A stretch of 31,604 bases of DNA from a virus. Its lineage: Duplodnaviria > Caudoviricetes. The notes beneath the pieces are model-generated. The model was given only the letters and a program-made list of their open reading frames with translations. It was not told the DNA's origin and did no database searches. The number at the start of each line of letters is the position of its first letter. Position 1 is the first letter of the stretch. The position numbers were made by a program, and so were the translations under genes. The DNA lies in the IMG/VR virus record IMGVR_UViG_3300014201_000021, positions 1-31,604 of that record; one strand, given 5' to 3'. Shown piece by piece: positions 1 to 31,604 of the stretch.

Positions 1-1
1 A

Positions 2-298
2 TCCTTTCCCGTAGCCGTCGCCGGAGCCGTAGCCGTCGCCGTCGCCGGAGCCGTAGCCGTCGCCGTAGCCGTAGCCGTAGCCGTCGCCGGAGCCATAGCC
101 GTAGCCGTCGCCGGAGCCGTAGCCGAAGGAGGCGCCGTCGCGGTAGCCGTAGCCGGAGCCGTCGCCGTCGCCGTAGCCGGAGCCGTAGCCGGAGCCGTCG
201 CGGTAGCCGTAGCCGGAGCCGTAGCCGAAGCCGTAGCCGTCGCCGGAGCCGTAGCCGTCGCCGTCGCCGGAGCCGTAGCCGTCAAAAATTTTAGGCAT
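2..298 (-). CDS. Gly-X (GYGDGSG) low-complexity repeat protein, truncated at the window edge
   Basis: Not in the ORF track. ATG at 298 with GGAG upstream; reads MPKIFDGYGSGDGDGYGSGDGYG... with no stop before position 1; starts 2 nt after the upstream stop codon. Confidence 0.8.
   Translation of the reverse strand, partial: MPKIFDGYGSGDGDGYGSGDGYGFGYGSGYGYRDGSGYGSGYGDGDGSGYGYRDGASFGYGSGDGYGYGSGDGYGYGYGDGYGSGDGDGYGSGDGYGKG
11..283. repeat. Degenerate 6-bp tandem repeat, GGC-NNC on the minus strand
   Basis: About 45 units of gtagcc/gtcgcc/ggagcc/gaagcc, read directly. Confidence 0.95.
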
Positions 299-300
299 AG

Positions 301-648
301 TTATTTCTCCGTTGAAGAAAGATCCACGTTGGCTGCAATTGGAATAACTTCAATTGCTTCCAACAGGAGAATTTCAGGGACAGGTTGAGAAATGCGCGAA
401 TTGCCACGATTAACGCCGGATTGTGCAACGGCATTCAAGGTGAAAGCACCAGACCAAGAATAAAGCCGTCGGGCATTGGTAAGGGTAATTTCCCTACCTT
501 CACGGGATTTGATGGTGCCAATGTGAACACCAGCGGAATAGGTGCGTACAATGACCTCAGGGCCAGAAGGCACCATGCTAGGCGGGAGGGAAGATTTTTG
601 GATGTATTCCACTCCGTTGATGGTGATGGTTTGCAGGTCTGCTTTCAT
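301..648 (-). CDS. Conserved phage protein, DUF6948-like (SH3/Sm-like)
   Basis: Motif VIVRTYSAGVHIG...LTNARRLYSWSGAFTL...ILLLEAIEVIP; ATG at 648 with AAGGGG RBS. From recall, this family often precedes Gly-repeat ORFs. Confidence 0.7.
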   Translation of the reverse strand: MKADLQTITINGVEYIQKSSLPPSMVPSGPEVIVRTYSAGVHIGTIKSREGREITLTNARRLYSWSGAFTLNAVAQSGVNRGNSRISQPVPEILLLEAIEVIPIAANVDLSSTEK

Positions 649-674
649 AGATTCCCCTTTCACGGGAAGGTAGG

Positions 675-791
675 TTACAGAAAAATCCGGCCCAGAATGG
701 CCAGGGTTAGCATGAACAAGGCACCAGCGATGAATCCGCCGATGATGCCGCTATCGGGATTCCAGAAGCGCAGGTAAAGAGGTATTCGCAT
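675..791 (-). CDS. Small membrane protein (38 aa)
   Basis: MRIPLYLRFWNPDSGIIGGFIAGALFMLTLAILGRIFL; GAGG RBS; one hydrophobic helix. Confidence 0.6.
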   Translation of the reverse strand: MRIPLYLRFWNPDSGIIGGFIAGALFMLTLAILGRIFL

Positions 792-807
792 GTTTAAACC
801 TCACTCA

Positions 808-921
808 TCAGAGCGCCACATGGGCAGGTTGGACAGCCCTTGGATGACCGGCTGACACATACCATGGGGCGATGTGTCCAGTGACATCCAGTAACCATGC
901 TTCACGGGTGGTATGGGGCAT
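808..921 (-). pseudogene. 37-aa ORF resembling the N-terminus of phage SprT-like proteins; possible remnant
   Basis: MPHTTREAWLLDVTGHIAPWYVSAGHP...; GAGGT RBS directly downstream of a promoter; no HExxH region follows. Confidence 0.35.
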
Positions 922-954
922 CTGGTAACCTCGGGGAAATTTGTTGCTTGCTAT

Positions 955-983
955 AGGTTAACCCATTGGGCCGATGAAACAAG
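955..983 (-). promoter_or_regulatory. Putative leftward early promoter, copy 1
   Basis: Minus strand TTGTTT-catcggcccaatgggt-TAACCT (16-nt spacer) with an AT-rich upstream tract; near-duplicate at 2290-2317. Confidence 0.55.
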
Positions 984-1048
984 AGGCAAATTCAAAATAA
1001 AAATTATCTTTTGATTGCCTACAAAGTAGTCACCGGCCCATGAGAAAA

Positions 1049-1279
1049 TTAAAGCTGGGAATAGTCCAGCCCCAGCGCCCGGAGTCTGGATTTAGTGGTC
1101 CGAGTGGGCCAGCGATGGAATGTGACGCTATAGGGAAATAGATCGCCATTGTTCAACCGATAGGCGATGACGTTACCGTGGAGCTTGACAGTACCCAAGC
1201 TGGTCACACTGGTATTGCCAGAATGCCAGTCTAGGCCATTGGCCAGGGCGTGAACCATTTGCTGCTCAATTTTGCGCAT
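1049..1279 (-). CDS. Phage hypothetical protein (76 aa)
   Basis: GGAGG RBS; MRKIEQQM...W.SGNT.V...VKLHGNVIA...TTKSRLRAL pattern typical of a small phage family. Confidence 0.8.
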   Translation of the reverse strand: MRKIEQQMVHALANGLDWHSGNTSVTSLGTVKLHGNVIAYRLNNGDLFPYSVTFHRWPTRTTKSRLRALGLDYSQL

Positions 1280-1293
1280 GAGCTATCCTCCAT

Positions 1294-1348
1294 CTAGCGT
1301 TATTGCTAGTGACTGGCCTATAAATAGACCAGACGTTAACAATAGCTA
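1294..1348 (-). other. Intergenic two-state hairpin element E1
   Basis: TATTGTTA..CTGGTCTAT-tt-ATAGGCCAG..TAGCAATA long stem versus CTAGC-aataac-GCTAG short stem, immediately before GGAGG. Confidence 0.7.
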
Positions 1349-1483
1349 TGGAATAACCAATTCAAAATAGGCTTCCATACATCTTTCAAGAGTATAATAA
1401 AATCTTCCTGGAAAATTTATTTCATCATATAGTGCCATTCTGTATGCTCTATTTTCGCAAGTGTAATAACCTAGGCGGCCCAT
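1346..1483 (-). CDS. Small hypothetical protein (45 aa)
   Basis: MGRLGYYTCENRAYRMALYDEINFPGRFYYTLERCMEAYFELVIP; GGAG RBS; exactly fills the gap between elements E2 and E1. Confidence 0.65.
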   Translation of the reverse strand: MGRLGYYTCENRAYRMALYDEINFPGRFYYTLERCMEAYFELVIP

Positions 1484-1494
1484 GTGATCTCCAT

Positions 1495-1555
1495 TCCAGT
1501 ATTAGTACTGGACTATTCAGAATGGTTAGACTCTGAATAGCTCAATACTAAGCTA
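1495..1555 (-). other. Intergenic two-state hairpin element E2
   Basis: TTAGTATTG-ag-CTATTCAGA..TCTGAATAG-tc-CAGTACTAA long stem versus TCCAGT-actaat-ACTGGA short stem before GGAG. Confidence 0.65.
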
Positions 1556-1852
1556 TTGGAAAATATGCTTGTATTTGTTGTGAACCATAAATTTAACAGC
1601 TCCACTATCAGAAGAAAAATAACCTGTAACATGCTTGCCATTCTTGCGAGTGTTAGCTGGCAAGCTAAACCATGTATCAGGATATCCAGATGCATAGCAG
1701 GTTAAACGATCCACTTCTATTCCATCTATTTCAATGGGGCAATTGTTAACCTTGGCATATGGTCCAAGACAATCAAATGATCCGCCAGGACGATAACCAA
1801 TAGCGCCATTGGAAAATTCAAATCTTTCACGTGCAATAAATTTTTGGCTCAT
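1553..1852 (-). CDS. Phage hypothetical protein (99 aa)
   Basis: Start reassigned to ATG 1852 (MSQKFIARERF...) because of the GGAGG RBS; the longer track ORF overlaps element E3 and the upstream gene. Confidence 0.75.
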   Translation of the reverse strand: MSQKFIARERFEFSNGAIGYRPGGSFDCLGPYAKVNNCPIEIDGIEVDRLTCYASGYPDTWFSLPANTRKNGKHVTGYFSSDSGAVKFMVHNKYKHIFQ

Positions 1853-1866
1853 AATGACCCTCCAAT

Positions 1867-1926
1867 CTAGCATTAGTGCTAGTGAAAGCATAGGGTATTG
1901 GCCTATGCAATCGTTAACACTAGCTA
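1867..1926 (-). other. Intergenic two-state hairpin element E3
   Basis: TAGTGTTA..GCATAGG-ccaatac-CCTATGC..TAGCACTA long stem versus CTAGC-actaat-GCTAG short stem before GGAGG. Confidence 0.7.
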
Positions 1927-2129
1927 AGAGTGATATTAGGTAAATCGTGAATGTTGAGAATGCCATATTCGTAAAGACCATACTTGACGGGGATTTCAAT
2001 CCTTGATTGATCTTTCTTCCAAGTGCGAACCTTGCCATTGATCTTCAGACGGATGGTACGGCCTTGGTGGTTGATGTATTGGATATGTGATCCATATCCA
2101 AGATTGATAGCTTGTTCGAGTGTGATCAT
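1920..2129 (-). CDS. Phage hypothetical protein (69 aa)
   Basis: AAGGAG RBS; INGKVRTWKK...IEIPVKYGLYEY motif. Confidence 0.8.
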   Translation of the reverse strand: MITLEQAINLGYGSHIQYINHQGRTIRLKINGKVRTWKKDQSRIEIPVKYGLYEYGILNIHDLPNITLS

Positions 2130-2154
2130 GGGATTCTCCTTTGGAGTGTTGGGT

Positions 2155-2247
2155 TTACTTGGACAGGGTAGCTTGCCAGTAAGGGAAGCTGTAGACGATT
2201 AGGCCAATGGCCACGAATGCCAGGAAGAAACGGAATGGATGATGCAT
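2155..2247 (-). CDS. Small membrane peptide (30 aa)
   Basis: MHHPFRFFLAFVAIGLIVYSFPYWQATLSK; AAGGAG RBS; first ORF after promoter copy 2. Confidence 0.55.
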   Translation of the reverse strand: MHHPFRFFLAFVAIGLIVYSFPYWQATLSK

Positions 2248-2289
2248 GGCTGGACTCCTTGTGGACTGGTTGAATCTTGCTCTGATACA

Positions 2290-2317
2290 AGGTTAGTCTC
2301 AATGGGCCGATGTGCAA
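2290..2317 (-). promoter_or_regulatory. Putative leftward early promoter, copy 2
   Basis: Minus strand TTGCAC-atcggcccattgagac-TAACCT; shares the CATCGGCCCA..TG..TAACCT core with 955-983. Confidence 0.55.
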
Positions 2318-2379
2318 GAAGTATAAGCAAATCAAAAGTATCTATAAGCGCAGGTAATAGAACGACCGTTCCATTCTAC

Positions 2380-2830
2380 ACTGTAGAGTGACTAAAAAGT
2401 ATACACTTGGCCGGACACTATATATGTACGCTTGGGGTGCATGTCCTAAAGATGTGTCGGCCTAGCCTGAACACTCTCCATGTCCTCTGTTGCATCTTCA
2501 TGCTGTAACTGTGCAATCCAGTAGCCCAAACGTCTTATACAGTGAGACAGTGTGTCATCATGTCACACTGTGCTTATGTTAGTGTATGTGTGTCATGTGT
2601 CTATAGGCTGAATTGAATGTGAGTGTAGTTGTGTCAGATTGTAATGTTATGGTTGGGAAGGATTGATATGTGAGTTAGACTCTAGTAGATCATTACCTTA
2701 TGGGGTGGAAGGATATCTTTCTCATCCCCTCACACTCACATAAACTTAAGCCTTTGACACTCATGTTAATGTGAGTCTAGCGTGCTCTAGCAGTGTGTGT
2801 CAGTGTGACTCACTAGGCCATGTGTGCTCA
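2380..2830. repeat. Non-coding TG-rich tract with short degenerate repeats
   Basis: Recurrent gtgtgtca, atgtgagt, acactca and ctag words; no ORF of 60 aa or more in any frame. Confidence 0.55.
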
Positions 2831-3521
2831 TGGGTAGACTGTGCTGGGCTGGCCTTGCCTACCCTGGCCTGACAGTAGGCAGGAATGACCGGGGGGCTGG
2901 GGACCATGAAGTGGAGGCCGGGGGGCTTGGAGATATCCCACCCCCAAAAATTTTCAGTTTTTACATTTCACCTTTAGGCCCAGTGTTTACACTAGGAGTG
3001 TTGCATAAGACATATGTTTATATATAACAAAACCCCATCTCATAGGACAGGGTTTATTTGAGGTCTGATATTATTTGGAGTCAACTGGTGGTTAATTTAG
3101 ACAAAGAGCCTCCAACGCTATTATTAGTGTTGAAGCTGATGTCTAGATATAAACTTAGACAATTAGTGCAACAGATTACTCTTATGGAGTCTCGCGGTAG
3201 GATCGTTCCGCCAGGGGGATTGCTCCCGTGTATCTGCTCGGCCATATGATCTGTCTTGCATGGACTCTGGACCAAATGCCCATGCAACCTTTACCTCACC
3301 AAGCGGCACTAAACGCCAGGCAAGTTTCGCCTCCTCGCTCTCAAGGCTTCGATAGAGATTACCCGCTAGCTCGTCGCTCAGTTGGCAATGATGGTAGTTC
3401 GTGGTTGCCACCTTCGGGTTCCCTTATGGCTGGCCAGGGGTCAGCGTAACCTAAGAGTGCCTTCTCATGGGCATCTTGTCAAGGTGCGGTGGGCAACTTA
3501 TGCTTGGTTTGGAGAGCAATT

Positions 3522-3710
3522 ATGTCCAACCATGTCCCCGATGTTTTGTTTGGTTTGTCTATTCATGAGAAACGGGATGCCCGTGCCCGTGCCAGGGTTC
3601 AGAAAGAAATTCAGGCAAGGCAAAAGGTTAAACGCGAGGCCGCGAAAGCGGAAACCGATCGTCGGTTGAAGGAAACCAATGCTCCGGTTGTTCTGGTGAA
3701 GCGGGGATAG
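3522..3710 (+). CDS. Small basic hypothetical protein (62 aa)
   Basis: GGAG RBS before ATG 3522; Arg/Lys-rich helix; overlaps the next gene convergently. Confidence 0.45.
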   Translation: MSNHVPDVLFGLSIHEKRDARARARVQKEIQARQKVKREAAKAETDRRLKETNAPVVLVKRG

Positions 3711-3864
3711 GTGCCTTGGGGTGTTTCAACCTATAGACCTCACCCCTTAGCCTTCTAATCTCTGCCAGATCCTCATCTGCATGAGCCCACATGATAGCCA
3801 TCTCGGATCGGTAGCCTTCAATCATCTTGATGGCTTCTTCCATGGTGTTTGGCTGATTTTTCAT
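3628..3864 (-). CDS. Hypothetical coiled-coil protein
   Basis: AAGGTG RBS; EIRRLRGEVYRLK helix. Confidence 0.55.
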   Translation of the reverse strand: MKNQPNTMEEAIKMIEGYRSEMAIMWAHADEDLAEIRRLRGEVYRLKHPKAPIPASPEQPEHWFPSTDDRFPLSRPRV

Positions 3865-3880
3865 TGTTCACCTTATAAGC

Positions 3881-3909
3881 AAAACCCCCAAGGCGAGATG
3901 CCAAGGGGG
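3881..3909 (-). terminator. Putative intrinsic terminator
   Basis: Minus strand CCCCCttGGC-atctc-GCCttGGGGG followed by TTTT. Confidence 0.5.
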
Positions 3910-3956
3910 CTGGTTGGAGGACCACATGCGACTCGGAGCGGTAGGTTAGGAGTCAC

Positions 3957-4202
3957 CTAAAAGTAAGGTTTCAAGTCTCCTTCGTCAAGGGCAATTCGTG
4001 CGATGGCATGGGCTTCATTGGGTGGACTTGCCAGGATGGCTTGCAATGCTCCCAGGTAGCGTTCCCATTCCCAGTGCAGTCTAAGAGTGGCCTTCATGTG
4101 ACTCTTGGTTTCCTCGGCCACCTTTTGTTCTTCCGGGGTTAAGGACACGGGCCAATCCCTCCCTGGATCTGCTGGCCTTGGTTCTTTAGAAATCTGGCCC
4201 AA
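3957..4202 (-). CDS. Hypothetical protein
   Basis: Co-oriented with the operon; C-terminal ALQAI...IARIAL motif typical of small phage proteins; start uncertain. Confidence 0.55.
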   Translation of the reverse strand: MGQISKEPRPADPGRDWPVSLTPEEQKVAEETKSHMKATLRLHWEWERYLGALQAILASPPNEAHAIARIALDEGDLKPYF

Positions 4203-4441
4203 GCCTCGCTGTCGGATCTACTTTGAATGCTGGGTCGCGGAGGCCATGGGTTGACCTTGGTGATCACCGGAAGCAGACTCCTGACCATATGGGGAATGAT
4301 GTGGTTGATGATCATATCCTCAGTCACATGCTCCAAATCAACCATCTCCAGGTATTGGACCTGGGCTGATCCCAACTTGTCCTCTGAAATTGACAATCTG
4401 ATGTTGATTTTCATTTCTCGGTTCCTTCCGGAAAGACTCAC
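4139..4441 (-). CDS. Hypothetical protein
   Basis: GTGA overlap with the upstream stop; alternative start at 4414. Confidence 0.5.
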   Translation of the reverse strand: MSLSGRNREMKINIRLSISEDKLGSAQVQYLEMVDLEHVTEDMIINHIIPHMVRSLLPVITKVNPWPPRPSIQSRSDSEAWARFLKNQGQQIQGGIGPCP

Positions 4442-4887
4442 TTGAACGCTTTGGCCAATCGAGCCCGTTCCTGTCTAATTCCATCTGTCTTACCAGCGTC
4501 ATAGGCTTCCGAATGAGTTGGCCAAACAGGATCTACCCTATACATCGGAAAAGCGACGGGCTCGTAAGTCAGTTTTATTGGAGCGTGTTCCAGTTTCTTA
4601 ATCTTTTCATTAGCAACCCTGAGTTCATTTGTCAGGTCTTTAACCACACCTTCAATCTGCTGAAACCGATCCTTGATTGCCCTTTCCTCAAAGTCAATAA
4701 GCCCAGGCCGTAATTTTGACTCAGCCATTTTCTGCCACATCTTGACTTCCAGAGACATTTCCTCAATGGCCCTGACCGCACATTCGATCCCAGTTCCAGG
4801 CTTGCTCATGAAATTGGGCCTGACCTTGTCCAAGGCATCAACGACTGCTCTCCATGCCTTCCTTTTTTCATCGTCATTCCCAAACAT
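4438..4887 (-). CDS. Hypothetical coiled-coil protein (149 aa)
   Basis: AGGAG RBS directly after the tRNA CCA end. Confidence 0.75.
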   Translation of the reverse strand: MFGNDDEKRKAWRAVVDALDKVRPNFMSKPGTGIECAVRAIEEMSLEVKMWQKMAESKLRPGLIDFEERAIKDRFQQIEGVVKDLTNELRVANEKIKKLEHAPIKLTYEPVAFPMYRVDPVWPTHSEAYDAGKTDGIRQERARLAKAFK

Positions 4888-4900
4888 GTGATCTCCTATT

Positions 4901-4975
4901 TGGCTGATGGGGATGGACTCGAACCATCAGTGGCAACCTTCAAAGGATTGTGCTTTACCATTTAGCTACCCATCA
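4901..4975 (-). tRNA. tRNA-Gln(TTG)
   Basis: Acceptor TGATGGG/CCCATCA + GCCA; anticodon arm CAATC-ctTTGaa-GGTTG; T arm GATGG-TTCGAGT-CCATC. Confidence 0.92.
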
Positions 4976-4977
4976 AT

Positions 4978-5051
4978 TGGCTACGGGAACTGGACTTGAA
5001 CCAATATTCGCTGCGTCAGAGGCAGATGTCCTACCATTGAACGATCCCGCA
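4978..5051 (-). tRNA. tRNA-Gln(CTG)
   Basis: Acceptor TGCGGGA/TCCCGTA + GCCA; anticodon arm (t)CTGC-ctCTGac-GCAG(c); T arm ATTGG-TTCAAGT-CCAGT. Confidence 0.88.
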
Positions 5052-5055
5052 ATAC

Positions 5056-5373
5056 TTAGTCCTGGGTTGGAGGGTTGTCAGGGATGGGTTCAGCCTGGGC
5101 ATCAGGCGTTTCTTCGGTCGGGACCACCACTGGCGTATTCAGGGTCAAGTGCTTGGTCGCCAGTTCCAGCACGATACGATGGGCTTCATCAAAGTCCAGG
5201 GCGTTGATGCTGTGGTTCTGCACATCGCAATGCCAGACCGCATCTGCGCCCTTGGACACTTCTACCACCAGGACCAGAGCTTCCTCCTTGGGGCTGGTTG
5301 GCTGTAGCACGGTCTTGGAAATATCACCCTGGTCTTGGCTTTCCTTCAAATGAAATATCCTTGGGAAATTCAT
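5056..5373 (-). CDS. Hypothetical protein (105 aa)
   Basis: AGGAG RBS; ATGA overlap with the upstream gene. Confidence 0.7.
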   Translation of the reverse strand: MNFPRIFHLKESQDQGDISKTVLQPTSPKEEALVLVVEVSKGADAVWHCDVQNHSINALDFDEAHRIVLELATKHLTLNTPVVVPTEETPDAQAEPIPDNPPTQD

Positions 5374-5720
5374 ATTTTCTCCTGGCCCTTCAAGGGCAGA
5401 TGCGGGAGATTCTTACTAAAATCCCGCTTGTTGACTCTATTGGAGGCCCGGTCAAGAGCCCTATCCTTGGCGTCGTTGGGTAACTGGAGCCAGATGTCCC
5501 AAAGCCCCTCTATGAGATACGAGGCATGGCCATCGCTAACGTCGGGGTCGCTGAACAACTCCTGCTCCAGCCGGATGTAATGGGCCTCAAGGTCGAAGAT
5601 TGGCATTGCAGGGCACACATTGGGGGGTGTAAGGCAACTGTTCCTTGTTTCCGTCCTCATAGCTCTTTTCTCCTTCCTTTGTTCTCTGGAACCAGTGTGG
5701 CTTGTGGGATGTCTTTTCAC
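5370..5720 (-). CDS. Hypothetical protein
   Basis: Co-oriented and coupled to the downstream gene; start uncertain. Confidence 0.5.
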   Translation of the reverse strand: MKRHPTSHTGSREQRKEKRAMRTETRNSCLTPPNVCPAMPIFDLEAHYIRLEQELFSDPDVSDGHASYLIEGLWDIWLQLPNDAKDRALDRASNRVNKRDFSKNLPHLPLKGQEKI

Positions 5721-5774
5721 CGCTCCGGGTGCCCTTTTCTCTCTTGAGCCCTCGCGGGATGATCTTACCTTTCA

Positions 5775-6140
5775 TTAACGCCTCCCGGCCTTCTTGAGAA
5801 TTTCCAGACACCGGCCATAGGTATCGACGGACCTTGCTTGGCCAGTTTCAACCTTGACGCAGAATGCATCCATCACATCCAGGGCATCATCGTGTAGAGT
5901 AATGAATCGACTCCACGCCCTTAGAACATCCATGATGTCATATTTAGGATCGCGGTGGTTTGAACAGTTGACATATTTATGAATCGTCTTTTTGTCTTGG
6001 GTCATTTTGCTGTCTCCTTTTTGTGTGGGCTTAAGGAACTCTTTCAGAATCTCGGCATCAACTTGTTTTGCAATACCTTCACCCCATGCCCGCATTGCTT
6101 CGTCCTGGGCCTTTTGAAATTTATTCTCCATGGAGTTCAC
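5775..6140 (-). CDS. Hypothetical protein
   Basis: GTGA-coupled start; a strong internal AAGGAG RBS precedes in-frame ATG 6005. Confidence 0.65.
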   Translation of the reverse strand: MNSMENKFQKAQDEAMRAWGEGIAKQVDAEILKEFLKPTQKGDSKMTQDKKTIHKYVNCSNHRDPKYDIMDVLRAWSRFITLHDDALDVMDAFCVKVETGQARSVDTYGRCLEILKKAGRR

Positions 6141-6334
6141 CTATATAGCCTGATTGTTTCCTCTGCCAGCCTCTTGATCACCGGGAGACTCATGGCTGGA
6201 CCCTGAAATTCGTTCCATGCAATCCAGCCCAACACTGTCCGGTAGAACTTGTTCTGGTCCTGGGTTTCCCTTAGCAGGTTGGCCACTTCTTCCTGGACCT
6301 CAAACTTCTTGGCGTCAATCGTGATCGTGGCCAT
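6137..6334 (-). CDS. Hypothetical protein (65 aa)
   Basis: GGAG RBS; operon context. Confidence 0.65.
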   Translation of the reverse strand: MATITIDAKKFEVQEEVANLLRETQDQNKFYRTVLGWIAWNEFQGPAMSLPVIKRLAEETIRLYR

Positions 6335-6611
6335 CGCTTGTCTCCGGGGCGGCTTCCTCCTTCAGTCTAAATATCCCAACCCCATTTGCCAAGGTCCGGC
6401 AGGTAAACATATTCTGAAACCCACGCCGTTTACACCAGGAGTGGGCCGCGACCACCACGGACCTCATGACCCTCTGTCGGTCATTGGCTGGGCACTCAAT
6501 CAGGAACATGGAGCCTTCCTTGAGACCGCCAAATGGGTATTTGTAAGCGGCCTTGTGTTCCTTCTTGGGGAGCGGGATGCCTTCGTGGATGGATACTCGG
6601 AGATGGGTCAT
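6315..6611 (-). CDS. Small putative DNA-binding protein of the YPF...G.SF type
   Basis: GIPLP...KYPFGGLKEGSMFLI...FTCRT..NGVGIFR pattern; GGAGG RBS before ATG 6611. Confidence 0.65.
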   Translation of the reverse strand: MTHLRVSIHEGIPLPKKEHKAAYKYPFGGLKEGSMFLIECPANDRQRVMRSVVVAAHSWCKRRGFQNMFTCRTLANGVGIFRLKEEAAPETSDGHDHD

Positions 6612-6781
6612 GAGCCCTCCTGCCATTCTCGGATTTGTTGGCCCAAGTGGAATCCGCAGAATGCACTACCGACGCAAGCAATCACTCCCTGCCAATGCCA
6701 GAACCCAGGAACCAAGGTCCACCAGTGGGTGAACCCAATCCATACTGACCCATAAAAGAAAATCCGGTCAACTCTGTTCAT
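6608..6781 (-). CDS. Small membrane protein (57 aa)
   Basis: AGGAG RBS before ATG 6781; two Trp-rich hydrophobic segments. Confidence 0.6.
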   Translation of the reverse strand: MNRVDRIFFYGSVWIGFTHWWTLVPGFWHWQGVIACVGSAFCGFHLGQQIREWQEGS

Positions 6782-6828
6782 AGTGTCTCCTAAAAGGTAA
6801 TACCCATGCACATTTCTTCTGCACAGGT

Positions 6829-6856
6829 ATTATCGGTTAAACTAATTGATAGTCAA
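6829..6856 (-). promoter_or_regulatory. Putative sigma70 promoter
   Basis: Minus strand TTGACT-N16-GATAAT in the intergenic gap. Confidence 0.6.
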
Positions 6857-6860
6857 GAGG

Positions 6861-7022
6861 CTAAGAAATATTTTTCTTCACGGAATCACCCGCAGCCTGA
6901 ACCTTGCTATTCAACAGATTGGCCGCAGCCAAAGCCTTGGCGGTGTTGTTACGGAAGATCAAGGCGGTGCCACCAGAACCGGCCACCAGTCCAAGAATTA
7001 GTCCTGCAATGAAAGCGTGCAT
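6861..7022 (-). CDS. Small membrane-anchored protein (53 aa)
   Basis: Not in the track. MHAFIAGLILGLVAGSGGTALIFRNNTAKALAAAN...; AGGAG RBS. Confidence 0.7.
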   Translation of the reverse strand: MHAFIAGLILGLVAGSGGTALIFRNNTAKALAAANLLNSKVQAAGDSVKKNIS

Positions 7023-7031
7023 ATCTTTCTC

Positions 7032-7616
7032 CTAGAAAAGTTTGAGATGATGTCCGAGATACAGCACTCCGCTGACCCCGATGGTAACTTCTGCGCCCTG
7101 AAATCTCCCACTCCACTTAGCGGCATTGTTTGCAGCCACCTGGGCTTCAACAGCCACCCTACCCAATACAACCTGTTTGTTCATGTCGCTGATGATCACG
7201 TTGTCAGTGGCAATCTGTTCCGTCAGTTTTAGGTTGACCACCTTGAGGGCAGCAACATCCTGGGCCAATGACTGGATGGTTTGATTGGCCAGATCGTCAT
7301 TGGGGATCACTGGGAGCGGGGTTTCTCCAGACAGCGCAGGAACCGGAGGCAATGGCTTTGGCCGGTTGTTCCACTTGGCCAAAAGAGCCTGGGCCTTGGC
7401 ATCAGAGTCCTTGGCCTGGGCTTGGGCAACCACAACGGCCTGCGCCTGCTGCTGCTTGACCTGGAGTTCCTGCTTCACCTGATCTCCAAGTTGCTTGATC
7501 TGCTGCTCAGCGGCAACCGCCTTGGCGGCTTCATGGTTGCCTTTGACAAAGATTCCGGTGAAGAACCCGCCAATCAGCGCAGCCAGAATCAAGCCAGTCC
7601 AAATCTTCCAGGTCAT
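7032..7616 (-). CDS. Membrane-anchored coiled-coil protein, Rz/i-spanin-like
   Basis: N-terminal TM helix (WKIWTGLILAALIGGFFTGIFV), Ala/Gln coiled coil, Pro hinge, second coiled coil; ATGA-coupled start at 7616. Confidence 0.55.
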   Translation of the reverse strand: MTWKIWTGLILAALIGGFFTGIFVKGNHEAAKAVAAEQQIKQLGDQVKQELQVKQQQAQAVVVAQAQAKDSDAKAQALLAKWNNRPKPLPPVPALSGETPLPVIPNDDLANQTIQSLAQDVAALKVVNLKLTEQIATDNVIISDMNKQVVLGRVAVEAQVAANNAAKWSGRFQGAEVTIGVSGVLYLGHHLKLF

Positions 7617-7708
7617 TTTGGCCCCTTCCGTTCTCTCCAAAGTATAAAGCCACAGGCGATGAAATCAACCAAAATCACGAAGGCAATTGCAATGAGAAGC
7701 GGTATCAT
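7613..7708 (-). CDS. Small membrane peptide (31 aa)
   Basis: MIPLLIAIAFVILVDFIACGFILWRERKGPK; ATGA overlaps at both ends. Confidence 0.65.
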   Translation of the reverse strand: MIPLLIAIAFVILVDFIACGFILWRERKGPK

Positions 7709-8070
7709 CCCAAATCCGGCAGCACTTCCCGGTCACATGGGATGGCTGGGCAACCCAACTTGAACTCCACGGCCCATTCCTTGGACTGGGGAAGATTCAA
7801 CCCAAGCCAATCCAGGAACTTCTGGAACAACGGGCTCATCTCATCAGGCTCAATTACCCGGCCCTCCATCTTGTGGTGGACCTCCATGTTGATCCCGCTG
7901 TAGCCGAACCCGGTCAGCAGCCTTGCGCTGTCCAGGAAAAGCAGGCCCTTGGCGGTCTTGCGAACCAGCCAGTGGATAGGCCGCTTGTCGAAGCCGACCA
8001 CCGGCTGGGGCATCTTCTCAAGTTGTTCTCTGAAGGCAACCAGGGCTTCTTCAGGGTTGATTACGGTCAT
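7705..8070 (-). CDS. Hypothetical protein
   Basis: AAGGAGG RBS before ATG 8070 (MTVINPEE...). Confidence 0.7.
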   Translation of the reverse strand: MTVINPEEALVAFREQLEKMPQPVVGFDKRPIHWLVRKTAKGLLFLDSARLLTGFGYSGINMEVHHKMEGRVIEPDEMSPLFQKFLDWLGLNLPQSKEWAVEFKLGCPAIPCDREVLPDLG

Positions 8071-8279
8071 TACGCCTCCTTTGCGTGTGAATACCATTCG
8101 GGTTTAAACAAGCGTTTCGGTTGGAAAGGGATGATAGTTTTGGTTGGCTCCCACTCCTTCGGAGGGCTGGCCTCCACAACCAGAGCCATCCGGTCGGGAG
8201 TTCGCCGGTCAACCATGAAGATGCGACCATCTCCACTCTTGACCAACATCTGAGTGCAATTCAACTTGGCAACGATCAT
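8070..8279 (-). CDS. Hypothetical protein (69 aa)
   Basis: True start at ATG 8279 (AAGGAG RBS, promoter just upstream); the 283-aa track ORF is an upstream run-on. Confidence 0.65.
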   Translation of the reverse strand: MIVAKLNCTQMLVKSGDGRIFMVDRRTPDRMALVVEASPPKEWEPTKTIIPFQPKRLFKPEWYSHAKEA

Positions 8280-8313
8280 TGGTATCTCCTTCGTTGGGAT
8301 AAGCCCCAACCAG

Positions 8314-8381
8314 AAGATAAACACTCTAAGCAAACAAGTCAAGTCTATTCTGCTTGACCGTAAGCCAAATTGGGTTATCAT
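8314..8381. promoter_or_regulatory. Back-to-back divergent promoters
   Basis: Minus strand TTGACT-N17-TATCTT (8342-8314); plus strand TTGACC-N16-TATCAT (8354-8381). Confidence 0.6.
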
Positions 8382-8412
8382 AAACATGGGACAATTCCCC
8401 ATAGGAGATTCC

Positions 8413-8610
8413 ATGACCCTCGAAACCCCGTTCTGTCCTCTGGTGGACACCAAGGAAGCCGCTGAAATCGTTGGTTTGACGTATTCCGTCATGCTTGGCC
8501 TGCGTCGGACTGGCAAGGGACCAAAGTGCGTTAAGCTCGGCAGGAAGTATCTGTACGACCTGAATGCCGTGACTGAGTGGAGGAAGAACAAGTTCGCCAG
8601 TGAGGCATAG
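8413..8610 (+). CDS. AlpA/excisionase-like HTH DNA-binding protein
   Basis: LVDTKEAAEIVGLTYSVM..LRRTGKGPKCVKLGRKYLYDL..V.EW; AGGAG RBS. Confidence 0.85.
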   Translation: MTLETPFCPLVDTKEAAEIVGLTYSVMLGLRRTGKGPKCVKLGRKYLYDLNAVTEWRKNKFASEA

Positions 8611-10029
8611 TCAACGCTTCCATGCTGGGATAGGGGCTTCGGCCCCTTTCTTATTTGTGGGGTAAGCAGGAGTAGGGGACGAGGAGGTTTCTCGTTCCTT
8701 ACCCTGGGTGAACTGGTTGGTTGCCGGATTGAAATCCAACATGACTTTACCAAATCTTTCTCCACCACGATTCTTGGCAATACGACAAGCAACTGGGCGA
8801 ATTGCTGCGTGTTCACTACCCTTGCCATCCGTGTTCCACAGCAGTAAGGCAATATCTGCATCCCGCTCAATCTGTCCAGATCCAAGGAAGTGCTGGAGCG
8901 TCGGTTCTTCTCCTTCTTCAATCTTGCGGTTAAATTGGCTTAGTAAAAGAACATTGATGTGGAGTTTCTGGGCCAATCTCTTAGCTGATTTGGTAATTTC
9001 TCCAATCATTTGGGCCTCATTGTCAAAATTTTTCTTCTTGGTATCGGGGGCTCCGAGAAGTTGGAGGTAGTCAATAATGGCCACAGAAAGCGGTTTCTTA
9101 TTGTGTTCTCGGACAATGGCGGCTTCAATCGAAGTCCAGGTGTCACCAGCGCATCCATGTATACCCACAATGTTTTTTCGGATGACCCCAAGGTGATAGC
9201 GGCTATCCTTATCCACCAATTCTGACCCGGTGCGCAAGGCAATCAAGGAGTTAACACTGCAAGCACAAGCAACAAGTCTGGCAGCTATTTCATCTGCATC
9301 CATTTCGAGAGAGGCCATGGCCACCCGACGACCATGCTTCGCTGTCTCGGCAATGATTTGAACTGCCATGGCCGTCTTCCCTGCACTTGGCAAACCCCCA
9401 ATGACAATCAATCTGCCGGGGTTGGCGACAATGGATTTATCCAGTCCATAAATCCCGGTGGTGATGAGGTTTTCTCTCGCCTCCAAAGGAAGAATCGGTT
9501 GGCCAGAGAGATAGGCTTCAAACTGGTCAGCATAATCGGTGTTGCATCTGGTCTGTGCAGTCCCCGCATTCGACATCTTTTCTGCAACCAGAGTGAACTC
9601 GGCCTCTACTTCTGAAATATCATCAGTGATGGCTTTCTTGGCCAAAATTTCCATAGACCGGGAAAGTAATCTTCGTTTAAACAGATTAGCTACCCTTTGG
9701 ACCCTTGGGGCAAGGTCAAGGGGACCATAATTGTCTCTCCCAATACTGAAAAGTTCTTTCATGGCCGAAACTTCCCAGTCTGATGCCCCATGGCTCAACA
9801 TTGACTTACCAACAACGCAGGAATCAATGAACCCGCCATTCTTGATAATATCCTGAAATCCAGTCCAAATGAGCCTGTAAGTTCTCCCCATAAAGTACTC
9901 TGGGTCAAGAGACATCACATGGCCAGAAATATCGGTGTCTGTTGCCCTGACATCAATGACGCCAATAATGAGATCACGCTCATCTTCTACCCCACGCTCA
10001 AATGCTTCACTAAACTTATCCATTGTCAC
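8611..10029 (-). CDS. dnaB: DnaB-like replicative helicase
   Basis: GGLPSAGKT Walker A, SLEM, IIDYLQLL, LLSQFNR, SGQIERDAD, IAKNRGG. Confidence 0.95.
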   Translation of the reverse strand: MTMDKFSEAFERGVEDERDLIIGVIDVRATDTDISGHVMSLDPEYFMGRTYRLIWTGFQDIIKNGGFIDSCVVGKSMLSHGASDWEVSAMKELFSIGRDNYGPLDLAPRVQRVANLFKRRLLSRSMEILAKKAITDDISEVEAEFTLVAEKMSNAGTAQTRCNTDYADQFEAYLSGQPILPLEARENLITTGIYGLDKSIVANPGRLIVIGGLPSAGKTAMAVQIIAETAKHGRRVAMASLEMDADEIAARLVACACSVNSLIALRTGSELVDKDSRYHLGVIRKNIVGIHGCAGDTWTSIEAAIVREHNKKPLSVAIIDYLQLLGAPDTKKKNFDNEAQMIGEITKSAKRLAQKLHINVLLLSQFNRKIEEGEEPTLQHFLGSGQIERDADIALLLWNTDGKGSEHAAIRPVACRIAKNRGGERFGKVMLDFNPATNQFTQGKERETSSSPTPAYPTNKKGAEAPIPAWKR

Positions 10030-10760
10030 TCTCCTTTTGAGGTTGTTGTTATGAGATCCTCAATATAGTCCTTCCACGGTCCCTGTGGGCCGAAGAAATA
10101 TTGGGGTGCCTTGTATCGCTGTCTTGGTTCTCCACAGTAGGCCATACCTGCCCGGACTAGTATTCCCCCATCTACATCAGGGTATTTAGCCAGAATTTCT
10201 TTCACCCTTGAAGCAAAGCCTGCTCTTGATATGTGAATTTCCCTTCCGTCACAAGGATCCTTTTCCCTCCAATCGCGGGTCAGATCATTAACAACATCCT
10301 TCACATCACTGGTATGCTCGGCAAATTTTGCCTTATCTGCCTTCGGCAACTTCTTGGACTGATCCACCGTAGGTGGAGTAGTAGTTGTAGTAGTTATTTT
10401 ATTAAGGATTGGGGTTAAAGGATAGGGTTCACCAATAGGTTCACCACCTGGTATACCTATTGGTAAACCATCTGGTAAACCAATAGGTTTATTTTGAGCG
10501 TCTTTTGGGGGTCTTCCACCTGTTTTCCCCACAACAGATTTCATCTCTCGATAGGCTTCTGCCTCAATCCGCATTTCTTTCCCAATAGCAAACCCCTGCT
10601 GGAAGGCAACAGACCGACCATCGACCAAAGACCCGGAGTTCATTCCACATGAATATCCGGATACAAATTCTGCCTTATCCTCAATAGATGGGAAAGCCGC
10701 GAATGCCGCATTGAAAAGGTCAAGATTGACTCTAAGGTTCCAAACCCTGGCGAGAGACAT
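10026..10760 (-). CDS. Putative replication initiator (lambda O-like arrangement)
   Basis: Coupled to dnaB; GKTGGRPPK motif followed by an iteron-encoded tetrapeptide repeat; C-terminal KAPQYFFG helical domain. Confidence 0.65.
   Translation of the reverse strand: MSLARVWNLRVNLDLFNAAFAAFPSIEDKAEFVSGYSCGMNSGSLVDGRSVAFQQGFAIGKEMRIEAEAYREMKSVVGKTGGRPPKDAQNKPIGLPDGLPIGIPGGEPIGEPYPLTPILNKITTTTTTPPTVDQSKKLPKADKAKFAEHTSDVKDVVNDLTRDWREKDPCDGREIHISRAGFASRVKEILAKYPDVDGGILVRAGMAYCGEPRQRYKAPQYFFGPQGPWKDYIEDLITTTSKGE
10426..10490. repeat. Five 12-bp-period iterons; putative replication origin
   Basis: ggttcaccaata ggttcaccacct ggtatacctatt ggtaaaccatct ggtaaaccaata ggttt, next to an AT-rich tract at 10390-10425. 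Confidence 0.75.
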
Positions 10761-11158
10761 TATTCTGCCTCCATGGCCATAATTCGTTTGAACATGGCCT
10801 GCTTGGCTTCAATAAGGCCCTCAACTCCTTTCCCCAGTCCTGGCAAAGCAGAGTCTTCCTTGAGGATTGAGTTTGCCAGCCGGAGGGCAACCTGGATTTC
10901 CCCTAGTTGCCGCTGAATGTGGCGGTAGGCAAGCTCATTTTTCATTCGGAGTGGCATCGTGCCCCTTTCCCCGGCTTTTCCCGGTATTTCTATTTTAAGC
11001 CACCCCTTGCCCAAGTCAACCCCGCGACCCATATTTCTCATGCGCCAGCCAGTGTTCCAGACCTCGCGGGGCCTGGACAACACCCTAAAACTCCATACGC
11101 TGCTGATCAGGTAATCATCCGTATTCCCTCCAGGGTTGTGCTGGACTGGCTGGCGCAT
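10760..11158 (-). CDS. Hypothetical protein
   Basis: TAATG overlap with the initiator gene; start uncertain, probably downstream of 11158. Confidence 0.55.
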   Translation of the reverse strand: MRQPVQHNPGGNTDDYLISSVWSFRVLSRPREVWNTGWRMRNMGRGVDLGKGWLKIEIPGKAGERGTMPLRMKNELAYRHIQRQLGEIQVALRLANSILKEDSALPGLGKGVEGLIEAKQAMFKRIMAMEAE

Positions 11159-11259
11159 TCCACCTTCGGGTGGATTTTTTTGTCTTGAAAATAAATTCTG
11201 GCATCCGGTTGCGGGTGCCGTATCATGGAATTGGCAATCACGCCATGGAGACTCTGGAA

Positions 11260-11658
11260 ATGCGAGATGACAATACTCTGGTCCTCATCGGGCACTCGGG
11301 ACAGGATGGTGAATTGAAAGTCACCAAGACTGGTAAGGCACAACTACGGTTCAGGTTGGCCACTTCTGACAGTTACAAGAACGAAAAGACGGGCGAGTGG
11401 GAGAAAACTACCGAATGGCATACCATTGTCGTTTGGGGCAAGGAAGCTGAGATTTTGGCTCCTATGCTCAAGAAGGGCGACCGATGGATGATTCGTGGCA
11501 AGGTCCACTATAACGAATTCACCAAGGAAGACGGAACTGTAGTCAAGGAGACTCAGATTATGGTCCGGGACTTTGGCAAGATGGAAAAGCAGATGAAGAC
11601 GGGCGGGGAAACCAGCACCGGATATGCCAAGCCGGAACCGGATGGGTTGGGGTTCTGA
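11260..11658 (+). CDS. ssb: Single-stranded DNA-binding protein
   Basis: NTLVLIGH..QD.E...TEWHTIVVWGKEAE...LKKGD...RGK OB fold; acidic tail ending DGLGF; GGAG RBS before ATG 11260. Confidence 0.95.
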   Translation: MRDDNTLVLIGHSGQDGELKVTKTGKAQLRFRLATSDSYKNEKTGEWEKTTEWHTIVVWGKEAEILAPMLKKGDRWMIRGKVHYNEFTKEDGTVVKETQIMVRDFGKMEKQMKTGGETSTGYAKPEPDGLGF

Positions 11659-12128
11659 TGGTTCCCGGAGACATCCCGGACCTTCATGGAGAGATGTGGA
11701 TTCCCTTTGCCCCAGTGGCAAAGGGAAGGCCACGGTTCATGCAGGGCCGGGTTGTAACCCCCAAGAAGACCCGTGAGGCTGAAGAACTCATACGCCAGTT
11801 TGTGTTTTATCACCACATGATTAAAGAGCCACTTGATTACCCGCTAGCCATATCAGTGAGATTCTTTTTCAAGGGAGATCCAAAACATTATCACACTAGA
11901 CGCCCCGATTGCGACAATTTAGTTAAGTTGATAATGGACTCATTGGGTCCTAAAGTTCACACTTATCTTGGGGTTAGGACACTGGGCAAGGGTATTCTAT
12001 ACAATGATGACTGTCAGATTGTGTCATTAATGGCCGACAAGTATTACCATTCAATCCCTGGCATATGGTTCCAATGGAAAACAATGCCAAACGTGTTCAA
12101 GGTTAAACATCCACTGGAGAAAGAATGA
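11658..12128 (+). CDS. rusA: RusA-family Holliday junction resolvase
   Basis: PVAKGRPR, RPDCDNLVKLIMDSL, YNDDCQIV catalytic aspartates. Confidence 0.92.
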   Translation: MVPGDIPDLHGEMWIPFAPVAKGRPRFMQGRVVTPKKTREAEELIRQFVFYHHMIKEPLDYPLAISVRFFFKGDPKHYHTRRPDCDNLVKLIMDSLGPKVHTYLGVRTLGKGILYNDDCQIVSLMADKYYHSIPGIWFQWKTMPNVFKVKHPLEKE

Positions 12129-13123
12129 AACCTCGCGTTGTGTTGAGCATGATTGTCCGTCAGGAGGCCCATTGCATAGAGCGGTGTTTGCGCTCATGCA
12201 TGTGGATGATTGATGGCTATCGGATTGTGGATACTGGTTCGACCGATGATACTATTGCCATCATCAAGCGCACGCTGGAAGGCATCCCAGGCGAGGTTAT
12301 TGAAGACCCTTGGCAGGATGACTTTGCTTATAGCCGAAACGTGGCCCTGCCTACCGATCTTGGGCCAGATGATTTTGTTCTCATGATGGATGCCGACGAT
12401 GAAATGGTGCTGGGGATGCCCTTTGCCATTGAAAATCTGGACAAGGATTGCTACAGCATCGCCAATGTTGACAAGCAGATGGCCAATTACCGGCCACACT
12501 TGTTCAAGATCAACCCCAATACCAAGTGGGTTGGGGTTCGTCATGAGGCGCTTGAAAGTTACGAAACGGCTTACCTGATGCGCCCAGACCAGATCAAGAT
12601 CCTGGTCCACCATGAGGGTGATCGGTCCAACAACAAAAACAAGTTCATAGACGACGCCGCAGCCATCATCAAGGCTCAAAAGAAAACTCCAGTCGGGACC
12701 AAGTTGCATCTGCAATATACCTACCTGCTGGCGACCAGCTATATGGACAGCCAGATTTATGAGAAGGCTGCACCACTGTTTAAACAATATCTCAAGGAGG
12801 CCCCAGCAACCACCTTCCCCGAGAGCCTGTGGATGGCCCACTCGATGATCGCGGCATGTGCTGAGACTACCCACGCCCCGGCAAATGAGGTTGTGGAGGC
12901 ATACATGGCTACCATCAATTGCGACCCGACTCGGATCGAGCCATACTTCCTGCTGGCCAACTTCTTGATTGCACATAATAGCCTACAAACCGCGAAGGCT
13001 ATTATACGGTGGTCATTGGATATTGAACCCAAGTTTTATGCGCTTAAACATATGGAGGGTTGGTGGGATAAACGCCAAACCTTCTATGATGAGATATGTG
13101 ACATGATTAAGGGAGAGTTATAA
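12125..13123 (+). CDS. Family 2 glycosyltransferase with TPR-like C-terminus
   Basis: LSMIVRQEAHCIERCL, IVDTGSTDDT, WQDDFAYSRN, MDADD (DxD), GVRHE; helical repeats (DPTRIEPYFLLA). Confidence 0.9.
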   Translation: MKPRVVLSMIVRQEAHCIERCLRSCMWMIDGYRIVDTGSTDDTIAIIKRTLEGIPGEVIEDPWQDDFAYSRNVALPTDLGPDDFVLMMDADDEMVLGMPFAIENLDKDCYSIANVDKQMANYRPHLFKINPNTKWVGVRHEALESYETAYLMRPDQIKILVHHEGDRSNNKNKFIDDAAAIIKAQKKTPVGTKLHLQYTYLLATSYMDSQIYEKAAPLFKQYLKEAPATTFPESLWMAHSMIAACAETTHAPANEVVEAYMATINCDPTRIEPYFLLANFLIAHNSLQTAKAIIRWSLDIEPKFYALKHMEGWWDKRQTFYDEICDMIKGEL

Positions 13124-13479
13124 TGAAAGTTATTATAGCTGGGGCCAGATGGGAAACTTCCATGAAGAAAGTGGACGACGCCGTTAAGGCTAGCGGGTTT
13201 GAAATTTCTGAGGTTGTTTGTGGTGAAGCCCGTGGAGTGGATCGGTTGGGAAGCCAATGGGCAAGCCTAAACGGGATTATCGTTACATCGTTCCCGGCAA
13301 ATTGGAGTGGGTTGGGTAAATATGCTGGTCCGGCGAGAAATGAGGCTATGGCTAAATATGCCGATGCTCTGATTGCGATCCCCCACAAGAGATCAATTGG
13401 CACTTTTGATATGATTGCCAAGGCCAGAAAACATGGGCTTCCCGTCTATGTGGTCCCTATTGATCAGGAGCAGGAATGA
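13123..13479 (+). CDS. SLOG (YspA/DUF2493-like) protein
   Basis: MKVIIAGAR, VVCGEARGVD, FPANW...AGPARN..MAKYADALIA. Confidence 0.88.
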   Translation: MKVIIAGARWETSMKKVDDAVKASGFEISEVVCGEARGVDRLGSQWASLNGIIVTSFPANWSGLGKYAGPARNEAMAKYADALIAIPHKRSIGTFDMIAKARKHGLPVYVVPIDQEQE

Positions 13480-14072
13480 AATTCATTGGTGATCTTTCCA
13501 AATATGATGCCTCCGTCCTGGAGAAGTATGGCAAATGGGCAACTACCATCCTGGAGTTTGGGATGGGTGGCTCGACCCAGATTCTTGCCCAGAGTTTGCT
13601 ACCGGGGCATCACTTGTGGTCCATGGACACCAATCCAACTTGGATTGCCCGGACCCAGAAGAACTTGGATACGCTCCAGGTGCCTCATGACAAATACACC
13701 CTTTTGGACTATGACCTTGGGCTCGATGGAACCAATGGCTATATGTTCGACCTGATCTTTGACGATGGGGTGGATGATGAGCGGTTCCCATTTGGCATCT
13801 GCACATTCAAGAAACTCAAGTTGGGCGGCTGGTTCCTGATGCATGACACTCGGCGTCGGGGGGATATGCGGAACTTCCTGGATCTGGTCATGGCCTATAA
13901 GGATGAGATTGGCGAAGTCAAACTCAACATGAACGGCAGTAACATTTCAGGGTTCATGCGTAAGGATGTTGAGTGTTATTACAATTGGAATAAGGTAGAG
14001 AAGCGCGAACCTTGGCAATACGGCGAAGCGGAGCCACCTGCAAACTGGCCTAGTCTTTTGAAAGGTGTGTGA
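13476..14072 (+). CDS. Class I SAM-dependent methyltransferase
   Basis: ILEFGMGGST motif I, FDLIFDDG, LKLGGWFLMHD. Confidence 0.85.
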   Translation: MKFIGDLSKYDASVLEKYGKWATTILEFGMGGSTQILAQSLLPGHHLWSMDTNPTWIARTQKNLDTLQVPHDKYTLLDYDLGLDGTNGYMFDLIFDDGVDDERFPFGICTFKKLKLGGWFLMHDTRRRGDMRNFLDLVMAYKDEIGEVKLNMNGSNISGFMRKDVECYYNWNKVEKREPWQYGEAEPPANWPSLLKGV

Positions 14073-14346
14073 TATGTTCATCGTGAAGTTGCTCGGTCCT
14101 CGTGATATTGAATCGTGCGGATTCATTGCCCATTCTTTGAGTGAAATGGAAGCATATGTGGCTGGGGTGTCGGATAACATGCGCCAATATGTGTATAAGG
14201 TGAATGTATATTCCGTAAAGGATCAGGAATTTGAGGCAAAATACCTGCCGCGCCATGGGTTTGATGTGTATATCCCCAAGATGGAATGTGTCAAAGAGGT
14301 ATGTTTGGCCATGGACCCTCACTATAAGCGTGAGATATATAGGTAG
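14065..14346 (+). CDS. Hypothetical protein
   Basis: Co-oriented and coupled; start at 14065 or 14074. Confidence 0.6.
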   Translation: MCDMFIVKLLGPRDIESCGFIAHSLSEMEAYVAGVSDNMRQYVYKVNVYSVKDQEFEAKYLPRHGFDVYIPKMECVKEVCLAMDPHYKREIYR

Positions 14347-14378
14347 GATTGCTTAACCAGAACAAATGATGCATCATG

Positions 14379-14412
14379 AGGGCGAGGCTAAATGCTTCGC
14401 CCTTCTTGTGTT
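14379..14412 (+). terminator. Putative intrinsic terminator
   Basis: AGGGCGAGGC-taaat-GCTTCGCCCT followed by TCTTGTGTTT. Confidence 0.5.
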
Positions 14413-14419
14413 TGGAGTA

Positions 14420-14929
14420 ATGATGTTGAAACCTACCGACCTGTTCAACGGCCCCATCATTGATATGGGTTCATTTACTAGATCAGTGGATGAATTCTCA
14501 GATCGCTCGTCATACTTCTATCATGGATGGGATTTAAATGGGATTGATCTGTATCCACAGTATCCGCTCTGTGTTGAGAGTGACCAGGGTGGACAGTTGG
14601 TTTGGATCATGGGTCTGGTTATTGGCAACAGGCCCGGTAAGGCGCTCCTGGTTGGCGTGACCAAGGTGCGTGGATTCAAGAGCAATATCCATTCGGCCTT
14701 CGAGGTTCTGCCGGGGATTCCCGCTGCCTTGGAAGAAGCGGCCCAGCAGACAGTCCTTAGAGCGATCAGAAAGAGAATGCGGTCAGGCGTGGCAATTCTT
14801 GCCCGTAAAGCAGACCTGATACCTTACAACGACCCAAGGGAGCACAATCATGACCTATTACCAGTACTATCGGAACCCGTATCTTACGGTGCGAAAGGCA
14901 GACGGGAAAGCCAATCTACTGCTGGCTGA
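14420..14929 (+). CDS. Hypothetical protein
   Basis: GGAG RBS before ATG 14420/14423. Confidence 0.6.
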   Translation: MMLKPTDLFNGPIIDMGSFTRSVDEFSDRSSYFYHGWDLNGIDLYPQYPLCVESDQGGQLVWIMGLVIGNRPGKALLVGVTKVRGFKSNIHSAFEVLPGIPAALEEAAQQTVLRAIRKRMRSGVAILARKADLIPYNDPREHNHDLLPVLSEPVSYGAKGRRESQSTAG

Positions 14930-16154
14930 TGGCCGGGAGTTGCTTCGGGAGCCATTGCCGGATACCGCGACAGATGAAGAACTGGGTCTAGCCGCAGTCA
15001 AGGAGATTCTGTTCCTAGTGGTGCGTGATCTGGTGGATATCATCCCGCTCTTGCGCGAGGTTGAGGGCAGCAATTATGTGATTCAGCTTCCAACCACGGG
15101 CATGAGCAAGATCCGCAAGGTTGGGTTCATGCGTGGGCATATACTCTATCTCACCAATGGCTTGGCGAAGCAGATTGGCCGTGAATATTGGAAAGGGGCC
15201 AAGGAAAAGCCAAAGCATATCCCGGAAATATTTGAAGGTAACATAAGCAATATCCATGGTTATAGTTGCGATTGGATCTGTGGGGAGTTCCCGGAACATC
15301 TCCATGCTGATGTCTATGCCAATGGCAGGCAGGGTGGTGGCAGGGGATTCAACAAGTCCAATATTTTCGATCTGGCTGAAGATGAAGGCATTGAGTTGGG
15401 TAGCATCCCCATTCACCCGCTAGAGCGAAAGATCATGATCCTGCCGGTTGGGGTGAACAAGGCCAAGGCAAGGACCAGGAACGATTTGCCAAAGCCGTTG
15501 GAAGGCCCAAGTGCAACGGCCATGAATTACAAGCCGGACGAAGATTTCATCAGGGAAAGCCGCGAGAGCAAGGGCGGCATCATGTCGGACCGGACATATG
15601 CCCATATCCTCAAACGGATCAAGGCTGATGCTCGGGAAGAAATCTACCGGATTCAGGATGAACCGGCCAATCGCTACCAGATGATGCAGTATATCCCCTG
15701 GGCGGTTACTGAAGGCAAGACGCTGCGTGACATTTGCCGGGGCGTCAACGGCACTCCAACCATGCTGGAAGTGGCTCGGTGGCTTCAGTATTACCCTGAC
15801 TTCAGGCGTGAACTGGAAGTGGCTGAGAACATCCAGGCTCATACCTTTGTCGATCAGGCCCAGGAAATCATCATGGGGTTGCACTCGAATGCAGAGAAAG
15901 GCCAGATTGCCGTGGCCAAGGCACAGAGCGGGTTTCTGATGCAGAGGGCTGCACTCCAGTCCGAGAAGTTCCGGGAGAAGAAGGTCATTCAGACAGAGAA
16001 CCTGGACAACAAAAACGAAGCAGAGGTCAAGCGCAAACTCAAGATGCTGCTTAGGGGTGAGGTTGTCTCAGACATCATTGAGGTCGAAGCCTATCCGCCG
16101 CCGCCACCTGTCCCCAAGGCTGTGCCTGAGTTTGGGGAAGAAGATGCGGGATGA
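14850..16154 (+). CDS. Terminase small subunit-like protein with a long N-terminal extension
   Basis: C-terminal EGKTLRDICR...PTMLEVARWL...PDFRRELEVA...AHTFVDQAQEI resembles Sf6 gp1-type TerS; lies upstream of TerL. Confidence 0.65.
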   Translation: MTYYQYYRNPYLTVRKADGKANLLLADGRELLREPLPDTATDEELGLAAVKEILFLVVRDLVDIIPLLREVEGSNYVIQLPTTGMSKIRKVGFMRGHILYLTNGLAKQIGREYWKGAKEKPKHIPEIFEGNISNIHGYSCDWICGEFPEHLHADVYANGRQGGGRGFNKSNIFDLAEDEGIELGSIPIHPLERKIMILPVGVNKAKARTRNDLPKPLEGPSATAMNYKPDEDFIRESRESKGGIMSDRTYAHILKRIKADAREEIYRIQDEPANRYQMMQYIPWAVTEGKTLRDICRGVNGTPTMLEVARWLQYYPDFRRELEVAENIQAHTFVDQAQEIIMGLHSNAEKGQIAVAKAQSGFLMQRAALQSEKFREKKVIQTENLDNKNEAEVKRKLKMLLRGEVVSDIIEVEAYPPPPPVPKAVPEFGEEDAG

Positions 16155-16181
16155 AAAGAAGAACCCCCGCCGAAGCGGGGG
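16154..16181 (-). terminator. Intrinsic terminator for the antisense gene pair
   Basis: Minus strand CCCCCGC-TTCG-GCGGGGG followed by TTCTTCTTTT. Confidence 0.8.
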
Positions 16182-16209
16182 CTGGGGGAATCGCCCTGAA
16201 TCTACTTGC

Positions 16210-16482
16210 TTACGTATTAGGGCTATTCGGGTTCATTGTCTTAATTTGTTCGCGTTCTTTCTCGACGCGCTTCAGATAAGCACCCTTGATGTTGACCGGA
16301 TCATAGGGATCTCGGGATGCAGGTTCAGCCGAATGGCATTCAAAGATTTCATCAGTCTCACAGTTGCGAACCGTGATGTTCTGATGGGCCACGTTGCCGC
16401 CGCGATCATCGCCCTGAAGGTAGGGGGCCTTGAACTTGTGCGGATAAAGCCTGGGAGTCACATTGATTGGCTTCAAAGGCAT
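16210..16482 (-). CDS. Hypothetical protein (90 aa)
   Basis: AAGGAG RBS; followed by a terminator. Confidence 0.75.
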   Translation of the reverse strand: MPLKPINVTPRLYPHKFKAPYLQGDDRGGNVAHQNITVRNCETDEIFECHSAEPASRDPYDPVNIKGAYLKRVEKEREQIKTMNPNSPNT

Positions 16483-16491
16483 ATTGACTCC

Positions 16492-16911
16492 TTACTTGTG
16501 CGGAGTCTTGTGGGCTCGGCTGTGATGGGGATGCTTGGGGTGATGAGGGTTATGGCGAACGCCGTCACCACGAAGCTCATGGGGATGGCCTTCAGCGCCA
16601 TTGTACTTGTACTGGTCCATATGGTCCTTCTCAAGACCAACGGAACCATCGGTTCGGGTCATCTCGTGATGGACATGCATGAAGTGTTCGCCAAGATGGC
16701 CTTCCTTGGCATGGGCATCCAGGATCTTCTCGTGGCCTTCCATGTGGTCAACATGCTCACCAAGGACTTCGCCGTGAGGACCGTCAGCAAAAGCCTGGGG
16801 CGGAACGACAACAGCCGCTTCGGCAAGGGTGGAATGGCCGGGAGTCTGGATAGTGCCCGTGCCAATGGTCTGGTGATACTTCACCGCGAGAATTTCAGGG
16901 ACCGTCTTCAT
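16492..16911 (-). CDS. His-rich hypothetical protein (139 aa)
   Basis: GAGGT RBS; about 23 His; C/G-biased third codon positions. Confidence 0.8.
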   Translation of the reverse strand: MKTVPEILAVKYHQTIGTGTIQTPGHSTLAEAAVVVPPQAFADGPHGEVLGEHVDHMEGHEKILDAHAKEGHLGEHFMHVHHEMTRTDGSVGLEKDHMDQYKYNGAEGHPHELRGDGVRHNPHHPKHPHHSRAHKTPHK

Positions 16912-16953
16912 TGTTTTACCTCTTTTTGGGGTTACGCCCGGAATTGGGCATTT

Positions 16954-17005
16954 TTGACCGGGTATCGGTCTATCCTTATGATAAGTCCTTTAAGGGGGAA
17001 TACAA
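16954..17005. promoter_or_regulatory. Putative bidirectional promoter with overlapping -10 boxes
   Basis: Plus strand TTGACC-N17-TATGAT (16954-16982); minus strand TTGTAT-N16-TATCAT (17005-16978). Confidence 0.55.
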
Positions 17006-19396
17006 GTGTCCGAGCCTAAGCGCAAGATGACAGAGGCGGAACTGGACGCCATGGTGGATGGGATGTCTCTGGCAGAGGCTTCGGCGGCAGCGGAGTATAT
17101 TGAAACACTGGCTAAGAAGAAGCAAGAGGGTATGTTCTACAATTATGAACCCCAGGCGCACCAAGTTGCGGTTCATGCAGATAAGCGTAAAATAGTTGAT
17201 GTAATGGGGGGTAATCGCTGCTTAGGAGGGGAGCAAGAGATATTTGACCCCATTGAAAATAAGTTTAAACGAGTAGATAGGATTGATGGTGATTTCCACG
17301 TTTGGGCATGGGATGGCAAGCAGAAAGTTATTGCTCTGGCCCATCGTCCGTTCCAAAAGGCAAAGGCTGATCTATACCGGCTGACTTTTGATGATGGGGT
17401 AGAAATTGTTGTTTCACCGCATCATCTATTGTGGGGTCCAAAAGGATGGCTTGAATGTCGCCTCTATGTCGAGAAACGCGAAGTCGTTGTTCCCCATCCG
17501 GCGACCAATTGGGACACCTACCTGTTAACTCATCCCGAAGATGTTGAGCATTTGAGGTATATAGTTCAAGGTTATCAATCCGATTGTCAGCCACATCAGC
17601 ATTCTTATGATGGACGACCTCATTTGGCTCCAACATCCGGCCAAGAAATTCAGCCATTACGAGGCGATGTTCTGGCACATAAACACGAGTCTTGCGACCA
17701 TTCCCACGAGCCATTGGATGACCTGGACGATAAACCATCACATACCCATGTTTATCATAAGTCTTCCCGCCTTTCCAATCTGGATGGCCTTCGCCGCCTC
17801 GTGGCCCAGTTCGCTGGCAATGGATTCCAAACCGTTTACACGCTTTTGAAACGAGTTTGCCACTCACTCCAAGCCTTCGGCCAATTTCTTCATGGGTCAA
17901 TAGATCAATTTCAACCCATTGTCGTATCTGGTCCACAGGCCAATCATAGCCTCCTTGATTTTTTCCGCTCCCGCGACCTGTCCCATCAACTTTCGGTTTC
18001 CATTCCATCGTTTACTACCTCCAATAGAAGTGTAGTGCAAATCGGTTACCTCCGCAATGATTTTGTTTGGGACTTTGAGGTAGAGGACCACCACAACTAC
18101 TTCATAGGTGATATTTTAAGTCATAATTCGGGAAAATCGCATTGCTGTGCTTTCACAATAGCTTGTCATGCCTTGGGGATTTACCCATCATGGTGGACTG
18201 GAATAACATATACGCATCCAATTGATATTGGCATCATTTCAATCAGCACAGAACAGATGCGTAAATCAGCACAGGTAAAGTTGATGGGTGAACCTTTCTC
18301 TATTGGGACCGGGTTTATCCCCAAAGATATGATCAACATGGATGAACTTCACTGGAGGGCCGGGACCAACGGGTGTCTAGACTGGGTTCTCGTTAAACAT
18401 TCCTCTGGTGGATGGTCAAGACTGAACTTTATGGTTAATGAGCAAGGTCAGAAGAAATTCATGGGTTATGCGTGGGATCTAGCGTGGTTCGATGAGGAAC
18501 CGGAGATGGATGTGTTTGATGAAGTTCAGATGCGTTTAGTTGATAAGCGTGGCAATATCATTCTGTCTTACTATCCATACAATGGAGAAACAGAACTTGT
18601 GCAAAAGCTAGACAAGATGAGTGAAGAATTTTGTGGACACTACTCATTTTATATGGGAGACAATAAGACACTTGACCCGGAAGTTCTGAGGATGCACGAA
18701 GAATCCATGCCAGAGTGGCAAAAAGAGTCAAGAATGTATGGCAGGCCAGGGGTTGGTGCTGGCCGTATTTTCTCATTTAGCAAAGACGATTATGTGATCG
18801 AGAGATTTGAAATCGAGAATCATTGGCCGAGAATAGGTGGTTTCGACGTTGGGTTACAGCACGGAACGGCAGCTGTAGCCCTTGCATTGGAATACGTTGC
18901 CAGGGATGAGGCACCAGTAGTTTATGTGTATAGGGAATACCTCAAAACAGGTAATATGCCTGGGGTCCACGCCATTACGCTGAGGTCATGGGGTGACATT
19001 GATCTGAAGATTGATACTAGTTCACACAGACGCTCACCTACCGATGGGCAAAATCTGTATACGATGTATCAAAATGAAGGGCTTAACATATCAAATGCAG
19101 ATACTAAGAGCGGATCTGTCGCTGATTCAATTAACACTATAAATCAGATGATTGCAGAAAAGCGCCTGTTCGTATTTGATAGTTGCCCGCAGTTAATACG
19201 CGAAATGGGTCTATATAAGCTGGTGAAATCGAAGGATGGTCGCGTAAAGGTCACTGAAAAGGAAGATGATCTCATTGACGCGCTTAGATATGCAATCATG
19301 GCATTGAATGAAGCTCGTGTGCCTGGCGTATCAAACATGAAACCTGCGCCGAAGATAGTCCAGTGGCATCCCCAAAACCCTCGCCTTGGGCTTTAA
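17006..19396 (+). CDS. terL: Terminase large subunit, intein-containing (493 aa after splicing)
   Basis: Walker A MGGNR|SGKS restored after intein removal; Walker B LAWFDEEP; RNase H motifs GGFDVG and DDLIDALRYA. Confidence 0.95.
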   Translation: MSEPKRKMTEAELDAMVDGMSLAEASAAAEYIETLAKKKQEGMFYNYEPQAHQVAVHADKRKIVDVMGGNRCLGGEQEIFDPIENKFKRVDRIDGDFHVWAWDGKQKVIALAHRPFQKAKADLYRLTFDDGVEIVVSPHHLLWGPKGWLECRLYVEKREVVVPHPATNWDTYLLTHPEDVEHLRYIVQGYQSDCQPHQHSYDGRPHLAPTSGQEIQPLRGDVLAHKHESCDHSHEPLDDLDDKPSHTHVYHKSSRLSNLDGLRRLVAQFAGNGFQTVYTLLKRVCHSLQAFGQFLHGSIDQFQPIVVSGPQANHSLLDFFRSRDLSHQLSVSIPSFTTSNRSVVQIGYLRNDFVWDFEVEDHHNYFIGDILSHNSGKSHCCAFTIACHALGIYPSWWTGITYTHPIDIGIISISTEQMRKSAQVKLMGEPFSIGTGFIPKDMINMDELHWRAGTNGCLDWVLVKHSSGGWSRLNFMVNEQGQKKFMGYAWDLAWFDEEPEMDVFDEVQMRLVDKRGNIILSYYPYNGETELVQKLDKMSEEFCGHYSFYMGDNKTLDPEVLRMHEESMPEWQKESRMYGRPGVGAGRIFSFSKDDYVIERFEIENHWPRIGGFDVGLQHGTAAVALALEYVARDEAPVVYVYREYLKTGNMPGVHAITLRSWGDIDLKIDTSSHRRSPTDGQNLYTMYQNEGLNISNADTKSGSVADSINTINQMIAEKRLFVFDSCPQLIREMGLYKLVKSKDGRVKVTEKEDDLIDALRYAIMALNEARVPGVSNMKPAPKIVQWHPQNPRLGL
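17328..18008 (-). CDS. HTH-HNH homing endonuclease nested antisense within the intein
   Basis: HTH LTHEEIGRRLGVSGKLVSKACKRFGI; HPDWKGG; YVPEHRLVMAEFLGR...VVHHKNADVADNRIDNLELY; GGAGGT RBS 8 nt before the ATG. Confidence 0.92.
   Translation of the reverse strand: MEWKPKVDGTGRGSGKNQGGYDWPVDQIRQWVEIDLLTHEEIGRRLGVSGKLVSKACKRFGIHCQRTGPRGGEGHPDWKGGKTYDKHGYVMVYRPGHPMARGNGRKTRVYVPEHRLVMAEFLGRMLEPNEVVHHKNADVADNRIDNLELYTSNAQHLRDELTGRCPNWSPDGEQRLRVSRHRGDIQAILLDPTIDDAVKQQFLPHHQKSAGIDQPLPFGTDDGPEQ
18029..18057 (-). promoter_or_regulatory. Candidate antisense promoter for the HNH gene
   Basis: Minus strand TTGCGG-N17-TACACT just upstream of the GGAGGT RBS. Confidence 0.4.
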
Positions 19397-19400
19397 CCCA

Positions 19401-19429
19401 TTGACAGGCAATCCTTGCCTATACATAAT
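19401..19429 (+). promoter_or_regulatory. Sigma70 promoter for the portal/structural operon, with a spacer palindrome
   Basis: TTGACA-N17-CATAAT; AGGCAA-tcc-TTGCCT inverted repeat at 19406-19420. Confidence 0.75.
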
Positions 19430-19450
19430 GAGTAACGGAGATATAAATTC

Positions 19451-21745
19451 GTGGATAACGGCTTAAGCATGTTGCCTAATGATCCCAGTTCACCCCCGTC
19501 AGTGGTCGAGGGTTACGGGGCTCTTGGTGAACAAGGGAACTTGGCCACCAAGGTTATGCATGACTTTCAGTTAGCATCAAGTTCACGTATTTTTCACGAG
19601 CAGCAAGTTCTATTGCGCGCATTATTTAATAGTCGTAGTTATTATTTGATTGACGGTGATTCACAAACCACAACGTCACAAGCCGCAGTAAACAGCACTA
19701 GGCCCAAGCTTCAGACCGCAGTTGCGCTATTGATGCCTATTGTGTGTCCTCCTGGCCAAGATCCGTTCACCATTGATCCTGACCCGGAAGCCATGGACCC
19801 CAAGGCCGCATGGGAAATGCTCCAGAAGGGCATTCCGCCTGACCAGATCAGGGACATGCTCTATCAGGCCGCTGGGAAGAAGTCTGACCGCCTGACCGCC
19901 AAGATCAAAAAGGGTGATGACTACTGCCGGGTAAATGACAAATTGCTACTATTCCTGTGGGATTTAGTAGTTTTCGGGACCGGGATCATGATGGGGCCGC
20001 TGGTGGTCCAGAACCCCGAAGTATCCGAAGACCCTGCCGAGGACGAGGAACAGGATAGTCCATCCTGGGCACCATCGCTCAAATTGCCGTTCGACAAGAA
20101 GGCAATGAAGATGATGATCAAGATGGGGGTGTTCGATGAATATCTGCCCCAGATGGAGCGGATCTGCCCTCTGGATATATATCCTGACCCTGGCGCAACC
20201 ACTGTAGAGATGGCCCGATTCATGATCTGGCGTATGCAGCTTGGCAAGGGCCAAGTCATGGGGATGCTGGAAGATAAGACGTTTAAACAGGATGTGATCA
20301 AACAGATCCTCAAGGACCACCCGGATGGCATCTGGCAACCGACCTACTGGGAAACATCGGTCAACTCCCTGAACAAGCAGCCACAGCAGACTTTGCCCAA
20401 TGGCCGATTCGTTTGCTACCAGTGGTGGGGTTATCTTACTGGGAAAGACCTCGCTGAGAACGGTGTCAAGGGTATTTCCCATGACCAGATGGATGAGCGG
20501 GTTGTGGCTCAGATTTGGGTCATGGGCAATAAGATCATCAAGATTGCCATCAGTGAATTGCATAATGAACGCCTGCCGTTCTATTTTGTGCCCTACTCTG
20601 TAGCCACCAACAGCATTTGGGGTGTTGGCGTTGCTGAGATGATGTTTGACCAGCATGACGGCATTCAGGGCTGCGAACGGGCCTTGATGGACGCCATGGC
20701 CATGTCCATTGCCCCACAGATGACCGTGGACGTTGACCAACTTGCTGACCCCTTGACCGTGTTGGAAATCAAGCCGCGCAAGATTTGGGGAGTCCGGGGC
20801 AAGGTTGGCATCTCCATGAAGCCGATTGAGTTCTTCCTGCCCCAGTATGACTTTACTGCCATGCTCCAGGTCCAGCAGAACGAGGAACGGCTTGCAGATG
20901 AGCAGACCGGCCTGCCTAAGTTCCTGAATGGTTCAACTGAAGGTGCCCATAACCGGACTTTTGGTGGTGCGAATCTTCAGTGGAACAACGCTCTAACTAC
21001 GCTCAAGACGGCAGTATATAACATCGAAACGAATTACATTGTCCCCAGCACCCAGAACAAGATCCGGTTCTTCCAGAAGTTCTCCAATGACCCGGCGATC
21101 AAGGGTTCCTACCGAGTCACCGCGCATGGGGTTCGTGGCCTGCTGGCGCGTGAATCCCTGACTGAAGCCATGGGCCTGTTGCTCCAGAACCTTGGCAATC
21201 TGCCGGATCAGGCCAAGCGGTTGAAGATGTCCAACTTCTTTAATTCCTACCTGCGCTATTCCGGGCTCAGTTCTGAGGATCTGGTTTATACCGATTCCGA
21301 GTTCTTGCAAATCCAGAAACAGGAACAGCAGGAACAACAGAAGAACGCTGCCTATCAGGCCGGTATTGATGCCTCTGTCCAGGCCCAGCCTAAACTCCGG
21401 GCTGAAATGCCGATCAAGGATGCCATTATCGAACTGGTCAAGGAAGCGCCAGAAAACAGTCCTCTACGGCTTGCCTATATGCAATTGGCCAATGATGTAT
21501 ATAATATTGGGACCCCGCAGATCAAGGCAGCTATGGCGGAGGAAGACCAGATGGCACATCTCGGCAACGTCAATGAGGCCCATCAGATGGGGCACCAGAT
21601 GGGTGGCCGACCGTTTGAACCTGCTCACAATCCCTTTGAAAAACATCCACACATGGCCCCGCCAACCCAGCAGGAAGGCGCTCCCACAAAGCCCAAGACC
21701 TCCAAGCCTGAAAAGGTTATTACCCATAGGGGGCGCAAGCGATGA
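19451..21745 (+). CDS. Portal protein (P22-like podovirus type)
   Basis: Position after TerL; LVVFGTGIM.GP, PLDIYPDP.AT, PY.....SIWGVGVAE motifs; Gln-rich C-terminal barrel helix. Confidence 0.9.
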   Translation: MDNGLSMLPNDPSSPPSVVEGYGALGEQGNLATKVMHDFQLASSSRIFHEQQVLLRALFNSRSYYLIDGDSQTTTSQAAVNSTRPKLQTAVALLMPIVCPPGQDPFTIDPDPEAMDPKAAWEMLQKGIPPDQIRDMLYQAAGKKSDRLTAKIKKGDDYCRVNDKLLLFLWDLVVFGTGIMMGPLVVQNPEVSEDPAEDEEQDSPSWAPSLKLPFDKKAMKMMIKMGVFDEYLPQMERICPLDIYPDPGATTVEMARFMIWRMQLGKGQVMGMLEDKTFKQDVIKQILKDHPDGIWQPTYWETSVNSLNKQPQQTLPNGRFVCYQWWGYLTGKDLAENGVKGISHDQMDERVVAQIWVMGNKIIKIAISELHNERLPFYFVPYSVATNSIWGVGVAEMMFDQHDGIQGCERALMDAMAMSIAPQMTVDVDQLADPLTVLEIKPRKIWGVRGKVGISMKPIEFFLPQYDFTAMLQVQQNEERLADEQTGLPKFLNGSTEGAHNRTFGGANLQWNNALTTLKTAVYNIETNYIVPSTQNKIRFFQKFSNDPAIKGSYRVTAHGVRGLLARESLTEAMGLLLQNLGNLPDQAKRLKMSNFFNSYLRYSGLSSEDLVYTDSEFLQIQKQEQQEQQKNAAYQAGIDASVQAQPKLRAEMPIKDAIIELVKEAPENSPLRLAYMQLANDVYNIGTPQIKAAMAEEDQMAHLGNVNEAHQMGHQMGGRPFEPAHNPFEKHPHMAPPTQQEGAPTKPKTSKPEKVITHRGRKR

Positions 21746-22029
21746 GGCGATTCGAGGACATCTCCGCAGATCAGATCCTTGACAAGATCAAGGCCATGCG
21801 CAGCACTGAGCATGGGGATATTTTGCGGGAATGGCTTACTCGTTATCGTGAAGGATGCCGTTCTGAACTTGAAACCGCATTTGAAAACCAAGTTGCCATC
21901 ACTTTCAACCAAGGCCGGATTGATTTGGCCAAGGAATTGTTGACTTTGTTAGATCCTGAACAAGTTGTCCAACCCAAACAGGCAGCAACTCCATCGGAGC
22001 CTGCTAGGAGATTACCGTGGCGAATGTAA
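21742..22029 (+). CDS. Conserved small protein downstream of the portal (Bbp19-like)
   Basis: ATGA overlap; FNQGRI..AKELL motif; synteny. Confidence 0.6.
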   Translation: MRRFEDISADQILDKIKAMRSTEHGDILREWLTRYREGCRSELETAFENQVAITFNQGRIDLAKELLTLLDPEQVVQPKQAATPSEPARRLPWRM

Positions 22030-23141
22030 CTGAGATTGATCCTCTAACCCTAAAGCGCGTTACTAATCATGACGCTATGCGCAGGCAGAAGGAATTGGAT
22101 TCCGCTCTGGCCAGAATCAACCAGGAAAATCAGGTTGGTCAGCCCGGTCCCGATCCCAAGCCTGAGCCGGTCCATGTTGAAAGCGGTCAAGTCGTAGACC
22201 CCGCCAACGCCCTCGCCAATACCGTTATCGAGTTGCCCACGCCGCCCGCCGAACCCCAGGTTCCCGTGGTGGTTGAGCCTCCCCCGGTTCCCACTGTTTC
22301 CGCAGAAGAATATGCGAAACTGCAAAAGAGTTATAGGGAAGCTACCCAGGCCCTCACCCCGTTCATGCAGAAAGGCGCTCTTTTGGCGAAAGAGCTTAAG
22401 GAAGAACGGGAATCCACGCAGTCCGAGATCAAGTCGCTCAAGGAAACGCTTGCTGAACTTATGCAGGCGGTCAAGCAGCCTAAACCCCAGGTTGCTTCCT
22501 ATGAGCCCGAAAGGGATGACGAACTTGAGTCTCTGGACCCCATCATTGCTGATCGGCTTAGGCGCATGAGCCAAGCCACCAAACAGCAGTTGGAAGCCGT
22601 GGAGCGCAAGCATCAGGCCGAACTCCAGGCCATTCGTGATCAGGAACAGCAGCGCCAATCTGCGTTGCTCGAACATCAGGCACAGACCCAGCAACAGGCT
22701 TGGTATGATGTCTTCACCAAACTGGTCCCGGATTACAAGGATTTCATGATGGATGGTCCCAAAGGTCAGCCTCTTACTGACTGGGCCATGCGGATGCCTG
22801 CGGAATATCTCAATGCCATCAGCAAGCCGAATCAGCATACGCCGTTCTTTGTGGCCAAGGTCATCAATGAATTCAAGGCATCCATGCTGCCTGCGGCTAG
22901 GCCAACCAGGAAGCCCTCTTTGGGCGATCTTGCTGCAACCTCGCTCGGTTCCGCTCCTACTCGGATCGAACCGCCCCAGCCAGAACGGCCCCTGACTGAA
23001 TATGAAATCAAAAATGCCCAGCCTATTATGGACAGATTGATGCGTGATGCCACCAACACTAAACTCTCTCCCACGGTGCGTGCCCAGAAGGCGGCGGAAG
23101 CCCAAGATTTCATGGAACGCATCCAAGCAATAATGAAGTAA
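22017..23141 (+). CDS. Putative scaffolding protein
   Basis: Pro/Glu-rich N-terminus and long coiled coils; lies between portal and capsid genes. Confidence 0.75.
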   Translation: MANVTEIDPLTLKRVTNHDAMRRQKELDSALARINQENQVGQPGPDPKPEPVHVESGQVVDPANALANTVIELPTPPAEPQVPVVVEPPPVPTVSAEEYAKLQKSYREATQALTPFMQKGALLAKELKEERESTQSEIKSLKETLAELMQAVKQPKPQVASYEPERDDELESLDPIIADRLRRMSQATKQQLEAVERKHQAELQAIRDQEQQRQSALLEHQAQTQQQAWYDVFTKLVPDYKDFMMDGPKGQPLTDWAMRMPAEYLNAISKPNQHTPFFVAKVINEFKASMLPAARPTRKPSLGDLAATSLGSAPTRIEPPQPERPLTEYEIKNAQPIMDRLMRDATNTKLSPTVRAQKAAEAQDFMERIQAIMK

Positions 23142-23157
23142 AACAAAGGATCAAGTT

Positions 23158-23640
23158 ATGCCTAACACTATTGATCTTACGGTTACTCAGGCTTCCGGCT
23201 CCAATACTGGTTACCTCCCTAACCGTGGAGAACAGCTCTGGGAAGGACCGGCCCCGCGAGTGCGGCGTCGAGCCTTTACTGTCCAGAACTCGCCGGACTG
23301 GGGTGGTCTTACTCCTGGCACTGGCGATATCGTCCGATCCCAGGTTATTGACCAGGGTGCGTTTGTCATTGCAGCGTTCCTGAACGTCCTGACGGCGGGT
23401 TCCGCTTCTTCGACTGTGGTTGTTGGCGACAGCACCAGCAATTCCCAGTATCTCAACAACGTCTCCACCGCTGCGACCGGCACGTTCCTTTCCGCCGCGA
23501 CCGCGTGGAAATGGTATATGGCCGCTTCTGACTACCTCCTTGTCACTCTTGGTGTGACGGCTGCTGCGACTGGCGCTGTCCTGGATGTTGGTTATATCGC
23601 CATCAGCATCCTGCCTAACGCCCTTCCCGTCACTGAATAA
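23158..23640 (+). CDS. Putative capsid decoration/cement protein
   Basis: Beta-rich GAFVIAAFLNVLTAG..STVVVGD...Y.ASDYLLVT pattern; strongly biased codon use. Confidence 0.6.
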   Translation: MPNTIDLTVTQASGSNTGYLPNRGEQLWEGPAPRVRRRAFTVQNSPDWGGLTPGTGDIVRSQVIDQGAFVIAAFLNVLTAGSASSTVVVGDSTSNSQYLNNVSTAATGTFLSAATAWKWYMAASDYLLVTLGVTAAATGAVLDVGYIAISILPNALPVTE

Positions 23641-23651
23641 GGAGAACTGAC

Positions 23652-24575
23652 ATGGCTGGTAATATTGTTGGCAGTTCCTTTAATAACCTTACTGCCTTTA
23701 AACCCCAGATTTACCCTTTGCAGTTCATTCAGAAGTTCTATGCCGCGAGCATCACGAACTATATGTGCAATACGAACTGGGAGGGTGACATCCTCGGCCC
23801 TGGCACCACGGTCAACCTTCGTCAGATTCCTGATGTGGTTGTCTCTGCGGCCACCAATGACGGTGACGTTAATTGGCAGTCGATCCAGGCTTCCGCTCTC
23901 CAGCTTGTCATCAACTATGCGTTCAATGGCGCATACTGGGTGACCGACATTGATCGTTCCGCGATTGATGTTGACATGGAAGGCGCTCTGATCAACGAAA
24001 TGATCAATAAGCTGCGTATGGCTATTGAATCGACCATCCTTGGTTCGATCTACGCCTCTGCGGCCAACGTGATCACCGCTTCTACGGGTGCGACTACCGC
24101 TTGGACCACGGGTATCTCGGCTACCCAGCCCAATACCAATGCTGTGACCTATGTGGCTCAGGCTTCGCAGTATCTTGACATCGGCGCTGGCAACGGCATT
24201 GATGTCTGCCCATGGGAAGATCGGTATCTGGTCATCCATCCGAACATGCGGATTGGCCTGACCGTCAACCCTGCGTTCTATGCCCTGAACGCTGGCACCC
24301 CCAAGGGCGCTCTCTATGAGGGTTTCCTGGCCTACATCAATGGCTTCAACGTGCTTCAGTCGCCGTTTGTTCCGGGCGCTGGCACCACCGCTTCCCCCTA
24401 CCTCACGGTTGCGGGGCACCCGGAAGCCGTGACCATGGCCACCAAGTTCACCAATGTCCAGGCTGACTTGATCCTGCCCAACAAGTTCGGTATCGGCACT
24501 CGTTGCCAGAACTTCTTCGGCTTCCTTGTCACCAAGCCTTGGCTCCTGGTTGAATTCTCGGTTGTGCTGACTTAA
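23652..24575 (+). CDS. Major capsid protein
   Basis: FKPQIY...QKFYAAS...NTNWEGDI..PGTTVNLRQIP; P.EDRYLVIHP; GFNVLQSP; AAGGAG RBS. Confidence 0.9.
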   Translation: MAGNIVGSSFNNLTAFKPQIYPLQFIQKFYAASITNYMCNTNWEGDILGPGTTVNLRQIPDVVVSAATNDGDVNWQSIQASALQLVINYAFNGAYWVTDIDRSAIDVDMEGALINEMINKLRMAIESTILGSIYASAANVITASTGATTAWTTGISATQPNTNAVTYVAQASQYLDIGAGNGIDVCPWEDRYLVIHPNMRIGLTVNPAFYALNAGTPKGALYEGFLAYINGFNVLQSPFVPGAGTTASPYLTVAGHPEAVTMATKFTNVQADLILPNKFGIGTRCQNFFGFLVTKPWLLVEFSVVLT

Positions 24576-24585
24576 CCAAAACAAC

Positions 24586-24621
24586 ATGGGGGCCTAAGAC
24601 GATGCGTGGCACGGCCCCCAT
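24586..24621 (+). other. GC-rich stem-loop after the capsid gene
   Basis: ATGGGGGCC-N18-GGCCCCCAT with no U tract; may stabilise or attenuate the mRNA. Confidence 0.45.
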
Positions 24622-24654
24622 ACTTCCCATTACAACTTCAACGAGGTAAAACCC

Positions 24655-25086
24655 ATGGCCCAAGCCACCATCTCCGTAGACAGCATGTTTCCCCCTCCTT
24701 CCATCAAACTGGAATGTCGCCAGTGCAAGGAGATCATTAACAACTATAACGGTCGTTCTTTTCTGCGGAACCTTGATCCACGAGCCAAGTGGGACATTCT
24801 TTATTATCAGGCCAAGATGAATTCTGAGGGCACTTCCCCTGAATTCACCCTGATCATGGACGAGAAGGATGTCACCGTCATGGAGGTTGATGGCGAGGAC
24901 GGCAAGGAATTGCGTCCGATGTATACTGAGAGGGAACTTGAGGGTTGCGATATGCGCAAACTTCAGCTTATCGGTCGGCAATGGGGACTCAAGGGGGTTC
25001 GGAGGCGTGATCTCATGCTTCAGATCCTCCAGGCACAGACAGCTTTGGTGATCAAGGCTCGGGCGGATGAACTGCCTAAAGGATAG
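24655..25086 (+). CDS. Hypothetical protein with a C-terminal Rho-N/SAP-like helical hairpin
   Basis: YTERELEGCDMRKLQLIGRQWGLKG.RRRDLMLQIL. Confidence 0.65.
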   Translation: MAQATISVDSMFPPPSIKLECRQCKEIINNYNGRSFLRNLDPRAKWDILYYQAKMNSEGTSPEFTLIMDEKDVTVMEVDGEDGKELRPMYTERELEGCDMRKLQLIGRQWGLKGVRRRDLMLQILQAQTALVIKARADELPKG

Positions 25087-25092
25087 CAATTC

Positions 25093-26430
25093 ATGAGTAA
25101 TTTCACGGTCAGGGAACTCGTTATACGTGTTTCGTTAATGCGCCCTGACCTTGATGTTGGGCTTGCAGAGCGTCTGACCCAGGAAGCGGCAAAGCGGGTT
25201 TTCCGTGAGTCATTCCTGGGTCAAGTCATAACTACGGTCTATCCAGTTGGTAATTATGTAAATGAGATCATGTTGACCAGCCAGATTCCTTACTGGAACG
25301 CTGGCCTGCCCAATGTGGTCTATCCATCTGATTTCAACAAGATGATCCTGCCGACAACCTGGGATGGTTCAACGCCGGATTATCTGAGTGGCATAAACCC
25401 GGTCCCTGCCCAGAAAACCGCTGCCGAAGTGCTGCGTGTGCTTCAGGTCAGGACTGTGACTCTGCCGTTCTTCTCTATCGGGGTATTTCAGGGTTGGGTG
25501 TTTGCCACCGGCAATGCTACCTTCAAGGCCACCATTTCCGGGAACCAGTTGACGGTCCAGAGTGTCCAGAGTGGTGCGATTGGCATTGGCCAGTATGTGG
25601 ACCTCCCAAGTTATGCTGGGACTGCTCCGCCCTATATCTCTGCTGGGGTATCCAGTCCCTATACCTTGTCCAACACCAACCTGGGCACCGTGGCTGTTTC
25701 CACCAGTATATCCAGCAACCCGGTCCCCGATGCGACTGATGTTGTAAATGGTGGCTTCTACATTGTCTACCAAGGCCCCGTGACGGTGGGGACGCTGGTT
25801 TGCAAGGGTGGTGATATCCTCCAGACTAACGGCTTGTCCTGGAGCCTTACGCCGTTGGAAAATTACGATACGCTGAACCAAGTCAATTGGCAGACCTCCC
25901 AGACCTTCAATAATCGTCCCAAGTCAAATTGGAATTCCAGCCTGACCAATGGCACGGTGCAGACCAACGTGACTCAGGCCAATGCTTGGTCCCAGCGATC
26001 TGGGCAGATCCAGACTACTATCGGGCCGGTGGCTGGTATCACCGCCGCTAATCCTACCTTCGCCCAATATGCCGGAACGATCATCGACCTCTACCCATCC
26101 CAGGGCTACCAAACCGCCATTGAGATCACCTATGCGGCCACGCCCATTGGGGACATTGCCGATGTGGTCTTGAACATGCCGGATGAGGCTCGGGATGCCA
26201 TCGTGAATCTAGCCCTGGCCGATTGGCTTGCAGTCCCCGGCAAGGAACAGAATCTTATCCTGAGTGAGAATCGGCGCATGGAGTACGAGCGGCTCAAGAG
26301 CGGTCTTCGGGCTCTTGGTGCCTTGGGCATTGGTGGGTCAGCCCAGTTCAAGTCTCCCCTGTTTGGTGGCCGGGGCAATCGTTACTTCCCGTTCTTCTAC
26401 AATCCAACCTTGATGCCGGGGCCTAATTAA
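25093..26430 (+). CDS. Head-tail adaptor-like protein with inserted beta modules
   Basis: Helical N-terminus and C-terminal EITYAATP...DAIVNLALADWLAVPGK flank beta-rich inserts. Confidence 0.6.
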   Translation: MSNFTVRELVIRVSLMRPDLDVGLAERLTQEAAKRVFRESFLGQVITTVYPVGNYVNEIMLTSQIPYWNAGLPNVVYPSDFNKMILPTTWDGSTPDYLSGINPVPAQKTAAEVLRVLQVRTVTLPFFSIGVFQGWVFATGNATFKATISGNQLTVQSVQSGAIGIGQYVDLPSYAGTAPPYISAGVSSPYTLSNTNLGTVAVSTSISSNPVPDATDVVNGGFYIVYQGPVTVGTLVCKGGDILQTNGLSWSLTPLENYDTLNQVNWQTSQTFNNRPKSNWNSSLTNGTVQTNVTQANAWSQRSGQIQTTIGPVAGITAANPTFAQYAGTIIDLYPSQGYQTAIEITYAATPIGDIADVVLNMPDEARDAIVNLALADWLAVPGKEQNLILSENRRMEYERLKSGLRALGALGIGGSAQFKSPLFGGRGNRYFPFFYNPTLMPGPN

Positions 26431-27209
26431 TGCCAACGCCAATTACCAATTACCAGTTATACCAATTGCAGGTAGACCTCCAGGCATTGCTTGGAGACTT
26501 GAGCGGGACTAGATTCTCTACTGCACAGTTGAACGATGCAATCAACTTTGCCATCAAGGAAATGAATACCTTGATGGGCTATACCTATACCGATGCAATC
26601 ATCCCACAAACATACAATGGTCCAGCTTATGCACATACTCCTGCTTATATTGGTGATCAAAACGGGGCCGGGATTCCAATCTGGGTGCCATTCTCTTTTT
26701 ATGGGCTTTACCCAGACAATGTGACTGATTATGATCTGACGGACTATATTGAAGTAAAGATTGCCATGTTTGGCTATGGACCGGTAAATTATGCTTCATG
26801 GCCAGCCATCCCTCCATTTGGCAATGCATCTATTCCATTGACTAAGACCAATATGGAGATGGAAGACATTTATAATCCCAATTGGAGAACCACTTATGGT
26901 GTTCCCCAGCGATGGGATTTTTATGATTCATCCCGCATTGTGGTATTTCCTCAGCCTTTCCCCCAGCAGGTTTCTAATAGCCAGAATGGCTATTTGATCG
27001 TTGGCTATGTCCAGCAACCGCCTTTGCTTTCCAACCCTTCAGATTATATTGATAACCGCATCCCTGATCGGGTTCAACAATACACGAAATATGCTGCGGC
27101 CTCATGGCTGCTCTCATTGGACCAGAGTGATACGACCTCGCTTGCAACGGCCAAGATGTATATGGATACGTTTGTTCAGTTACTCAATTCCAAGTCGGTG
27201 ACTCCGTGA
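26430..27209 (+). CDS. Head-tail adaptor / tail tubular A-like protein
   Basis: LGD...RFSTAQLNDAINFA..., NWRT..GVP..W, IVVFPQP, YAAASWLLS.D motifs. Confidence 0.7.
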   Translation: MPTPITNYQLYQLQVDLQALLGDLSGTRFSTAQLNDAINFAIKEMNTLMGYTYTDAIIPQTYNGPAYAHTPAYIGDQNGAGIPIWVPFSFYGLYPDNVTDYDLTDYIEVKIAMFGYGPVNYASWPAIPPFGNASIPLTKTNMEMEDIYNPNWRTTYGVPQRWDFYDSSRIVVFPQPFPQQVSNSQNGYLIVGYVQQPPLLSNPSDYIDNRIPDRVQQYTKYAAASWLLSLDQSDTTSLATAKMYMDTFVQLLNSKSVTP

Positions 27210-28144
27210 TTTCTAACGCTCAGATATTTCAGAGCCCATCGACGCAAGATCCGTCTTCTACTTTCCAGATAACGGCGTCATTCCCTGGCGTCAATAACAT
27301 CTTGAATGTGACGGCTACGGCCCAGATCATCGTGGCTGGTCAGGTAGTCACTGGGATTCAGACGCCTTATGGGGCCACTTTCCTGCCTTATGGAACCCAA
27401 GGAACAACGGGAACGGGTGGCAATGGGACTTATGCCCTGAGTGTGTTCAGTGAAAATATTCCTAGCGAAAGCATGACTGTAACTCTGTCCCCGATTGGTC
27501 AGGCTGGTCCTGGTAGCCTCTGGTACCAGACCGACACTACGCTGTTGTATAACCGTAATACGGCAAATACCGGGTGGACTTTTATTGGTCCAGTCAATGT
27601 TAACTTCTTGGGTTTGCTCCCCCGTGCTGGTGGTGTTGTAACACAGCCTATCACAGGATCAACTGGCCTGATGACCAAAGATGGGGTTACCCCGTTCAGT
27701 GGGGTTCCTTATGTCAACAGCAAAAAAAGCTTGGCTGCAACTCTGGCTGATTTAGCAGAGGCTCAAACCAATCTTGAAGAACAAATAGCTTCTGGGGTAT
27801 CCACCAGTATTAACACGATTGCATTGCCAAGCCTAAATGCAAATATAGTTATTGTGTTTGGGACTATAGGGACATTTCAAACTCCGACTTCATCTCCTCC
27901 AGCACCATATATATTACCTATTGCGGGGCTAACCTATGGTGATGGAACACCGGTTCAGTTGAGTGAATGCCATGGGTTTGCCAGTAGCAATAGTTGGACG
28001 GCCCCACTAGGGAGTGGCGTTCTGTATTTGCAACCTGCATCCGCTAATGGGATGTCATGGTCAGCCTACCTAATGGTAACCCTATCTGGCTATAGTTCTA
28101 TTATAATTAATTATACGATAGTAGCAATCAAAGCGGGGGCATAA
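27206..28144 (+). CDS. Virion/tail protein, paralog A
   Basis: GTGA-coupled; aligns along its length with 28144-28845 apart from one insertion. Confidence 0.75.
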   Translation: MISNAQIFQSPSTQDPSSTFQITASFPGVNNILNVTATAQIIVAGQVVTGIQTPYGATFLPYGTQGTTGTGGNGTYALSVFSENIPSESMTVTLSPIGQAGPGSLWYQTDTTLLYNRNTANTGWTFIGPVNVNFLGLLPRAGGVVTQPITGSTGLMTKDGVTPFSGVPYVNSKKSLAATLADLAEAQTNLEEQIASGVSTSINTIALPSLNANIVIVFGTIGTFQTPTSSPPAPYILPIAGLTYGDGTPVQLSECHGFASSNSWTAPLGSGVLYLQPASANGMSWSAYLMVTLSGYSSIIINYTIVAIKAGA

Positions 28145-28845
28145 TGAGTATCACAAACGCATTGATTTACAGCAGTCCTTCTTCTCAAGATCCCTCTGGG
28201 CAACCGGGGTTCTCTGGGGCCGGTAATATTTGGGCACAAAATGACACTGGTGTTTGGTATATCCGAAATTCTACTAATACTGGGTGGACCATCGTTGGGT
28301 CTGGAGATCAGACCTCATTTGGTCTTTACCCATTGTCTGGTGGTGCTGGATCTGGTGCCATTACAGGAAATACAGGGCTGATGACCGCTGATGGGAATAC
28401 CCCATTCGCCATCCCACCAACTGTGACCAATCGTAATAGTCCAATTGCTACACTGGCTGATCTGGCTTCCCTGCAAACTAATTTGCAAACACTGATTAAT
28501 GAATCTGTAGCGCAGTCTGTTTCAGGCATAGTGACTCCTGGAATAAATTCTAGCATTGTTATTATAAATGGAACATTAGGACCAGCAGCAACATATCTTA
28601 CTATCCTACAATTACCCTTTTCTGGCCTTGTTTATCCAGACGGGACATCTGTTCAGTTGGCGGATTGCCATGGGTTTGCAAGCACAAACACTTTGGGTGC
28701 TGGAGGAGCTGATACAGCATTAGTATATCTTATCCCACAAGATACAAGAGGAATGTCATGGCAATCGTACTATGAGAATGCTGTAAGTTCTTTCTTCCCG
28801 ACATCAATAAATTATCAAATCATTGCCATCAAACCAACAGCATAA
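28144..28845 (+). CDS. Virion/tail protein, paralog B
   Basis: Shares SPS.QDPS, RN..NTGWT, TGLMT.DG.TPF, ATLADLA, DGT.VQL..CHGFAS and INY.I.AIK with paralog A. Confidence 0.75.
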   Translation: MSITNALIYSSPSSQDPSGQPGFSGAGNIWAQNDTGVWYIRNSTNTGWTIVGSGDQTSFGLYPLSGGAGSGAITGNTGLMTADGNTPFAIPPTVTNRNSPIATLADLASLQTNLQTLINESVAQSVSGIVTPGINSSIVIINGTLGPAATYLTILQLPFSGLVYPDGTSVQLADCHGFASTNTLGAGGADTALVYLIPQDTRGMSWQSYYENAVSSFFPTSINYQIIAIKPTA

Positions 28846-28854
28846 GGTGGTTAA

Positions 28855-31602
28855 GTGAAAACATATAAGGTCGATTTTTCCAAGGGTATCAATGTGGTAA
28901 CGGACAAGAGACTTGTTCCAGAAGGCTATATTGTACTTGCGGACAACATCGACCTGAGGAGCGGGAGTCTTAGGCCGTTCAAGTTTCCTGAACCTTATGT
29001 AGGCATCCAGGGTGGTATACCTACAGGAACAACCTGCATGTATGAGTTCAAGAACAATTGGTTTTTCTCGTCTTTGTATAGGGATTATACCTCAGAATAC
29101 GTGAGTGCCCAGAGTCGGGTCTATTTCTGTGAAACCACTATTGCCCCAAGCGGGATGAATATCCAGTCCCATTTGCCACCGCAAAAAGTGGTTGATGGTT
29201 CACAGGCTAATCTTGGATCTATAGTCCCAACATTGGCTCCAATTGTGACTGGGACCATATCCGATACTCCATCTAAATTTACAGCGACGGTTGCAACGAC
29301 TAATGGCAGTCTTGTGACTGGATCATATTCATATAGAATATCCGCGATCATTAATAACCAGATCGCTCCCCCATCCCAAGCTATCATAGCCAACGTCCCG
29401 CAGGTAAGCGGGGTAAATATTACAACTGGGTCCATAACTTTAGCGTGGGTCGGAGTATCTGGGGCTTCTGGGTATGTTGTATTTGGCAGGATCCTTGGCC
29501 AAGAACAAACTCTATTCACCTTGGGCTCTGGCGCAACAAGTGTAATTGATAACGGGTCTTTGTCCCCATCCGGCGCTTATGCCAACAATTATCAGCCGCT
29601 AAACCCACTGACTTATGTTTATACTTATGTCCGTGATGTTGGGACAATGATTGATGAGAGTGGGCCAAGCCCAATATCGAATGTTACAAACTCTAGTTTC
29701 GTTAGGACCATAACTCGTAACCCAACCAATGATGGATTATATCAATTTGCTTCTACCTATTCTGCGATAACCCAATCAACAACTTCTGAGTATGGAAGCA
29801 TTTTCGTAATGGAATACACGCCAAGCGGCGTGAATACCATCTTGACCCTCAACGCACCGCCGCCAATCAACTGGCCTTGGTGGGTAAATGGGCTAACATT
29901 GGTGTTTTCCACAGATCCGTCCTTAACTGGGTATACCTATTCCATACCAAGCCCATTGTCAAAGGTTGCAGTGGCCCCAGTCCTTGCCGCTGTTCCGGGC
30001 GCAATCCCTGCGGGGACTTACCAATATGTGGTATGTGCTGTAAGAGGCAATCCTGGGATCGTGTCCGGTGTTCTTCCCGCTGCTACGGATTCATCCCCTA
30101 TAGCATCTATAACCATATCTGCATTAACCAACGTGACATTGACCTGGAATGGAGTGAATGGTGCCAGTGGGTATCTTATATACCGTTTCAATGGATCAGT
30201 TTATGCCGTGGTTGGGTTGGTTGGCGGGAATTTAACAACGTTCACTGATAATAATACAACAATACAATCAGCAACAGGATTCCCAACTATTAATAATACT
30301 GGGTTGATATATAATCCAATTACAGTGGGCCAACCCGTTTCGTGGGAAAACCCAACACCTTTGAGCGTTGGTCGGATCATTGTTGTTACAGAAACAGTTC
30401 CATCTGCACTATTGTCTGCAATACCTCTTACTATTTACCTTGGCGCAACTCCAATTACTTCGTTCTCGCCAACTTTCCTTGGGTTAGATCAGGATGTGTT
30501 GAATATAACTTCAGCAACATCAAATACCTTGCTTGGTCTATTTACCTATTACCATGATTCACTAGGGATATTGGTATACCCCAACTTTATCAACATATAT
30601 ACCCCATCCAATTATGTGATCAATTCGCTGGAAGATGTGCCAAATAACGGTTATTACGAGTATTGGAACATCTATCGCGCTGGGGATACCGGGACTCAAT
30701 TCACGTTTGTTGCCCAAGTTCCCATTGGCCAGATTTCCTATATTGACACAATCAGTGTAACCGGGCTAGGTGGCCCATTGCCCACGGCTTATGATGATGC
30801 AACGACTGGTGGCTATGTGGCGTTCCAACCACCCCCTAATGATCTCCTGTCGCCCGAAATATATAACGGTATGCTTTTTGGAATTGATGGGAATCTGGTG
30901 CGTTGGACCCCAACTGATTATCCAGATGCTTGGCCTGCTATTTATAATCAGAGTTTTGCCTACCCACCCCAGCGCCTCGTGGCCTATAGTGGTGGTATTT
31001 ATGTGTTCTGCGAGAATGGTGTTTGGCGTGGGGATGGTTTCCTTCCTGGCCAGATTTCATTTCAGAAGACTCGGGCTGATGGTTGTATTGCTCCTTATAC
31101 CCCGCGCATCATGGGATCCCATCTGCTCTATGTGGCTCGGCGTGGAATCATGGCCTTGTCCGGGATGGACTCATCCTGTATAACCGAGAGGTTTATTCCT
31201 TATCGGCTCATCACTGAACCAAGCGCCTTCATTGGGACTAATTCTGGACCTAATGGGATTGGCGGTGATCTCGACGGTGGTTTCTCTCTATCCATTTTCT
31301 CTGGTGATGTTGACGGTGGATTCTCTAATTCCATCTTTACACCCCCAACTCTTGATGGTGGGTCATCCTCTTTCGATTCGGCAACCTTCTGGTGGCTAAC
31401 CACAGACCATACTTCGAGTTATGGGGCATTGCTAGACATTGGCATGAATCCAATTCCCGCTGCCGATACCTTCGGTTGGATTACCGCTAAGGACAAACCG
31501 CTATCTGGGCTTATTTGGGAAGCAAGATCGTTCGTTTGGCAAAATAAGTATTATCTTTATTATGTGAATGCTCCAACCAGCGACTACCAAGGAAATCCAT
31601 GC
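28855..31602 (+). CDS. Tail nozzle / DNA-stabilisation-like protein with FN3-like inserts, truncated at the window edge
   Basis: Not in the track because there is no stop in the window. GTG 28855 with AAGGTGG RBS; MKTYKVDFSKGINVVTDKRLVPEGY...DNIDLRSGSLRPF; later YVYTYVR...ESGPSP, NIYR, YPDAWP and GCIAP motifs. Confidence 0.8.
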   Translation, partial: MKTYKVDFSKGINVVTDKRLVPEGYIVLADNIDLRSGSLRPFKFPEPYVGIQGGIPTGTTCMYEFKNNWFFSSLYRDYTSEYVSAQSRVYFCETTIAPSGMNIQSHLPPQKVVDGSQANLGSIVPTLAPIVTGTISDTPSKFTATVATTNGSLVTGSYSYRISAIINNQIAPPSQAIIANVPQVSGVNITTGSITLAWVGVSGASGYVVFGRILGQEQTLFTLGSGATSVIDNGSLSPSGAYANNYQPLNPLTYVYTYVRDVGTMIDESGPSPISNVTNSSFVRTITRNPTNDGLYQFASTYSAITQSTTSEYGSIFVMEYTPSGVNTILTLNAPPPINWPWWVNGLTLVFSTDPSLTGYTYSIPSPLSKVAVAPVLAAVPGAIPAGTYQYVVCAVRGNPGIVSGVLPAATDSSPIASITISALTNVTLTWNGVNGASGYLIYRFNGSVYAVVGLVGGNLTTFTDNNTTIQSATGFPTINNTGLIYNPITVGQPVSWENPTPLSVGRIIVVTETVPSALLSAIPLTIYLGATPITSFSPTFLGLDQDVLNITSATSNTLLGLFTYYHDSLGILVYPNFINIYTPSNYVINSLEDVPNNGYYEYWNIYRAGDTGTQFTFVAQVPIGQISYIDTISVTGLGGPLPTAYDDATTGGYVAFQPPPNDLLSPEIYNGMLFGIDGNLVRWTPTDYPDAWPAIYNQSFAYPPQRLVAYSGGIYVFCENGVWRGDGFLPGQISFQKTRADGCIAPYTPRIMGSHLLYVARRGIMALSGMDSSCITERFIPYRLITEPSAFIGTNSGPNGIGGDLDGGFSLSIFSGDVDGGFSNSIFTPPTLDGGSSSFDSATFWWLTTDHTSSYGALLDIGMNPIPAADTFGWITAKDKPLSGLIWEARSFVWQNKYYLYYVNAPTSDYQGNPC

Positions 31603-31604
31603 TG

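What the first reader, a model, noticed from the sequence alone, without database searches (positions are those of the whole stretch)
17219..18127. Intein whose homing endonuclease is a separate gene on the opposite strand
Seen: a 303-aa intein (Cys72 to His-Asn374, +1 Ser) splits the TerL Walker A motif GGNR|SGKS. Its middle ~180 residues show no LAGLIDADG or HNH motif and read like antisense shadow sequence, yet contain no stop. The opposite strand (18008-17328) encodes a complete 226-aa HTH-HNH nuclease with a GGAGGT RBS. Established: canonical inteins carry the endonuclease in frame between the splicing domains. Inference: a free-standing HNH gene invaded a mini-intein in reverse orientation, giving a composite mobile element in which splicing makes the insert harmless and endonuclease expression is uncoupled from TerL. 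I recall alternative-frame intein endonucleases being reported in some phages, so novelty needs a literature check.
Basis: partly seen in the sequence, partly recalled or inferred. Interest (0 to 1): 0.92.

Follow-up and report, generated by a model that had tools for sequence, protein, structure and literature searches.

The report
Terminase intein with antisense HNH gene
A phage DNA-packaging gene is interrupted in its ATP-binding loop by an intein (an insert predicted to splice itself out of the protein) whose DNA, read on the opposite strand, holds an intact, selected nuclease gene that likely spreads the insert and is predicted to have its own promoter inside the intein's coding sequence; such two-strand inteins were described as rare with other nucleases, but this HNH version is a large family in environmental phages.

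Summary
Observation confirmed. A 303-aa class-1 intein splits the TerL Walker A motif (GGNR|SGKS), and an intact 226-aa HTH + HNH_3 gene lies on the opposite strand. Across the overlap, selection acts on the HNH frame (dN/dS 0.09, against 3.0 in the TerL frame); the TerL frame only stays free of stops. It is not a one-off: 138 of 160 best HNH relatives lie antisense, in the same phase, inside long host ORFs, 131 with an intein C-end. Hosts are terminases and other P-loop ATPases, including cultured Pectobacterium phage Ymer, unannotated. Empty, full and mini alleles coexist. One relative differs from its empty twin only by the intein plus about 540 bp downstream, which looks like recent homing. 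A sigma-70-like antisense promoter in the intein's C-terminal codons beats a recoding null in 45 of 78 members (control 2 of 72). Splicing, expression and cutting are untested. Antisense LAGLIDADG and VSR inteins are published (Gosselin 2025); I found no antisense-HNH report in eight searches. This scan noted the same layout before on other DNA (62 findings). New variant of a known kind.

The parts
17006..19396 (+). Terminase large subunit precursor, 796 aa (493 aa extein + 303 aa intein)
   Evidence: Pfam Terminase_6N E 9e-8, Terminase_6C E 5e-7; lies between a TerS-like ORF (14850-16154) and an SU10-like portal (19451-21745)
17219..18127 (+). Class-1 intein in Walker A (GGNR|SGKS): Cys1, block-B His69, block-F Asp285, His302-Asn303, +1 Ser
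   Evidence: empty alleles read GGNR|SGKS without it
17219..17482 (+). N-terminal splicing (Hint) region, intein residues 1-88
   Evidence: pLDDT 88-98 over residues 1-80; Foldseek to Mtu RecA and DnaB inteins, rmsd 1.4-1.7; substitutions mostly at host codon position 3
17486..18010 (+). Stop-free 'shadow' linker (intein residues 90-264), predicted disordered; the antisense image of the HNH
   Evidence: pLDDT <50; substitutions mostly at host codon position 2, which is the HNH wobble position (20/64/18); absent from 130-136 aa mini-inteins at the same site
18011..18127 (+). C-terminal splicing region (blocks F/G), intein residues 265-303; its DNA also carries the HNH start signals on the other strand
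17328..18008 (-). HTH + HNH_3 endonuclease gene, 226 aa, I-HmuI-like catalytic core
   Evidence: HNH_3 E 6e-11; top Foldseek hit I-HmuI 1u3e, prob 0.97 but E 0.074; dN/dS 0.05-0.09
17544..17669 (-). HNH_3 core (HNH residues 114-155, EHR...VVHHKN...DN...N)
   Evidence: His114, Arg115, His134, Asn146 and His156 invariant in 89 of 89 representatives, partly by ascertainment
17832..17936 (-). Predicted three-helix HTH DNA-binding module (HNH residues 25-59)
18017..18022 (-). Shine-Dalgarno GGAGGT, 8 nt before the HNH ATG
   Evidence: sequence; a 4-6 nt SD-like match in 60 of 89 representatives, with starts chosen to favour it
18029..18057 (-). Predicted sigma-70-like promoter for the HNH: TTGCGG (18057-18052), 17 nt, TACACT (18034-18029), inside intein C-terminal codons
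   Evidence: p 0.010 against synonymous recoding; only 7 of 12 consensus letters, not listed by the generic scan

Best explanation
This is a two-strand selfish element: an intein in the terminase P-loop, predicted to splice itself out and so restore TerL, carries an intact HNH nuclease gene on the opposite strand, which is likely expressed from a promoter within the intein's own C-terminal codons and likely cuts or nicks intein-free terL alleles so that repair copies the element in. Shown: both ORFs; splicing residues and Hint fold (model); purifying selection on the HNH frame with only stop-avoidance in the TerL frame; coexistence of empty, full and mini alleles; family-wide fixed orientation and phase. 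Inferred: splicing (TerL is essential and the insert sits in Walker A); antisense transcription; nicking rather than double-strand cutting (by analogy with I-HmuI); the target being the empty P-loop sequence; and the benefit of uncoupling (a host-polymerase-type promoter would supply nuclease earlier than a packaging gene is made; speculation). In this phase the HNH wobble base is TerL codon position 2, so the sense frame drifts freely and serves as a disordered loop in the place where endonuclease domains usually sit.
For: Window vs L086: HNH frame 84% identical, dN/dS 0.094; intein frame 51%, dN/dS 3.0. 16 of 16 disjoint pairs are more conserved in the HNH frame, median pN/pS 0.16 vs 2.5. 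The wobble position switches from host position 3 in the splicing domains to position 2 under the HNH. 138 of 160 best HNH relatives have an open antisense frame in this phase, 131 of 138 with block F/G; 52 clusters at 60% identity. Among 12 close terL alleles 3 carry the intein, and they are separated by empty alleles with starred support (tree on 9 of the 12). L252 vs empty L248: 0 mismatches in 540 nt upstream, 114 in 540 nt downstream, then near identity, with +1 Ala in the empty allele and +1 Ser beside the intein. The L252 tract is further from neighbours L250, L251 and L253 than the empty allele's tract is (99/95/117 vs 66/77/96 mismatches), favouring gain. Over 34 TerL loci mean identity is HNH 0.55, splicing domain 0.41, extein 0.28. 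Promoter: 45 of 78 representatives p<0.05, 22 of 43 clusters at 60% identity, C-extein control 2 of 72; 17 of 27 SD-less members have the -10 box 6-9 nt before ATG vs 1 of 51 with SD.
Against: No experiment: splicing, expression and cleavage are untested. The window's own promoter is weak (7 of 12) and the generic scan did not list it. The scoring matrix was recalled, and family members are not independent. Among 7 distinct mini-inteins 1-2 also reached p<0.05 depending on the window length. The one-sided tract is a single case: a second terL clade (51 empty, 19 full, 8 mini, 2 cut of 80) shows no extended tract, and pair L471/L473 shows the opposite polarity. The Foldseek match to I-HmuI is not significant by E-value (0.074). 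One close relative has a pseudogenised HNH. Monophyly of the intein-borne HNHs is not shown (at least 3 label changes forced).
Confidence: 0.85

Rival explanations
1. The HNH is a domesticated packaging cofactor (like terminase-associated HNH proteins of cos phages; recalled) that happens to sit inside the intein, so selection on it reflects a phage function and not homing.
For: Most hosts found are terminases; HNH genes next to terminases are known (PMC3592412, search listing only).
Against: 9 of 12 close terL alleles and 51 of 80 in a second clade lack the insert. The same HNH clade sits in clamp-loader, DnaB-like, AAA_25, SNF2, Strawberry-notch and ClpX-like ATPases. A pseudogene and mini-inteins exist. 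I did not search the empty-allele genomes for an HNH elsewhere.
Confidence: 0.05
2. The architecture is real, but in this phage the element is no longer mobile or expressed: an intact relic on its way to decay.
For: A close relative has two TAG stops in the HNH and has lost the last T of the -10 box. The window's promoter is weak. No near-identical empty twin of the window was found (closest 66%).
Against: The ORF, SD, catalytic residues and -10/-35 spacing are intact. All 5 substitutions seen in two RNA-library contigs of near-identical strains fall on HNH wobble positions (few sites, low depth).
Confidence: 0.07
3. The antisense unit is kept mainly as a regulator of terL (convergent transcription or antisense RNA), with homing secondary.
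For: The predicted promoter faces into terL across the family.
Against: Selection is on HNH amino acids; empty alleles are common.
Confidence: 0.03

Closest known systems
[quoted passage not shown]
   Same: Contiguous intein with the nuclease in a separate ORF, including antisense and including TerL hosts; unstructured in-frame middle; the same proposed origin from a free-standing HEN.
   Different: The nuclease here is HTH + HNH_3; the paper lists HNH only in frame. It calls the layouts rare or extremely rare (63 of 784 non-canonical), whereas here antisense is the normal state of a family spanning several P-loop ATPase hosts. An embedded antisense promoter was not mentioned in the sections read.
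Cyanobacterial dnaX intein with a +2-frame LAGLIDADG HEN (Phillips, DeSimone, Gogarten, bioRxiv 10.64898/2026.09.14.751524)
   Same: Frame-dependent dN/dS (low in the HEN frame, above 1 in the host frame); empty, mini and full alleles coexist; SD before the hidden ORF; proposed invasion of a mini-intein.
   Different: LAGLIDADG, described as a +2 overlapping ORF; the main text has 0 hits for HNH, promoter or antisense.
ShiLan element: out-of-frame HNH in mycobacteriophage DNA methylases (Arsenault et al. 2025, PMC11855218)
   Same: Hidden HNH with the host frame kept open; distant sequence relative of this HNH (34-36% over about 115 aa, E about 8e-7).
   Different: Same strand (frame 3) and no splicing domain; here opposite strand and inside an intein.
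I-HmuI / I-BasI nicking HNH homing endonucleases of phage group I introns (PMC3017599, passages)
   Same: HNH_3-type core; best structural match of the model (1u3e).
   Different: Intron-encoded and on the sense strand; here the HTH is N-terminal to the nuclease core; nicking is untested.

Membership tests
Class-1 intein | In-frame insert at a conserved host site, absent from homologous alleles | tested here: met
   9 of 12 close alleles read GGNR|[SAG]GK with no insert
Class-1 intein | N-terminal Cys/Ser, block-B His, block-F Asp, C-terminal His-Asn, +1 Cys/Ser/Thr | tested here: met
   C1, H69 invariant and D285, N303 nearly invariant in 24 aligned inteins; His302, +1 Ser; block names recalled
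Class-1 intein | Hint fold | tested here: met
   AF2 model; 15 PDB matches at E<=0.001, those listed all inteins; profile hits to DnaB and RecA inteins E 1e-9 to 2e-7
Class-1 intein | Protein splicing activity | not testable with these tools
   needs an expression assay
Canonical (in-frame HEN) intein | Endonuclease domain in the intein reading frame | tested here: not met
   no Pfam endonuclease in the sense frame; middle predicted disordered; dN/dS >1
HNH_3 (I-HmuI-like) homing endonuclease | HNH_3 motif with intact catalytic His/Asn | tested here: met
   E 6e-11, above cut-off; residues conserved
HNH_3 (I-HmuI-like) homing endonuclease | Structural likeness to I-HmuI | tested here: inconclusive
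   rank 1, prob 0.97, but E 0.074 and TM 0.28/0.35
HNH_3 (I-HmuI-like) homing endonuclease | Cleaves or nicks the empty allele near the insertion site | not testable with these tools
   indirect only: patchy distribution and one conversion-like tract
Anti-sense-HEN inteins (Gosselin 2025 types B, C) | [quoted passage not shown] | tested here: met
Anti-sense-HEN inteins (Gosselin 2025 types B, C) | HEN of LAGLIDADG or VSR-like family | tested here: not met
   only HNH_3 matches
ShiLan-type hidden HNH insertion | Same-strand out-of-frame HNH with no splicing domain | tested here: not met
   opposite strand, splicing domain present

The most novel reading that the evidence does not exclude
One old HNH lineage has become a dedicated opposite-strand homing partner for a whole family of P-loop-targeting phage inteins. 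It is held in one fixed phase and transcribed from a sigma-70-type promoter (often leaderless) written into the intein's C-terminal splicing codons. Two-strand inteins would then be a common, systematically mis-annotated design that times its nuclease independently of the host gene and switches between terminases, helicases and clamp loaders; related HNHs would also colonise methylases without any intein.
Probability: 0.55. Interest if true: 0.72.

Novelty: new variant of a known kind. Interest (0 to 1): 0.55.

Why it matters
Inteins with a separately encoded nuclease are described as extremely rare intermediates that bear on how inteins gained mobility ('splicing first'). A large HNH family with this layout, under clear selection and apparently still homing, turns a curiosity into a stable design, and means many inteins annotated as 'degenerate' hide working nucleases. 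The embedded promoter answers, as a prediction, how an antisense nuclease could be expressed at all. A cultured phage group (Ymer and relatives) makes splicing, antisense expression and homing directly testable. The family is also a source of diverse HNH nucleases aimed at P-loop-coding DNA, and a natural model of long overlapping genes.

Tried and rejected
RNA evidence: four metatranscriptome runs held 5-13% of the words; each gave one 151-260 nt contig without strand, so nothing follows about expression. A general one-sided (downstream) co-conversion rule was rejected: it is seen in one pair but not in a second clade of 80 alleles, where only positions -1 and +1..+3 differ between full and empty alleles and one pair points the other way. 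Stop-codon recoding as the reason for the TAGs in L087 was rejected, because its terL ends at TAG. The count '17 of 80' printed came from a faulty C-end pattern and was replaced (61 antisense HNH inside, 10 more with an antisense HNH but unparsed C-end, 8 mini, 1 cut). The generic promoter scan found nothing above chance (3 vs 2.9). A single-sequence C-extein search found only the window's own contig. The intein protein has no tblastn match in 50,697 GenBank phages, although the HNH does. PDB sequence search with the HNH profile gave only a weak HTH hit. Single origin of the intein-borne HNH was not established (FastTree only; 'free' there means only that no phase-1 antisense frame was open).

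Full report
Observation. The window is a phage contig: DnaB-like helicase, TerS-like gene, terL, SU10-like portal. terL (17006-19396, 796 aa) is interrupted at GGNR|SGKS by 303 codons that start with Cys and end His-Asn before Ser. The ends behave as an intein: Pfam Intein_splicing E 1.2e-6 (below cut-off), TIGR C-terminal model above cut-off and N-terminal model just below, and family-profile hits to DnaB and RecA inteins. An AlphaFold2 model is confident for residues 1-80 and 271-303, under pLDDT 50 for nearly all of 90-264, and matches intein structures. The minus strand holds a 226-aa ORF, 18008-17328, with HNH_3 at E 6e-11 and a GGAGGT 8 nt upstream. Its model has three N-terminal helices and its best structural match is I-HmuI, though not significant by E-value. 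Synonymous recoding leaves the other frame open in only 0.1% and 0.4% of 20,000 trials.

Which frame is selected. Against the closest intact relative (L086) the HNH core is 84% identical with dN/dS 0.094, while the same DNA read in the TerL frame is 51% identical with dN/dS 3.0. All 16 disjoint pairs at 70-97% identity agree (median pN/pS 0.16 vs 2.5). The overlap phase puts the HNH wobble base on TerL codon position 2. Mismatches by host codon position are 10/6/21 in the N-terminal splicing region, 20/64/18 under the HNH core and 6/4/12 in blocks F/G. Selection therefore hands over from one strand to the other along the insert, and the sense frame of the middle needs only to avoid stops. The HNH's last ~45 codons overlap splicing blocks and look unselected.

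A family, not a one-off. An HNH alignment retrieved 530 viral and 582 metagenome relatives (the latter from 11 of 64 parts of the collection); the best 80 of each were kept. An antisense frame in the same phase is open across the HNH in 80 of 80 viral loci (one is the window's own contig) and 58 of 80 metagenome loci. Two further loci have only a short frame in another phase, and 20 have none. 131 of the 138 show an intein block F/G. They collapse to 89 groups at 90% and 52 at 60% identity. In genome contigs the 11 best of 66 loci have the layout. Searching from the intein side, 71 of 80 loci carry an antisense HNH, 8 are 130-136 aa mini-inteins and 1 is cut; this search is biased towards full-length relatives. 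Of 56 host ORFs scanned, many are terminases of several families; others are clamp-loader AAA (L200, L205), DnaB-like (L209), AAA_25 (L193, L202, L207), SNF2 (L223), Strawberry-notch (L190) and ClpX-like AAA_2 (L186) proteins. The insertion points read as P-loop-type motifs. Two loci (L234, L243) have the antisense HNH inside an N6/N4 methylase with no intein. On a FastTree of 93 HNH cores a 56-row clade (support 93) holds 54 intein-antisense rows, but a single origin is not shown. Cultured Pectobacterium phage Ymer has the layout: a 754-aa terminase annotated 'hypothetical', with GFG|C...HHN|TGK and an unannotated 232-aa antisense HNH in the same phase. Seven related phage records give the same HNH match and were not inspected. 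The Ymer paper has no occurrence of intein, HNH or endonuclease (PMC11445585; listing and passages).

Mobility. Of 12 terL alleles at 59% or more identity (window included), 3 carry the intein; the 9 empty ones have +1 Ser (3), Ala (3) or Gly (3). Intein-bearing alleles are split by empty ones on the extein tree. L252 and empty L248 are identical for 540 nt upstream, differ at 114 of 540 nt just downstream, and are then almost identical again; the tract includes the Ser that splicing needs. Neighbour comparison favours gain in L252. This looks like a recent homing event with co-conversion, but polarity does not generalise. In a second clade (51 empty, 19 full, 8 mini, 2 cut) only positions -1 and +1..+3 track the intein (+1 codon TCN in 27 of 27 intein alleles, AGY in 42 of 51 empty), and one pair shows the reverse pattern. 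One close relative has two TAG stops in the HNH; 3 of 138 cores have a stop. Full, decayed, mini and empty alleles together match the homing cycle (established knowledge).

Expression signals. Upstream of the HNH start, inside the intein's C-terminal codons, many members show TTGACA-like and TATAAT-like boxes 16-18 nt apart. With a recalled sigma-70 matrix and a null that keeps the intein protein, 45 of 78 testable representatives (11 of 89 were dropped because no intein end was parsed 75-165 nt from the start) reach p<0.05 and 72 exceed the null mean. At 60% clustering it is 22 of 43; the C-extein control gives 2 of 72, and mini-inteins 1-2 of 7. Of 27 members without an SD, 17 have the -10 box 6-9 nt before the ATG, against 1 of 51 with an SD, the signature of leaderless mRNA. 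The window's site is TTGCGG-17-TACACT (p 0.010), weak enough that the generic scan omits it. RNA runs were uninformative. Expression remains a prediction.

Mechanism. Most likely the precursor splices to give normal TerL. An antisense transcript from the embedded promoter likely yields the HNH, which likely nicks or cuts empty alleles near the P-loop codons during co-infection, and recombination copies the intein. Nicking is inferred from I-HmuI (PMC3017599, passages). The origin by a free-standing HNH entering an intein is plausible (relatives without the antisense frame surround the clade; L184 is free-standing within it), but it is old and its direction is not shown.

What is known. Gosselin et al. 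[quoted passage not shown] They include TerL hosts, call these rare, and propose the same origin. Gorbalenya 1998 is cited through them, not read. Phillips et al. (10.64898/2026.09.14.751524; passages) show frame-dependent selection for a +2-frame LAGLIDADG in the dnaX intein. Arsenault et al. (PMC11855218; abstract and passages) describe a same-strand hidden HNH in methylases without splicing domains. Eight searches showed no report of an antisense HNH intein or of its embedded promoter; the library lacks most subscription papers, and the preprint's Supplemental Table 1 could bear on this. This scan has noted the layout on other DNA (62 findings in at least 54 genomes) and the promoter idea three times, and had nothing on conversion tracts. 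I consulted these notes after my own analyses; they are not support.

Verdict. Real, selected and probably mobile; a new variant (HNH, large family, embedded promoter) of a published kind. Interest 0.55.

Noticed in passing
L234:381-2531 (-), L243:695-2149 (-): A related HNH lies antisense, in the same phase, inside an N6/N4 DNA methylase with no intein motifs; in the host frame the insert is flanked by CxC and CxxC. A ShiLan-like element but on the opposite strand.
   Followed up: partly
L095:1319-2077 (-), L112:1247-1861 (-): A second intein in the terL nuclease domain holds a same-strand, out-of-frame ORF with an HHxDG...N HNH-like motif and CxxC repeats (252 and 204 aa); recognised by eye, no NCBIfam match of substance.
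   Followed up: partly
L470:580-2844 (-) and 1953-2651 (+), Pectobacterium phage Ymer OP748252.2: Cultured phage with an unannotated terL intein and antisense HNH of this family; a ready test system.
   Followed up: partly
L087 (= L003), HNH start region: The HNH pseudogene (two TAG stops at positions aligned to Trp23 and Trp78) also has TACACC where intact relatives have the -10-like TACACT.
   Followed up: partly
L471-L550, terL insertion site: The +1 Ser codon is TCN in 27 of 27 intein alleles but AGY in 42 of 51 empty alleles; empty alleles near the window often have Ala or Gly at +1. Either co-conversion of the +1 codon or resistance of the remaining empty alleles.
   Followed up: partly
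L184:3483-3884 (+): A free-standing HNH ORF nested within the intein-associated clade (support 95), next to a DnaB-like gene on the other strand: an escapee or an ancestral state.
   Followed up: no
L187, L180, L327: A second insertion point three residues further along the terL Walker A (NQ/NKxGK|T or S) is used by family members.
   Followed up: no
window 16057-17019 (+) with 16492-16911 (-) and 16210-16482 (-): Between terS and terL a 320-codon plus-strand ORF overlaps two minus-strand ORFs, one His-rich (139 aa, no Pfam match); unclear which is the gene.
   Followed up: no
window 16936-16982 (+): A terminator-like hairpin followed by TTGACC-17-TATGAT (10 of 12) just upstream of terL; the regional count is not above chance.
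   Followed up: no
L210:83-3460 (-): An intein of about 540 aa with a much longer shadow region and a longer antisense ORF (about 413 aa).
   Followed up: no
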